Source: a virus
Taxonomy: Duplodnaviria; Caudoviricetes
DNA: 50,906 nucleotides
Virus record (IMG/VR): IMGVR_UViG_3300005253_000221
Coordinates: 1-50,906 of that record
Strand: one strand, 5' to 3'
Position numbers and translations under genes: made by a program. The number at the start of each line of letters is the position of its first letter. The stretch's first letter is position 1. The notes beneath the pieces were generated by a model that had not been told where the DNA came from, did not search any database, and worked only from the letters and a program-made list of their open reading frames with translations. Shown here one piece after another: positions 1 to 50,906 of this stretch.

Positions 1-318
1 GGTCGAGACGTCCTGTCCAACCTTCGGGTTGACGACGGCGGAACTGTCATGATTAACCGCCTGCCTGGTGTCTACATTAACGAGCTGGATGATGTTACTG
101 ACCCTGTCACTGGTGATGCAACCGATCCTCTCTACTGTGTCGATTTCGCCAAGTTCGTTCCCGTTGTGCAGTCCGGCTACTGGATGGTTGAGTCCGAGCC
201 CATGACTGATAGGAGACAGCATACCACGTTCACTGTCTTCCTTGACGGCTCGCACAACAACCTGTGCACCAACCGGCGTAAGGCTGGTTTCGTGATTCAC
301 AAACCCATTACTTCCTAA
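1..318 (+). CDS. Major capsid protein, C-terminal part
   Basis: Frame 1 is open from nt 1 (GRDVLSNLRVDDGGTVMINRLP...NNLCTNRRKAGFVIHKPITS*). The C-terminus resembles that of phage capsid proteins. Confidence 0.85.
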   Translation, partial: GRDVLSNLRVDDGGTVMINRLPGVYINELDDVTDPVTGDATDPLYCVDFAKFVPVVQSGYWMVESEPMTDRRQHTTFTVFLDGSHNNLCTNRRKAGFVIHKPITS

Positions 319-417
319 GCTAAATCTGTGTAGATTAGCATTGGATTAATAATAACAGGGCGGAGACGGGTCAACCCCGTCCCGCACCATGGGGGTCAAC
401 CCCCCAGGAGGACAGAA

Positions 418-1689
418 ATGTCTCAAGTAACATACAACAGTGAAAAACACGACCTAAAGAAGGTCAAGCTCCAGAACGACAGCGGGTCTACCATTACCGT
501 TCGCGGTGGCCACCTGGTGGTCTACAACGCTAATTTCGGTACCGCAGCTGATTCCGATGAGAAGCGTTCTGTACGCGTTGAGGTCAACGCATCGGGCAAT
601 AGCGAGCATTTCGCTGGTGTTATCGATACCCGGTACGACGGGAAGCTGATTGAAGATGGAAGGTTCCTCCAGATGGAGGTTGCTGTGCCTGTTGCTCGTG
701 GCCAGCTTGTAGAGATTTGGACCGATCAGAACTGTACCCTTGGTGCTACTGTCCTCACTCTTCGCCCGACTAGTTTTGTTGCCGGGGGCATTGAAGATGG
801 TGTGCCCATCGCTGTCGCACAGCAAACCGTTGACCGCTCCAGCACCGCTGGTACCGTCCTCGCTCGTCTGCAGTGGCCCTTGCAGCCCCTGACGACCAGT
901 GGCTTTGTATCGACACGATCTCGTGCTGTCACAGCACTGCCTACCGCTGCGATCTGGGATAACATCCCCGTCACTGCGATGCTGACCAACCCATTCTTGG
1001 GTTCCGCACTGGTCACTGACTTTACCCATGGTTCAAGCTTCCCAGATAACAGGTTCGTAGATGCCACCTATGCGGCTACTGCCCTCGGCAAGACGATCCT
1101 TGAGGGTATCTACGGTGGCGTTACAGCCATTGGCGAGTTGAAACTATTCACCTCGGAAGACAATGGTGCTGCCGAAGCCCAATGGACCTGTCCTATCGAC
1201 ATCGACACGGCAGGGACCAAATGGGCGTTCGAGGCGAGGTTTAAGGTATCCAACATCACGACTGCGAAGATGTCGGCCTTTGTTGGCTTGGCCCTGGCTC
1301 AGAATCTAGGGGGCGATTTCATAGCCGATGCCGGTGCGGTGCCCACCACGGGCACCAGCTACGTCGGGTACTTCACGGATGACGCCGCAACCGCCGCCCT
1401 GGACCTCGACTATCTGCTCTCTGGGCAGACGCATGTCGAGCATAACGCTGCAATCAAGACGATGGTCGCGGACACCTACTTCACGGTCGGGATGTACTAC
1501 GACGGCACCGACATCCAGACGTACACGGATGGCGTGACTGACGCCGACCCGATCCTGGGTACGGGCGACATGGACGACGGTAACTTCCCCACCGGGACGT
1601 TCCTGGTGCCAACCATTGCCCTGAAGGGCGGACATGGGGACGATGCCATCCTCACCCTTGACTGGTTCCAGGTAGGCCAGCTTGCGTAA
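418..1689 (+). CDS. Putative capsid decoration/cement protein with C-terminal concanavalin/LamG-like domain
   Basis: 423 aa with AGGAGG RBS, directly after the capsid gene. Beta-rich C-terminus (WAFEARFKV...YFTVGMYYDG...LTLDWFQV). Confidence 0.55.
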   Translation: MSQVTYNSEKHDLKKVKLQNDSGSTITVRGGHLVVYNANFGTAADSDEKRSVRVEVNASGNSEHFAGVIDTRYDGKLIEDGRFLQMEVAVPVARGQLVEIWTDQNCTLGATVLTLRPTSFVAGGIEDGVPIAVAQQTVDRSSTAGTVLARLQWPLQPLTTSGFVSTRSRAVTALPTAAIWDNIPVTAMLTNPFLGSALVTDFTHGSSFPDNRFVDATYAATALGKTILEGIYGGVTAIGELKLFTSEDNGAAEAQWTCPIDIDTAGTKWAFEARFKVSNITTAKMSAFVGLALAQNLGGDFIADAGAVPTTGTSYVGYFTDDAATAALDLDYLLSGQTHVEHNAAIKTMVADTYFTVGMYYDGTDIQTYTDGVTDADPILGTGDMDDGNFPTGTFLVPTIALKGGHGDDAILTLDWFQVGQLA

Positions 1690-1696
1690 CACTATC

Positions 1697-1733
1697 GTAC
1701 GTGGAAGTATACATATAGTATACTTCCACGTAC
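1697..1733 (+). terminator. Perfect 16-bp hairpin, probable terminator or processing site
   Basis: GTACGTGGAAGTATAC-ATATA-GTATACTTCCACGTAC, intergenic after the capsid genes. The U-tract is weak. Confidence 0.55.
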
Positions 1734-1753
1734 ATCTTTAAGGAGATACGATT

Positions 1754-2821
1754 ATGGCCGAGCCAACCAGTGCTTTGTCCTATCAGTCTCTGCTGTTGCG
1801 GGTAGCTGAGTTATATGGCATTGCCAGTTATGATTCAAATGGGCTGCCGTACATCCCCGTGGATAACGCGTTCAACTTTCACGAGTGTAAACGCCTCGTG
1901 ACTGAGGCGATTCGCATGTTCATCGCACGGCCTCCGAGTACCGGTAAATGGAGATGGATGCACCGTACCCATACCCAACTGCTTAATGTTCCAGGAACAG
2001 GGCCAGATAACATCAGCAGTGACGCTGCGAGATACTCTTTACCTGCTGACTTCGGTGGGTCCATCGCCGGTAACATCACTTATATATCTGATTCGCAGCA
2101 CGGGATCAGTATCGAGTGGCGCGACATCAACTTCATACATCAACATCGGGAGTTGAGCATCACGACTGGATACCCACAGTGGGCAGCAATAAGGCCCTAC
2201 CTTCCCGCAGGCACAGCACTGGGTGCGTCTCGTAGGTGGGAGCTGATATTCTACCCCACACCTGGCCATGCCAAGACTGTTCAGTTTCCGTACATTATGC
2301 ACTTCGATAACGTAACGGCTGAGGGAGGGACCGCATCAGCGGCCAATAGCACAACCCTTACGGATATTAGCTTGAACATATTTGCCGATGATCACTTCAA
2401 CGGGTACACGGCGACCATCATATCAGGGACGGGTAAGGGTAGCAGCGCGGTGGTGACTGACTTTGTTCAATCAACCGGTGTTGTCACCGTGGCAGACTGG
2501 CTGTTCCCCGGTGGGGCAGCTGGAGGAGTGGACCCGGCAGCCAGCAGTATATACCTACTCGAACCGGCAGGCAATGTACAGCCTTGTGGGTTCCAGTTCG
2601 ATGATGCGATTGAAGCAGCGTGCCTGGCGCGTTGCGAGATGGCAGCCGATGATTCAGAGCTAGGGTCAAAGTGGATAACCTATTTCACCAGTGAAGCGTT
2701 GCCGGTAGCATGGAAACTTGACGGCAACGCAGCCCCGCGGATGATGGGCAAGATGACTGACGGACGTCAATTTCAACACGCGCGTGTTCGAGAAAATGTC
2801 GCACACGATAACGCAATTTAG
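1754..2821 (+). CDS. Head-tail adaptor / tail tubular protein A-like
   Basis: 355 aa with AAGGAG RBS. Adaptor-type motifs WRWMH, YSLPADF, GYPQW, LIFYPTP and a matching position. Confidence 0.6.
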   Translation: MAEPTSALSYQSLLLRVAELYGIASYDSNGLPYIPVDNAFNFHECKRLVTEAIRMFIARPPSTGKWRWMHRTHTQLLNVPGTGPDNISSDAARYSLPADFGGSIAGNITYISDSQHGISIEWRDINFIHQHRELSITTGYPQWAAIRPYLPAGTALGASRRWELIFYPTPGHAKTVQFPYIMHFDNVTAEGGTASAANSTTLTDISLNIFADDHFNGYTATIISGTGKGSSAVVTDFVQSTGVVTVADWLFPGGAAGGVDPAASSIYLLEPAGNVQPCGFQFDDAIEAACLARCEMAADDSELGSKWITYFTSEALPVAWKLDGNAAPRMMGKMTDGRQFQHARVRENVAHDNAI

Positions 2822-2832
2822 GAGATAACATA

Positions 2833-3393
2833 ATGGGTAAGGGTTTTGGACTAGGAGACTTCAATGTCCCTAATGGTCCTACCTCTTCGCGGAAGTGCAT
2901 CGCGGGTGTGGACATCAACTCGATTCGACTGCTGGGGCTTATTCCCACTGCATCTACCGAGCCGTCCAGGGAAAGCCTGGAAACTAATTTCGAGGGTTTG
3001 CGCGTATCGTCCAGTCAGACGACTGCGGGTGACCTCACGTTCTGTGTCCCTCGGGATTATGACAATCAGAAAGACAAGCTGTATGTGCGCTTCTTGGCGC
3101 AGATGAGCGGAGCAACTGACTCGGCTGTCACCATCGACGCCACCCTGTTCCGTAAGCGTGAGGGCGTTGCTCTCACGGCTGACCTCGATCCTACGATTTC
3201 GGCAGCCATCAACATCAGCACGACCATCGCAGGTTGGGTAGAGGTCAAGGTCGAGGGCCAGGCCCTCCTGCCCGGTGATGCAGTTACACTCGTGTTCACA
3301 ACCGCTGCGCATACGACTGACTCCGTGGATATTTACGCAGTCGAGGTTGTATACTTTGGCAACGATCAGTACAGCAAGATCACTGAAAGATAA
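2833..3393 (+). CDS. Virion structural protein (jelly-roll-like)
   Basis: 186 aa with AGGAG RBS, beta-rich, in the structural operon. Confidence 0.55.
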   Translation: MGKGFGLGDFNVPNGPTSSRKCIAGVDINSIRLLGLIPTASTEPSRESLETNFEGLRVSSSQTTAGDLTFCVPRDYDNQKDKLYVRFLAQMSGATDSAVTIDATLFRKREGVALTADLDPTISAAINISTTIAGWVEVKVEGQALLPGDAVTLVFTTAAHTTDSVDIYAVEVVYFGNDQYSKITER

Positions 3394-3400
3394 TCAGGAG

Positions 3401-3435
3401 GCGGCCCCGGCTAATAACTGGGGCCGCATACTTTT
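3401..3435 (+). terminator. Putative intrinsic terminator
   Basis: GCGGCCCCGG/CTGGGGCCGC stem followed by ATACTTTT. Confidence 0.5.
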
Positions 3436-3663
3436 ATGAAACTACTATTCCCATTCAAGGGTTTCCATAAGGGAACAGCCGCCACTACGCAGCCACCCAA
3501 TACGACGCCCGATAGCCAGAACGTCCGTGTGTTCGACTCCCTGGATAACCGGGGTCGCGGTGGCCAACGTCCGGGTGTAGATAAGTGGTCCACAGTTCTG
3601 GTAAGTGACTCAGGTACCCCGTCTCCAGTGGTTGAAACGGTTCAAGTAACGGTGGTAAGCTAA
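3436..3663 (+). CDS. Small virion protein resembling the N-terminus of tail nozzle (gp10-like) proteins
   Basis: 75 aa (FPFKG...QPPNTTPDSQNVRVFD...RGGQRPG), coupled to the next gene by TAATG. Confidence 0.5.
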   Translation: MKLLFPFKGFHKGTAATTQPPNTTPDSQNVRVFDSLDNRGRGGQRPGVDKWSTVLVSDSGTPSPVVETVQVTVVS

Positions 3664-5735
3664 TGGCGACTCTAAAAGTATCATACCATCCAGTAGATAC
3701 TGAGGTCAATTCGAATTTCTCAGCTCGTAGATGGAGGGGACAAACATTTATAACCCCGTCTGCGTTTACCTGCACGTCTGTGAAATTGAAGATGGGATCT
3801 ACTGGTGCAAAAAGTGGAGATGTGTACTTGCAAGCTGTAGACGGTAGTAGCCTACCGACAGGGTCGATATTGGCCACGGTAGCATTTGACTCCATAGACT
3901 TCACGGGAACGCAGGCCCTGTATGAGTTTACGTTCGTTACTCCTGTAGCATTAACAAATGCAACAGAGTATGCCATCGTCATGAAATCAGATACTGCCAC
4001 GACTGGGCTACGCATATACGCCGACATATCAACCCGCTACCCTGATGGTATAGCCCTTGACAGCACTAACGGTACATCCTGGGCTGAAACTACTGGCCTG
4101 GATAATTACTTTGAAGTTTACGGGGTAACTACAGCCGACTTTATCCCGAGTGACAAGAAGTACACCCGTAAACTGGTCACATTCTCAGCCAACAAGATAT
4201 TCACTGGCAGTACTCCAGCTACTATGACCGAACTCGCAGCGGCGGCTGATGACTTTGATACCGGCAATCCGTTGCAAGCCACCGAGGCATACGGCAAGGT
4301 GTTTGTCGCCAATGACACTGACCTCAAGGTAGCTGACTTCGTAAATATAAAACTAACCACCACTTCCTTAGGCTCTTCAGCCAATGCACCGAACCACAGC
4401 ACCATACTTACAGGCGGGTCCTCTGGCGCAAAGATGGTGTGTGATTACATAACTGCCAATACCGGGGCCACCACTCTATATGGCAACTCAATCACAACTG
4501 CCACCTTTACCAGTGGAGAGACAGTAACGGGAACTAATGTGGCGGGCAACGCGGTATCCTTCACACTGAGCGCCAACGAGGTCAGTGGTCCGCACTGGTA
4601 CGACTGGACCGTGTACGCGAACGACACCGCTACCTACGGTACTATGCCTACGACGGCTAACATAATCGAGCTGCACATAGGTTGCTTGTGGTTGATGGGT
4701 GACACTACACTTCCTCATCAGTGGTACAAGACTAGACAGAACAATCCATGGGATTTCCTGTATGCGAAGGATGATGCAGGATCAGCCGTGGCCGGCAACA
4801 ACACCGATGCTGGTGAAGTCGGAGATATTATCATTGACGCTATATCTTACAGTGATGACTTCATGGTATTCGGGTGTGCAGGATCTTTGCATGTCATGTC
4901 TGGCAACCCAGCCGCTGGCGGAAGGATAGACTTGCTCCGAAACACTGGACTAGTGGCGCCGAAGGCATGGACCTGGGATGATGAGGGCAACCTCTATATG
5001 CTGTCCACCGAAGGGTTGCTCAGGATAGCTAAGGGATTTGGGGAGGCAGAGAACATAACCAAGCTCACATACCCCGACTTCATTGAAGACCTGGCGGTTG
5101 ATCCGTCACTTCACCGGCTATCCATGGCTTACGACTCCGCAAATTTCGGCATACTTATAGCCAAGACCACTTTCTCTGACGGTACCAACATTGCCTGGTG
5201 GTTCGACACTCGCAGCGGTGGCCTGTTTAAAGAAGTCTATCCCGAGGAGGCCAGCATCTTTAGCATGTGGAAGTTTGTCGCCGATGATCCTTCAAACTCG
5301 GCGCTCATCCTTGGGTGCAACGATGGATACACACGCGAACATCTGAAGTCGGCCAAGAGTGACGACATTGGTGGGTCCGATGAACTGATAGACTCGTATG
5401 TTACGTTCGGCCCTATCGCCACGAGTAACTCGGTACGTAAAGCAGGGCGGGTGTCGAACATGGACCTGTTCGCAGGTGGTGCAGATGACGGTGCTTCTGA
5501 TGACTCTGATCCCGTATACGTAGAGACCTACGAATCAGAGAATCCGCAGAGTCTGATAAAGAAGATCATCGCGGGCACCGCGTACAAGTTCAGAAAGATA
5601 TTTAAAGTATCGGGTCACAAGAAGGGTAATGTAGACCGGCGTAAAGTGCGAGCGCGTTGGGTTGGATTTAAAATGGGAAACAAGACGGCTGGAGAATCGT
5701 TCTCGCTGGAAAGATTTGACGCAGAAGGGATATAA
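3663..5735 (+). CDS. Tail nozzle / tail tubular protein B-like (beta-propeller) with extra N-terminal beta domain
   Basis: 690 aa with propeller-like blades. C-terminal RARWVGFKM...FSLE is typical of nozzle proteins, and the position matches. Confidence 0.6.
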   Translation: MATLKVSYHPVDTEVNSNFSARRWRGQTFITPSAFTCTSVKLKMGSTGAKSGDVYLQAVDGSSLPTGSILATVAFDSIDFTGTQALYEFTFVTPVALTNATEYAIVMKSDTATTGLRIYADISTRYPDGIALDSTNGTSWAETTGLDNYFEVYGVTTADFIPSDKKYTRKLVTFSANKIFTGSTPATMTELAAAADDFDTGNPLQATEAYGKVFVANDTDLKVADFVNIKLTTTSLGSSANAPNHSTILTGGSSGAKMVCDYITANTGATTLYGNSITTATFTSGETVTGTNVAGNAVSFTLSANEVSGPHWYDWTVYANDTATYGTMPTTANIIELHIGCLWLMGDTTLPHQWYKTRQNNPWDFLYAKDDAGSAVAGNNTDAGEVGDIIIDAISYSDDFMVFGCAGSLHVMSGNPAAGGRIDLLRNTGLVAPKAWTWDDEGNLYMLSTEGLLRIAKGFGEAENITKLTYPDFIEDLAVDPSLHRLSMAYDSANFGILIAKTTFSDGTNIAWWFDTRSGGLFKEVYPEEASIFSMWKFVADDPSNSALILGCNDGYTREHLKSAKSDDIGGSDELIDSYVTFGPIATSNSVRKAGRVSNMDLFAGGADDGASDDSDPVYVETYESENPQSLIKKIIAGTAYKFRKIFKVSGHKKGNVDRRKVRARWVGFKMGNKTAGESFSLERFDAEGI

Positions 5736-5737
5736 AA

Positions 5738-6400
5738 ATGGCGCTATCGTACAGGCAATGGTTCAATGAGAACATGGGTCACATGGTGGGATCGACGAAT
5801 ATCCAACATGTGCAGCAACAATGGCGAGCGTACCAGAAACGCAACAAGCCCGCGCCAACTCCAGTAGCCAGGGCAGCAGCCCCGGCCCCTGTGGCAGCCC
5901 CGGCCTCTGCGGCAGCCCTGGATTTACAGGGATCACAGGATGCTTTCATAAAGTCCCAGAACGCTATGATCGACCGCAATGCAGAACGTGGCGCAGAGCA
6001 GGGACTTAGCAACATGATATCTTCCGGCTTATCTGGAACCACTGCAGTAGGTGGCATGAATGCGGCCGTTGCTGAAACAGCCGGGCTACAGAAAGCAAAT
6101 GTGGCTGCAGGAGCACAGCGGCAAACCGATCAACTTAGGTTGGGGTATTCTCAGCTGGCTTCTTCGGATTACAACCAAGGTCAGAATCGCGCCCAGGGAG
6201 CATCGCAGTTCACAGCGGGACAGGCCCAGCAGGCATCGCAGTTCCAACAAAATCAGCAGTTCGCGCAGCAGCAGGCAGCCTATAAACGACAACAATTTCA
6301 ACAGGACCTACGATTCAAGCAGCAGCAAGCGACGGCACCTGCGGGCACTAGTGCCAGTGCGGCAGCGGGTCAGTTGATGCAACGTCCAGTAGTGGGGTAA
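5738..6400 (+). CDS. Putative internal virion (DNA ejection) protein
   Basis: 220 aa, Ala/Gln/Gly-rich and helical, following the nozzle gene. Confidence 0.5.
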   Translation: MALSYRQWFNENMGHMVGSTNIQHVQQQWRAYQKRNKPAPTPVARAAAPAPVAAPASAAALDLQGSQDAFIKSQNAMIDRNAERGAEQGLSNMISSGLSGTTAVGGMNAAVAETAGLQKANVAAGAQRQTDQLRLGYSQLASSDYNQGQNRAQGASQFTAGQAQQASQFQQNQQFAQQQAAYKRQQFQQDLRFKQQQATAPAGTSASAAAGQLMQRPVVG

Positions 6401-6405
6401 CGACC

Positions 6406-9009
6406 ATGGCCAATCAGAATATAGGTATTCGAATACCCCCACGGGGATCGGCTAGTGAGGAAGTGCGAAAGACCTTCCAACAGATTGTGCGGCGACTCGG
6501 ATCTAGTTCCACTGTCACATTTGGCAGCGTGACCCTGGCAGACTTGACCGCTACGCGCCTTGTACAGTCAGACGCCTCAAAGGTCTTGATATCGGTTTCC
6601 GATCTCACGTCGTGGATTGCTGGAACGACCAACCGGATAACTGTAACCGATGATGGTGACGGCACGGTGACACTGTCTACACCACAGGACACACACACGG
6701 GGGCCAGCCCTCAGTTTGCCGGAGGTACCTTTACGAACGCAGCAGTGCTGGGTTCTGACTCTGTGGTGTTTCAACCCAATGCAGATTCTACGACGTTCCT
6801 TCAAGTCCTAGACGCTGACGGCGGAACGCCTGTTTTAAATGTGGATACAACGAATGAGAGAGTTGGAATCGGGACGGCGGCAACACAAAAAGACCTGCAT
6901 GTAGAGAGTGTAGTTCCCACGATAAGACTGTCAGATTCAAATGCGGCAACTGACCAAGCGGTAGCAACTTTGATAGAGCTTTATCGTGGGAATAATACGA
7001 ATAGGGTTGGATTTTGGGGCATGGCCAGTTCTAGTAATGACGTAATGCAACTTGCTACTGATTATGCAGCGGGGGAGATAGTATTTTCTACAGGTTCTAA
7101 TGTCGCAGCGTTAAGCATTGACGCCTCTCAAAACGTTGGAATCAGCGGTGCTCTCACTGCGGTATCTTACGGTGGCATCGTCGAAGCGAACTTGCTAGAC
7201 AAGACTGCCGCTGAGACTATCAGCGGTGCTTGGGAATTTACGGCTGCTTCGACAACACTATCATCTACGCAGCCGATCCTAGATTTCAATGAAACTGACG
7301 GGCCTGTAGATGAAAAGTTTTGGCGTTGTACCGCCGCAATAGGGGATTTATACTTACAAACTAAGACAGATGCTTTGGGGACAGGCGCTAATGTGCTTCG
7401 CATAACTCGGACTGGTACAACTGTTGATCTGATTAGAGCCGTTGCAACCTCTGTAGATGTAGTGGGTGCACTCACAGCGACCTCCCACGGTGGAATAGTT
7501 GAGGCGAACCTAGTTGATAAGTCCGCTGTTGAGACTATCGGGGGGGCGTGGACATTTTCTAACGCGTTAACCATTAGCAGGTCAGATGCTTCTGCGGATA
7601 TTGTCCTTAAACGAGTTGATGCTTTCGTGGACTTCAACCAAGATGTTGGAACGATTCAATTTCAAGGAGGTGAAGATGGCTCCGAGGAAGTGGTGGCACT
7701 CATCCAAGCTGTGCCGTTTGATAATTGGACAAATACTTCATCTCCTACATCACTTGCCTTCCATACAACACCAGTTGGTGCAACAAATGCCACAGAGCGG
7801 GTCAGAATCAATAGAGACGGTAATGTCAGTATTGGTACCGTATCGTCAATTTCACCTCTTGCAGTAGAAGCAGGACTTACTACAACAGGCGCAGTATTCA
7901 CCCTTGGTACCAAAGAACCAACGGTAGCGGCAAATGATGTATTGGGAAGAATCAATTTTTATGCTCCTTTAGAAACCGGAGCTGATGCTATTTCTGTAGC
8001 AGCTTCTATTGTGGCTAGAGCAGAGGGAGCATTTGACGCCACTACAAATATTACTTCACTCTTGTTTCAAACAGGAGCTTCTGAAGTAGCCACTACCAAG
8101 ATGACAATTACAAGTGCGGGCAGAGTCGGCGTAGGTTTAACCCCGACAGCTAACATGGCGGGGTTGTCAATTGAGGCGGGAGTCCTTACGCTCAAGGAAA
8201 CCGCTACCCCCACCGTTGATTTTGGGTATGGGAAAATACTTACTAAGTCTGACAATCAGTTTTATTTCCAGAATGGCGCAGGCGTAGAAACGCAGGTTAC
8301 GCTAGGGATTATAGGAACTAATGTGCAGGCCTATGACGCTGGACTGAGCAACCTCGCGGGCATAACAATGGCAGCGGATAAGATGTATTACACTTCCGCT
8401 GACAACGTACACGTGGCCATTGACCTGCCGTCATTCGGTAGGACCTTAATTGCCAATACTACAGCGGCTTTGGCCAGATCCGATTTGGCGCTGGACACAG
8501 CCGACAGCCCCATATTTACCGGCATGACCGCGGGGACTGCCGTAGCTGCAACAAATGTAATAATGTCCATGAATGGCGTAGTAAACAAAGCCACAAGAAT
8601 AATCTTTAAACAATCCGGTTCAGATAAGTGGATGATGGGCAATGGCCCAGCGAGCGAGGACAATAAGTTTGCTATCTTCAATGCTGTAACTGGTGAACAT
8701 ACGATGATAGTGGATCCCGTAACAGACGATATCGCTCTTGCAGTCGTGGGAGGTAAAATCGGTATCGGGTTTACTGGCACCCCGTCAGCTAAAGTACACA
8801 TAGACCAATCCTCAGCAGGGGGGGCAATTCCCGTATTGACCTTAGATCAGGGTGATGTATCCGAAGAGATGATAGAATTCCTTTGCACGATAGGAACGGG
8901 AAATGCCATTGAAGCAGTTGCTGCAAAGGTGCTGACTACCACGCATTTTATTAAGATCACTATACAGGGTGGTCTGACGAGATATATACCATGTGGAACT
9001 ATTGCATAA
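6406..9009 (+). CDS. Tail fibre protein
   Basis: 867 aa, Thr/Gly/Ala-rich, with repeated (R/N)VGIG motifs, GTNVQAYDA motif and an internal 31-aa repeat. Confidence 0.8.
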   Translation: MANQNIGIRIPPRGSASEEVRKTFQQIVRRLGSSSTVTFGSVTLADLTATRLVQSDASKVLISVSDLTSWIAGTTNRITVTDDGDGTVTLSTPQDTHTGASPQFAGGTFTNAAVLGSDSVVFQPNADSTTFLQVLDADGGTPVLNVDTTNERVGIGTAATQKDLHVESVVPTIRLSDSNAATDQAVATLIELYRGNNTNRVGFWGMASSSNDVMQLATDYAAGEIVFSTGSNVAALSIDASQNVGISGALTAVSYGGIVEANLLDKTAAETISGAWEFTAASTTLSSTQPILDFNETDGPVDEKFWRCTAAIGDLYLQTKTDALGTGANVLRITRTGTTVDLIRAVATSVDVVGALTATSHGGIVEANLVDKSAVETIGGAWTFSNALTISRSDASADIVLKRVDAFVDFNQDVGTIQFQGGEDGSEEVVALIQAVPFDNWTNTSSPTSLAFHTTPVGATNATERVRINRDGNVSIGTVSSISPLAVEAGLTTTGAVFTLGTKEPTVAANDVLGRINFYAPLETGADAISVAASIVARAEGAFDATTNITSLLFQTGASEVATTKMTITSAGRVGVGLTPTANMAGLSIEAGVLTLKETATPTVDFGYGKILTKSDNQFYFQNGAGVETQVTLGIIGTNVQAYDAGLSNLAGITMAADKMYYTSADNVHVAIDLPSFGRTLIANTTAALARSDLALDTADSPIFTGMTAGTAVAATNVIMSMNGVVNKATRIIFKQSGSDKWMMGNGPASEDNKFAIFNAVTGEHTMIVDPVTDDIALAVVGGKIGIGFTGTPSAKVHIDQSSAGGAIPVLTLDQGDVSEEMIEFLCTIGTGNAIEAVAAKVLTTTHFIKITIQGGLTRYIPCGTIA
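7147..7557 (+). repeat. Internal 93-bp (31-aa) duplicated module in the tail fibre (7147..7239 and 7465..7557)
   Basis: GALTAVSYGGIVEANLLDKTAAETISGAWEF versus GALTATSHGGIVEANLVDKSAVETIGGAWTF. Confidence 0.85.
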
Positions 9010-9020
9010 AGGAGACGAAC

Positions 9021-9182
9021 ATGAAGATCCAAGCAGATAAAGAGGCACACGCATTTACCAACACCTTGATCGACATGGTGCTCACAGGCACCAAGTTTAA
9101 GCAACAAGAACTAGTAGCGGTGGTTATATTCCAGCAGAGCATCAAACCGATCCCAGAGGACGCGGGCAAAGAGGAGAAATAA
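9021..9182 (+). CDS. Small protein after the tail fibre (possible fibre chaperone)
   Basis: ATG 9021 with AAGGAG RBS, 53 aa. Confidence 0.55.
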   Translation: MKIQADKEAHAFTNTLIDMVLTGTKFKQQELVAVVIFQQSIKPIPEDAGKEEK

Positions 9183-9183
9183 T

Positions 9184-10113
9184 ATGGCAGCAGAGATGCA
9201 ACTAGAAGACGGCAGCTGGGTTCCTGCATCTTCCCTCGTCAACACATATGTAGAGCCGGAACCAGAGCCTGGTCAGGCACAGCTAGAATGGCTGTCAAAT
9301 GATTCAGCCACTCGACAAGCGGCGATCCGCAGTCACTTTAACCAGCAGTACGATCTGATTAGGCAACACTCCCCGTACATGGGGATCAAGGCAGCCAATG
9401 AGATGATCACGCAGGCGCATCTTAGTGCGCAGCAAGAGTACTCCCAGGTACAAGACCAGGCCAACAATAATATGAGCGCGTTCCGAAGGATACAGGCGCT
9501 GGCCAAGCAAGGTGCTATAGCCACTACTGGCAAAATGAATCCAGAAAAACTCATGTGGCAGATGGTGGGCGGCGAGGAACTGGCCGAGGCTATGTTCCCC
9601 ACCGAGCAACGTACCGATGACCAGCATACCCGATTCACCGAGTCTACCCGACAGCGCGACATCCTCGAGAAGGATCTTGAAGGTTACCAGGTCGTAGACG
9701 AAGGAAAGTGGAACCCGTTCAAGACCAACACACAAGCCTTGCAAAAGTACGACCCGATATCCGGGGAGTATAAGACAGTAAGCCGGAAGGACATGAGCGG
9801 CAATGTTCTGATGGGCGAGCAGGAACGCGGACAGTTCCGCGCGATCCAACAGGCGCTGGCTGATCTACAAGGCATACGAAGAAACAGTTTCCCGGGAGTC
9901 ACTCCACAACAGAGGGCCGCTGCCAAGCGCATAGCCAACAATCAATCGCGCATTGGTTCAACGATAGCCAGCACAATAAGTGCTCACGTTGCACTGAAGC
10001 AACCAACCATCACCAAGGCTGACTTGAAGAAACAGTATAAAGAGATTTACCAAACGCAGGGGCCGGAAGCAGCGGTGGAATTTGCCAATACAAACCCCAG
10101 CTTACTAGAATAG
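9184..10113 (+). CDS. Putative internal virion protein
   Basis: 309 aa, helical and Gln-rich, just before the large ejection protein. Confidence 0.5.
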   Translation: MAAEMQLEDGSWVPASSLVNTYVEPEPEPGQAQLEWLSNDSATRQAAIRSHFNQQYDLIRQHSPYMGIKAANEMITQAHLSAQQEYSQVQDQANNNMSAFRRIQALAKQGAIATTGKMNPEKLMWQMVGGEELAEAMFPTEQRTDDQHTRFTESTRQRDILEKDLEGYQVVDEGKWNPFKTNTQALQKYDPISGEYKTVSRKDMSGNVLMGEQERGQFRAIQQALADLQGIRRNSFPGVTPQQRAAAKRIANNQSRIGSTIASTISAHVALKQPTITKADLKKQYKEIYQTQGPEAAVEFANTNPSLLE

Positions 10114-10124
10114 AAAGGTGACTC

Positions 10125-13100
10125 ATGCCTACACTCGACGAACTCAACACAGAGCTTGGGCTGGGACAGGGTGGTCCGTCGCGCAGTTCGTTCTTAGACG
10201 ACAGACCAGACCCGATCTTGAAGCTCAACGACGAACTCGGGTTAACGAACCAGCCCATGTCTGACAAGGCGTGGTACCAGAGGTTCGGCGGGGAAGTTCA
10301 GAAGGGATTCAAAGCGGGCAAGCACCAGGCCAAAGCGTCATTCATGGACGCGTCATTGAACCGGGGAGTAGGTGCCTTTGGCATCCTCCCCACCATGGCG
10401 CTGAAGAAGTTGTCACCCACGTTCAAGAAGTACACAGACGCCGGTTCGCTGGCAGCCAAGCTGGAAGCCAAGAAAGCGGAGGATCCCGAGCTGCAGCGTG
10501 ACCCGACATCGGGGGCATGGGGATGGGTAGGTAGTGTCCTAGGTCAAGCCGCACCTGCTATGGGTGCGGCGGCTGCGGCTGGCGTATCTGCCGGTCCATT
10601 GGCTGGTATCATGTCCATCGGTATGGTCGAGGGATACGGTGGCTACACAGAGGCGAGGCAGAGGGGCGTGCCCGAGACGCAGGCACGGGTTATAGGCGAT
10701 ATCACAGGTATAATCAACGGGGCACTGGAGGCTCTTCAGTTCCGCGTCGGTGTCAAGCTGGGTAAGAAGGCATTCCAGGCACTGAAGGCCGGGGCTACTG
10801 CCAAAGTGGCGGACAAAGTGGCAGCATCGGGTGGCAAGGGCCTGGCGAAGGAGTTCGCCCTAGGGGGGGCCAAGGAATCTGTGATCGAGGCCCTACAGGA
10901 ACAAGCACCGATGTGGCTACCCATGCTGGCCGGTGCTGGGGCCCCCGAGGACCCGGTCGGAAGGACCGGCGGGTCCGCATTGGCAGGGGCTACGCTTGGG
11001 CTGCTGCCTGGTGGGGTACGTGGCGCTGTCCAGGGACTGAGGTCCAGTGGGAAGGGTAAGAATTTGGGCGCAGCAGAGGGCGACACAGCGGCTCCTGCGG
11101 TGGACAGGGTAAACCAGCCGGTTCCTGAGATCAAGGCCCCCGACGTGGTTGCCCGCCAGGCAGCCGAGGATGCCGCTAAGATGGAGTTCTTCGGGATGGA
11201 GGGGCCATCTGAGGATGCCAAGAGGATCGTGCGGGAAGGCATGGACACACAGACCCTTGCCTCTCACGAGCAGCTAAAGGTTGGTCACGATATACCCAAG
11301 GCCCTGGGAATGACTGACAAGGAGCGACGAGATTTTATGGTGGCAACCACGGGGCAGAAGTCCATGAAGAACATGAACCCCTTCCAGGCCCAGTTGCTCA
11401 ACGACGCATTGTATCTGCTGGCGGACGAGGCTGGTATAGTGGTTGACATGATGCCGTCAGAGAGGATCTTTCAGGACCCTGCACACGCTGGCACTCCGCA
11501 ATTATACAACGCAGAGATACAGGGAGTGACGTTCATAATTGAGCCCGCCGCATTGGGCAAGCAGAAGATGGACCTGGAATTTGGGAAAATGGACCTGGGA
11601 CTGAGGAAGATGCAAGGTGTGATAAATAAGCTGGGCGGCGAGTCGTTACGTTCGCGCATGGCCGCGCGGGCAACGAACAAACCTACCAAGTCAATGGAGA
11701 AGTGGGCTGGGATCATGGATCAGCATGAAGAGGCGCCGGAGTTTCTCAGCCCTGAAGAGGTTGATGTGTTCAACTACTTCAGGACCATGACACGATCCAT
11801 CTTCACTAGGGAGAACGAGACGCGCGAGCGTATGGGCATGGACCCGATACCTTATCGGGCGAGCTACCTGCGACACATTGCTGAGGGACTGGCCGATGAT
11901 GTGCAGAACGGTAAGTACGACATCTCAGAGGAGATCAAGTACTGGTCGACCAAGCAGCCGGGCAAGAAGATATTCAACCCGATGGAAATGCCGCGTGCAG
12001 AATTGGTAAACGGGCTGGTGGCTGACTTCTCGAAGGACGTCATCAAAGCGACCCGGGCCATGATGTGGACCGGGCTTCGAGAGATCCATCTTAACGAGCC
12101 GCTGGCTTTTTTCAAGCAACAGGTAGACTTGCACAAGGCATTCTTGCCAAAGAAGACAAGGGTGTGGATGGAGGAATTCATAGCTACGCAGATCAAGGGA
12201 CAGCAGACAAGAACAGATGAGGAATGGAATGACAGGGTGAAGAAGTCAACGCCTGGCAAGATGATCAATAACATCCTGCACAAGTTTGGGCGTGACCTTG
12301 GCAACAGGCCGCTGACCAGTTTCCTATCGAAGCTGAGTAGACTGCAGATCCATGGCGTGATGGGGTGGCGACCGCGTCAGCTCATACGTAATAAGTTCCA
12401 AGTGTTGCAGAACCTGGCCATATACCGTACGCGGTCAGTGATGAAGAGCTATTTCCACAGTGATGAGACCCTGAAAGGTTTGATGGCAGAGAGCACATTC
12501 CTGCAGACCTACGAGGGATTGGAAGGATTGGACGGTGTGTCACTGAAGAAGTTGGCCGACGCTAATCTCAAGGCATTTCAGTGGACAGCTACGGGAAACG
12601 TAAAGCGAGCCATGAAGGTGGCCTACTATGACGCGCTCGAACTAATCGTCAAACCCAAGTATCAAGAGTACGGGTGGGCCGATCCTCAGCGCACTTACAC
12701 AGAGGAGAAGGGCTTCCTATATGACAGCGAGAAGGCAGTGTTGATAAAAGAGATGGAATTCGGGGCGGGGGTGACGCAGTACCACTACATTCCAATGGCT
12801 ATGCCAGCAGTGTTCCGGTCTAGGGTCCACTTGCCATTCACTAGGCTGCAGTCGTGGTGGATGAATTACTTTTTCAAGTTCGCCCGTGAGGCGATGAATC
12901 GGACGTTCAAGGGAGAGACAGGATACGGCAAGAAAGTACCGTGGAGCAGGCGGGCAGGCATGGCAAGGTATCTGGTTATCGGTGGTGCGATACTAAACAC
13001 CTTTGGCTACGCATCCAGTTATGCTTTTGGTGCGGCACCTACTGGGATACCACCGTTGGCTCAACTGATGCTAGGTATGTACGCCCTCGCATTTTCAGAC

Positions 13101-13322
13101 AACGAGCGCGATGTTAATAATGCAAAGTACAGGATGTATAATGCACTGCTCACGTTCATGCCGGGCTTCATGACCTTTAAGGACTTCAAGAAGTTCTACG
13201 AGACGGGCGATATCTGGCAGCTTATGTTCTATAACAAGGGTCCATTGTTCGGAGAGGGCGGCAGCTTGTCATCGGATGAATCGAGCGAGGGACGAACGAA
13301 GGGCACGCGGAAGAAACCATGA
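10125..13322 (+). CDS. Large internal virion / DNA ejection protein
   Basis: 1065 aa with Gly/Ala-rich hydrophobic N-terminal segments and a helical body. Last large gene of the structural operon, as in podoviruses. Confidence 0.65.
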   Translation: MPTLDELNTELGLGQGGPSRSSFLDDRPDPILKLNDELGLTNQPMSDKAWYQRFGGEVQKGFKAGKHQAKASFMDASLNRGVGAFGILPTMALKKLSPTFKKYTDAGSLAAKLEAKKAEDPELQRDPTSGAWGWVGSVLGQAAPAMGAAAAAGVSAGPLAGIMSIGMVEGYGGYTEARQRGVPETQARVIGDITGIINGALEALQFRVGVKLGKKAFQALKAGATAKVADKVAASGGKGLAKEFALGGAKESVIEALQEQAPMWLPMLAGAGAPEDPVGRTGGSALAGATLGLLPGGVRGAVQGLRSSGKGKNLGAAEGDTAAPAVDRVNQPVPEIKAPDVVARQAAEDAAKMEFFGMEGPSEDAKRIVREGMDTQTLASHEQLKVGHDIPKALGMTDKERRDFMVATTGQKSMKNMNPFQAQLLNDALYLLADEAGIVVDMMPSERIFQDPAHAGTPQLYNAEIQGVTFIIEPAALGKQKMDLEFGKMDLGLRKMQGVINKLGGESLRSRMAARATNKPTKSMEKWAGIMDQHEEAPEFLSPEEVDVFNYFRTMTRSIFTRENETRERMGMDPIPYRASYLRHIAEGLADDVQNGKYDISEEIKYWSTKQPGKKIFNPMEMPRAELVNGLVADFSKDVIKATRAMMWTGLREIHLNEPLAFFKQQVDLHKAFLPKKTRVWMEEFIATQIKGQQTRTDEEWNDRVKKSTPGKMINNILHKFGRDLGNRPLTSFLSKLSRLQIHGVMGWRPRQLIRNKFQVLQNLAIYRTRSVMKSYFHSDETLKGLMAESTFLQTYEGLEGLDGVSLKKLADANLKAFQWTATGNVKRAMKVAYYDALELIVKPKYQEYGWADPQRTYTEEKGFLYDSEKAVLIKEMEFGAGVTQYHYIPMAMPAVFRSRVHLPFTRLQSWWMNYFFKFAREAMNRTFKGETGYGKKVPWSRRAGMARYLVIGGAILNTFGYASSYAFGAAPTGIPPLAQLMLGMYALAFSDNERDVNNAKYRMYNALLTFMPGFMTFKDFKKFYETGDIWQLMFYNKGPLFGEGGSLSSDESSEGRTKGTRKKP

Positions 13323-13447
13323 ATGACCACGACCTACTAATTGAATTGAAGAACGATGTGTTGTGGTTGAAACGATACGTGGGTGCAGTTGGTGTGCCTA
13401 TACTATTAGCGTGTGCAAAGTTTCTCTTATTTACCACGCCTAGCTAA
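13319..13447 (+). CDS. Putative holin-like membrane protein (XhlA-like layout)
   Basis: 42 aa MNDHDLLIELKNDVLWLKRYVGAVGVPILLACAKFLLFTTPS: short coiled coil plus one hydrophobic helix. ATGA overlap with the upstream gene; not in the ORF track. Confidence 0.5.
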   Translation: MNDHDLLIELKNDVLWLKRYVGAVGVPILLACAKFLLFTTPS

Positions 13448-13720
13448 CTGAGCACCCACTTGATAATCTAGCGGCTCGCAATCTCCTTGTTCGATATCGA
13501 ACTCGAAGGTTCGGGCCGCTTTTTTATTTGCCCTGTTCTTGTACGCGTGCATCTTTGCAGTTACATGCTGTACCGGACACAGTAGATACATCCCCTCATA
13601 TCCCCACAGGATGTTGGTCGGCTTGACGTTCATCCTCACTAGGTAATCCATAGAAATACGCTCATTTGGAAACGCGGTTCGTATGAATGTCATCGGTATT
13701 GACATAAGAAATTTCTTCAT
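13427..13720 (-). CDS. Hypothetical protein
   Basis: 97 aa with GGAG RBS; last gene of the leftward operon. Confidence 0.55.
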   Translation of the reverse strand: MKKFLMSIPMTFIRTAFPNERISMDYLVRMNVKPTNILWGYEGMYLLCPVQHVTAKMHAYKNRANKKAARTFEFDIEQGDCEPLDYQVGAQLARRGK

Positions 13721-13731
13721 CTCTCCAGCTC

Positions 13732-13935
13732 CTATTCTCCGTCCCAGTATATAATGCTTTGTTGCTCGGATAAAGGGTCCCGGGGATGTACGGCTAATCC
13801 TCCCTTAACGCAAGTGAGTACCCCATCGATCTCTTGTGTATCTATCCCTGCAGCTTTTACTATGGCGATCAACTTTTCAAGCGAGGGAAATGATTCACCT
13901 TTAAGGTAGTCAACAGTAACAAGCGTGATTTTCAT
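13732..13935 (-). CDS. Hypothetical protein
   Basis: ATG 13935 overlaps the upstream stop (ATGA); GGAG RBS. Confidence 0.55.
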   Translation of the reverse strand: MKITLVTVDYLKGESFPSLEKLIAIVKAAGIDTQEIDGVLTCVKGGLAVHPRDPLSEQQSIIYWDGE

Positions 13936-14150
13936 TTCTCCAGCTCCTGCATGAACCGTTCTATCCATGCTACCTTGGTGTACCAGGCGCCGAGCTTCTT
14001 CTCAGCGTGCAGAAACACCAACCGATTGGTATAGGATCTCTTGCCCTTGATGACCCAGGCTCGTGGTGTACTGGCAGCGACTTTGATGCCGCTCATCTGG
14101 TACACCACACTGGCCACGTCTTTCAGCTTGTACATGGTTTCAAGATTCAT
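13932..14150 (-). CDS. Excisionase/MerR-like HTH protein (DUF1580-like)
   Basis: STPRAWVIKG...VFLHAEKKLGAWYTKVAWIERF matches the DUF1580-type winged HTH pattern as I recall it. AAAGGAG RBS before ATG 14150. Confidence 0.55.
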   Translation of the reverse strand: MNLETMYKLKDVASVVYQMSGIKVAASTPRAWVIKGKRSYTNRLVFLHAEKKLGAWYTKVAWIERFMQELEK

Positions 14151-14208
14151 TGAACTATGCTCCTTTGAGATTATGAAGCCACACCTTCGGCCCCACGCAT
14201 TAGTATAC

Positions 14209-14640
14209 TTATACACGCCCGGCTTCACTGTTGATTCTCCTCCGAGCCTTGGCCCGGTTCATGGCATACTGCCGCGGATGGTCACCGCCGGACAGGCCAG
14301 TGCGGCTACCTGCCCAGTGTTCCCACGGTATGCCGTCGATGAGGTGACTATAGGCTGCCCCAGCATTGTGGGGATGAATCATTATAATCCATTCCTTCTT
14401 CCTGCCGGTTACGCGAAACAACCACGAAGGGCCGGGGTGGTGGCCGCATACCTCATTGAAGTGACCGAGGCATTCCACCTCTCCTTCCTCCATCAACCTG
14501 TCCACTACTAGGAGTGGACAGGTCTGAAGCATGTCAAGTAGATCTTCTCTACCCAGGAAGTGTCTCATCGTTACACCCCGCCATACAGCAACTGCATCAT
14601 TATGATACCCAACATGGAAAGCATTGCGATTATCCACCAA
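14209..14640 (-). CDS. Hypothetical protein
   Basis: 143 aa ORF in the operon; start uncertain. Confidence 0.45.
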   Translation of the reverse strand: MVDNRNAFHVGYHNDAVAVWRGVTMRHFLGREDLLDMLQTCPLLVVDRLMEEGEVECLGHFNEVCGHHPGPSWLFRVTGRKKEWIIMIHPHNAGAAYSHLIDGIPWEHWAGSRTGLSGGDHPRQYAMNRAKARRRINSEAGRV

Positions 14641-14656
14641 TCAAAATACTTCATGA

Positions 14657-16987
14657 TTACTCCAGTAAATTATTAATGGCCCACTCATTCAGCTTGACGC
14701 CAGTGAGTATAGTGACGCGCCTATGATTATTGTCTTTGAAAGATTTCTCAGCGTGGGGCACATGCCCCAATAGCCATTTAGCAAACTGCTCTGGTTGAAA
14801 CGCCTTGCGTCCGCTGTTTTTGCACCAGGTACACCAGGCGCTGAACAGATTGTTAAGCTCCTCATGTTCATGTGGATTCACCACGCAGCACTCATCAGTA
14901 AACGACGAGACTGGAGACGCTATTGTTCTGAACTGATCCATGACCGGCTTGGATGATGGCGGGTCAGTGAACTTGCGATTGGCGCGCAAACGTCGCAGCC
15001 CTTCCAAGGCATAGTTTATGAGCGATCCGGTCTCTGCCTCTCTGACTACCTCCTGTTTTATAAGGGGGTCACTGTCGTAAACATGGCCACGCGGGAAGTT
15101 GAGTATCAAGAGTCTTGACTCCATAGCCCGTGAGTGGTCAAGGAAAGCGGGCAGTTCATTCATCGCCATACAAAACCGAATCATCAACTGTACCCGTGGT
15201 GAAATAGCTATGCCTTTACGATTGACAGGTACAGAGTCACCACCCGCCACCTGCAACATAAGCTCAAGAGCCTTGCTCAGGATCTTGGCCTGCGGATTTC
15301 GTACGTCTCCGAACATGCAAGCTAACTTACCGACCAGTGGCTCAAGGCCAAAGGAACCAGTAAGTTGCTCTAGGGTCATGGCGCTACAGTTCTCCTTGCC
15401 CATCATGCCTGCCCACATGTCAAGTATGGTTCCCTTGCCAGATCGAGGAGCACCATGCAACAGCATTATCTTCTCGAAACCGATATCGGTTGTCATCATG
15501 TAGCCTATCCACTCCCACACCAAGCTCACACTCTCTGAGTCATCGAACGTCTCAGACATGAAGTCTTCAACGAACTCGGACCTAGCGTCTGGGTCAAAGT
15601 CATAAGGGCAACAGGTCAATGAGAATAACTCGGGCGACGGCAGATGTAGCGTGACCCTACCATGATTTACATAGTCGTCTATGTCCAGGGCGCCGTTGTT
15701 GAACATGATGAGGTTGTTAGGTGGTATACCGTTGCTGCCGGGTACCCACACTGGAGGGTCATGTGTCACGAGGCACCATTTATTGAAGGTGGCTATAATG
15801 TCCCCAACTTTAGATCGTTGAGCTTTGTATGGCAATACCTTCTCCCCACCGTTTGGGTCTCTGTGTATATACTGCTTCCCGGTGAGAAATTTATACAGCT
15901 CGCCGTGTAGAACATCCGAGGACAGCCACGCATAATGCTTGCCGTTCCATTCGTACCAGTCCTTGTTATACAGGCGCAGTGACAATGACCCGCCCTTGTT
16001 GAACTCCTCTTTAAGGAATCGACTGGCAATGTCCAGGGCCTGGTCACTATCCAGTATGTGGTCGCCTACCCCGTCATCTACCAGGCCGTGTTCCTCCACG
16101 TAGGTCAAGAATTCTTCCCTAGTCAGACCACCAGTTACCCACTCACGCATGTCCTTAACACCCTCCGGTGGATATACTCGTGTAACCTTGCACATCTCAC
16201 GCAGAGCAACGTATGTGCTGTCCATGCCATCCTTGCCCGGGTGTTGCCGCTGCCCTTTCTTGTTGAACCCAGCATCATTTTCACCGATGAGGTACACCGC
16301 ACGACCAGTTAACGGCATGTCCTTCAGCATTTGGTTACCCGCTATGTTGCCGGGCTTACCAATTGCATTGAGCCCTATGCTCATAGCAGCTGCAGTATCA
16401 GAGAATCCTTCGACAATCAAGATCGGCTGATCATCTTCTATCTTCATCACATGATTGAAGCCGCCGAGATTTCGTTCCTTGTCAAGTATATGTAGCCATC
16501 CCAGAGAAAACTGACGTTTGCTCTTGTTAGTGATACACATCACAGCTGGCGGGCTGTCCGGGTCATCCCTGCTGACCATGCACCCCTTTTTCTTTCCGCA
16601 TAGAGGGCAGCCGTCCTTGTTGCTGGGATAGTCTCGATCATCCACGCGCATCCATCCATGGTTGCCGGGATTGTACCGTTTCACTGTCTGATTGCTGTCA
16701 GTATTAAATGCGTAGTAGAGACCATGCTTAGAGCCTGTCACACAGAACTTCTGTCCATTCTGGAACCGCCGCATTAGACCTACAACTTCACCCTTGGCGT
16801 TGCGTTCAGGCAGTATCCACGCATTCTCAGTATGGGGCTCGCCGTTCTTCATGCTGACAGGGAGGTATCCGACGTCTAGTGTTTCGAGAGGCGTGGCGAT
16901 GATGCCAAGCTCCTCCGCAAAGGCGCGGTACAAGCCCGACGTCATGTTGTCTCGGCATGCCTCAAATAATTGAGTAAGGGTTTTCAT
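14657..16987 (-). CDS. Primase-helicase (Zn finger + Toprim + D5/SF3 helicase, P4 alpha-like)
   Basis: CPLCGKKKGC, Toprim IVEGFSD and GEND, Walker A GAPRSGKGT, SF3 motif C MAMNELP, C-terminal winged helix. Confidence 0.9.
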   Translation of the reverse strand: MKTLTQLFEACRDNMTSGLYRAFAEELGIIATPLETLDVGYLPVSMKNGEPHTENAWILPERNAKGEVVGLMRRFQNGQKFCVTGSKHGLYYAFNTDSNQTVKRYNPGNHGWMRVDDRDYPSNKDGCPLCGKKKGCMVSRDDPDSPPAVMCITNKSKRQFSLGWLHILDKERNLGGFNHVMKIEDDQPILIVEGFSDTAAAMSIGLNAIGKPGNIAGNQMLKDMPLTGRAVYLIGENDAGFNKKGQRQHPGKDGMDSTYVALREMCKVTRVYPPEGVKDMREWVTGGLTREEFLTYVEEHGLVDDGVGDHILDSDQALDIASRFLKEEFNKGGSLSLRLYNKDWYEWNGKHYAWLSSDVLHGELYKFLTGKQYIHRDPNGGEKVLPYKAQRSKVGDIIATFNKWCLVTHDPPVWVPGSNGIPPNNLIMFNNGALDIDDYVNHGRVTLHLPSPELFSLTCCPYDFDPDARSEFVEDFMSETFDDSESVSLVWEWIGYMMTTDIGFEKIMLLHGAPRSGKGTILDMWAGMMGKENCSAMTLEQLTGSFGLEPLVGKLACMFGDVRNPQAKILSKALELMLQVAGGDSVPVNRKGIAISPRVQLMIRFCMAMNELPAFLDHSRAMESRLLILNFPRGHVYDSDPLIKQEVVREAETGSLINYALEGLRRLRANRKFTDPPSSKPVMDQFRTIASPVSSFTDECCVVNPHEHEELNNLFSAWCTWCKNSGRKAFQPEQFAKWLLGHVPHAEKSFKDNNHRRVTILTGVKLNEWAINNLLE

Positions 16988-17070
16988 GTTGCACCGTAAA
17001 AGTTATGGGTGAGATGGTCAGATCGCACACGTCTGACGATTTTACGGCTACACCTCACCCATTGTTGCAG

Positions 17071-18012
17071 TTAACTAGCGGACTGGATCTCGGCGATGGT
17101 GCGTACTGCTATCTCACCCCACTGCTCATCCGTGAAGGCGTTGTCGTCGAAGTCTTCTCTGCCTATTACTGCGACCTCTACGTCGTAAAGAATCTTCTCG
17201 GCTACTGTATCGTCCATGTCTGCTGCAGCCTGAGCCACACAAATCGCGGACCAGGCAGTTTCACCGTCAAGGGGAGAGAATGTTACTACTGTCTTGTCCT
17301 TCGCACCAGGACGAGGTCTAGCCGGCGGTGTTCCCCCCTCTTTGTCAGACTTATCCTTGTCATCTTTCTCCTTGGCGTCGCGATTTTTCTTGGCCTTGGC
17401 TGCCATGTTGATCTGCTTCTGTTCTTTGCTAACTACGACTGGTTCCTTGGGTGCCGGCTCTTGCTGTTTGAGCCTGGACGGTGCCGCTTTTGCGCTAGCG
17501 GACTTGGCAGCCACTGCCGTACCGCCCCTCTTAAAAACGAGGGCATACTTCTTATCCAAGGCAGCGAGACCACTGTCATCCAGCACGACAACACCCGATC
17601 CCGGGATGGCATCAGCTAGGTCCAACCACTCCACTTTGAACGGATGCTTGTCGGCATAGTCGGGGTTATTATTCTCTTCAATGCGGACTTGAAACTCGAC
17701 CTCACTTACGTCGATCCGAGCCAGCTCTGAGAAGGAAGGTCCCTCCCATCCGAAAATCTTGGCGATCTGTTTGCAGATGCGCAGCTCTTGATCCTTCTTG
17801 CCACGCAGGCAGAAGAAACCAGAGTGTGACTCATCCATCTCAGTATAGTCTTCCCACTCTTCAGTGTCGGGGTTCCACTTTGCGTGGATGATGAAATCTA
17901 GGAAATACTGGGGCAGGCCAGTACTTGACTCGGCGACACCCCATTCAGTGGCCCTAGCCTTATAGGTTCCGTCGCTTGATAGTTTTTCAGGCATTTTTTT
18001 TGATCCTTTCAC
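17071..18012 (-). CDS. Putative ssDNA-binding protein (DUF669-like OB fold with Lys-rich linker)
   Basis: GTYKARATEWGV N-terminus; adjacent to the Sak4-like ATPase and nuclease. Confidence 0.55.
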   Translation of the reverse strand: MKGSKKMPEKLSSDGTYKARATEWGVAESSTGLPQYFLDFIIHAKWNPDTEEWEDYTEMDESHSGFFCLRGKKDQELRICKQIAKIFGWEGPSFSELARIDVSEVEFQVRIEENNNPDYADKHPFKVEWLDLADAIPGSGVVVLDDSGLAALDKKYALVFKRGGTAVAAKSASAKAAPSRLKQQEPAPKEPVVVSKEQKQINMAAKAKKNRDAKEKDDKDKSDKEGGTPPARPRPGAKDKTVVTFSPLDGETAWSAICVAQAAADMDDTVAEKILYDVEVAVIGREDFDDNAFTDEQWGEIAVRTIAEIQSAS

Positions 18013-18412
18013 ATTTGAAACATTTCATGTCATTGGGTAGCCAAACGCCACACTTGGGGCACGGCGCAAGGTCATCTTGTAGTTCACTCAGATTATCACC
18101 ACCCGCTGCTTCTTTCTCAGCCAGCTTATTGACCACTGACACAGGTGGCTCTACCACAACCTGATTGATCTCGATGGTTTCGGGTACTAGCCCGGCCAGT
18201 TTATCGGCCAGGGCCTTGACACCAGTAACATACGACTGATCATCGGCTTCCACTAACCCGGCCTCTAAGTGGCGCTCGGCTATGTGCAAGCCCATGATAG
18301 TCTGTGTTGCTTCCTTGGCAATGTTCTGCAAGACAACATCACCGTGGCACCTCTTCAGTTTCAGCCCACTCTTGCACGGACACGGTTCATTGCGGCCTAT
18401 CTTATTCGTCAC
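17987..18412 (-). CDS. SEC-C motif zinc-binding protein
   Basis: KIGRNEPCPCKSGLKLKRCHG at the N-terminus and CPKC...CFKC at the C-terminus. GTG 18412 with GGAG RBS. Confidence 0.7.
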   Translation of the reverse strand: MTNKIGRNEPCPCKSGLKLKRCHGDVVLQNIAKEATQTIMGLHIAERHLEAGLVEADDQSYVTGVKALADKLAGLVPETIEINQVVVEPPVSVVNKLAEKEAAGGDNLSELQDDLAPCPKCGVWLPNDMKCFKCERIKKNA

Positions 18413-19262
18413 TATAATACTCCGGGAACAATAGTCTCCATATCGAATCGTCACTCTCCTCTGCGAACGCAACAACCGGGTACCCTTTCAGCAGCCGCCC
18501 TCGGGACTTGGCCTGATAAGAGAACTCCGGTTGTGTGAACAGGGCACGGGTACCTGATGTAACGCCGATCTTGCCTTCGATCTTCACCTGCTCATAGTCC
18601 AGCTTGAATACGAAGTTGGCCCAGGCATTGAATAAGCCGACCACTGGTGCGCTTTGCTTGTCATATAGTTCAGGCTGAGCGTACAGGTAAGAGCCAAAGG
18701 TGGTGTCGATTTTGGTTATATTGACCAACTGGGCCAGCAATACGACGTTCTTGTTCTGTCGCACCAGAACATCAAGGTCACCCTTGAGCAGGTTCATCGC
18801 ATCGTACACATGCTTGTAGCCCTTACCAAAGCCATAGTCTTCGATACTCTCGATCTTCTTACCGTGCTCATGCTTGACATTGGCAATAACGTGCGACTCG
18901 GCCATGCTCTGAACGAAGGTGATGGTGTCGATGATGATATTCTTCTTATTCTCGAACAGCGGGACATCCTGTAGTGCCAGACGTAGATGCTCGAACGTCT
19001 CGATACCGCTTATGATATCGGGTTGTTCACCAGTCAAAGGATTGACCAAGTCGGAAAGCCCTTCATCGGGTTGGATGAACACACAGTCGGGCAGCATACT
19101 AGCCAGCGTTGACTTACCCATGCCCGTCGGAGCGTATACCCCGATCTTCTCGCCGTTGTTCTCCTTGGAGAATTGAGTTATCGAAAAGATGGGTGGTGTC
19201 CTGGCGCCTGGCCTAGGTTTCGGTTTGAACTTTTTCACTGGCTTTCTCCTCATGATTTTCAA
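18402..19262 (-). CDS. Sak4-like AAA ATPase (single-strand annealing recombinase)
   Basis: Walker A APTGMGKST, Walker B IIIDT, YGFGKGY and terminal AKSR motifs. Confidence 0.85.
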   Translation of the reverse strand: MKIMRRKPVKKFKPKPRPGARTPPIFSITQFSKENNGEKIGVYAPTGMGKSTLASMLPDCVFIQPDEGLSDLVNPLTGEQPDIISGIETFEHLRLALQDVPLFENKKNIIIDTITFVQSMAESHVIANVKHEHGKKIESIEDYGFGKGYKHVYDAMNLLKGDLDVLVRQNKNVVLLAQLVNITKIDTTFGSYLYAQPELYDKQSAPVVGLFNAWANFVFKLDYEQVKIEGKIGVTSGTRALFTQPEFSYQAKSRGRLLKGYPVVAFAEESDDSIWRLLFPEYYSDE

Positions 19263-19425
19263 CTCTACTTACAAGTTCCATGAACGCTTCGTTCATCTCG
19301 TCCATATGCGTGCCTAATTCCTCAGCCATATTCCCAGTTATTATCCCCATCCTTTCTAGGACGTGGTGGGTACGAAGAACTATGTCAAAGAAACGATCAA
19401 ATTTATTCTCCTCCGGATACATCAT
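19213..19425 (-). CDS. Hypothetical protein
   Basis: About 70 aa, overlapping both neighbours. Confidence 0.45.
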   Translation of the reverse strand: MMYPEENKFDRFFDIVLRTHHVLERMGIITGNMAEELGTHMDEMNEAFMELVSRVENHEEKASEKVQTET

Positions 19426-20692
19426 CGTCTTTCTCCCATTTACACTCGAATCCATCGAGTATGTTGTCACTTGTAATCGGTTCCCTGTGCCAACAGTAGG
19501 CAATCATGGGACAGGTGTATGTACCCTTGGGTTTACACGCCCGCTCGTCTTGCCACCAGTGGTCGGTACGTCTCAAGTCTAGTATGACCCTGTAGATGGA
19601 GAACAGCTGGCCCTCGAACGCGGCCATGTCATCGATCGTCCTACTGATCTCACGCCTAGCAAAGTATTTGTCCGGGTCTGCGGTGATGTCACCGAATACT
19701 CGTGCACCGTACAGTACCTCGTTTTCATAAATAGCATTGTCGTCTCCATTGACGTTGGGCACCAGCGTCACAGGTACGCCATCTATCCTGGGCATATCAT
19801 TCTCAATGGGGCGGAGGAATCTCTTTGGCTTTCCCTTCCCTTTGACTTCCTCTACAATTTTCAGGCCCGCGATGCTAACACCTTCCCCGACGTACTCTTC
19901 GTCTTCCAATATTCTCTTGCTCTCAGCCATACTGAGCTTCTTCATCTTAATACCTGGTTTATGCCACACGTCGTACAATACGGTGGTTGCAATCGGGTCA
20001 TCCTTCTTGATGCCGTATCGTTCAAGTTCACCAGTCTGTTGCAACCTCCACATAGCATAGGGGTACAACAAGGTCTGTGTATCCAGGTCCATGTGGTCCC
20101 AGTACCCGCTGCCGTCGTCTATGGCACTGTCAGTTGACTTGGACTCCAGCACCGCAATAGTCCCGCTCTCCTTGATCCTGATCAACCGGTCAAGTTTTCC
20201 GCGCACTCGTCCGTCGCGGCATGGGCTACCTGTCTCCGGGTCAAGGATCTTTATGTCAAAGGGAACCTCGGTAGCCAGCACATCGTACTCGGGATTGTTC
20301 ACATCCCAGTGCCACATATAAGCAGCGATGGACATGTACAACTTGGACTTCATCTGTGCCTGTTTCTCATCCTCGTGAGCCATGGGGTATGACGCTTCGA
20401 GTAGCCTGGACACAACGGTCATGGCGTCGTCGTCTACCTTCCTGGTGCCGCCACATATCAGACAGTTCTCGTTGGTGCCCTCGAACGGAGCACACCGTGG
20501 ACAGTCGTCGCCCTCGTGACTCTCTGCTACCTCAAGCAGTGAACCCCAGTCAGTACCAGCCTGCATTCCCTCCGTGCGCTCGATGGGTATAATGCCCGCT
20601 ATGTACTTGGCCTTGAATAACATCGGGCACCGCTTGAACGCAGCGATAGCCGACGCGCTTAGGTATATGATCCGCTCATTTCTTTTTGTCAT
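19403..20692 (-). CDS. PD-(D/E)XK exonuclease (Cas4/RecB-like)
   Basis: LSASAI..FKRCP, RGKLDRL, VLESKS, QTLLY and C-terminal Cys residues. Confidence 0.85.
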   Translation of the reverse strand: MTKRNERIIYLSASAIAAFKRCPMLFKAKYIAGIIPIERTEGMQAGTDWGSLLEVAESHEGDDCPRCAPFEGTNENCLICGGTRKVDDDAMTVVSRLLEASYPMAHEDEKQAQMKSKLYMSIAAYMWHWDVNNPEYDVLATEVPFDIKILDPETGSPCRDGRVRGKLDRLIRIKESGTIAVLESKSTDSAIDDGSGYWDHMDLDTQTLLYPYAMWRLQQTGELERYGIKKDDPIATTVLYDVWHKPGIKMKKLSMAESKRILEDEEYVGEGVSIAGLKIVEEVKGKGKPKRFLRPIENDMPRIDGVPVTLVPNVNGDDNAIYENEVLYGARVFGDITADPDKYFARREISRTIDDMAAFEGQLFSIYRVILDLRRTDHWWQDERACKPKGTYTCPMIAYCWHREPITSDNILDGFECKWEKDDDVSGGE

Positions 20693-20693
20693 G

Positions 20694-20918
20694 TTACTCC
20701 ACTTTCACAGAAGTTACCTCGATGTGCGCGGTCACCCCATGTATCACCTTGAATGATTTCTCGGGGGTATGGGCAGTATACGATGTACCCCGCAATGCCA
20801 CCATGTCTTCGACATATCCATCCCGTATAAGCTTGGCTACCGCATCGTTTATCTTACTGGTCTCATATTGAGTAGCACAGGCTCCATTCTCATTTCTGGT
20901 TATCAGAAAAAACTTCAT
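20694..20918 (-). CDS. Hypothetical protein
   Basis: 74 aa, translationally coupled. Confidence 0.5.
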   Translation of the reverse strand: MKFFLITRNENGACATQYETSKINDAVAKLIRDGYVEDMVALRGTSYTAHTPEKSFKVIHGVTAHIEVTSVKVE

Positions 20919-21355
20919 AAGTATCCCTTCAATTTGTGTTCCAGTTCAGGCACGCCATGTACTACGATGTACAGGCCCTTGCCTCTATGTACACGGGCCA
21001 TTCGTTTCAGCTGTGACCTGCTGAGCCTGCCGCCCTTCCCTTTCTTATACTCCACCTCCAGGTGTTTGCCACATGGTAGCATGCCGACCATGTCACCACC
21101 ACCGATGATGCCGTAAGCCAGGAAACTGCGGCTGTAGCCCAGCATACCGGCACCGTTATTCAACCTATCCATCACGCAGCCGTGGCGTTCGAGCCAGCTA
21201 TTACACAGCTTGGTTACCTCGGACTCGGGGGCGTCCTCGTCGACCGGCACCACTGACTTGGTAGGCATGCCACCTTGTGCATCGGTCATTTTGTCTTGAC
21301 CGAGGATCTTAGCGGCTATCCGCTTGAACCGCACTTCTTTGGATGGTCGCCTCAT
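20915..21355 (-). CDS. VRR-NUC nuclease / Holliday junction resolvase
   Basis: ESEV...GGGDMVG...LEVEYKK..GRLSRSQ. Confidence 0.85.
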   Translation of the reverse strand: MRRPSKEVRFKRIAAKILGQDKMTDAQGGMPTKSVVPVDEDAPESEVTKLCNSWLERHGCVMDRLNNGAGMLGYSRSFLAYGIIGGGDMVGMLPCGKHLEVEYKKGKGGRLSRSQLKRMARVHRGKGLYIVVHGVPELEHKLKGYL

Positions 21356-21543
21356 TTAACGTGTCTCCATAAACGGGTGAAGTCATAACCCTGATAGCTG
21401 GACATCTTTTCCAGTTCCCCCGGGGTAATGGCTTCAATAGTAGACTTCAGTAAATCTTCTATACACCAATCGAACCACTTGTTGTATTTCTTCTTCAGCC
21501 GCCATGACCTACACTTGCGTCCGCCTATTCTCATTTCGCGCAT
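21352..21543 (-). CDS. Hypothetical protein
   Basis: 63 aa, translationally coupled. Confidence 0.45.
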   Translation of the reverse strand: MREMRIGGRKCRSWRLKKKYNKWFDWCIEDLLKSTIEAITPGELEKMSSYQGYDFTRLWRHVK

Positions 21544-21731
21544 GCCTCTCTCATGTCCTCAAACGTCACTTCCTTGTGCCCTCTCGTGTACAGCTTCTGG
21601 CCTTTTTCTGAATATGTAGCTATTAGAAATGACCAATCTGAACTTGTAGCCATATAGTCAAGTACCTCCCCGTATATCCACTGGTCGTTTATCTTAAACG
21701 ATACATATTGTCCAACCAATGCTTTGCTCAT
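21531..21731 (-). CDS. Hypothetical protein (SH3-like beta protein)
   Basis: 66 aa, ATGA-coupled to the polymerase gene. Confidence 0.5.
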   Translation of the reverse strand: MSKALVGQYVSFKINDQWIYGEVLDYMATSSDWSFLIATYSEKGQKLYTRGHKEVTFEDMREACAK

Positions 21732-23863
21732 TTTGCATATACCTCCCTAAGTTTACCTTCTGCTCCAAGTGGTAGGCCGTGCGACCAGTCAGGCCCTGTT
21801 TCCATGATTGCGATCTGTTCTGCAAGGTGAGTCTCTGCGCTCTCTGTTGGTACCGATGCTGTGATGTCATCGTAGCAGTGTAGCACTACGTTGAAGTCGA
21901 AGCCTGCCGCGTGCTCCAGCTTTTCTATCCACCACACCATGAGGTCACGGCTTATCGCCTGGCATATGTTCTCTGTGATCGTGCCGCCCCATAGTATGCC
22001 CCACCTCCACTTCAGGTCACCATCTGGTGTTACCCTGGCCTTGCAGTACCGTAGCTTGCGACCAGATGGTAATTCAATGGTGGTGATACCGTTGAGGTAC
22101 TTGTTCAAAGATTGATTCTCGTGATAAAACTTCAACGAGATACTGGTGCGGGGTATGGGGACACGGATTACATTACCGGGATGCCGGGTAGCTACCTTCC
22201 ATGCCTTCTCTACCTTCCTCCAGAATCCGGGGATACACCTGTACTTGCCTCGATACGTGTCGATGATGCCCTTACAGAATTTCAGGTCATACTCACCTCT
22301 ATCGAAGTACGGCCTCAGCTTGTCGTTCTGTAGACACCTGCTGTGAAACTTAGCGCCACCCATACCGTAGCCACCGCCAAGGATGGAATCCTTTCCGAAT
22401 CCACGCTGCAGGTCAACTATGGTCTGTTGTCCGGCGTACTCTTCAACGTCGTTGTCTTCGTCCCACTTCCATACCCTCGCCTTGAAGATGTCCGATGACA
22501 GAGTAGAGTACGGGTCACCGTTGTTCCTGAAGTCCTCGGTCAGATCATGTTGACCAGCCAACCACGATAGTATCCTTGCTTCTATCTGACATGAGTCCGC
22601 CATCGACAGCTTCCCACCCTTCCGAGCTTTTAGCACGCTACGCACCTGGCTTATGAGGGTATGAATAGGCGTCATTCTACCCTTGCCCCCCATGTTGAGC
22701 AAGTTGATGGCGTGTCCACCGGTAAACCGCCCAGTGTGTGCACCATAATAGTGAAGCGGTACATGCAGCCCGTCGAACTGCGACTGGTCAAGTATTCCTC
22801 TCACCTTATCAATGTGGGTAGGCCATGACTTGATGCCGATTCTTGCCATCATAAGGTCACGCACTTTTTGATCAGTGTGTGCCTGCATCCACTTGCAGCC
22901 ATCGTCTTCCTTGGCGAATGCCGGTCGGGCCTTGAGCAGCGGGACATCATCGGACGGGTCACCATATTTTTCAAGTAGCGGTATCATGTTCTTCGATGCG
23001 TCGGGATACTTTCCTTTCTTGTTCTTGTCGCAGTGCTTCAGTGGCACACGCTCATCATGCACAGCCAGCAGCTCACCCATCTCAGTGATCAGTTTGATGG
23101 GGCTACCCAACATCTTGGCGTCGTACTCGCGACACATTTTCTTGAGCTGCAGTGTCATGCCTGTCTTGATGCGGGTGGCTCGTGGCCGGTCAATATCAAA
23201 CTGAGGGTTGATGTACAGATCAAGCGTATGTCGCGCCATGAATGCTTCAAGCGGCGTGTATTCTACTCGCGGTAGGTACCTCTCGAACAGCTCACACTGA
23301 TTATCAATGTCACGCTTAGTGTACTTGATAAACTGATCAAGCGCACGCGGGGATGCGATCAGCTCGTTATACGTTGTGTTAGCGAACGACGTGGTGTCAC
23401 CTTTACCCGGCAGCCCCTCCATCTTCGACACGTCCTTCAGGTGGTGGCTCATCCGCGCATCATAAAACCTAAGCAGATCATCTAGATCGATGATATACTC
23501 GGGAACGATACCGTAGTGATGCTGAAGTATCATCATGTCGAACTTGGCGTTTTTGGCCACGACAGTGACGCGTTCAAATTTTCTGCCGTATTTATAAAAA
23601 AGCCCCAAAAGATGCTGGGAAATGTCCGGTCCATTTATGACATATGTCTCATGATTGCGTCGAGGGGTCATCAACTGAAACCCGCACCCCAAGAACTCCC
23701 ACTCTGGATGCCGAATGTACTCTATGTTGGACTGGTACTCGAAGCCCATCTCAAAACGCTTGCCGAATCTGGCCTCGAAGTCCAACATCAACACATCAGT
23801 CGGATACTTAATCTTATTCAGAGCTTGTATCGTCTTCAATCTCATCGGTATCCTCCGCCGCAT
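21728..23863 (-). CDS. DNA polymerase family A with 3'-5' exonuclease (APSE-like)
   Basis: Exonuclease LDFE and NAKFD; HTGRFTG; motif A DSCQIEARIL; motif B RGFGKDSILGGGYGMG; ENICQAISRD; variant motif C HCYDDI. Confidence 0.92.
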   Translation of the reverse strand: MRRRIPMRLKTIQALNKIKYPTDVLMLDFEARFGKRFEMGFEYQSNIEYIRHPEWEFLGCGFQLMTPRRNHETYVINGPDISQHLLGLFYKYGRKFERVTVVAKNAKFDMMILQHHYGIVPEYIIDLDDLLRFYDARMSHHLKDVSKMEGLPGKGDTTSFANTTYNELIASPRALDQFIKYTKRDIDNQCELFERYLPRVEYTPLEAFMARHTLDLYINPQFDIDRPRATRIKTGMTLQLKKMCREYDAKMLGSPIKLITEMGELLAVHDERVPLKHCDKNKKGKYPDASKNMIPLLEKYGDPSDDVPLLKARPAFAKEDDGCKWMQAHTDQKVRDLMMARIGIKSWPTHIDKVRGILDQSQFDGLHVPLHYYGAHTGRFTGGHAINLLNMGGKGRMTPIHTLISQVRSVLKARKGGKLSMADSCQIEARILSWLAGQHDLTEDFRNNGDPYSTLSSDIFKARVWKWDEDNDVEEYAGQQTIVDLQRGFGKDSILGGGYGMGGAKFHSRCLQNDKLRPYFDRGEYDLKFCKGIIDTYRGKYRCIPGFWRKVEKAWKVATRHPGNVIRVPIPRTSISLKFYHENQSLNKYLNGITTIELPSGRKLRYCKARVTPDGDLKWRWGILWGGTITENICQAISRDLMVWWIEKLEHAAGFDFNVVLHCYDDITASVPTESAETHLAEQIAIMETGPDWSHGLPLGAEGKLREVYAK

Positions 23864-24350
23864 ACTTATCAGCCATGGCCTTCAACTCCGCATCGGTTTT
23901 ACCCTCAACCATCTTGTTGCTATTCTGTATGCGGTTGTTGACCAGACGATACCGGCATAGCGGCATTAGCGCTACCCTAATAGTATCACGATCACGCACG
24001 AGCTGATCGAAGTACTCGAACAGGTCACGTATCTCCTCCATGGCGGGGTCAGTCGGAGTGTCGTCGTACCTCCAGATGGCGGTGATCATACAAGACAGCT
24101 CAGCACCCAGGCACTGAGCCTTGATGCGTGACCTGGAACCAATGCCGTCGGACACATAGGGCAGACGAGACTGATCCCTGGACCCGTATGCGAAGATATA
24201 TTTGCGAACGAACTCTTCACACTGAGTATGGCCTTTAATAAACGGAAGATTCAAGGCTGAACCGAATACACCGTCCAACTCATCACGCAATTTCCTCATC
24301 ACCTGGTGGTGCTTGCGTTCGGCGAACTTACTCTTTTTTATCATCGTCAT
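23814..24350 (-). CDS. Hypothetical protein
   Basis: About 178 aa with an acidic tail; GGAG RBS before the ATG near 24350. Confidence 0.55.
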   Translation of the reverse strand: MTMIKKSKFAERKHHQVMRKLRDELDGVFGSALNLPFIKGHTQCEEFVRKYIFAYGSRDQSRLPYVSDGIGSRSRIKAQCLGAELSCMITAIWRYDDTPTDPAMEEIRDLFEYFDQLVRDRDTIRVALMPLCRYRLVNNRIQNSNKMVEGKTDAELKAMADKYAAEDTDEIEDDTSSE

Positions 24351-24459
24351 TGTCTCCAAAGAAGCATGCTTCACACAGTAACGCAGGACAACTGAGGTAT
24401 TCCCCTGTCGACAAAGCTATAGTCCCCTCATTTTTCTTGCACTCATCGCACTTACTCAT
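24328..24459 (-). CDS. Small zinc-finger protein
   Basis: 43 aa MSKCDECKK...LLCEACFFG; not in the ORF track. Confidence 0.5.
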   Translation of the reverse strand: MSKCDECKKNEGTIALSTGEYLSCPALLCEACFFGDNDDDKKE

Positions 24460-24461
24460 AA

Positions 24462-25166
24462 CTAACCACGTTTCCTTTCAAATCGTGACCGGTGCCACCT
24501 CTCCCCAACACCACACGGCATGATGAAGTGTTGCGGTGTGCCATCTAAGATCACGCCAGCCGATAGAACTGGTCGTTTCTTGTAGTACCTGCTGTAGTTA
24601 AACTGCGGTGCCTTGACGTCGATGCCGCATCCCGTATCCATCGCGAAGATTCTCTTGTCTGGGTTGCACGCCCACTTAATACCGGATGCTGAGTGACAGT
24701 GGCCCATCACCGTGGACATGAGCATGGCCTTCGTGGCGTTATATGCAGGGTGAATACCCGAGCAGCCAGTGCCGTGGAAGTAGTACACATCATCAATCTT
24801 TACGTCATTGACCCACTTCCAGGTCGGCGTATCCCACACCTTGTTGTAGTCGCCAAGATACGGGGTTGTAATGTTTACGCTCTTGGCCAATCGAACCACC
24901 CGCTCATCATGGTTGCCGATAGTGACCCACGCTTTGGGAAAGTCCTTATGCCACAGTCGAACTTTTTTCCTGGTCCGCTTGTATTCCTCACTGGGACCAG
25001 GACAATCGGGATCACGCTCATGGAAGCTGATGTTGTGGTGGTCCACGACATCACCGATGATCACGGTCTTGTTGCACTTGTACTTGTTGTGCAGCCATCG
25101 CATCCATGCCCGATAGGCCGGATGCGTAGCATCCTCATGTGGATCTCCAACGGCTAATACTTTCAT
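24462..25166 (-). CDS. Calcineurin-like metallophosphoesterase
   Basis: GDPH, GDVVD, GNHD, FHG and GHCH motifs. Confidence 0.92.
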   Translation of the reverse strand: MKVLAVGDPHEDATHPAYRAWMRWLHNKYKCNKTVIIGDVVDHHNISFHERDPDCPGPSEEYKRTRKKVRLWHKDFPKAWVTIGNHDERVVRLAKSVNITTPYLGDYNKVWDTPTWKWVNDVKIDDVYYFHGTGCSGIHPAYNATKAMLMSTVMGHCHSASGIKWACNPDKRIFAMDTGCGIDVKAPQFNYSRYYKKRPVLSAGVILDGTPQHFIMPCGVGERWHRSRFERKRG

Positions 25167-25582
25167 TTGTTGTATCCTTTTAGGACGGTGGTGAAGTGTT
25201 GGTGAACCCAGGTGTAGAGGTCTTCCTTATTATAAAATACTGGTTTGTCCGCCGCTCGGAACCACTTTTCCTCCTCATCGGCCCCTCTCGACTCTGTTTG
25301 CTCATAGTTCAGTTCGGTGCAAATCGCAGGTATTCGCAGGAGGGCGTCATACAAGGAGAACATGGCCTCGTCCGCATTCATCCAATCCCGGTACCCCCGA
25401 GGGAACATCATGTGTTGGAAGTGGGTCCATAAAGGCGTCACCGGCCACACAACCCCATCGGTCAACAACTCATCCCACACCTTACAGGACGCTCTCACAT
25501 TCAAAGCCTGGTCTCCCCTCGTATAAGGGCTTGCAATGTACACTACTGGCTTATCTGGTCTCTTGCTTTTCGGATCTTGCAT
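25163..25582 (-). CDS. Nucleoside 2-deoxyribosyltransferase-like protein (DUF1937/DUF4406-like)
   Basis: VYIASPYT...ESRGADEE...KPVF. Confidence 0.75.
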   Translation of the reverse strand: MQDPKSKRPDKPVVYIASPYTRGDQALNVRASCKVWDELLTDGVVWPVTPLWTHFQHMMFPRGYRDWMNADEAMFSLYDALLRIPAICTELNYEQTESRGADEEEKWFRAADKPVFYNKEDLYTWVHQHFTTVLKGYNK

Positions 25583-26030
25583 CGTCTAGTATCCTTTGTG
25601 TAAATGGTTCAACTCTCGCAGAGCACCTATCTAGTATTTCTCCGGCTAATACGCTTAGACCGGGCTTGTTAAGATTGCCAGGTAACTGTGGAGGTCTATC
25701 ATCTACCCAGTTTTCCATGTGTTGACCGTCGCGCAGCACGGCTAAAGTTGCCATGGCTTTGATAATATGAGGTAGGCCGCTGTCCGGGTCGATGTCCTCG
25801 CCTTCCCACCAACTCATTATGTGACCGATTGCTGCGTCGTAATACACCGACGCGAGCACACCGGCGACACGGTAGTTATGTCGCCCATATTTTGCAGATC
25901 CCTCCAACATTGCAAGCCCAATTTCAAGCATGACACGAGACGGCACTGTACTCATTGGTGCCTTGCGCGCCCCCACCGCGTCCTTGGGGTTTACCTCTTT
26001 CGTGGTCACATTTTTCCTTTCTATTACCAT
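25551..26030 (-). CDS. dATP/dGTP diphosphohydrolase-domain protein (DUF5664-like)
   Basis: NPKDAVG..K, GSAKYGRHN, WWEGEDIDPDSGLPH, DDRP. Confidence 0.85.
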   Translation of the reverse strand: MVIERKNVTTKEVNPKDAVGARKAPMSTVPSRVMLEIGLAMLEGSAKYGRHNYRVAGVLASVYYDAAIGHIMSWWEGEDIDPDSGLPHIIKAMATLAVLRDGQHMENWVDDRPPQLPGNLNKPGLSVLAGEILDRCSARVEPFTQRILDDARSEKQETR

Positions 26031-26398
26031 TTGCGTGTCACTTCCCCGTCCATGGTACTGTCATACGATAACATGGGTTTACGATCATGCTTGGGGATTA
26101 GCCCCTTCTTACGCAGTGCCCTAAGATGATCCTTTACTGTGCTGCAGGACACGCCCGTTACCTCTGCTATGTCATAGATCCTCATATTTTCCATCATGTA
26201 TAGCTGAAGAATGTGTGCCTTTTTGCGTGACAGTATTGGGAATAGGTACGGGGCTATCTTCTCTGCCTTCTCAAGCATACGGTACGCTGTCGGTGTGCTG
26301 ATGTTCATCTCTCTGGCCGCCACTTCGACCGACTTTCCTTCGTGCTCGTGATGCACCTTGCCAATGAGGATGCCCATATTTTTGGTTATTTTCTCCAT
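26024..26398 (-). CDS. Double-HTH, sigma-70 region 4-like transcription regulator
   Basis: AAREMNISTPTAYRML and DIAEVTGVSCSTVKDHL. Confidence 0.75.
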   Translation of the reverse strand: MEKITKNMGILIGKVHHEHEGKSVEVAAREMNISTPTAYRMLEKAEKIAPYLFPILSRKKAHILQLYMMENMRIYDIAEVTGVSCSTVKDHLRALRKKGLIPKHDRKPMLSYDSTMDGEVTRKW

Positions 26399-26709
26399 AC
26401 TTCATTCTCGTCAATCTCCCTGCCGATATCTCTATGCAGAGCTGCCGACTCCTTAACTTGATTGAACATTGCACCTACCCCTACTTCGGCAGATCTAAAA
26501 ACAAGCAACCACATTGTCTGTTCGACATCGGACATCTTGTTTTTGCCCGCATCGAATGAACGATGACAAACTATCAACGCATTAGTGACCGATTTCATAT
26601 CTTTTGACAAGGAGGCCATAATCGCATTCTTTCGACTGTTGATACGGATACCTGCCCTGGTCAATGGTGCGAACCCGCCCCCGGATTCGACCTCACCCTT
26701 GGCTGACAT
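26386..26709 (-). CDS. Hypothetical protein
   Basis: 107 aa, overlapping both neighbours. Confidence 0.5.
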   Translation of the reverse strand: MSAKGEVESGGGFAPLTRAGIRINSRKNAIMASLSKDMKSVTNALIVCHRSFDAGKNKMSDVEQTMWLLVFRSAEVGVGAMFNQVKESAALHRDIGREIDENEVWRK

Positions 26710-28582
26710 TCATCACCTCTTTCCTTACTTCTTTTATTAGATCAAAATCAGATACGAGATCCACCAACTTCAACTCTGAGAGCCCACTTTGGCGCTCACC
26801 CACCAGTTCACCCGGTCCGCGCATCGCCAGGTCTTGCTGTGCTATCTCGAAGCCGTCGTCATGTTCAACTAGGTACTGCAGTTTCTCCAGTGCAGCGGGC
26901 TCGTCAGTGTTGGCCATGAGATAACACACCGATGGCCGATCACCCCGACCGATGCGTCCTCGCAACTGATGTAGCTGGGATAAGCCGAACATGTGTGCCT
27001 CGTGAATGACCATGATGTTGGCCTCGGGCACGTCTACTCCTACCTCCACCATGGAGGTACAGAACAGAATGTTGCACTCGCCTGTCTTGAACATGTCCAT
27101 CTCATGCTCATTCAACTCAGTGGTCTGACTACCAGCCAGTACAGCTATACCGTTACTGTGCCTGTGCTTTAACGATAGTCCCTGGCATGCCTCGTTCAGC
27201 CCACCTGGTCCCTCTATGCGGGGGAACACCACGTACATCCTGTCGCCCTCTGACATGCGACACTCGTTCTCTGTAAACATCTCGTCTACCCGCTGCGGGT
27301 ACACTAGGTGGGTGAATCTCATCTTCCTCTTAGAGGGCATCGTCTTGATCGTTGTCACGTCTAGGTCACCGAACGCTGTCATGCACAGGACCTGGGGTAT
27401 CGGTGTTGCTGTCATGTACAGCCGGTGGATGCCCGGATATCTCTTCACCAGCAGTTCCTTCTGGTCACGACCGAACTTCTGCTCCTCGTCGATGATGAGG
27501 AGGCCAAGTCGGTCGAATGTTATCCTATCAGACAAAGCCGATGTAGTAGCGACAATCACATCTCGTTTGTGGCAATGTCCACTACTGTATCCCGATGTCA
27601 CCAGCCCAACGCCATACCCGCAGTCACCGATATATTCTCGCCACTTGCGATAGTGTTGCCGAGCCAGCACCTGCGTCGGGCATAGTACGATGGTCTGGTA
27701 CCCTGCATTGGCCACGGCCACTGATGCACCCACTGCCACCACCGTCTTCCCACACCCAACGTCACCTTGCAACAGACGGTACATGGGGGTGTTCAGGTCA
27801 AGGTCATGGAACACTTCGGCGAATGCTGTCAGTTGGCCAGTGGTGAGCGTAAAGGGCAGTGAATCTCTGAAGTGTCGTAAGCATCGAGTTGATTCGCTAT
27901 TCGCACCGTAGCCCATACCAATCGTCTGATAACCACCATGTATCAGTGCCCGATCCTTCTTGTTTCCCTCGAATAGACGCACCAGCTCGTCACGCTTTAA
28001 CGCCTGCTTGCCATCGCTGAGCATCCTCTTGTCCTTTGGCGTGTGTATCCATCCGTATGCACACATTAGCTCGGGGCTCAGACCCAACTCTCCGCGTTTG
28101 GCCAACACCTGTCTCATCAGCTTGGCTATGAACTCACTGCTTGCCTTGGCACTAGCCGGGTAGACAGCCATCGCTGTCTGCCCAAGGTCACCGGCCTCTC
28201 CCTTCTTCCATCGGGGGGATACCATCTGATCTAGCCCAGTGTACTCGGTTACCTTCCCCCATACTGTGACAGTCGGATGTCCCCGCAACGCCTTCATAAG
28301 GTACGGTGAATTGAACCATATCAGACTCATGACGCTGTCGTCGTTGGCAGTGATCGATGCCCTCACTGCCCCACCCCGAGTTATGGGATTAGACAACTTT
28401 CCTGTCAGTATGACTGTGTCCCCTACACCTGCACCTATAGGTGTCGTCTGTCTCGCGAATACCCATTCCCGAGGGTAATATCTCAATAGGTCCTGTATGG
28501 TATCCAACCCAAGCTCTCTTAAGGCTTCTATTCTCTTGGGCCCTACTCCTTTTAGGAATCTTACACTGTCATACAATTTCAT
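26693..28582 (-). CDS. recG: ATP-dependent DNA helicase RecG
   Basis: LKGVGPKR/DLLRYYPR N-terminus, OB wedge domain, RLLQGDVGCGKT, PTQVLARQH, MTATPIP, EVGVDVP, QLHQLRGRIGRG and TRG motif DLAMRGPGELVGERQSG. Confidence 0.93.
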   Translation of the reverse strand: MKLYDSVRFLKGVGPKRIEALRELGLDTIQDLLRYYPREWVFARQTTPIGAGVGDTVILTGKLSNPITRGGAVRASITANDDSVMSLIWFNSPYLMKALRGHPTVTVWGKVTEYTGLDQMVSPRWKKGEAGDLGQTAMAVYPASAKASSEFIAKLMRQVLAKRGELGLSPELMCAYGWIHTPKDKRMLSDGKQALKRDELVRLFEGNKKDRALIHGGYQTIGMGYGANSESTRCLRHFRDSLPFTLTTGQLTAFAEVFHDLDLNTPMYRLLQGDVGCGKTVVAVGASVAVANAGYQTIVLCPTQVLARQHYRKWREYIGDCGYGVGLVTSGYSSGHCHKRDVIVATTSALSDRITFDRLGLLIIDEEQKFGRDQKELLVKRYPGIHRLYMTATPIPQVLCMTAFGDLDVTTIKTMPSKRKMRFTHLVYPQRVDEMFTENECRMSEGDRMYVVFPRIEGPGGLNEACQGLSLKHRHSNGIAVLAGSQTTELNEHEMDMFKTGECNILFCTSMVEVGVDVPEANIMVIHEAHMFGLSQLHQLRGRIGRGDRPSVCYLMANTDEPAALEKLQYLVEHDDGFEIAQQDLAMRGPGELVGERQSGLSELKLVDLVSDFDLIKEVRKEVMNVSQG

Positions 28583-29012
28583 CGCTCACCACCCCCACAT
28601 AAATGTCTCGCAGTCGCACACCCCTGTAAATGGATATCTGCTTGCCCTCGACCCACTTGCGTGCCCACGTGATGTGCGGGAACCGACCGCTGATTAGTCT
28701 GCCGAATCTACCCGATGACAAACCACCCTTATAGTCAGACCGGAAGGTGCACCATATTCTGAACAGCCTGGAAGACTCGACCCAATAGTCTGACCGAACG
28801 TCGCAACACTCCCACATAAAGTTCTCTATGTTCGATCTAAACCTGACCTCTTGTATGATGGTGGCTTTAACATCCTCTGGACACACGACGTGATTACGAT
28901 CTCCCAGTTTTTGGACTGTCATCTGCAGACCCATGTGCAGTATGTCCTCGGTCATCTCGAACCCATCCTGAATCAGGTGGTCTGCCACCTCTAGCTCTAC
29001 TCTATATTTCAT
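28569..29012 (-). CDS. Protein with primase-type C-terminal winged-helix domain
   Basis: IENFMWECC...LFRIWCTF...FGRLI...YRGVRL parallels the primase C-terminus VSSFTDECC...LFSAWCTW...FAKWL...LTGVKL. ATG 29012 with GGGGA RBS. Confidence 0.65.
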   Translation of the reverse strand: MKYRVELEVADHLIQDGFEMTEDILHMGLQMTVQKLGDRNHVVCPEDVKATIIQEVRFRSNIENFMWECCDVRSDYWVESSRLFRIWCTFRSDYKGGLSSGRFGRLISGRFPHITWARKWVEGKQISIYRGVRLRDIYVGVVSDEIV

Positions 29013-29221
29013 TACTTCCCCTTCTTGCACATAAAGTACAACAGAGCCCCGACAAAGACGAAAAAAAGTATCGCACCCGGCAGTACGATGCCGATCCATA
29101 GCGGAGCTGTCACCCACCACCAGGACCATGTGATCACGCTGCATAACTTTAGGGTTATGAAGACCACTGTTAGCAGCCCGCAAAATCCGATACTGCCACT
29201 GCTTGAACTTGGTTTACTCAT
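29012..29221 (-). CDS. Small membrane protein
   Basis: GIGF-like GSIGFCGLLTVVFITLKL..VITWSWWWVTAPLW, a common phage two-helix family. Confidence 0.75.
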   Translation of the reverse strand: MSKPSSSSGSIGFCGLLTVVFITLKLCSVITWSWWWVTAPLWIGIVLPGAILFFVFVGALLYFMCKKGK

Positions 29222-29364
29222 AGGATTATCCCGCTATCATTCCACTGATTCGTTATGAAGGGATAACTGCCGCAGATCCCAACTATCAATGTCACTTCGT
29301 CGGCGTCATAGTCGTCTATTATCACATTGCCGTTCTTCGTCATAACTCACGTCACTTTCCTTTC

Positions 29365-29970
29365 TTACAACGCGGTAACTTTGTTTATTAATTTAACCAG
29401 GTCAATTCCGCGTCCTTCTGCTGCTGCTGCTGCTGCTGCCCACGCTGCTGCCTCTGCTGCCCACGCTGCTGCCTCTGCTGCTGCCCTTGCTGCCCTTGCC
29501 CACGGTGCTGCTGCTGCTGCTTCTGCTGCTGCTGCTGCCTCTGCCCTTGCTGCCCTTGCTGCCCTTGCTGCTGGTGCCGTGTCTTTTCCACTTAACCAGT
29601 CGCTAGACCACGAAACATAGTCTTCGCTTTGGTCAACTTCTAGGGAACAAAGTATAGCAAACCTAACCCGCTGATTTGTGGATACTCTTATACCATGAAG
29701 GTCTCTTATCACCTTCATGTGTTTGTGCCCTCTTTTCAAACCATTGTCGTTTAGCGACGCTCCCTGCGCCTTAACCTCGCACACGATAGGATCGCATATA
29801 TTGGCGTGTATAGGATTCATGACAATAGCGAGATACGGATCGTCGTAGCTGTGAAGGTATCCGCCGCTACATAAACCGCCGCCACCAACGGCCTCGTTCC
29901 ACGTGCCAATAGGCCACTTCATCCCGCCGTGTGATGTCCTGTCTTGATTCAATAGTTTATACTGTTTCAT
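29365..29970 (-). CDS. Phage protein with Ala-rich AARAA/AAWAA repeat
   Basis: Globular N-terminus (LCSGGYLHSY) followed by a low-complexity Ala tract; ATG 29970. Confidence 0.7.
   Translation of the reverse strand: MKQYKLLNQDRTSHGGMKWPIGTWNEAVGGGGLCSGGYLHSYDDPYLAIVMNPIHANICDPIVCEVKAQGASLNDNGLKRGHKHMKVIRDLHGIRVSTNQRVRFAILCSLEVDQSEDYVSWSSDWLSGKDTAPAARAARAARAEAAAAAEAAAAAPWARAARAAAEAAAWAAEAAAWAAAAAAAEGRGIDLVKLINKVTAL
29416..29573 (-). repeat. GCA-based coding microsatellite
   Basis: Runs of GCA with AGG, GAG and TGG interruptions, encoding the Ala tract. Confidence 0.9.
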
Positions 29971-30134
29971 TTCTTTTTTCTCCTGCAACCGCATTGCATG
30001 CGTGGTTTATCGCATTCTTTACACCATCCACAGTATGTGTGCCTACTACCCTCCTTGATGCAGTTCACCCGCCCCATGTCATCATACTTGGGCCACTCTC
30101 CCATCGCCTTCCTGAACTTGAACCGGGTGATCAT
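29967..30134 (-). CDS. Small Cys-rich phage protein
   Basis: 55 aa MITRFKFRKAMGEWPKYDDMGRVNC...HTYCGWCKECDKPRMQCGC; ATGA-coupled at both ends; not in the ORF track. Confidence 0.65.
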   Translation of the reverse strand: MITRFKFRKAMGEWPKYDDMGRVNCIKEGSRHTYCGWCKECDKPRMQCGCRRKKK

Positions 30135-30343
30135 TGCACACGCTGCCCGCTGCCCGGCATTAGAAGGTCATTCAGATAGTCAGGCTCCAGTCCGAAGTGC
30201 TCCTCGCAGAAGGTGTCTGTGTCCAGGATGCCGCCCGTTATAAGCAGCAGGTTTAGCTCATACTTGGCCTCAGAGAACTTCTCTCTGGCATCCTCTTCAG
30301 ACATGTTGTCACGCTCCACCAAGATCTTCACTATCCGTTCCAT
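30131..30343 (-). CDS. Hypothetical protein
   Basis: 70 aa, ILVERDNMSEEDA...FGLEPDYL (common phage family); GAGG RBS. Confidence 0.7.
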   Translation of the reverse strand: MERIVKILVERDNMSEEDAREKFSEAKYELNLLLITGGILDTDTFCEEHFGLEPDYLNDLLMPGSGQRVQ

Positions 30344-30581
30344 CGCTCACCTCCAGAGTAATTGGGTCAATGGTCTGTTCTCCAGATTCGCCACTCTCAT
30401 TATCTTGCACCCCGTTAATCGTGCCTTGGAGAGCCCGGTAAGACCCGTAGGTGCACATGGATGTATCGTTCAGAAAGCCGCCATCGTCGATTAGTAAATC
30501 AAGGGCCTTCATGAGCTGTAATGCGTTGTATTTCATTACTTGTCCTTTCACGAATTCCGCAGATATGATGTACTTGTTCAT
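30309..30581 (-). CDS. Hypothetical protein
   Basis: 90 aa, translationally coupled. Confidence 0.5.
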   Translation of the reverse strand: MNKYIISAEFVKGQVMKYNALQLMKALDLLIDDGGFLNDTSMCTYGSYRALQGTINGVQDNESGESGEQTIDPITLEVSDGTDSEDLGGA

Positions 30582-30859
30582 TCAATGTCTTCCAGGCTTC
30601 CGATTTTTCGCAGGTCGTTCAGAACCTTAGTTCCATACACCCTCAGAGTGAATGGTGTATCGTCGCTTGTCGTCCCCAAGACCACCCAACAGTGCCCGTC
30701 GGAGCATTTCGCTATGACATACCGCGTTCCCGACCTGTTCTCGAACACCGTAGAAAGCGGGTAATTGTCGCAGTTTGGGCATTCATATTCGTTGTGCTCA
30801 CTCACTACTTGTAGCCTCATTAGTTGTCTCCACATACAGTATTCATGCTTAGGGTACAA
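30578..30859 (-). CDS. Hypothetical Zn-binding protein
   Basis: CPNC...CSDGH; start uncertain. Confidence 0.5.
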   Translation of the reverse strand: MYPKHEYCMWRQLMRLQVVSEHNEYECPNCDNYPLSTVFENRSGTRYVIAKCSDGHCWVVLGTTSDDTPFTLRVYGTKVLNDLRKIGSLEDIE

Positions 30860-31034
30860 TCTTCAACAGTTGTCCGCAACTGTTTATCTGGTCATCTGCC
30901 CAGTCTATCTTGTTTTGAAGCTCGTCCCGATCCCGCACAAGTTCCAATCGGTACTGTTGCAGGTCGCCCTTGTATGACGCGATGTTATGAATCGTTTCAT
31001 TACTCAAAAACGGTATCTTTTCATGAACCATCAT
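30849..31034 (-). CDS. Hypothetical coiled-coil protein
   Basis: 61 aa with GGAG RBS. Confidence 0.5.
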   Translation of the reverse strand: MMVHEKIPFLSNETIHNIASYKGDLQQYRLELVRDRDELQNKIDWADDQINSCGQLLKIVP

Positions 31035-31046
31035 GATTAGCTCCGA

Positions 31047-31493
31047 TCAATATTTTTCCAACTCGTCTATGCGTGCAGATAATGTCTCGGTTGCAAGGCG
31101 GTATGCCCGGAGCGACCGTTTATGTCGTTCCACCTCCTGTTTATGGCTGTAATTCTCCGCATCCAGATTACGCTCAACCATGGCTATCTGGTTCTCCAGT
31201 TCCTCTATGCGTTCCTGGGCTTTATGCTTTCCCGTCTTATCGCAAGACTCCCAACAGTCGCGTTGCGGGCCGATATCCACGCCAGTTTCGGGTGCTCCAT
31301 CAGGCCACGGGTCACTGTCAAGCTCTGGCTTGCGTTCACCAGTTACCGCGTCGGTCACCTTTCCAGTTTCAGGATCAATACAAACCCCGTTTGGATCAGC
31401 GTGTTCTGGATCAAACGATGTATCCTTCACGCCGTCCGGGGCTAGTTCACCCGTGTCCCGCGAGGGATCGAAATTCTCGTCATAGTCACGCAC
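31047..31493 (-). CDS. Hypothetical protein (acidic N-terminus, C-terminal coiled coil)
   Basis: 148 aa with AAAGGAG RBS. Confidence 0.6.
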   Translation of the reverse strand: MRDYDENFDPSRDTGELAPDGVKDTSFDPEHADPNGVCIDPETGKVTDAVTGERKPELDSDPWPDGAPETGVDIGPQRDCWESCDKTGKHKAQERIEELENQIAMVERNLDAENYSHKQEVERHKRSLRAYRLATETLSARIDELEKY

Positions 31494-31837
31494 ATTAATC
31501 TCCTTTCAGTTTTAGTACATGTTTCCACTTCACGTTTATGCGTGCAGAGTACGCTATCGTTTCATCGGTCACATAGGCCGTTCTGGCAATCTTGCACATG
31601 ATTTTTGCCATGTTGTTGATGGGCATCCTTTGCCCATCGTCACTAATATAGTAGGTAGCCTCAAACATTAGTCCATGCCTCCGCCGTGTTTGCTATACCA
31701 TTTGTGCGATTCATTGTTGTGCCGTTGATGCAACGTCTCCGAGCGTTTAACGCCGCTCTTATCACGCCAGTGGGTAACTATCATTCGTCGGTCACTTTTT
31801 CCACTGATGACCTTTACAGTTAGTTTTTCCATATTCA

Positions 31838-32155
31838 TCACAGTACCCTGCGAATACTGGACTCCGACCCTTCGGATAGCTCGACCGTGTGCCCGTTGAC
31901 GCGGAGTTCGATTTTGGGCTCACGTGTCCAGTCTGGGTTTCCGATTTCCGAGATATCTTCTGGCAATTGCCGCGTCCTTTTCCACACCTTTACAATGTCT
32001 AATTCTACAATATCGATATTAGTCAAGTCGTCGTGGTACTTAACGAGTTTGGAAAACGAGGGCCAAACGCCCCACAACTCATCGTTTATGACAACACGCC
32101 TATCACCGTACCTATACTCAATTATGAATCCCGTTTCCAGATCATTCTTTCTCAT
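31838..32155 (-). CDS. Hypothetical protein
   Basis: 105 aa, MRKNDLETG..IEYR.G...DIVKVW (common phage family). Confidence 0.65.
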   Translation of the reverse strand: MRKNDLETGFIIEYRYGDRRVVINDELWGVWPSFSKLVKYHDDLTNIDIVELDIVKVWKRTRQLPEDISEIGNPDWTREPKIELRVNGHTVELSEGSESSIRRVL

Positions 32156-32184
32156 TATTGGGTCCCCTAGAAGAAATTAGTTTA

Positions 32185-32283
32185 TGTGACATAAACCGGG
32201 CGACAGAATGCCAGTAGCTCTACAGCCTTTTCAGGGGCTTACGGGCTATGGTCCTTACGACTTGCCGCCCGGTTTATGTCACA
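32185..32283 (-). ncRNA. Putative structured RNA B (long closing stem plus two hairpins)
   Basis: 18-bp perfect inverted repeat TGTGACATAAACCGGGCG/CGCCCGGTTTATGTCACA, extendable by G-U on the - strand. It encloses GTC-GTAAG-GAC and TAGC..AGCC/GGCT..GCTA stems and fills the intergenic gap. Confidence 0.55.
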
Positions 32284-32458
32284 CACCGATTACAGTATCA
32301 GAATCGGCGAGTCGTTTCTCTGCTTTTTCCCAGATTTCACGCGGCAAAATGTACATTCGTTCCTGTGCGTCAAGTACAGCAGTAGCCTTGCACATTTTGG
32401 CGTTAACGAGATAGTGACACGCGATAGCCACGCGTCCCTCGGGCCTACTGTCATTCAT
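32279..32458 (-). CDS. Hypothetical protein
   Basis: 59 aa MNDSRPEGRV... with GGAG RBS. The longer 173-aa ORF call is probably spurious because it runs through the structured RNA. Confidence 0.5.
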   Translation of the reverse strand: MNDSRPEGRVAIACHYLVNAKMCKATAVLDAQERMYILPREIWEKAEKRLADSDTVIGV

Positions 32459-32479
32459 GGCAACATCTCCGATAATAAG

Positions 32480-32915
32480 GGTTGTAAAGTAGTTCCGCCC
32501 CGGCTCTAAGAGAGTATCGATTCCGACACCGTGCAGCGTCCCACATGTGGGACGCCGGTCACCTTGCGGCGACACACAGCTTAGAGCCTTTCTGTCACTG
32601 GTCTCATCGGTGTTTGAGTTACGAGCACGTATCACCATGCCGCGGTATCGGAATCGATACTCTCTGGGTGACATCGCAGAGAGACGACCCCTGGGTGAAT
32701 TGTTGGCCATCCGGCCTGCCAGTGCCTCACGTTGGACTTCTTGCTGCTGCGGGATCGTGTCTCTACGGTGTCTGTTCCCACCTAGGCTCTCGCATACCAT
32801 GTAACCGATATCAGTATCGGCTGTTGACAGGCTTTGCCGTTGCCACCATCCTAGTGGCGTGTCAGAATTCCTAGGATACTTATTCAGTTTTTTTTTTTAA
32901 ACGTGCTTCCAAACC
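32480..32915 (-). ncRNA. Putative large structured RNA or leader C
   Basis: Starts below a consensus sigma70 promoter. A 23-bp stem (32643..32665 with 32509..32531) encloses five hairpins including GTCGCC-GCAA-GGTGAC and GCGTCCCAC-AT-GTGGGACGC, with more hairpins upstream. Confidence 0.6.
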
Positions 32916-32925
32916 TTACACTTAT

Positions 32926-32954
32926 AGTATACAAGCAAAACTATCGTTTGTCAA
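32926..32954 (-). promoter_or_regulatory. Sigma70-type promoter
   Basis: TTGACA-17 nt-TATACT on the - strand. Confidence 0.8.
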
Positions 32955-33292
32955 ACGAAATCTCGGCTTTTTATGAAAGAATCTACAGATTGTTGCCAGA
33001 CGCTCTTTCTCCCGGGCTTGGGCTTCTTGACAGGTTTGGGCTTAAGTTTTAAGCCCTCCCAAACATCATTGAGCTGACCGATCCTTGCGGCTGTGGCTCG
33101 TATCATGCTTTTGTTGTTCCCAAGCTCGCCACGTGTGAGCCTATTGTGGCACGTTATGGCCGCCCCTCTCTTGGCCGCTAGTGTATCAAAACTATCTAGG
33201 CCATACGCGACATCATTGGCCATCAGAGCGTCAAGTCTCTTCTTCAGAGCATTGGGAATCTTTATTTTATACTTGCGTTGTGTTGTTCGAAT
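32951..33292 (-). CDS. Basic hypothetical protein, probable non-AUG (ATT) start
   Basis: Frame is open for 23 codons upstream of ATG 33223, to an ATT 7 nt after AAAGGAG. Confidence 0.5.
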   Translation of the reverse strand: MRTTQRKYKIKIPNALKKRLDALMANDVAYGLDSFDTLAAKRGAAITCHNRLTRGELGNNKSMIRATAARIGQLNDVWEGLKLKPKPVKKPKPGRKSVWQQSVDSFIKSRDFV

Positions 33293-33330
33293 TATCAGTC
33301 TCCTTTCGAGTAGATGAATTGACGAAAAAC

Positions 33331-33409
33331 TGGAAAGACCACAAGATTTTCGGTGTCTACCCTCTTTGTTCAGGGTAAACTAGGTCTACGTCACCTTGTG
33401 GTCTTTTCA
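33331..33409 (-). ncRNA. Putative structured RNA A (long closing stem plus two hairpins)
   Basis: AAAGACCACAAG/CTTGTGGTCTTT 12-bp stem enclosing GGT-GACGTAG-ACC and GTTTACCCT-GAACAAAG-AGGGTAGAC; intergenic. Confidence 0.55.
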
Positions 33410-33417
33410 TCGTTCCG

Positions 33418-33501
33418 TTAGCACATTGCTGCGTACGCCCATATTGCTAGTCCGATGATCGGTCCCATCTCTACGGCCATATCTGCTAGTAGATGTTTCA
33501 T
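33418..33501 (-). CDS. 27-aa hydrophobic peptide (paralog of 36022..36105)
   Basis: MKHLLADMAVEMGPIIGLAIWAYAAMC. Confidence 0.5.
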   Translation of the reverse strand: MKHLLADMAVEMGPIIGLAIWAYAAMC

Positions 33502-33507
33502 GGTGCA

Positions 33508-34347
33508 TTAAACTCCGCATAGCCCTTCACATTCATTCCCGAAAAGATCAGGATGAGAATTTTGTAGGTTCGCTTTAAAATCGATGGTGTCCAATGGAAC
33601 GCGGGAACTATGCAGATACGGGACACCCCGCATATTGTCGGTCTGTGCCTTAGTGTTCTGCAAATCTTTCTCGAATTGCACGGCCTTAGCGAATTCAACT
33701 GGTTCATCAGTCTTCAACCTCAGCCATTCCGTATCGTCGTGATACGGGCAATACACGCAGGCCGACCGCGGCGGCTTCGGGTAACCGTGATTCTTCATCC
33801 ATCGGAAGCAATCCTGCCGGGATATACCCATATCTATCAATGGCCATTCATGCTCACACCACGGCTCTCGGCTAGGCTTCATTCGGTGACTTTCATCTGT
33901 GGATATTCCGATCCAGCCTATCACACCCACCGTTTTTTGCCCCCGTTTTATGCCCCCAATTCGGCGTTGTGCTTTTATGAGTTCTCGTACTTTATAGTCA
34001 TATGTGCAAGCCCGTTGCATATGGCCCTTTTTACCGTTGGGTTCAAGCGTGAAACAGGGTATAAGGGATTTTGTCCATTGACCCTCTCGATCAGGCCGGT
34101 CACGCAACAGCAATGCCATATCGGTCAAACTCCCTTTGGTTACCTGAATAACCGGGTAGGGATACTTACTGCGTTGGATTTCACCAACAAGCCAGCCGAG
34201 CCATTTATACACACTCTGTGGCTCGGCTTGCGTGTCCGCGAATATAGCCGCATCTAAACGATGTTCGGTCTCGCCAGTGGCAGCCATTAGTGCCAATGTA
34301 GAACTTTGTACGCCAGCACCTAATGATAAGATTCGTGTGTGTTCCAC
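33508..34347 (-). CDS. PAPS-reductase-like (PP-loop) protein
   Basis: LSLGAGVQS, IFADT, CTYDYK, WIGISTDE, PPRSACVYCPY, ECEGLC. Confidence 0.85.
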   Translation of the reverse strand: MEHTRILSLGAGVQSSTLALMAATGETEHRLDAAIFADTQAEPQSVYKWLGWLVGEIQRSKYPYPVIQVTKGSLTDMALLLRDRPDREGQWTKSLIPCFTLEPNGKKGHMQRACTYDYKVRELIKAQRRIGGIKRGQKTVGVIGWIGISTDESHRMKPSREPWCEHEWPLIDMGISRQDCFRWMKNHGYPKPPRSACVYCPYHDDTEWLRLKTDEPVEFAKAVQFEKDLQNTKAQTDNMRGVPYLHSSRVPLDTIDFKANLQNSHPDLFGNECEGLCGV

Positions 34348-34375
34348 GGTGTCTCCTGTCTAAAACATACGCGAA

Positions 34376-34795
34376 TTAGTCGGTTACATGTACTGCCTCT
34401 ATGTATCCACGTAAGTCGCCTTTACTTATTCGTTTGGTCGCCGTAAATCCTTCACATTCCATCGGGTAATCTTCCGCTTGAATAATCTCGGCAGGGATGC
34501 AAATTTCTGGATCAAAATGACCACAGGACAGGAGACAATCGGCCAGACAATGTTTTCTCGCGTCTGAGTCCATGGACAATAGGTCGGATGTTGTGAGGCC
34601 ACAGCAGTCCAATGCCGATTTCCAACGACCCTTGTACAATAGGATGACGACGTGTTCAATCATGACCATCCCATCGGCTCCACACCCCGAGTCCAGGTCA
34701 GTAACCTGGACACATTCACAATATTCATCCTCCCAACTGGACAGGTCAATGTATGATCCGCCGTACTCAATATTACAATCGCCGTTGTACAACAT
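34376..34795 (-). CDS. Hypothetical acidic early protein
   Basis: 139 aa with GGGGAG RBS. Confidence 0.65.
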   Translation of the reverse strand: MLYNGDCNIEYGGSYIDLSSWEDEYCECVQVTDLDSGCGADGMVMIEHVVILLYKGRWKSALDCCGLTTSDLLSMDSDARKHCLADCLLSCGHFDPEICIPAEIIQAEDYPMECEGFTATKRISKGDLRGYIEAVHVTD

Positions 34796-34884
34796 GGTAG
34801 TCTCCCCCTTTCGACAATGCCTTCCGTGGCGTGCCCTAGTGACTCGTGGTCCTAGTTCGGCGAATCCATTCGGCTTCTGGCTTA

Positions 34885-34913
34885 AGTATACGCAACAGAT
34901 TGTGACAGTGCAA
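34885..34913 (-). promoter_or_regulatory. Sigma70-type promoter
   Basis: TTGCAC-17 nt-TATACT on the - strand. Confidence 0.65.
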
Positions 34914-34925
34914 ATGTTGTTGCTG

Positions 34926-35102
34926 CTAAACCGATATGTTCTTGTACTGGTCCGTTCCCGTCATCCAACTATACCACAATCCCGTGGGTGTTTCCATAAT
35001 CACAGCCCCTTTGCGTGTGGGGTCAAGCATGATGCGCTTGTCCCTGTCCGTGTCCAGTACGGTTCGTTCTTGCGTCTCATAGTTGTAGAGTGGTCCTCGC
35101 AT
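34926..35102 (-). CDS. Hypothetical early protein
   Basis: 58 aa MRGPLYNYETQERTVLD... with AGGAGG RBS; not in the ORF track. Confidence 0.65.
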   Translation of the reverse strand: MRGPLYNYETQERTVLDTDRDKRIMLDPTRKGAVIMETPTGLWYSWMTGTDQYKNISV

Positions 35103-35181
35103 GACTAATCCTCCTGCTCAAAACATACACGACAATGCCTTCCGTGGCGTGCCATTGTTTTTGCTACTCGTCGATCCATAA

Positions 35182-35367
35182 TTAACAGGCTGGATCTCCC
35201 GTCCAGCCGCAAGCTACAGCGTGTTGATGCGACGCTGTAGAGGACGATCGCGCAATTTTATCAAGGCACCTCCTACACAAGTACTTCTCGCCGGCCTTTA
35301 ACGTCTCTTGGCTGTGTGTGGCGAGGGGAAGTTGCCCCCCGCATTTACTGCATTTTATAATACGCAT
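35182..35367 (-). CDS. Small zinc-finger protein
   Basis: CSKC...CRRC with AGGAG RBS. Confidence 0.65.
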   Translation of the reverse strand: MRIIKCSKCGGQLPLATHSQETLKAGEKYLCRRCLDKIARSSSTASHQHAVACGWTGDPAC

Positions 35368-35479
35368 AAAGTCTCCTATGATTTTAGATGGTCAACACCG
35401 CCTGAGCCAGCGTCAATTGATGTATTCCCTTTCGTTTATTTTAAGCATACCCAATGAATACACGAGATGCAAACACCTA

Positions 35480-35850
35480 AATGTCACGACTAGTAATGTA
35501 AATAAAGCCCTTAAGGGGTCAAAAACGCTACATTACTTGAATTATTATGTTGTAAGTGTTTATGCAGTAAGTGTTTAGCATTTCAAGTCTAGTGATAAGT
35601 ACTTGTTTCTCTATTAGACTATAGGGGAGAAAGTATATAGGTAACGTATATGTAATAGGTTTACGTATATGTGTATTCCCTATAGAGAACAATGTAAAAA
35701 CCAATACTCGTCACTCGCCTTAGTCAGGTAGCCTGATTATAAATGCTTAGTGGAGCTTAGTTTAAGTGTTCACCTAGCTTAAGTAACGTAGCGTTTCTGG
35801 CCCAATAATGGCGAATACTCCTACCTTGAAGTCTAAGCGTGTGACATGTT
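35480..35850. other. AT-rich imperfect palindrome, candidate replication origin
   Basis: Nested inverted pairs centred near 35655 plus short direct repeats; no credible ORF. Confidence 0.5.
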
Positions 35851-36021
35851 AGCCGAGGGAAACATTGTTGTCCGGGCCCCAACATTGTTAGGCTAGCACC
35901 TAAGCAGAGGGGTAATTGACCTTCAGTCACCGATTCCACATATGCCGCACAAGGCCCTATAATCTAATTGGCCACCCAATACCCGATTTCTGAAGATCGT
36001 GGCTCCTACCCTATGTTACGG

Positions 36022-36105
36022 TCAGCACAGGGCAACGAACGCAGCGATGGCAAGTACAATGATGCCGGGCCAGTCCGATGCCCTGTACTTGAAGTAGATG
36101 CTCAT
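36022..36105 (-). CDS. 27-aa hydrophobic peptide (paralog of 33418..33501)
   Basis: MSIYFKYRASDWPGIIVLAIAAFVALC; starts immediately after the upstream stop. Confidence 0.5.
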   Translation of the reverse strand: MSIYFKYRASDWPGIIVLAIAAFVALC

Positions 36106-36106
36106 C

Positions 36107-36265
36107 CTAATATCCCAGCCATCGGTAGAGTTCCACCCAACTCATGTCGGGTGTCTCGTCGTATCTGTCGATCAGTTGGTGTTCTGCCAAGATCGCCGCG
36201 TTCCGCTGAGCAGTGCGGGGTGTTCCGCACATGTCCAGCACCATTGCTCGTTCTAATGCGTCCAT
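36107..36265 (-). CDS. Small WLGY-terminal protein, paralog 2
   Basis: 52 aa MDALERAMVLD...AILAEH...MSWVELYRWLGY. Confidence 0.7.
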   Translation of the reverse strand: MDALERAMVLDMCGTPRTAQRNAAILAEHQLIDRYDETPDMSWVELYRWLGY

Positions 36266-36267
36266 GA

Positions 36268-36429
36268 TCAGTATCCCAGCCATTTGTAGAACTCTACCCA
36301 AGTCATGCCCTTTGTGGCGTCCCAGTCCTCAACGTCCGTATGACAATGTTCGCTCAATATGGCTACTCGGCTGGATTCACTTAATGGCCCTAGTTTGTCC
36401 ATTTCAGCACAGTGGTCTAATGAGTCCAT
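36268..36429 (-). CDS. Small WLGY-terminal protein, paralog 1
   Basis: 53 aa MDSLDHCAEMD...AILSEH...MTWVEFYKWLGY; not in the ORF track. Confidence 0.7.
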   Translation of the reverse strand: MDSLDHCAEMDKLGPLSESSRVAILSEHCHTDVEDWDATKGMTWVEFYKWLGY

Positions 36430-36738
36430 GGTGTAACCCCTTTCAGATTCTTAAGAGTACAATTGGCTACCCTAAGTCTGCGTAACAGTGGGTGAGTATG
36501 CAAACAAAATGTGCAAATACGCCTAAAAATCGCTGCAAATGGGGCTATTATCGGGCCTATGTCGTTATCGGTCCTGCCCTGTACGCGAGGGATGACGACG
36601 TCCGATAACGCTCCTGTCCGATAATATCGCGACCCCCGGGGTACCACCCTCGGCATTATGGGACCCGCGGCGGGGTGAGTCCGTAACTGGACACCGCTCG
36701 TCTTGATGAAATTTTTATTTTTCCGGCCCAAGGGTGAG

Positions 36739-36768
36739 AAAATAGCCATATATTGATCGGTAGTATAG
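36739..36768 (+). promoter_or_regulatory. Putative phage-specific promoter, copy 1
   Basis: AAATAGCC-N11-GGTAGTATAGA after an A/T tract, at the start of the rightward genes. Confidence 0.55.
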
Positions 36769-36782
36769 AAAGGCGGTGTGAA

Positions 36783-37001
36783 ATGTTTGTGCACTCGAAT
36801 GAGGTGTTGTATCCGAGACCGAAGCATAGGTGGGGGGCGTTTAACGCCCGGCTGGACGCGGGGTTCAGGAGAAGGAAGCCCTCTGATTTCTGCACGATGT
36901 TCGGAAAGCCATTCTATGCCATGGACCGCCAGGAATTAGAGAAGGTGGCGTATATATTGGCCGACTCGATAATCGAGCGCGATAGTCACACAATATGGTA
37001 G
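36783..37001 (+). CDS. Hypothetical protein
   Basis: 72 aa, first rightward gene. Confidence 0.5.
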   Translation: MFVHSNEVLYPRPKHRWGAFNARLDAGFRRRKPSDFCTMFGKPFYAMDRQELEKVAYILADSIIERDSHTIW

Positions 37002-37020
37002 AAAGGTAGGGGGCAGAATC

Positions 37021-37197
37021 GTGGATAATCGATTGTACGAAGATATTTGCGGGTTTACATACGTGTATGCGAAGATCTATTTGAAGTCGGTGGGCCTGTG
37101 GGATCGGAATAAGGATTATGACGGTTACACGATCGTAGAGACGGCGCGCCGCCATAGAGCGAAACAGTTCGGTATTGAAAGGCAGAGCGATGAATAG
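37021..37197 (+). CDS. Hypothetical protein
   Basis: 58 aa with GTG start after AGGGGG; not in the ORF track. Confidence 0.5.
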   Translation: MDNRLYEDICGFTYVYAKIYLKSVGLWDRNKDYDGYTIVETARRHRAKQFGIERQSDE

Positions 37198-37282
37198 CCG
37201 TTGCATAACCTGCGGTATGGAGGCACCGTGTGCGTGTCTTTATACCAGAAGGAAGCATAAACCTCGTGAGGAGGGCAGACAG

Positions 37283-37612
37283 ATGAAGGTGATCAAAAGA
37301 CCCCGGCATTCCGGGAAAACGACCATATTGCTACATGCCATGGTAGCAGACGACGCAGCAGTTATGGTATGCCGGACGCGCGCAATCGCCCACGGCAAAT
37401 GGATAATGTCACAGGAGCTGGGATTGAAGCTGCACACAGATCGGTTTATCTCATTGGCCCATCTGCCATTAAAGGTACAGAATGAACGACTCTTCGTCGA
37501 CGACTTCGATTACATAAGTAGGTGCCATCCTCGGGACGCGGACAGATTGGCGCGGCGGGTTTCGGTCGTGACGGTATCAGATCACACCTCGAAAGGTAGG
37601 AGACATGAATAA
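37283..37612 (+). CDS. Minimal P-loop NTPase-like protein
   Basis: RPRHSGKTT Walker A and LFVDD Walker B in only 109 aa; GGAGG RBS. Confidence 0.6.
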   Translation: MKVIKRPRHSGKTTILLHAMVADDAAVMVCRTRAIAHGKWIMSQELGLKLHTDRFISLAHLPLKVQNERLFVDDFDYISRCHPRDADRLARRVSVVTVSDHTSKGRRHE

Positions 37613-37868
37613 ATTTGTTGATAGGCTGAATGGGTTGAGGGATCATGAGCGTTTGCCATTGCTCTATGAGGACTGGGTGGATAACTCTAGCAGGCACCCT
37701 ATGACAGCGACAGGTGAAATACTGTTGTACGCGTGGGTGGACGAAAGGGAAGCTAAAGATTTGGATGACGAGCAGCTAGTAGATCTCTTAAAGAGACGTG
37801 CAATATCAGTATTTGAGGACAAGATATTGATGTTGCGCGAAGAATGGTCGAACGATACGCCCCGATAA
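37605..37868 (+). CDS. Hypothetical protein
   Basis: 87 aa with AGGAG RBS. Confidence 0.6.
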   Translation: MNKFVDRLNGLRDHERLPLLYEDWVDNSSRHPMTATGEILLYAWVDEREAKDLDDEQLVDLLKRRAISVFEDKILMLREEWSNDTPR

Positions 37869-37945
37869 AAAATTATTTTTGCGGGAAATCACCCCTTAGA
37901 TAGACTTTTTGCAGAAAAAATCCATAAATGCGTGGATAAGCGAGA

Positions 37946-37975
37946 AAATAGCCCCCCATCGAAGGGTAGTACAGA
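37946..37975 (+). promoter_or_regulatory. Putative phage-specific promoter, copy 2
   Basis: AAATAGCC-N11-GGTAGTACAGA after A/T tracts. Confidence 0.55.
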
Positions 37976-38221
37976 GGGATACCAGTTTGAGCGGTTAGTC
38001 ACCGAGGAACTGGCCTTGACCAGGAAAACCTCTACGGTACGGCAGATAGGGGTTGATAGCCCACGAGGTAGGGTCATGATCCCGAGGACCTCGGATCTGC
38101 ACGGCCGAAAGGCCCACCCGAGCCTATACAAAATTGGGAAAAAATGGCCGGACGCGGGATAGCGCATTGGTGGGCGGGGTGAATAGGATCAGCACCGAAA
38201 ACCCTGCCCGCCCCATTTTTT
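37973..38221 (+). ncRNA. Putative structured RNA or leader ending in an intrinsic terminator
   Basis: Two tandem three-way junctions, a GGCC-GAAA-GGCC hairpin, then a 12-bp GC-rich stem (38169..38212) and T6. Confidence 0.55.
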
Positions 38222-38235
38222 GAAGGGGGAACCAA

Positions 38236-38556
38236 ATGACTGATCACGAGAGGGTGAACCAGAGAGTTGAAGATGCGAATGCTCTGGTAGAAGCCAAGAA
38301 ATTGGTCCACGGGGTTGCGACACACAACGTAAATTTAGGGCCAGAACCCAATACGCCTTTGGGGGATCTCCTGGCGCGTGTGAATATAGAGATCGATCTG
38401 GCGCTGATCCGAATGGTCGGAATGACATCTGGAAAGATCAGGAGGAAACGACATGATCATAAGCGCAATGCTCTACGACCTGATGGACGCCACGACTGGG
38501 GATCTTCTTCTTGGGAACCGAGAACTTGGACAATACGAACGTATCGAGATAAGTGA
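38236..38556 (+). CDS. Hypothetical protein
   Basis: 106 aa with AGGGGG RBS; 3' end overlaps the next ORF. Confidence 0.5.
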   Translation: MTDHERVNQRVEDANALVEAKKLVHGVATHNVNLGPEPNTPLGDLLARVNIEIDLALIRMVGMTSGKIRRKRHDHKRNALRPDGRHDWGSSSWEPRTWTIRTYRDK

Positions 38557-38671
38557 CCGGATGCGAAGAGACATCATCATTCTGTGCACCAAGGAAAACC
38601 TGTCTGATGTCAAGCTGTTCTATGAAAAGTGTGCCGAGCGATATAAAATTCATCTGGAGGCCGTGACATGA
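38453..38671 (+). CDS. Hypothetical protein
   Basis: 72 aa with AGGAGG RBS. Confidence 0.6.
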   Translation: MIISAMLYDLMDATTGDLLLGNRELGQYERIEISDRMRRDIIILCTKENLSDVKLFYEKCAERYKIHLEAVT

Positions 38672-38835
38672 ATAGGAGACAGCTGCTTAAAACGATCTGC
38701 GCGGCTCCACTCATCGGGTTAGTAAAGCCGAAAGACATCATCGAGCCAGTGAAATGGGTTAAGTATTCAACGCCGTGTGATACCACGAGCAATGTTGGTA
38801 TAGAGTGGTTTAGGTACGATATGGGCATCATCTAG
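38668..38835 (+). CDS. Small protein with twin-arginine (Tat)-like signal
   Basis: 55 aa MNRRQLLKTICAAPLIGLV...; ATGA-coupled. Confidence 0.55.
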   Translation: MNRRQLLKTICAAPLIGLVKPKDIIEPVKWVKYSTPCDTTSNVGIEWFRYDMGII

Positions 38836-38847
38836 GAAGGTGGAGAA

Positions 38848-39006
38848 ATGACAGACCAAGAACTCATAGACAACGGCACGATATGCCGCATAACTCAACA
38901 TTACTGGGCAACAGGTGACGGGAAGCACTATCATTGTGACCCATATCGGTATTGCATGACCTGTGGCCTTGTCGAAGAGCAGACCTGGACCAAGGTGGCC
39001 AGATGA
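38848..39006 (+). CDS. Small Cys/His protein
   Basis: 52 aa with GGAG RBS and CMTC; ATGA-coupled to the ligase gene. Confidence 0.55.
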   Translation: MTDQELIDNGTICRITQHYWATGDGKHYHCDPYRYCMTCGLVEEQTWTKVAR

Positions 39007-39539
39007 TCGAGTTCCAAAAGTTTCCAAAGATACCCAGATACAAGCGCACTGTCATCGTGACCGAGAAGATCGACGGCACCAATGCGCAGATTTTTATCGG
39101 CGAGGATGGCCAAATTCTGATCGGTAGCCGGAATCGGTGGATTTCAACAGAAGATGATAATTATGGATTCGCAGATTGGGTCCGTGGACACGAATATGAA
39201 CTTCTGAAGCTCGGACCTGGTCGCCACTTCGGCGAATGGTGGGGCAGCGGAATTCAGCGCGGTTATGGCCTCGACCACAAGCGCTTCAGCCTGTTCAACG
39301 TAGGCCGGTGGAAAGAGCCCGCTACCCTACCCGAGCGCGTACATGTCGTTCCGATCTTGTGGCAGGGACAGGTTGAAGATCTGAATGTCCCCCACCTTAT
39401 GGCGAAATTGAAACTGGGCGGCAGTTGGGCAGCACCCGGGTTCTATAATCCAGAGGGAATCGTCGTCTATCACACTGCGGCGAAGCAGTGCTTCAAAGTG
39501 ACATATGACCACGACGAAAAAGGGAAAGAAAGCCTATGA
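39003..39539 (+). CDS. RNA ligase (Rnl2-like nucleotidyltransferase domain)
   Basis: FPKIPR, motif I EKIDGTN, SRNR, GEWWG, FSLFN, motif IV EGIVV and FK; 178 aa. Confidence 0.85.
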   Translation: MIEFQKFPKIPRYKRTVIVTEKIDGTNAQIFIGEDGQILIGSRNRWISTEDDNYGFADWVRGHEYELLKLGPGRHFGEWWGSGIQRGYGLDHKRFSLFNVGRWKEPATLPERVHVVPILWQGQVEDLNVPHLMAKLKLGGSWAAPGFYNPEGIVVYHTAAKQCFKVTYDHDEKGKESL

Positions 39540-39715
39540 CTGGGGAGGAGTTCGAGTACAAATCAGGCGCTTATTTAAAACAACATAGGGTGACGGAATT
39601 CCCCGGGACACAACGGAGCACGTCTGACCGACCTCCAGTGACCCAAAGCCCTATGTACACGGAGGGAAACCATGGATGCAGAATTCAAGGAACTTCTTAA
39701 TGTAGGTGGAAAGGC

Positions 39716-39955
39716 ATGATTATGCCAGAAGACAGAGGCTGGATATCACAGCGTCTCAAGATTGATCGAGATCGTTTGATTCACAACACTCTCATACGTA
39801 TGGGCGATATTGACGGTATGGGGCAGTGGAATGGGACCGATGATCCCCGATTTATAACGTACGCCAAGAACCGATACGGATACTGGGGCTATATCATGAG
39901 ACTATGGCGCTCGCTGTTTGGCCGGAGGAACTTAGTATGGATCGAAAGGAAATAG
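39716..39955 (+). CDS. Hypothetical protein
   Basis: 79 aa. Confidence 0.5.
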   Translation: MIMPEDRGWISQRLKIDRDRLIHNTLIRMGDIDGMGQWNGTDDPRFITYAKNRYGYWGYIMRLWRSLFGRRNLVWIERK

Positions 39956-40117
39956 ATGTGCACGCAGATGAGGCGAATGAAGAGGGGTGTGGAGCCCGCG
40001 CGCAAGAATTTGTTATGGAAGCGTCGGTTGAATTTCTGGTTAAAGCAGTTAGAGACTGCGCACAGCGTTGTGTCGAAACAGGTGGCCCACTTGAAGGCGC
40101 AGATTGCAGGACTATAA
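39956..40117 (+). CDS. Small basic protein
   Basis: 53 aa MCTQMRRMKRG...AQIAGL with AAAGGA RBS; fits between neighbours without overlap. Confidence 0.45.
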   Translation: MCTQMRRMKRGVEPARKNLLWKRRLNFWLKQLETAHSVVSKQVAHLKAQIAGL

Positions 40118-40159
40118 CCACTGAACGATTCTTTGAACTTATCGAGAAAGGACTTACTC

Positions 40160-40501
40160 TTGAGACCATTGAGAAACAACGTGGCGTTGGTACTAGAAGA
40201 CGAGACACTGGACGGCAGCCTCGTACTGCCACAGAGGTACACGAAGAGCAACGACGCCATGAGAGTACTGCTTGTTGGTCCTGCGGTAAAGGACTTGGTC
40301 ATTGGCGACATTGTCCAGAAGCCCGCGATGATCAAGGCTGCTGAGAAGCGCAACGTCCTTGAAGACTTGACCGTGGAGATCAGCGGCGTTAAGTGTGTGA
40401 TCGTCGAAGATGAAGACGTACACTTCGTTCTGCGGGACTGCCTAGACGACTATGTCGAAGAGGCGGGCGATATCTCTAAATGTTTTGGTGGGGGCGACTA
40501 A
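40160..40501 (+). CDS. groES: Co-chaperonin GroES-like protein
   Basis: RPLRNNV...GSLVLP...VLLVGP..VKDLVIGDIV...IVEDEDV; TTG start with AAAGGA RBS. Confidence 0.75.
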   Translation: MRPLRNNVALVLEDETLDGSLVLPQRYTKSNDAMRVLLVGPAVKDLVIGDIVQKPAMIKAAEKRNVLEDLTVEISGVKCVIVEDEDVHFVLRDCLDDYVEEAGDISKCFGGGD

Positions 40502-40671
40502 TGGCCGGTAAATGGAAGTACGCCTTGTCCTGCCCGAAGTGCAGGTGGACTAAGGACTGCCACCCGCTTATGATCGACGGCGTGTTGTTGACCGACTTTG
40601 GAAAGATGCAATGCACGACGTGCATGTGCGTCTTGCATTGCGAGGCCAAAGAAGATAGAGGGGGCGACTAA
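40501..40671 (+). CDS. Small zinc-finger protein
   Basis: CPKC...CTTC; TAATG coupling at both ends. Confidence 0.6.
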   Translation: MAGKWKYALSCPKCRWTKDCHPLMIDGVLLTDFGKMQCTTCMCVLHCEAKEDRGGD

Positions 40672-40886
40672 TGGTGATATACAAGGGAAGACCGCTACAC
40701 GAGTTCTCCAGGTGGGAGCTATTGTCGTTTGCCGAGAATATGGCGTCTATGCATATGCTAAGGCAGGACATAGTAGACCGGCTGGAGGCAGATGGCATAG
40801 ACCTAGTGGCGGACGACGTTGATGAAAAAGCCTTTAAACATTTTTCAAAGAGCATTAAGTGCTTACGCTCTTTGAAAAGTGAATAG
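40671..40886 (+). CDS. Hypothetical protein
   Basis: 71 aa; 3' end lies in the tandem duplication. Confidence 0.55.
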   Translation: MVIYKGRPLHEFSRWELLSFAENMASMHMLRQDIVDRLEADGIDLVADDVDEKAFKHFSKSIKCLRSLKSE

Positions 40887-41063
40887 CCTGGGAGCCCATT
40901 GGCGACCCAGGTGCGCGGGAGTAGCTCAGTGGTAGAGCATCACGTAAGCCTTTAAACATTTTTCAAAGAGCATTAAGTGCTTACGCTCTTTGAAAAGTGA
41001 ATAGCCTGGGAGCCCGTTGGCGACCCAGGTGCGCGGGAGTAGCTCAGTGGTAGAGTATCACGT
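40828..41063 (+). repeat. 118-bp tandem duplication (40828..40945 and 40946..41063), 2 mismatches
   Basis: Each unit has a TTTTCAAAGAGC/GCTCTTTGAAAA hairpin, a CCTGGG/CCCAGG hairpin and the 5' half of tRNA-Gly. Confidence 0.95.
40915..40945 (+). pseudogene. 5' half of tRNA-Gly
   Basis: GCGGGAGTAGCTCAGTGGTAGAGCATCACGT, truncated in the anticodon loop. Confidence 0.85.
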
Positions 41064-41104
41064 TGCCAACGTGATTGTCGCCGGTTCGAGTCCGGCCTCC
41101 CGCT
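41033..41104 (+). tRNA. tRNA-Gly(GCC)
   Basis: GCGGGAG/CTCCCGC acceptor, TCACG-TTGCCAA-CGTGA anticodon arm, TTCGAGT T-loop, U73; CCA not encoded. Confidence 0.95.
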
Positions 41105-41108
41105 TTAT

Positions 41109-41231
41109 GCGGGTTCATCTTGTGGTGTATTCGGTAGCACACGCGCCTTCGCGGGACCTGGGCTCGAAACCCAGGCAAGGTTAAGAGCAAGCATGGTCGT
41201 GCAGCCCACGGTGAGTTTGTGCAGAACCCGT
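41109..41231 (+). ncRNA. tRNA-like RNA 1 (shrunken anticodon arm, extra 3' hairpin, outer closing stem)
   Basis: D arm GTGT-ATTCGGTA-GCAC, mini arm CGCG-CCTT-CGCG, T arm CTGGG-CTCGAAA-CCCAG, acceptor-like ATCTTG/CAAGGT, all enclosed by GCGGGTTC/GAACCCGT. Confidence 0.65.
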
Positions 41232-41235
41232 TTTT

Positions 41236-41315
41236 GGTGAAGTAGCTCAGTCCGGCAGAGCACAGGGGAACGTCGAGAGGCGCCCTGGTCGCTGGTTCGA
41301 CTCCAGCCTTCACCC
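41236..41315 (+). ncRNA. tRNA-like RNA 2 (anticodon loop replaced by a GNRA-capped helix)
   Basis: Perfect GGTGAAG/CTTCACC acceptor, D arm, and GCTGG-TTCGACT-CCAGC T arm; anticodon arm reads CAGGG-GAA-CGTC-GAGA-GGCG-CCCTG. Confidence 0.8.
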
Positions 41316-41317
41316 TT

Positions 41318-41389
41318 GGACCGGTCGTCTAACGGTTAGGATGCGCGCCTCTCAAGCGCGCGATGGGAGTTCAATTCTCCCCCGGTTCA
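41318..41389 (+). tRNA. tRNA-Glu(CTC)
   Basis: GGACCGG/CCGGTTC acceptor, CGCGC-CTCTCAA-GCGCG anticodon arm, GGGAG-TTCAATT-CTCCC T arm. Confidence 0.92.
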
Positions 41390-41391
41390 TA

Positions 41392-41417
41392 CGTGGGTTC
41401 GATTCCCACCGTCGTCT
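41392..41417 (+). pseudogene. 3' tRNA remnant (T arm plus acceptor strand)
   Basis: GTGGG-TTCGATT-CCCAC-CGTCGTC with no 5' half. Confidence 0.7.
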
Positions 41418-41421
41418 TTAC

Positions 41422-41493
41422 AGACCCATCTTCTAACGGTTAGGATACTAGGTTTTCACCCTGGTGACGGGAGTTCAATTCTCCCTGGGTCTA
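41422..41493 (+). tRNA. tRNA-Glu(TTC)
   Basis: AGACCCA/TGGGTCT acceptor, CTAGG-TTTTCAC-CCTGG anticodon arm. Confidence 0.92.
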
Positions 41494-41495
41494 TT

Positions 41496-41570
41496 GTGGC
41501 CATAGTGTAATTGGCAGCACGGCAGGTTGTGATCCTGTCGGTGTGGGTTCAAGTCCCACTGGTCACCCCA
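41496..41570 (+). tRNA. tRNA-His(GTG)
   Basis: GTGGCCA/TGGTCAC acceptor, GCAGG-TTGTGAT-CCTGT anticodon arm, C73, encoded CCA; T at position -1. Confidence 0.93.
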
Positions 41571-41682
41571 TTTCGTAGAGGAACTGTTGTAGCACTGCGG
41601 CGCTAAAAGCTACGGCAATCAGAGCGATAATCTGTCCTTCTGCCGTAGCCAGGCGGCCCATTTTTCGTTTCGGGGGTGCGCA

Positions 41683-41952
41683 ATGTCACGGTCTTTTAAG
41701 AAGTTCTGCTTCTTCACCATATCCAAACCATGGTATCGCTCCAACGAGAAAGCACTGCGCCGTAAGGTAAAGCAGGCATGCCACGAGGTAGAGATTGACT
41801 TCGATCCCGACCAGGACTGGATAGACCTGCAGGCCACACACAAGGAGGGAGCCGATTGGGGAACCAAGTATGGGTATCCTGTGAAACCAAATCCCGATGA
41901 CTCAGTATGGGGCGATGACTATAACTGGTACACGAAAGGATTGAGGAAGTAA
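41683..41952 (+). CDS. Hypothetical protein (basic N-terminus)
   Basis: 89 aa MSRSFKK...LRRKVKQ. Confidence 0.65.
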   Translation: MSRSFKKFCFFTISKPWYRSNEKALRRKVKQACHEVEIDFDPDQDWIDLQATHKEGADWGTKYGYPVKPNPDDSVWGDDYNWYTKGLRK

Positions 41953-41953
41953 C

Positions 41954-42439
41954 ATGGGATTCTGGGCGAGGATGTTCGAGTTAGTATCTCAGCTCAAGTG
42001 GGCTGAGTCCACGCACCATAACGAAGCAGCTGTTAGACTTAGGTTCGGTAGGTATACCGCGACGTTGGAGCCCGGGTTACACTGGCGCGTGCCCTTTGTC
42101 CACACAATAATTACGTGCGTCAAGAAAGAGAATACCGTGTACCTCCCCACTCAGGTCATCAACGGTACAGCATTTGCCGCTGTATTCCGCTATGAAGTGG
42201 AGGACGCGTTTCTGGCGTTGCTGGAAACTGAGGACTACAACGAGTCCATAACGTCCTTCGCCATGGGTCAGCTGGGAGATCGTATGCTGATAGCAGATGA
42301 CGTGTCAACGGTTGAAATGATGAACGACATCTCTGAAGACGTGCGGTTGGAAGCCAAGGGGTGGGGGCTCCATCTCATTGAATTAAAATTAGCGACTTAC
42401 ACCGATGCTCGGGCGTTCCGGCTGTTGGGTGACGGGTAA
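41954..42439 (+). CDS. SPFH/band 7 domain protein
   Basis: AVRLRFGRY..TLEPGLHWRVPF, FRYEVED, GWGLHL. Confidence 0.8.
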   Translation: MGFWARMFELVSQLKWAESTHHNEAAVRLRFGRYTATLEPGLHWRVPFVHTIITCVKKENTVYLPTQVINGTAFAAVFRYEVEDAFLALLETEDYNESITSFAMGQLGDRMLIADDVSTVEMMNDISEDVRLEAKGWGLHLIELKLATYTDARAFRLLGDG

Positions 42440-42457
42440 ACTACCAGGAGAATAATC

Positions 42458-43672
42458 ATGCAAAGAGGAAGTTGGATACCACTAGAGGGTGAGATCACCG
42501 TAGCCCATGCTGCGCTTACGAATGCACAGCGCAAAGTGTCAGCTATTGGAAACGTGTTGGGGTCGACCAATTCCCTAACCGTTGACTTATCACATCGCAC
42601 CGAAGAGTTCCTGGAACTGCGCGCGTACGGTACAGGAATCGATGCCGACAGCAATATCCTTGAGGTATACGCTGCGCGCGGAGAGAATGATGACTATACT
42701 CACGTAGGTACTCTTACCTGCACTACAGGCACGATGGTCGTTCGCGGTGGATCTGATCTGTACATTGATACCTTTTCCTGGTCCGCCACCGACGATGCTT
42801 TTGAACTGTTCACCGTGAACGGCGGAAATAATGACGTTGCCAAGGCGTGGCTCAATACCAATGGTTATGACAGATTGTTGTTCGTTGTCTCGACCCTCGC
42901 CAGTACCGATTTTCGTATAGAGGTGGCCTTCGTTCATCGTATAGAGATGCCAGGTACCAGTGTCGAACTGGTGGGACAGGGAGTGTCCCTTGATACGATT
43001 ATTACTGAGCAGACGGCACAAGGTCTTTCGTTGGATTCTATGGTTACTGATCTGGCTGCTCTTGAGGTATTGGGGACAGTCACAAAGGCGGTGGAGGTGG
43101 TCGACGATTGGACCGCTGTTGCACAGAACACTATCGTGGAATCGTCAGAGATTGACGTGTCAGCTAACAAGTCTACCACATTGATGATTCAGGCGTTTCT
43201 CGATACTACGACCGTACAGGATGCGAATGGTGCAGATTTTATCATACAGGGATCGGCGGCGGCATCGGGAGATGAAGACTGGCACGACATTTCAACGGTT
43301 GCTGCTCAGCTCGTAGGAACCGCTACTACGGATCTGATTGAGGATAATCCGCTCGCGGCGGCTGCGACGTCGCTGACTCTAACGGGTCATGCGTTGACGG
43401 TGGAGGGCATATGGATCGGTATTGAAGACGGAACATTGGCGAATAGTGAGTTAATATTCGTGAAAAGTCAGAGCACGAACGCAGTTGTAGCACTTGACGG
43501 CACCACAAATTCGCACGCGCTGAATACCGCTGTGTTCAATGTCGCGCTTTCCCGTGTTGACAAGATTGACAATGACTCTTATCAGAGGCTGAGGGTGTTG
43601 TTCGACAACACGCAAGACCCAGATGGATCTTCGTTCAATTACAAATTGAGTGTGACAAAGCGGACCTTTTGA
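42458..43672 (+). CDS. Probable virion structural protein (two beta-rich domains)
   Basis: 404 aa, Thr/Asp/Val-rich, with AGGAG RBS. Confidence 0.5.
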   Translation: MQRGSWIPLEGEITVAHAALTNAQRKVSAIGNVLGSTNSLTVDLSHRTEEFLELRAYGTGIDADSNILEVYAARGENDDYTHVGTLTCTTGTMVVRGGSDLYIDTFSWSATDDAFELFTVNGGNNDVAKAWLNTNGYDRLLFVVSTLASTDFRIEVAFVHRIEMPGTSVELVGQGVSLDTIITEQTAQGLSLDSMVTDLAALEVLGTVTKAVEVVDDWTAVAQNTIVESSEIDVSANKSTTLMIQAFLDTTTVQDANGADFIIQGSAAASGDEDWHDISTVAAQLVGTATTDLIEDNPLAAAATSLTLTGHALTVEGIWIGIEDGTLANSELIFVKSQSTNAVVALDGTTNSHALNTAVFNVALSRVDKIDNDSYQRLRVLFDNTQDPDGSSFNYKLSVTKRTF

Positions 43673-44139
43673 TGTCTCCGAACAAAGAATTGATCGAGTT
43701 CCTACAGAAACAGGGCGACAGCATGCTCCCCCGTGGGTCAATATCCCATTGGGAGGCTCTCGCCCAGACTGTGTGGAAGAAGGCCCTGGGTTACGATGTC
43801 GTCGATAACGAGGGAAAGGTCGTTGAGTATGTTCCGCCTGACAAAGCGTCCATCGACAAGCTGTTCGATCACATGGTCGGAAAACCCAAGGCGGCGCCAC
43901 CCCCCAAGAAGAGCGACAAGAAGGCGGAGGCAGTTCCGTTACATAAACGAGTAGGGAGCGCCTTGACTGGTCACGTCAAGCAGAAGGAGGACAAGGATGC
44001 TGACGCTAGAGGAAAAGATCAAACCCGTTCTGAGGGCTCCCTTTCCAAACGTGTGCGAGATATGGCGATGCGAAGAAACAGGAATCGAAGTCCCGAAGGA
44101 CCCGATCAAGAATCTGGAGTTCAGACAGGATCTACTTGA
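43672..44139 (+). CDS. Putative terminase small subunit
   Basis: Directly upstream of TerL; KKALGY...PPDKASIDKLFDHMVGKP motif resembles small terminases. Confidence 0.55.
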   Translation: MSPNKELIEFLQKQGDSMLPRGSISHWEALAQTVWKKALGYDVVDNEGKVVEYVPPDKASIDKLFDHMVGKPKAAPPPKKSDKKAEAVPLHKRVGSALTGHVKQKEDKDADARGKDQTRSEGSLSKRVRDMAMRRNRNRSPEGPDQESGVQTGST

Positions 44140-45913
44140 GAGAGCAGAGAATGACCCTGGCCTTCAGAAAGACTGGCTGTACGCATGTTCGCAGTCTAAG
44201 ATCCTATGGATAAACTCCTTTGTGTGGACATACCATCAATGGGACGTTGAACCGTTAACCGGTCAGCGTTCGCAGGCTAAGGTTCAGCACGCACCGTTCA
44301 TAACCTGGTGCGTGCAGGATGAAGCGGTAAAAACGCTAGATTGGTGCCTCGAGAATGGCGAGGACATACTGATTAATAAGTCTCGTGATATGGGTGCCAG
44401 CTGGATATGTCTTGCGTATATACACTGGCATTGGTTGTTCACCCCAGAGGCTCAGTTGTTGGAAATGTCACGTACCAAGGACTACGTGGACAAGACCGGC
44501 AACATGAAGGCACTGTTTCAGAAGCATGACTACATAAATAGGTGGTTGCCCTGGTGGATGCTCCCAGAGGGTTGTCATGTCGGTGGGAAATATCGACAGA
44601 ATATGCACCTGTACAATGAGTTAAACGGGGCATGTATCGATGGAGAATCAACTACAAAACATGCTGCTTCTGGTGACCGTCGTCATATTATTTTGCTCGA
44701 CGAGTTCGCCAAAGTAGAACATGGGGCAGAGATGCGATCAGCAACCCGTGATGCAGGGCTACTGCGCATCGTGAATTCAACCGTAGCCGGGCCTGGAACT
44801 GAGTATTCAAAATGGAAGGGTTCGGGACAGATAAAGGTGTACCCGCTCATGTGGTGGGATCACCCCGAGAAAGGGGCCGGGCGCTATGTCGAGAAGGAAG
44901 AAGTCACCGACAAGTGGAAGATTCGGTCACCCTGGTACAATCATGAGGAGAGTGTCCGCTCACCGATTGAAATGGCCCGAGAAGTGGACGCTGATGACGC
45001 TGGAAGTGGGGATCTATTCTTTTCTCCCGCCAGTATTGACGTGCACGCCGCCTTATTCGCTAAACCAGCTAGGATGTCGCTCGATATAACTCTGAATAAG
45101 TCAGTCGCTTCTTCAGTGATACCATCATTACTTCGCACACGCAGTCGCAAGAACCTTAAAATACGTAGAATTAGAAAAGGAAAATTGCGGCTGTGGTGCG
45201 AACTTATTGGAGGGCGCCCAGATCAGAACTTCTCCTATACATGCGGGATCGACGTATCTAAGGGACACGGGGCGTCTAACTCTGTAGTCTCCATCAAGTG
45301 TAACGAGACTGGAGAAAAGATCGGAGAGTGGGCGTGCGCGCTCACTGTGCCACATGAATTGGCGAGAGTTGTGATCGCCCTGGCCCTATGGGTCGGTGGA
45401 AGGGACCGGTGCAACTTGCCGTTTCTCATCTGGGAGAAAAATGGGCCTGGCCTCGACTTTGGTCGGCGGGTAGTGAAGGAGTTCCACTACCCGAAGTACT
45501 ATAAGAACATACCAATAGGCAAGACGCATGACGTTAAATCCGACTCTTATGGTTGGCAGAATACACGCGATGCGAAGGAAGAGCTGCTGACCAGATACGA
45601 TGCGGCTATTACTCACGGCACGTTCGTCAACCGATCCATCGAGAGTCTAAATGAGGCCCGGCTATATGTGCGGTACGATGGCGGTGGTATAGGGCCAGGC
45701 GAATTGGTGGAAGAGAGTGAATCAGCGAAGAAGACGCACGGTGACCGTGTCATGGCCGACGCTATGACACTGCTGAGCAAGAGGCAGCCTCGTAGAAAGA
45801 AGGAGCACGATATGCAGATGGGCAGTCCTGCTCATCGACGTAAACTCGCACGTGCCAAGAAAAGTCGTGGCGGTGCTGATAAACCAGTGGACGGATGGAG
45901 GCATAAGTTATGA
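43997..45913 (+). CDS. terL: Terminase large subunit
   Basis: KSRDMGASW Walker A, ILLDEFA Walker B, NST coupling motif, nuclease GIDVSKG, WEKNGPG and HGDRVMA. Confidence 0.93.
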   Translation: MLTLEEKIKPVLRAPFPNVCEIWRCEETGIEVPKDPIKNLEFRQDLLERAENDPGLQKDWLYACSQSKILWINSFVWTYHQWDVEPLTGQRSQAKVQHAPFITWCVQDEAVKTLDWCLENGEDILINKSRDMGASWICLAYIHWHWLFTPEAQLLEMSRTKDYVDKTGNMKALFQKHDYINRWLPWWMLPEGCHVGGKYRQNMHLYNELNGACIDGESTTKHAASGDRRHIILLDEFAKVEHGAEMRSATRDAGLLRIVNSTVAGPGTEYSKWKGSGQIKVYPLMWWDHPEKGAGRYVEKEEVTDKWKIRSPWYNHEESVRSPIEMAREVDADDAGSGDLFFSPASIDVHAALFAKPARMSLDITLNKSVASSVIPSLLRTRSRKNLKIRRIRKGKLRLWCELIGGRPDQNFSYTCGIDVSKGHGASNSVVSIKCNETGEKIGEWACALTVPHELARVVIALALWVGGRDRCNLPFLIWEKNGPGLDFGRRVVKEFHYPKYYKNIPIGKTHDVKSDSYGWQNTRDAKEELLTRYDAAITHGTFVNRSIESLNEARLYVRYDGGGIGPGELVEESESAKKTHGDRVMADAMTLLSKRQPRRKKEHDMQMGSPAHRRKLARAKKSRGGADKPVDGWRHKL

Positions 45914-46554
45914 AGGAAGTACTGGGGCATGTCGCGGCGTGGATGTGCGTTTTGCTGGTGATTTTTAGTGCGCCGTTTGTAATATCAGAGTTCGCGCCAT
46001 CCACGCGTAGCATACAAGAGTGTGTAGAGTCCACAGTGACTGTGCACATAGGTGAGTTCGGACATGGGTCTGGCGTTTATATATCGCCCAATTGCATACT
46101 CACTGCGGGACATGTAGCTGACAATGATGAAAGCCTGTCGGTGGAGTTGAATGACGGCACGATACTCGAAGTTAAGCAGGTGTTACTCGACTCAGATGAC
46201 GACTTGTGCTTCCTTTACACAGAGGAGTCGTCAGATATGTGGATTCCAATGGGGTCTATTGAAGATGTGAGCGTAGGCGACGAGGTTTACCTCATAGGCA
46301 CACCCCTCACAAAGAAGCTGCGTCTGTCTGTTACGAAGGGGGTACTGTCACATAATGACAGGTTCGAGTTTGAATACTGGAAAGACGTATTTCAGGTGGA
46401 CGCATATGCAGCACTTGGTAACAGCGGCGGGCCGCTGATATTCAAAGGAAAACTGGTGGGGATCTGCGTTGGTCTTGTGGGCTCACGCGCGGGATCGGGT
46501 CTCATCCTATGTGAACCGGTCGATGACATAGACCCCTGGTTAAGGAGCAAATAA
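45910..46554 (+). CDS. Trypsin-like serine protease with N-terminal membrane anchor or signal
   Basis: GSGV, TAGHV (His), DDDL (Asp), GNSGGP (Ser); hydrophobic N-terminus. Confidence 0.9.
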   Translation: MKEVLGHVAAWMCVLLVIFSAPFVISEFAPSTRSIQECVESTVTVHIGEFGHGSGVYISPNCILTAGHVADNDESLSVELNDGTILEVKQVLLDSDDDLCFLYTEESSDMWIPMGSIEDVSVGDEVYLIGTPLTKKLRLSVTKGVLSHNDRFEFEYWKDVFQVDAYAALGNSGGPLIFKGKLVGICVGLVGSRAGSGLILCEPVDDIDPWLRSK

Positions 46555-46555
46555 C

Positions 46556-48337
46556 ATGAAGCGAATCACCCCGGAGACACTTTCTGAAGCGGCCAAGATG
46601 GGGATGCAGCGGGTACAGGTTCACCGGAAGAATAGAGCTATGCTGATTCGTGCCTACGTTGGGCAGTACTTTGCAGAGCGCGAGGGCCTGTCGGGTAAGT
46701 ATCCAATCAATCTGGTGTACAACGCAATTCGTTCTATAATACCGCAGTACGTCATGAAGAATCCTGTGACCGAAGTGTCTTCGGACATTGTCGACTACTC
46801 AGACTACGCCTTCCTACTGGGTAAGGCACTGGACCAGAACAACAAGCGGACAAAGAAGATGCATACACTACGGGTCGGGCTGGTCGACGCCATGTTCGGC
46901 CTGGCTATTTTCAAGACGTCGCTGTGTGCCTCCGGCTCTACTGTAAAGAACGGTGACAGGCGGGTAGATAACGGCGTCATCTTTACTGACAACGTCAGCT
47001 TGGACGACTTCGTCCCTGACCCCGATTGTCGGTCGTTCGATAAGGCTACGTTTCTCGGTGACCGCGTCCGAGTGGCACGGCAAGACCTGTTGGATAACGA
47101 GTCCTTCGATCATGACGCAATCGTTAGCCTTCCCCGGTCGTCTCCCCCGCAGAGTCACATGAGCGCGGAGAAGTTGAGCAAGCTGGGCGTCAATCGCAAT
47201 GTGGTCGAGGACATGCAAGACTTCGTGGACATTATCTACCTTTACGTGCCAGCTGCCGATGCCATTGTTGTGATACCTGATCCCTATATACAGGTGCTAC
47301 CAGACTTCCTAGCGGTCCACGATTACTACGGCCCGAAGGACGGGCCATACACATTCATGGCCATGTCACAACCTGTACCAGACAATCCGTTCCCGGTCGC
47401 GCCTGCGGCTATGTGGTACGACCTGAACGAGATGGCCAACCAGATGATGCGTAAGCTAATGGAGCAGGGCGCGCGACAGAAGTCCATCGGCGTCTATGAC
47501 CCAACCATGGCCGACGAGGTCGAGGACATACGGCAGGCCGAGGATGGTACCCTGGTACAGGGAGACCCCAAAAGCATCAGTGTTCTAACTTTCGGAGGGC
47601 AGAATCGTGACAGCGAGCAGTTCGTACAATCTCTGAGTACCTGGTTCAACTACATGGCGGGGAACCCTGACCAGCTTGCAGGACTGTCCCAGAACGCCAA
47701 GACGGCCACCCAATCTCAAATCCTGGCGTCTAATGCCTCTGTTGGTCTCGAAGACGGGAAGTACGTGCTATACGAAACCGCCAGTGAGCTGAGCCGCAAA
47801 GAGTCGTGGTACATGATTCACGACCCACTGATTAACATACCGATTCCTCATCGCAGGCAGGACGGCAGCACTATCCAATTACATCTCACACCCGACCAGC
47901 GACAGGGAAATCCTGAGTCATATATTTACAAGATCAAGTCCAGGTCCATGGAAGTGCGGGACCCCAACCTGATGTCGAAACTCATGATGGAGTTTGTGAA
48001 GTCAGCGCTTCCAGCCATTGCGCAAACGGCACAGGTGCTGTTCCAGATGGGGATACAGTTCAACGCTCAGCGGGCCATAAGTGACTCGGCCAGGCAAATG
48101 GGAATCATGGATGAGGTTCACGATTGGTTCAATGACCCGGAGTTCCAACAACGCATGAACCTCATGCAGATGATGGGTCCACAGGGTCCAGTTAAAGCCG
48201 GGGTTAACAGCATGGGCGCCATACAACAGAACGGTGGGCCAGCTAACGTAAGCCAGAAGGGTGTGACCAGTCCCATGCAAGATCAGAAGGCAAACGAGCA
48301 AGAAACTGCTAATCTAGGACAGATGGGAGGATACTAA
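46556..48337 (+). CDS. Portal protein
   Basis: 593 aa after TerL; PINLVY, DFVPDPD, TATQSQI and a Gln/Met-rich tail, as in P22/T7-like portals. Confidence 0.85.
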   Translation: MKRITPETLSEAAKMGMQRVQVHRKNRAMLIRAYVGQYFAEREGLSGKYPINLVYNAIRSIIPQYVMKNPVTEVSSDIVDYSDYAFLLGKALDQNNKRTKKMHTLRVGLVDAMFGLAIFKTSLCASGSTVKNGDRRVDNGVIFTDNVSLDDFVPDPDCRSFDKATFLGDRVRVARQDLLDNESFDHDAIVSLPRSSPPQSHMSAEKLSKLGVNRNVVEDMQDFVDIIYLYVPAADAIVVIPDPYIQVLPDFLAVHDYYGPKDGPYTFMAMSQPVPDNPFPVAPAAMWYDLNEMANQMMRKLMEQGARQKSIGVYDPTMADEVEDIRQAEDGTLVQGDPKSISVLTFGGQNRDSEQFVQSLSTWFNYMAGNPDQLAGLSQNAKTATQSQILASNASVGLEDGKYVLYETASELSRKESWYMIHDPLINIPIPHRRQDGSTIQLHLTPDQRQGNPESYIYKIKSRSMEVRDPNLMSKLMMEFVKSALPAIAQTAQVLFQMGIQFNAQRAISDSARQMGIMDEVHDWFNDPEFQQRMNLMQMMGPQGPVKAGVNSMGAIQQNGGPANVSQKGVTSPMQDQKANEQETANLGQMGGY

Positions 48338-48663
48338 TGCCACACAACAAAGCGGCTGCATCAGTGAAAGCATATGAGGAAAGCAAGAAAGGAAAGTATG
48401 CCAAGTCTCATGAGTATTTGGCTAAGGCCAAACGAATAGCTACAGCGAGTGCCAAAGTCAAGAAAGCGAGGGCCGCACAGAAAGCTGCGCAAGCCAAGTT
48501 GAGCCCGAGGCAGAGCCTGCTGCAAAAAGTCGGCAAGTCTCTTTCCAAGTTCAGGAAATCAATGAGCGGCGATAGTGCAAGTACTAAGAAAACGAAGTCG
48601 GGTTTGAAAGCCGCTGGTGTGCGCAAAAGCGAGACCAGAAAATTAAGAGGAAAGGGTTACTGA
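48337..48663 (+). CDS. Highly basic Lys/Ala-rich protein
   Basis: 108 aa, translationally coupled to the portal gene. Confidence 0.6.
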   Translation: MPHNKAAASVKAYEESKKGKYAKSHEYLAKAKRIATASAKVKKARAAQKAAQAKLSPRQSLLQKVGKSLSKFRKSMSGDSASTKKTKSGLKAAGVRKSETRKLRGKGY

Positions 48664-48920
48664 TGGACGCTGTAAAAAGAAGCCAAAGGTATTCATTCCG
48701 GGTTCATGCGGACTCGTATCACAAAGACATTCACTCAGACGCACTGGCGATTCACTCGTCCCAGAGAGAGGAGCATGAGCGCCTGTACCCCGACATCAAG
48801 ATTGATGAGAAGAACAGGCCAGTATTCGACAACTTCAAAAAACATGACAAGTATCTGGACGACACGGGGCATGTAAAGAATCGCGCCCCCAACCAGCCGA
48901 GAACCGTGAGAGCCACTTAA
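48663..48920 (+). CDS. Hypothetical head-module protein
   Basis: 85 aa, IHSDALAIHSSQ...RPVF. Confidence 0.6.
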   Translation: MDAVKRSQRYSFRVHADSYHKDIHSDALAIHSSQREEHERLYPDIKIDEKNRPVFDNFKKHDKYLDDTGHVKNRAPNQPRTVRAT

Positions 48921-48947
48921 CCTACCCCCGGGATACCGGGCAGCTTA

Positions 48948-50111
48948 ATGGAGAACACAATGAGTAACGAGCAAGAGATTCCCCTGCGCCAAACGGATGA
49001 GGCGGAACTACACAGCGACGACCTTCTCGCCAAGGTAGCAGCAAGCCTAAGAGAAGCCGGAGCTGGTGACCCGACAGATGTGCCGAAGCCTGATGAGAGC
49101 CAAGACCAGGACGACGCGCTGGATTACGCGGATGCTGACGAAGACGCTAATCTGGAGGCGGACACTGAGGAAGCTGATGATGGTGAAGGTGACCCTACCT
49201 CGGGTGACGACGAAGGTGTAGATCAAGATGATGACACGGACGAGGAGAAGGACGCCAGAAAAGGCAAGGATTCACCCGGCATTCCCGATGCGTACATGCG
49301 CAGTGCGGTGGGTGTGGGGTGGACGCCAGAAGCTGTAGACAAGATGGTCAAAGACCTTGGTCACGAACATGTAATGACCATGCTACAGAATCTTCATCAG
49401 AAGAATAACGAGTTGACTAACACGTTTTCTTCACTAGGTCGAAAAGCACAGGAGCTTGACCAAGGTCCCCCGCGGGTTGGGCCATCGGACTCTGCGCCAG
49501 TGACCTCACATCCTGGACCAAACATCCAGGCCCTCAAGCAGCAGTATGGCGACGATCACGAACTCATCCAATTCTATGAAGTACAGCAGAAGCAGATGAA
49601 TGCCATGCAGCAGAAGCAGCAAGAGACCAGTGACGCACTGGTCCGCACTAACACCCAGGTAGAACAGCATAGGCTGTCGCAGATAGATGAAACCAGGAAA
49701 ATTGTAGGTGGGTTCTTCTCAGCTGACGGCCTTAAACAATTCGGTGGATTCTATGGTAAAGTAGACGGGGACACTGGAGCATGGACCTCCCTGTCTGATC
49801 AGCAGATGCGCAACCGTGATAGTGTGTGTCAACTGGCCGATGAGATTAGGGTCGGTGCGCAGATGCACGGGTCAGCGATGAGTCTCCCCGAAGCTATGGA
49901 GAGAGCACATCTGGTTGTTAGTGAACCAATCTCCGCTTCTATTATCAGACAGGACATAATGAAGACAGCGGAGAAACGCCATAAGAGTCGGGTGGTCAGA
50001 CCGTCTGACGGGAAGAAACCTAAAGCGCCCGTTAACACTGGAAGGCCGACTACGCGCAAAGAACTAGAGGCGAGAACGAAAGACCGTCTTGCCAATATAT
50101 TTGGGAGTTAA
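48948..50111 (+). CDS. Capsid scaffolding protein
   Basis: Very acidic N-terminus, coiled coil and basic C-terminus, immediately before the capsid gene. Confidence 0.75.
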   Translation: MENTMSNEQEIPLRQTDEAELHSDDLLAKVAASLREAGAGDPTDVPKPDESQDQDDALDYADADEDANLEADTEEADDGEGDPTSGDDEGVDQDDDTDEEKDARKGKDSPGIPDAYMRSAVGVGWTPEAVDKMVKDLGHEHVMTMLQNLHQKNNELTNTFSSLGRKAQELDQGPPRVGPSDSAPVTSHPGPNIQALKQQYGDDHELIQFYEVQQKQMNAMQQKQQETSDALVRTNTQVEQHRLSQIDETRKIVGGFFSADGLKQFGGFYGKVDGDTGAWTSLSDQQMRNRDSVCQLADEIRVGAQMHGSAMSLPEAMERAHLVVSEPISASIIRQDIMKTAEKRHKSRVVRPSDGKKPKAPVNTGRPTTRKELEARTKDRLANIFGS

Positions 50112-50114
50112 ATT

Positions 50115-50906
50115 ATGGGAGTTAAAAACTCTGCCTTAACCGACCTTATCGCAACCACGCTCGAAGACTTGCCCAAGCAAGAGTTCGAGGTAATGTGGGA
50201 CAACACCGAGTATGAGTTCTGCAGGATTTACCAGAAGGAGCGCACGGAGATCGACGGCGGCACAGCCATCAGCCGCAGAGTCATGCTCGACAATACCGGT
50301 GCTGCTAAGTACCGTCGCCTGTACGACGTTGACGAGCCTACTGTCAGCGACGTTATGGACACCATCACCGTGCCCTGGACTCAGATCGGTACGGACTATA
50401 GCTGGGAGAAGCTGGAGATCCTGCGCAATGCAAACAGCGCAGCTGGCTTTGTTGACCTGCTCGACACTCGTCGGATCGACGGCCTCTGGTCGCTCGCCAA
50501 TCTGATCGAAGAGAGAGCATGGAAAACGCCCACGAATTCAGGCGATGACTTGTATCCTTACGGGGTACCTTATTACTTGAATTACCTGAACGCAGACATC
50601 ACCGCGTCCGGTTTCAGCGGCCAAACTATTCGTTTTCAAGACGCGACGACCGGTACGGTTTGTGCGGGCCTTGACGCCAGTACGAACCCCAAGTGGCGTA
50701 ACTATGCGGCCACTTACGTGGACGTTGACGCAGCTATGATCGACACGTTCCGCGAGGCGTTCATGCGCACGAATTTCAAGGTGCCCCTGAACGTCAAGGA
50801 CCCCAGCAAGAACGCCTCTAGCGCCAAGCGGTTCTACGGTGGATACGACGTTCTTACCAAGTTAATGCGACTGGCTGACGCAAAGGACGATAATCACAGT
50901 GGTCGA
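50115..50906 (+). CDS. Major capsid protein, N-terminal part (continues across the circular junction into 1..318)
   Basis: Open frame from ATG 50115 (MGVKNSALTDLIATTLEDLPKQEFEV...) to the window end, 264 codons with no stop. It follows the scaffold gene and joins in frame with 1..318 via the GGTCGA overlap, giving about 367 aa. Absent from the ORF track because it has no stop inside the window. Confidence 0.85.
   Translation, partial: MGVKNSALTDLIATTLEDLPKQEFEVMWDNTEYEFCRIYQKERTEIDGGTAISRRVMLDNTGAAKYRRLYDVDEPTVSDVMDTITVPWTQIGTDYSWEKLEILRNANSAAGFVDLLDTRRIDGLWSLANLIEERAWKTPTNSGDDLYPYGVPYYLNYLNADITASGFSGQTIRFQDATTGTVCAGLDASTNPKWRNYAATYVDVDAAMIDTFREAFMRTNFKVPLNVKDPSKNASSAKRFYGGYDVLTKLMRLADAKDDNHSGR

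Follow-up and report, generated by a model that had tools for sequence, protein, structure and literature searches.

What does the stretch of about 460 nt that follows a near-consensus promoter on the minus strand of an uncultured marine-sediment phage give rise to, a protein, a DNA-level signal or a folded RNA, and what might such an RNA do? The window analysed is the entire IMG/VR virus record of 50,906 bp, evaluated by CheckV as a complete genome (100% with linear ends). Its sequence is present in three DNA runs, all from one marine-sediment study, and in no listed RNA run. Pieces recovered from a second sample are 100% identical to it and speak against an assembly artefact. Within 32457-32925 no sequence difference appears among the compared run contigs (some bins lacking cover in X2 and X3), and the run differences, namely substitutions at 32191 and 32234 and one T inserted behind 32227, all fall in or beside a stem termed S3 below.

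According to PHROG, the minus strand carries genes for a DNA primase, a Sak4-like annealing protein, an exonuclease, a family-A DNA polymerase, a T7-lysozyme-like amidase and a RecG-like helicase, and the plus strand those for an RNA ligase, a terminase, a portal and a tail fibre. The DNA polymerase is at most ~26% identical to that of any cultured phage, indicating an orphan lineage. The stretch in question sits in a block of small minus-strand ORFs with no annotated function, bounded by a PAPS-reductase-like gene (33508-34347) on one side and by the replication genes on the other; this small-ORF block, adjoining replication genes, is one of early genes.

The promoter itself, TTGACA-17-TATACT, had been pointed out in the first-pass annotation of this DNA and is found at 32954..32926 on the minus strand, matching the sigma70 consensus at 11 of 12 positions. 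It is the best of the 15 promoter-like sites in 30000-37000 and the sole 11/12 site among the 10 that reach at least 10/12 genome-wide on both strands, with ~0.7 such matches expected arithmetically by chance in 2 x 51 kb, a value near the one observed. Its weight derives consequently from its position and orientation, since the promoter shares nucleotides with the stop codon of the gene upstream and points into a long stretch devoid of any credible gene. That upstream gene, g90 (32951..33292, minus strand), really encodes ~113 aa from an ATT/ATA start behind AGGAGA, and its stop codon overlaps the -35 hexamer. From the promoter spacing, transcription would start near 32919-32921, presumably by the sigma70 polymerase of the host, on the assumption that this polymerase, whichever host it belongs to, recognizes the motif. 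Inside the stretch downstream no intrinsic terminator was found on the minus strand.

The first credible gene reached from this promoter is g59 (32279..32458, minus strand), a 59-aa ORF with a score of +0.086 and a GGAG (32470-32467) placed 8 nt before its ATG (at -12), an arrangement shared with many genes of this phage. Ahead of it, no ORF with a ribosome site that could act as a leader peptide was detected, bar internal GTGs behind a weak AAGG. There is, nonetheless, a longer 173-aa ORF (32279-32800), consisting of 114 upstream codons joined in frame to g59, and a real arginine-rich protein, with any RNA structure being incidental, has thus to be weighed. Its frame is open, with one stop in 154 codons versus 3-11 in the other five frames, and is continuous with g59, and its codon-usage score (+0.051) exceeds the wrong-frame 95th percentile (-0.10) and resembles those of several small early neighbours, being on the whole ambiguous. 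Two plus-strand frames across the region are also open, however, for 109 and 85 codons, indicating that the region is stop-poor in general. In a third-order periodic Markov analysis the 114 codons score -0.06, at the 1st percentile (-0.061) of real-gene leave-one-out windows (mean 0.155, sd 0.088); the 88 spurious open frames used as reference average -0.161 (sd 0.133), and the score overlaps those of ORFs accepted here as small genes (g93, -0.055; g57a, -0.005). GC content by codon position is flat (0.59/0.52/0.56), unlike in neighbouring ORFs, which dip at the second position to 0.24-0.44. Moreover, no Shine-Dalgarno motif precedes the ATG of the 173-aa ORF, which lies at the foot of an 8-bp hairpin, no Pfam or PHROG match was obtained, and the only homologue among 142 candidates drawn from 5.8 billion proteins is the protein itself. 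Coding statistics are not decisive on their own and some residual doubt stays, but the 114 upstream codons appear to be non-coding and the 173-aa ORF spurious, a translated product being in our estimation highly improbable.

The stretch is strongly folded. On the minus strand, 32457-32920 reaches a minimum free energy (MFE) of -181.3 kcal/mol, compared with a mean of -143.7 (sd 6.05) for shuffled sequences (z -6.21), none of the 100 shuffles being as stable, and its centroid (-175.4) is close to the MFE. The plus strand of the same stretch yields -166.5 (z -3.35). As controls, the two windows with the strongest structure in the rest of the genome were folded; they reach z -3.54 and -3.14, and their centroids lie 31-34 kcal/mol above their MFE. 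When 439 windows of 460 nt were compared on both strands (878 strand-windows), the region ranked 4th and 6th with GC-adjusted deviations of ~-2.5 sd, the top three ranks being taken by the tRNA block. Extending the fold to the 776 nt between promoter and next gene (32150-32925) increases the signal to -297.1 kcal/mol and z -9.2 on the minus strand (-273.7 and z -6.6 on the plus strand). These values, together with the missing coding signal, agree with the initial proposal that the stretch is folded on the minus strand and most likely non-coding, and we describe it here as a putative untranslated folded leader RNA of ~460 nt (32459..32919, minus strand), whose overlapping 173-aa ORF lacks a ribosome site and for which no homologue was found.

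The stability is not evenly distributed along this leader, its fold signal residing in two modules, the 157-nt S2 and a 114-nt rod. S2 (32509..32665, minus strand) is bounded by an inverted repeat of 23 nt, 96% complementary and with 111 nt between its arms (32643-32665 and 32509-32531), which forms a 23-bp helix closing five hairpins. Its -85.9 kcal/mol correspond to z -8.25, with identical MFE and centroid structures, as against -74.5 and z -5.84 on the plus strand, and the one position of the arms that deviates from Watson-Crick pairing is U.G on the minus strand and A.C on the plus strand. The hairpins include GUCGCC-GCAA-GGUGAC, a 6-bp stem with a GCAA cap, and a perfect 20-nt palindrome at 32536-32555, so that helix, G-U pair, tetraloop and palindrome are all as the first-pass annotation had described them. 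Immediately upstream, domain B (32666..32779, minus strand) is a rod of stacked helices of 3, 4, 8 and 8 bp with a branched tip, pair probabilities of 0.92-1.00, -44.0 kcal/mol and z -3.37 (none of 200 shuffles as stable; plus strand z -1.74).

On the contrary, the 146 nt of the 5' part (32780-32925) show no fold above chance (z -1.68, 10 of 200 shuffles being as stable). This part is AU-rich and includes a run of 11 A (32888..32898, minus strand), a 7-bp hairpin GCCACUA/UGGUGGC (32842..32858, minus strand; mean pair probability 0.93) and the 8-bp hairpin AGCCGAUA/UAUCGGUU (32803..32822, minus strand; mean pair probability 0.94) just ahead of the ATG of the 173-aa ORF. The three-way junction previously drawn here does not therefore stand out from chance, and the MFE folds omit its TGACA/TGTCA helix as drawn. 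Likewise, the picture of a ~430-nt highly structured RNA holds for the overall stability but not for the 5' part: what was taken as one structured RNA resolves into two solid modules, preceded by a 5' end that is AU-rich and folds loosely.

This 5' end might take part in a cis-acting translational switch, in which 32838-32795 would pair with the start region of g59 (32462-32442), hiding its start codon, and the local TGACA/TGTCA fold would free it. A fold extended to 32440 does contain, in its MFE structure, the long-range helices CAUGGUA/UGCCAUG, CUGUCA/UGACAG and GGC/GCC, amounting to 16 bp over the AUG and codons 2-5 of g59 with pair probabilities of 0.57-0.68, and CUGUCA can alternatively pair with the upstream UGACA, as in the earlier drawing. 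Nevertheless, neither the 464-nt nor the 776-nt fold retains this pairing, which involves short helices of 3-7 bp in an ensemble of high diversity (82.9), and the Shine-Dalgarno motif stays mostly unpaired in all folds. No family match suggests a ligand or factor either, and we regard such a switch as improbable.

S2 is not the only stem of its kind in the neighbourhood, and two further ones, a twin of S2 and a third stem, are new here beyond what had been annotated. Module S3 (32183..32285, minus strand) contains a second 23-bp helix (arms 32263-32285 and 32183-32205, with two G.U; listed by the inverted-repeat scan as 32185-32205 / 32263-32283) closing 57 nt, with -52.8 kcal/mol and z -7.47 on the minus strand and nearly the same on the plus strand (z -7.29). 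It lies directly behind g59, the stop codon of which is covered by its 5' arm, and g59 is bracketed by two 23-bp stems, S2 and S3. Module S1 (33318..33422, minus strand), between the PAPS-reductase-like gene and g90, is an interrupted stem of ~22 bp with a 14-bp core (-38.1 kcal/mol, z -5.22; plus strand z -3.62). S1, S2 and S3 occupy, respectively, the gaps between the PAPS-reductase-like gene and g90, between g90 and g59, and between g59 and g105, all within one same-strand and probably co-transcribed gene block. Among the 23 pairs listed genome-wide, S2 and S3 are the two best spacer-enclosing inverted repeats with at least 95% complementarity, and both flank g59; for repeats of 21 nt or longer, allowing one mismatch and a distance of up to 300 nt, the arithmetic chance expectation in this genome is ~2e-4. 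In addition, S2 and S3 deviate from Watson-Crick pairing at three positions in total, each of them G.U on the minus (transcribed) strand and A.C on the plus strand, a pattern that points to selection on RNA.

The reading that we favour, though we would put it at somewhat less than an even chance, is that of an early, untranslated leader and of stems that bracket g59 and serve as RNase III-type processing sites. An idealised substrate of E. coli RNase III has 22 bp, that is two helical turns, and the polycistronic early precursor of T7 contains five RNase III signals (PMC3867540). With 23 bp each, S2 (one G.U) and S3 (two G.U) reach this length of ~22 bp, and, if the block is co-transcribed, S1, S2 and S3 all have the intercistronic position of a T7-type site. 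An RNase III site had been suggested for the long helix of S2, and the second 23-bp stem and the third long stem in the neighbouring gaps lend this suggestion further support. Under this mechanism, host sigma70 RNA polymerase would start near 32919 and the early transcript would run through the folded leader into g59, with the two-turn double-stranded stems acting as processing or stability signals for host RNase III. A cut in S2 would separate the g59 message from its leader and set free a compact RNA of ~110-150 nt with five hairpins; another one in S3, ~5 nt past the g59 stop codon, would set or destabilise the 3' end of g59. In lambda sib, an RNase III cut lowers message stability, a process known as retroregulation. 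A g59 message left devoid of its 3' hairpin could similarly lose stability. Both cleavage and any effect on g59 presuppose that the RNase III of the host, whichever that may be, shares the specificity considered here.

The same inverted repeats could alternatively work as DNA, either as a transcription-activated replication origin or single-strand initiation site, or as palindromic operators (GTATCG-N4-CGATAC, twice, and CCGATA-N4-TATCGG). Each 23-bp arm is indeed itself a near-palindrome, a third related palindrome is found at 32805-32820 and the perfect 20-nt one at 32536-32555, S3 is equally stable on both strands, and the leader is ~3 kb from an AT-rich divergent zone at the cumulative GC-skew minimum. 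On the other side, no iterons or direct repeats exist beyond chance matches of 10-15 nt, only the first 60 nt are AT-rich, and the flanks of the arms are also inverted, an arrangement required for a helix though not for repeated operators. A single-stranded reading of the minus strand agrees with the wobble pattern and with the 15 kcal/mol by which this strand is the more stable. Operators located 100-400 bp downstream of a promoter, as these would be, are unusually placed. A DNA-level element is accordingly held improbable, to a degree similar to that of the switch.

A different origin for the stems would be as miniature palindromic mobile or selfish DNA insertions of the Correia (CREE) or ERIC kind, S2 with 157 bp and S3 with 103 bp having landed in intergenic gaps and the RNA structure being a by-product that might still be an RNase III substrate. 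The CREE of Neisseria measure 153-157 bp, and their inverted repeats form hairpins in mRNA that are bound or cleaved by RNase III (PMC2649163). With its 157 bp and 23-bp terminal inverted repeats, S2 falls within this size class, terminal inverted repeats do bound a short non-coding element as in a MITE, two unrelated modules of such build are found within 500 bp in non-coding gaps, and modules and neighbours are conserved nowhere among the collections searched. Yet the phage genome holds no second copy, the only matches being of each module to itself and of arm to arm. Patterns made from 18 nt of the arms, run over viral and genome sequences, matched 17 and 23 stretches, respectively, for S2, and 4 and 16 for S3, in unrelated taxa and at about the number expected by chance, and the second arm was present in none of these 60. 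Neither module is flanked by a target-site duplication (CACCC before and UAGAG after S2; AUCGG before and AACUA after S3). Considering also that the three mismatches are all G.U on the transcribed strand, pointing to selection on RNA, an insertion of this kind appears unlikely.

Comparison with known RNA families and with other genomes leaves the leader with no relative in the collections searched. The Rfam 15 covariance models gave no match at gathering score in the leader region, in line with the first impression, in which no family was recognized, and the only gathering-score matches in the window are five, all tRNA, at 41033-41567. At a permissive E <= 10, 32150-33300 returned seven matches, all far below gathering score, the best being mir-4776 with 22.5 bits versus a gathering score of 97 (E 0.052). 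No tRNA or tmRNA was found in the region and, as far as the Rfam models reach, no intron, riboswitch or ribozyme, nor any match to C4/CI, GOLLD or ROOL.

With regard to sequence relatives, blastn in distant mode with 32200-33300 found no homologue among 50,697 phage records, and six-pattern scans with the translated leader produced 15 pattern matches in IMG/VR, 368 in JGI metagenomes and 288 in GTDB genomes, none of them confirmed. For g59, nine pattern matches in IMG/VR were likewise unconfirmed, no relative was present in the 5.8-billion-protein set, and neither a Pfam or PHROG family nor a usable protein-atlas match was obtained. The neighbouring g90, scanned alone and as alignment A1 through IMG/VR, metagenomes and genomes, gave 71, 398, 596 and 134 pattern matches with none confirmed, and tblastn found nothing in phages; its distant relatives are three proteins of 44-61% identity (Logan, NCBI), protein-atlas leads being sub-threshold. 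At 80 loci carrying a PAPS-reductase-like gene (at most 62% identical), none of 13 neighbouring proteins was present, and when these loci were compared with the RNA, blastn gave four matches of 16-30 nt (E >= 0.23) and nhmmer nothing. Sixteen further loci with RecG-like genes were at most 36% identical. A single-sequence covariance model of S2, run over the window and the 96 fetched loci (874 kb), recovered S2 itself and its mirror, the other six matches having E >= 2.5. Altogether, leader homologues are absent from IMG/VR, JGI metagenomes, GTDB genomes, INPHARED and the 96 fetched loci, and as a consequence no helix has covariation support, the whole case resting on one sequence.

One further feature of S2, the loop GGCUCUAAG (32580..32588, minus strand) in its weak third hairpin, was located by folding and a complement search. 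Read in the sense of the transcript, GGCTCTAAG (32588..32580) is perfectly complementary over 9 nt to CTTAGAGCC (32510..32502); this downstream target, CUUAGAGCC (32502..32510, minus strand), begins with 2 nt that are also the final ones of the 3' helix arm. Upstream, AGAGCCU (32784..32790, minus strand) is a 7-nt partial complement of the same loop, of a length that shuffles equal or exceed with P = 0.093. Both complements previously ascribed to this loop are thus where they had been placed, but the 9-mer is of marginal significance: a complement of at least 9 nt has P = 0.006 for the 17-nt loop segment (5000 shuffles), which becomes ~0.07 by arithmetic once ~12 loops are allowed for. A 23-bp A-form helix is ~60 Angstrom long. 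As the target abuts the foot of this helix and the loop is at its far end, the two cannot pair in cis while the helix stands, so that any such pairing would be alternative or intermolecular rather than a pseudoknot.

These complements raise the possibility of an antisense regulator of the P4 CI or P1 C4 kind, that is, a small RNA processed from the leader whose loop GGCUCUAAG would pair up- and downstream, in trans or cis, and stop transcription or translation. The P4 CI RNA provides the precedent of a leader-derived RNA with flanking targets, since processing of an untranslated primary transcript yields it and the sites it pairs with, seqA and seqC, are situated up- and downstream of CI (PMC4825925), and here too there is a stem able to release the five-hairpin module, with a 9-nt perfect complement downstream and a 7-nt one upstream of the loop. 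RNAs of the C4/CI kind are characterised by RNase P processing out of the leader and by control over a lysogeny or replication gene; the ORF downstream here, g59, belongs to no family. Considering, however, that (i) no Rfam model of C4 or of any other family matches at E <= 10, (ii) the complement is marginal after correction for the number of loops, (iii) the target motif is not enriched genome-wide (8 matches with at most one mismatch versus 8.19 expected), (iv) the loop is partly paired in its weak hairpin, (v) the downstream target shares nucleotides with the helix arm, leaving no linker, and is not free in the intact fold, and (vi) neither integrase nor repressor is present among the 30 ORFs scanned, a subset of those in the genome, the parallel drawn earlier with these immunity RNAs is not upheld, and an antisense regulator of this type seems very improbable.

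Returning to the leader with processing stems, a bolder version of it would make the locus a dedicated non-coding RNA gene. The product excised by RNase III would then be a stable RNA of ~110-150 nt with five hairpins, perhaps accompanied by another small RNA derived from the stem that follows g59. Early in infection the five-hairpin RNA would act in trans, either as a decoy that occupies a host factor for RNA binding or defence, or as an antisense RNA via its GGCUCUAAG loop, and it would found a new class of phage regulatory RNAs, excised from an mRNA leader in the manner of rRNA. We consider this extension distinctly unlikely, and the leader is, as it stands, no demonstrated new RNA class. 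Should the processing stems be real, an uncultured and very divergent marine-sediment phage would share with T7 the trick of using stems to cut its early transcript into defined pieces, and early-gene control through RNase III would reach into a distant lineage of phages. Its perfect 23-bp stems would also release small folded RNAs, and promoter, excisable RNA and bracketed ORF would form a compact natural cassette.

Several known systems resemble the locus in part. It is, like GOLLD and ROOL, a large and highly structured non-coding RNA in a tRNA-carrying phage, but, compared with those RNAs as described, it is smaller, shows no conservation and has a leader position 3.5 kb or more from the tRNA block instead of beside it (PMC12286853, PMC5737381). 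With CREE, S2 shares a size of ~157 bp, terminal inverted repeats of ~23-26 bp and a co-transcribed position between promoter and gene; the CREE hairpin is an RNase III substrate (PMC2649163), a feature only proposed for the stems here, and S2 differs in having no further copy found, no target duplication and no sequence similarity, and in coming from a phage. As in P4 CI and P1 C4, an untranslated leader follows a strong promoter and a loop has complements on both sides within the same transcript, although no model matches, the foot of the helix buries the downstream target and lysogeny genes are missing among the scanned ORFs. In rRNA excision, the flanks of a structured RNA pair into a long helix that RNase III cuts. 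S2 is similar in that distant flanks form a long perfect helix around a compact multi-hairpin RNA, releasable by a double cut, even if the enclosed RNA has only 111 nt, is in no known family and belongs to an mRNA leader rather than a stable-RNA operon. Regarding T7, its RNase III signals have no sequence similarity to the present stems and are single hairpins with an internal loop, unlike the two perfect stems here, inside which lie inserts of 111 nt, with five hairpins, and of 57 nt. Nonetheless, as in the early mRNA of T7, and in sib-type retroregulation of lambda, the stems lie in intercistronic gaps of an early operon presumably transcribed by the host polymerase, they have a length of approximately two helical turns (23, 23 and ~22 bp), and, as in T7-type processing, one of them precedes and another follows a small cistron.

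Downstream of the folded leader RNA, a second 23-bp helix (S3, 32183-32285, - strand) is predicted by folding, with two G.U pairs and 57 enclosed nucleotides, and its beginning is contained in the last codons and the stop codon of the 59-aa ORF g59. Its folding z-score amounts to -7.47 on the - strand versus -7.29 on the + strand. A third long stem (S1, 33318-33422, - strand; z -5.22) is interrupted, comprising a 14-bp core and ~22 bp in total, and occupies the gap between the PAPS-reductase-like gene and g90, the gene upstream of the leader. S1 is followed by a U-rich run and may act as a weak terminator or as a site of RNA processing.

Mechanical annotation of g90 (32951-33295, - strand) from an ATG yields a protein of 90 aa, whereas the N-terminus of its three distant relatives is 25-30 residues longer. 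Since these extra residues are also encoded in the window, in frame and behind AGGAGA, the sequence indicates that translation of g90 must start at a non-canonical codon, namely ATT (33292) or ATA (33295). Upstream of this gene, one contig from run X1, a marine-sediment DNA run containing the window sequence, departs from it at 33503, the end of the PAPS-reductase-like gene, with a loose end of 255 nt, a divergence that hints at a variant genome arrangement within the same sample.

The strongest-folding site of the genome is a 118-nt tandem duplication (40828-41063, + strand), whose copies are 98% identical and whose unit consists of a 15-bp hairpin and the 5' half of a tRNA-Gly. Copy 1 is a truncated tRNA, and copy 2 runs on into the intact tRNA-Gly(GCC). 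Rfam additionally calls a fifth tRNA of 80 nt (41236-41315, + strand; 45 bits), not reported by ARAGORN, which displays an oversized loop or an insert in its anticodon arm.

Regarding transcriptional organization, an AT-rich zone (35100-36000, GC 0.37-0.45) coincides with both the site of diverging transcription and the minimum of cumulative GC skew. It contains an imperfect 32-nt inverted repeat (35507-35538 / 35781-35812) and, on its + strand, two promoter-like sites, each matching at 10/12 positions. This zone is likely an early control region, and possibly the origin. Between the late genes 418-1689 and 1754-2821, a perfect hairpin of 16 bp with a 5-nt loop (1697-1733) may act as a terminator or stabilise the mRNA. 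At 25551-26030 (- strand), the window encodes a protein homologous to the T7 lysozyme/amidase family (phrog_2252, E 1e-54), a family that inhibits phage RNA polymerase. A scan of 30 ORFs revealed no recognisable phage RNA polymerase.

What the first reader, a model, noticed from the sequence alone, without database searches (positions are those of the whole stretch)
41236..41315. Anticodon-less tRNA mimic: anticodon loop replaced by a bulged helix with a GNRA tetraloop
Seen: the acceptor stem (7/7 Watson-Crick), D arm and T arm (TTCGA) are intact. The 5-bp anticodon stem continues through a GAA bulge into CGTC-GAGA-GGCG, so nothing can decode. A decayed pseudogene would not be expected to gain a stable GNRA cap while keeping a perfect elbow. 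Inference: a dedicated tRNA-shaped RNA immune to anticodon nucleases. It could be a decoy for host tRNA-targeting defence toxins that act on the acceptor end or elbow, or a modulator of synthetases, RelA or EF-Tu. It is not permuted like YrlA and lacks the G3-U70 pair of tmRNA.
Basis: partly seen in the sequence, partly recalled or inferred. Interest (0 to 1): 0.85.

Follow-up and report, generated by a model that had tools for sequence, protein, structure and literature searches.

The report
Disabled tRNA copy in phage array
A tRNA-shaped gene in a marine-sediment phage has a small hairpin where its anticodon should be; the hairpin mirrors the neighbouring tRNA's anticodon arm and related phages carry similar broken copies, so fast tRNA gene turnover explains it better than a purpose-built decoy.

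Summary
Window 41236-41315 is a tRNA-derived gene (Rfam tRNA 45.1 bits against a cut-off of 29; ARAGORN misses it). All 21 stem pairs are intact and the D and T loops are canonical. A 15-nt anticodon loop folds as GAA bulge, 4 bp and GAGA, so it cannot decode.

The argument that a pseudogene would not gain a GNRA cap is weak. With the stem fixed, 17-25% of random or shuffled loops fold as stably. GAGAGGCGC (41275-41283) is also the exact reverse complement of the adjacent tRNA-Glu(CUC) anticodon arm (P about 0.005 in shuffles), which suggests an inverted templated insertion.

I found no homologue, so covariation cannot be tested. The same slot in related phages holds 13 tRNA-type genes, and 7 have abnormal anticodon regions (+8, +11, +23, -1, arm lost). 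The lesions differ from one another. tRNA fragments and a 118-nt duplication ending in an anticodon stem lie alongside.

Best reading (0.5): a recently disabled, still co-transcribed tRNA copy in a fast-turnover small-RNA slot. A selected non-decoding tRNA mimic remains possible (0.3), because bodies stay intact and one relative carries only such genes.

The parts
41236..41315 (+). tRNA-derived gene that cannot decode (the finding). Acceptor 41236-41242/41308-41314; D arm 41245-41261; anticodon stem 41263-41267/41283-41287; T arm 41291-41307; discriminator C at 41315.
   Evidence: Rfam tRNA 45.1 bits; my own tRNA model R1 44.1 bits; segment table; fold.
41268..41282 (+). 15-nt loop in place of the 7-nt anticodon loop: GAA bulge 41268-41270, helix 41271-41274/41279-41282 (one U-G pair), GAGA loop 41275-41278.
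   Evidence: No position gives a Y32-U33-NNN-R37 loop. ARAGORN's forced 8-nt 'intron' leaves GAAGGCG.
41275..41283 (+). GAGAGGCGC, the exact reverse complement of 41345-41353 in tRNA-Glu(CUC).
   Evidence: A match of 9 nt or more to any canonical anticodon arm, on either strand, occurs in 0.49% of 20,000 loop shuffles and 0.75% of random G+C-rich loops, and in 0.53% of 4,000 shuffles against six arms.
41288..41290 (+). Variable loop of only 3 nt (GUC).
   Evidence: Rfam alignment shows one deleted variable-loop position.
41345..41353 (+). Positions 28-36 of tRNA-Glu(CUC): stem GCGC, then C32, U33 and anticodon CUC. Probable template, or pairing partner, of the candidate's cap.
41033..41104 (+). 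tRNA-Gly(GCC), canonical, first full gene of the array.
   Evidence: ARAGORN; Rfam 71.4 bits.
41317..41390 (+). tRNA-Glu(CUC), canonical. It starts 2 nt after the candidate's discriminator.
41392..41421 (+). Remnant of a tRNA 3' part: a T arm (41393-41409) followed by CGTCGTC and TTT.
   Evidence: R1 partial hit, model positions 47-64; repeat D3, 88% like the tRNA-His T arm.
41422..41493 (+). tRNA-Glu(UUC), canonical.
41496..41570 (+). tRNA-His(GUG), canonical. CCA is encoded and the base at -1 is T.
40828..41063 (+). Two tandem copies of 118 nt (98% alike). Each holds a hairpin, a leader and the 5' part of tRNA-Gly. The first copy breaks off inside the anticodon stem (truncated tRNA-Gly at 40915-40945).
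   Evidence: the repeat finder D1, I2, I3; R1 24.4 bits at 40915-40987. Logan contigs break here, and an alternative form is seen in 3 runs.
41640..41665 (+). Terminator-like hairpin and T run closing the small-RNA slot. Its motif is conserved in relatives just before the homologue of the 404-aa protein.
38952..39539 (+). RNA ligase gene 1.5 kb upstream of the array (context only).
   Evidence: PF09414 54.7 bits; phrog_548. Absent from 5 of 5 relatives' records, 4 of them estimated at less than 90% complete.

Best explanation
The element is a tRNA gene copy that lost decoding when its anticodon loop was rebuilt. A net 8 extra nucleotides are present, and at least 9 of the loop-region nucleotides are an inverted copy of the anticodon arm of the tRNA-Glu(CUC) gene 75 nt downstream. 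A copy of a hairpin folds as a hairpin, so the 'GNRA cap' (GAGA) is simply the complement of U33 plus the anticodon CUC.

The gene sits in a small-RNA slot: hairpin and leader, tRNA genes, terminator-like hairpin, then the late structural genes. Its tRNA content turns over quickly in this phage group.

Shown: it is tRNA-derived, it cannot decode, it lies 2 nt from a canonical tRNA, and the slot holds fragments and a duplication that ends in an anticodon stem.

Inferred: it is still transcribed with its neighbours and cut by RNase P, because its acceptor, D and T parts are intact. The lesion is recent. The RNA has no job of its own.
For: 1. No canonical loop can be read from the 15 nt, and the variable loop is also short at 3 nt, which is a second departure from a working tRNA.
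2. The cap is not beyond chance as a structure: 24.6% of shuffles and 17.0% of random loops fold as stably.
3. The 9-nt exact reverse complement to the adjacent tRNA-Glu(CUC) arm has P about 0.005-0.0075. The test was chosen after seeing the match.
4. Turnover is visible in the window itself: a 118-nt tandem duplication that ends in the tRNA-Gly anticodon stem, a truncated tRNA-Gly, and a T-arm remnant. An alternative form of the slot appears in 3 of 4 runs and matches relative L223.
5. The slot in relatives shows a continuum. Six genes are canonical, five have loop or arm lesions, two are doubtful or decaying (L005, L014), and there are further fragments. The lesions are all different: +8, +11 with a local repeat of TTCA(T)GA, +23, a 6-nt loop that keeps GCCAACG of tRNA-Gly(GCC), and a lost arm.
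6. No homologue keeps the helix. There were 0 exact 25-mer hits, 2 and 7 hits to looser patterns that were all normal tRNAs, and the best phage BLAST hit is a normal tRNA-Ile at 75.9%.
Against: All 21 stem pairs and the elbow nucleotides are intact, and the sequence shows no listed difference across 4 runs from 3 studies. A long-dead gene should show mismatches.

In six of the seven abnormal elements of the group, every acceptor, D and T pair is kept (96 of 96, 8 of them G-U).

Abnormal anticodon regions are much more frequent here (7 of 13) than in 131 control loci. There, 1 of 207 default ARAGORN calls was undetermined, and 6 intron-mode calls had an insert of 5 nt or more; I judged 3 of those 6, by length and isotype only, to be long-arm tRNAs.

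One relative, 92% complete, has only two tRNA-type genes and both are abnormal.

Three insert-bearing elements share a 5' bulge with the 3' strand continuous, an arrangement seen in 4-5% of random loops each.

The 9-mer test was post hoc.
Confidence: 0.5

Rival explanations
1. A selected, non-decoding tRNA mimic. The tRNA body (acceptor, elbow) is kept by selection while the anticodon is deliberately absent. The RNA would be made and trimmed like a tRNA. It would then occupy host factors that recognise the tRNA body, such as tRNA-targeting defence enzymes acting on the acceptor end or elbow, processing or modification enzymes, or synthetases. It would be immune to anticodon-loop cleavage.
For: Bodies are intact in 6 of 7 abnormal elements (96 of 96 acceptor, D and T pairs). 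There is strong enrichment over controls. Relative L223 carries only abnormal tRNA-type genes, in two IMG/VR records and in reads of 3 runs. Three elements share a 5'-bulge arrangement. The same slot in L009 also holds a near-threshold abiF-RNA-like motif (35.8 bits, cut-off 37) with no Abi_2 protein in that partial record. This fits a slot for counter-defence RNAs, since abiF-motif RNA neutralises AbiF toxin (PMC12373285, abstract read). Phage tRNAs are known to counter host tRNA nucleases (PMC10264068, abstract and one passage; PMC11464382 and PMC11555353, listing abstracts only).
Against: No conserved structure or sequence is shared by the inserts. There is no homologue of the candidate. 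Its cap has a mutational explanation. The variable loop is shortened. Part of the 'intact body' argument is circular, because a tRNA with one stem mismatch still counts as canonical in my tally. Known phage counter-measures are decoding-competent replacement tRNAs, not decoys. A nuclease that reads the anticodon loop would not bind a capped helix.
Confidence: 0.3
2. An antisense or codon mimic of its neighbour. The loop shows GAG(A), the codon read by the adjacent tRNA-Glu(CUC), and 9 nt can pair with positions 28-36 of that tRNA. The element would bind or shield the tRNA-Glu anticodon loop, or steer folding of the two-tRNA precursor.
For: Exact 9-nt complementarity centred on the anticodon. 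The two genes are 2 nt apart and so lie on one precursor.
Against: Five of the nine nucleotides are locked in helices on both partners. The two-gene transcript folds as two separate cloverleaves at the minimum free energy. From recalled structural knowledge, a GNRA loop is poorly available for pairing. The other insert-bearing elements show no such complementarity (P 0.47-0.81).
Confidence: 0.07
3. A tRNA with a short intron that is cut out to give a working tRNA.
For: ARAGORN with introns allowed returns tRNA-Pro(agg) with an 8-nt intron. An RNA ligase gene lies 1.5 kb upstream.
Against: The product loop GAAGGCG has A33 and C37. The bulge lies on the 5' strand next to the stem, whereas a canonical archaeal bulge-helix-bulge needs the 3'-strand bulge there (motif recalled; geometry reasoned). 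There is no splicing endonuclease gene in the phage (PF01974, 0 hits). The tRNAs look bacterial: tRNA-Gly has U73 (rule recalled), and the D arm is shared with bacterial genomes only, among the 120 rows shown. Eight nucleotides is far too short for a group I intron. Relatives with inserts lack the ligase.
Confidence: 0.03

Closest known systems
tRNA pseudogenes and undetermined tRNA-like calls in phage tRNA arrays
   Same: tRNA-derived, sits in an array of working tRNAs, anticodon unreadable, missed or flagged by tRNA finders.
   Different: All stems and the elbow are still perfect. The lesion is a hairpin that mirrors the neighbour's anticodon arm. The phage group shows an unusually high share of such copies (7 of 13).
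Phage tRNAs with altered anticodon loops that escape host tRNA nucleases (van den Berg et al. 2023, PMC10264068; T5 tRNA-Lys against PARIS, PMC11464382; T5 tRNA-Tyr against a retron, PMC11555353)
   Same: Phage-encoded tRNA genes whose anticodon arm differs from the host's, in the setting of host nucleases that cut anticodon loops.
   Different: Those tRNAs still decode and replace the cleaved host tRNA. This element has no anticodon. I saw only abstracts, plus one passage of PMC10264068.
Stable RNAs 'species 1' and 'species 2' of the phage T4 tRNA cluster (recalled; not found in my searches, one search failed)
   Same: Small non-decoding RNAs encoded among phage tRNA genes and processed with them, with unknown function.
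   Different: As I recall, they are longer and not a full cloverleaf. I could make no sequence comparison.
Engineered tRNA scaffolds and natural tRNA-like RNAs such as mascRNA, YrlA and viral 3' tRNA-like structures (recalled, except for the Rfam scores)
   Same: A tRNA body carrying something other than an anticodon loop; processed by tRNA enzymes.
   Different: No family match. YrlA scores 21.3 bits against 69. The Tymo_tRNA-like hit at 23.4 bits (cut-off 40) lies at 41324-41405 on tRNA-Glu, not on the candidate.
Template-switch (quasi-palindrome) mutations at hairpins (recalled mechanism)
   Same: A short inverted copy of nearby hairpin DNA appears inside another hairpin.
   Different: Donor and recipient are two different tRNA genes 75 nt apart. 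Only a 9-nt exact stretch is shared, and the flanks do not match.

Membership tests
tRNA (Rfam RF00005) | Score at or above the curated gathering score over the full model | tested here: met
   45.1 bits against 29, model positions 1-71.
tRNA (working adaptor) | 7-nt anticodon loop with U33 and a purine at 37 | tested here: not met
   15-nt loop GAACGUCGAGAGGCG. No sub-window fits. The forced excision gives GAAGGCG.
tRNA (working adaptor) | Acceptor, D and T stems paired; G18 G19; T loop UUCRA | tested here: met
   7/7, 4/4 and 5/5 pairs; D loop AGUCCGGCA; T loop UUCGACU.
tRNA (working adaptor) | Variable loop of 4-5 nt (class I) | tested here: not met
   3 nt (GUC); one model position deleted.
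tRNA pseudogene (neutral relic) | Loss of decoding | tested here: met
   As above.
tRNA pseudogene (neutral relic) | Unconstrained change elsewhere (stem mismatches, lost elbow) | tested here: not met
   21 of 21 stem pairs kept. This is compatible only with a recent lesion.
tRNA pseudogene (neutral relic) | Lesion not conserved in orthologues | not testable with these tools
   No orthologue found.
Intron-containing tRNA (bulge-helix-bulge type) | Two 3-nt bulges on opposite strands 4 bp apart (or bulge-helix-loop) in the right orientation; a canonical loop after excision | tested here: not met
   The single bulge is on the 5' strand beside the stem. The product lacks U33. Motif definition recalled.
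Intron-containing tRNA (bulge-helix-bulge type) | Splicing endonuclease available | tested here: inconclusive
   None in the phage (PF01974). The host is unknown but looks bacterial.
tmRNA | G3-U70, tag reading frame, detection by ARAGORN or Rfam | tested here: not met
   U3-A70; no tmRNA call; only a 12.5-bit fragment hit at 41393-41409.
YrlA / Y RNA-like | Rfam RF02553 at the gathering score; permuted tRNA-like module | tested here: not met
   21.3 bits against 69, spanning the candidate's T arm and the D arm of tRNA-Glu.
   No homologue was found. Analogous elements in relatives carry unrelated inserts.

The most novel reading that the evidence does not exclude
This uncultivated marine-sediment phage group keeps a class of tRNA-shaped RNAs whose anticodon has been disabled in various ways (capped helix, long hairpin, shortened loop, lost arm) while the acceptor, D and T parts stay under selection. 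They would be expressed from a dedicated small-RNA slot, next to working tRNAs and an antitoxin-like RNA, and would act as uncleavable stand-ins that soak up host factors that recognise the tRNA body, such as tRNA-directed defence enzymes.
Probability: 0.3. Interest if true: 0.8.

Novelty: new member of a known kind. Interest (0 to 1): 0.45.

Why it matters
If it is a relic, it is a clean example of how phage tRNA arrays decay and rearrange. Anticodon stem-loops act as breakpoints here: a duplication ends in one, and an inverted copy of one sits inside another.

It is also a warning for annotation. Covariance models score this gene as a good tRNA although it cannot decode.

If the rival is right, phages would have a new kind of counter-measure in the tRNA arms race: tRNA bodies without anticodons. 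The unusually high share of such genes in this phage group (7 of 13) makes that directly testable.

Tried and rejected
**Homologue searches**
- The exact 25-mer of the remodelled arm in viral contigs gave 0 hits.
- An acceptor-anchored pattern gave 2 loci, both normal tRNAs: Met(CAU) and Phe(GAA).
Among 125 such tRNAs the isotypes were mixed (Lys, Thr, Ala and others), so no ancestor isotype can be named.
- A tRNA-Glu(CUC) pattern meant to find the same array elsewhere gave 0 hits.
- A pattern for L009_2 and a pattern for the leader found only their own contigs.
- BLAST of the 80-mer against phage records gave 191 records at E up to 1, all ordinary tRNA similarity. The two kinds I opened were normal tRNAs: ZPAH1 Ile, and SenALZ1 Met.

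**Family and gene searches**
- Rfam at E up to 1 over 40800-41700 showed nothing but tRNA for the candidate.
- There is no copy of the 15-mer elsewhere in the window, and CGAGAGG is not enriched. I recalled that CGAGAGG also occurs in the 23S sarcin-ricin loop. Given a GNRA hairpin this is weak, so I dropped it.
- The antisense ORF 41044-41313 (89 aa) has no PHROG match.
- The phage has no integrase, so an att-site origin is unsupported. It also has no CCA-adding enzyme and no Thg1.
- RNA ligase as part of a splicing pair is rejected, because it is absent from 5 of 5 relatives' records. Four of those records are estimated at less than 90% complete.

**Expression and other blanks**
- No RNA holder was listed among the runs, so nothing can be said on expression.
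- Contigs leave 40952-40995 uncovered. This part repeats 40834-40877, so I draw no conclusion from it.
- The spacer 41105-41235 and the leader 41571-41682 are no more stable than shuffles.
- RNAalifold on the conserved block downstream of the slot in relatives gave only 13 pairs. I did not follow this further.
Supplements of papers were not opened.
- Literature searches found no report of anticodon-less phage tRNA mimics. This covers only the held library and those terms.

**Rows left out**
- From I left out L011, L012, L016, L032 and L057 because they are the same contigs as L003, L004, L006, L008 and L007.
- L224 equals L223 in the slot and is counted once.
- L046 (tRNA-His-like, 47.4 bits) lies outside the slot in a more distant relative and is not in the tally of 13.

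Full report
**What the window is.** The window is a whole virus record of 50,906 bp, rated 100% complete by CheckV. It has a phage gene set: family A DNA polymerase, a primase-helicase-like protein, a RecG-like helicase, large terminase, portal and a protease. No integrase was found. Public runs that hold this stretch are labelled marine sediment metagenomes. The tRNAs look bacterial. tRNA-Gly has U73 (rule recalled), and the candidate's D arm recurs only in bacterial genomes among the 120 rows shown.

**The observation.** ARAGORN finds four tRNAs at 41033-41570: Gly GCC, Glu CUC, Glu UUC and His GUG. It finds nothing at 41236-41315. Rfam's tRNA model does match 41236-41315 over its full length at 45.1 bits, with 15 nt where the 7-nt loop belongs and one variable-loop position missing. 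The segment table shows 7/7, 4/4, 5/5 and 5/5 Watson-Crick pairs, canonical D and T loops, discriminator C and a 3-nt variable loop. RNAfold gives the cloverleaf with GAA bulge, CGUC/GGCG (one U-G pair) and a GAGA loop. No 7-nt reading with U33 and a purine at 37 exists. ARAGORN's forced 8-nt 'intron' leaves GAAGGCG. The stretch is real DNA: contigs from 4 runs of 3 studies cover it with no listed difference.

**Is the capped helix more than chance?** I kept the 5-bp stem and replaced the loop. 24.6% of 20,000 shuffles and 17.0% of 20,000 random 15-mers folded at least as stably, and 9-23% gained four or more extra pairs. Only the exact design (3-nt bulge, 4 bp, GNRA) is rare, at 0.06-0.09%, and that design was defined after seeing it. 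So a stable extra hairpin is no argument against decay.

**Where the cap may come from.** GAGAGGCGC at 41275-41283 covers the tetraloop, the 3' strand of the extra helix and the first stem base. It is the exact reverse complement of 41345-41353, which are positions 28-36 of the adjacent tRNA-Glu(CUC): stem GCGC, C32, U33 and anticodon CUC. A match of 9 nt or more to any of the four canonical anticodon arms, on either strand, occurs in 0.49% of loop shuffles and 0.75% of random G+C-rich loops, and in 0.53% against six arms. The test is post hoc but has a small, natural target set.
- The simplest reading is an inverted templated insertion from the neighbour 75 nt away. A copy of a hairpin folds as a hairpin, and 'GAGA' is the complement of U33-C34-U35-C36.
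- The alternative is that the element is an antisense or codon mimic of tRNA-Glu(CUC). This is weakened because most of the nine bases are helical in both partners, and the two-gene transcript folds as two cloverleaves.

**No homologue.** Exact and degenerate searches of IMG/VR found nothing that shares the remodelled arm. BLAST against phage records gives only generic tRNA similarity, at best a normal tRNA-Ile(GAU) at 75.9%. Covariation in the extra helix therefore cannot be tested.

**The slot and its relatives.** Terminase relatives came to 8 viral loci, plus 80 kept of 152 confirmed metagenome loci. Relatives of the 404-aa protein added two more viral records. The closest phages share one arrangement: a hairpin and leader, then tRNA-type genes, then a terminator-like hairpin, then the homologue of the 404-aa protein. 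I searched 84 sources (689,776 bases) with a tRNA model of my own, then L223 and L224, together with ARAGORN and Rfam. The slot of seven phages holds 13 full-length tRNA-type genes.
- Six are canonical: the window's four, L004 Ile GAU and L009 Ile UAU.
- Seven are not:
  - the candidate, with a 15-nt loop;
  - L009 5146-5241, with a 30-nt loop and T loop UCCGAGU;
  - L223 2602-2683, with an 18-nt loop that starts with a canonical UUCAUGA followed by 11 nt that partly repeat it;
  - L223 2740-2812, with a 6-nt loop that keeps GCCAACG of tRNA-Gly(GCC);
  - L003 969-1030, with the anticodon arm replaced by a 12-nt linker;
  - L005 3198-3268, with loop AGCGAUU and G at position 33, which ARAGORN calls Ser;
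  - L014 199-270, with three stem mismatches, found only by my model.

The L223 record, 92% complete, has only its two abnormal genes. In 131 control loci (901,305 bases), 1 of 207 ARAGORN calls was undetermined. Six intron-mode calls had an insert of 5 nt or more, and I judged three of them, by length and isotype only, to be long-arm tRNAs.

**Weighing the two main readings.**
- For a relic:
  - The lesions are all different.
  - One looks like a local duplication and another like a small deletion.
  - The candidate's lesion looks like an inverted copy.
  - The window's slot also holds a T-arm remnant, a truncated tRNA-Gly and a 118-nt tandem duplication that ends inside an anticodon stem.
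  - An alternative slot form matching L223 coexists in the same runs.
  - The candidate also has a shortened variable loop.
- For a selected mimic:
  - Six of the seven abnormal elements keep every acceptor, D and T pair (96 of 96).
  - The enrichment over controls is large.
  - Three insert-bearing arms share a 5' bulge with a continuous 3' strand, an arrangement seen in 4-5% of random loops each.
  - L009's slot also carries an abiF-RNA-like motif just under threshold, without an Abi_2 gene in that partial record. abiF-motif RNA is known to neutralise AbiF toxin (PMC12373285, abstract).
- Part of the 'intact body' argument is circular, because a tRNA with a single stem mismatch still counts as canonical in my tally.
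- My odds are 0.5 for a relic, 0.3 for a selected non-decoding mimic, 0.07 for an antisense or codon mimic, and 0.03 for an intron.

**Intron and other families.**
- The bulge is on the wrong strand for a bulge-helix-bulge site (motif recalled), and the product loop is not canonical.
- The phage has no splicing endonuclease.
- The RNA ligase at 38952-39539 is absent from the five relatives' records searched, including L223 and L009, which carry insert-bearing elements.
- tmRNA, YrlA and viral tRNA-like structures all fail their Rfam thresholds.

**Verdict.** Its argument for a dedicated decoy does not survive the controls, and the cap has a likely mutational source next door. The finding worth following is at the level of the phage group: an accessory small-RNA slot in which more than half of the tRNA-type genes have lost a readable anticodon but kept the tRNA body.

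Noticed in passing
window 40828-41063: A 118-nt tandem duplication (98% alike) holding a hairpin, a leader and the 5' part of tRNA-Gly. The first copy ends inside the anticodon stem. Logan contigs break here, and 3 of 4 runs show another form (40933 joined to 41079 with 166 other letters between) that matches relative L223.
   Followed up: partly
window 41392-41421: A stranded tRNA 3' part (T arm 41393-41409 plus CGTCGTC and TTT) between the two tRNA-Glu genes. A similar T-arm remnant follows the second tRNA-type gene of L223 (about 2815-2850).
   Followed up: partly
window 41496-41570: tRNA-His(GUG) has C73 and an encoded CCA, but T at position -1, so G-1 is not encoded. No Thg1-like gene is in the phage. 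The other tRNAs of the array do not encode CCA.
   Followed up: partly
window 38952-39539: A 195-aa RNA ligase (PF09414, phrog_548) 1.5 kb upstream of the tRNA array, a possible tRNA repair function. It is absent from 5 of 5 relatives' records, 4 of them estimated at less than 90% complete.
   Followed up: partly
L009 5088-5140: An abiF-RNA-like motif (35.8 bits, gathering score 37, E 0.007) between a canonical tRNA-Ile and the tRNA-like element with the 30-nt loop. No Abi_2 protein is in that 21.7-kb record, which is 45% complete. It could be a phage-borne mimic of an antitoxin RNA.
   Followed up: partly
L223 2602-2683 and 2740-2812 (the same in L224): A 92%-complete relative carries only two tRNA-type genes, both with the acceptor stem of the window's tRNA-Gly and both with abnormal anticodon loops (18 nt and 6 nt).
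   Followed up: yes
L003 1031-1175, L004 3205-3345, L009 5242-5400, L014 296-440, L005 3362-3470: A conserved block downstream of the tRNA slot (ATAAAT.GGAA ... AACCCCAAAACC) flanked by complementary arms that differ between phages. There is no Rfam match. RNAalifold gave 13 pairs, 6 with compensatory change. It may be an undescribed small RNA or leader, and I did not recognise it in the window.
   Followed up: partly
window 41640-41665: A terminator-like hairpin with a T run whose core (CCGTAGCCAGGCGG) is conserved in L003, L004 and L014 just before the late structural genes. The tRNA slot therefore looks like its own short transcription unit.
   Followed up: partly
window 41683-42439: Two genes (an 89-aa ORF and an SPFH/Band 7 protein) lie between the slot and the 404-aa protein. 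In the closest relatives the 404-aa homologue follows the slot directly, so these two look like further cargo.
   Followed up: no
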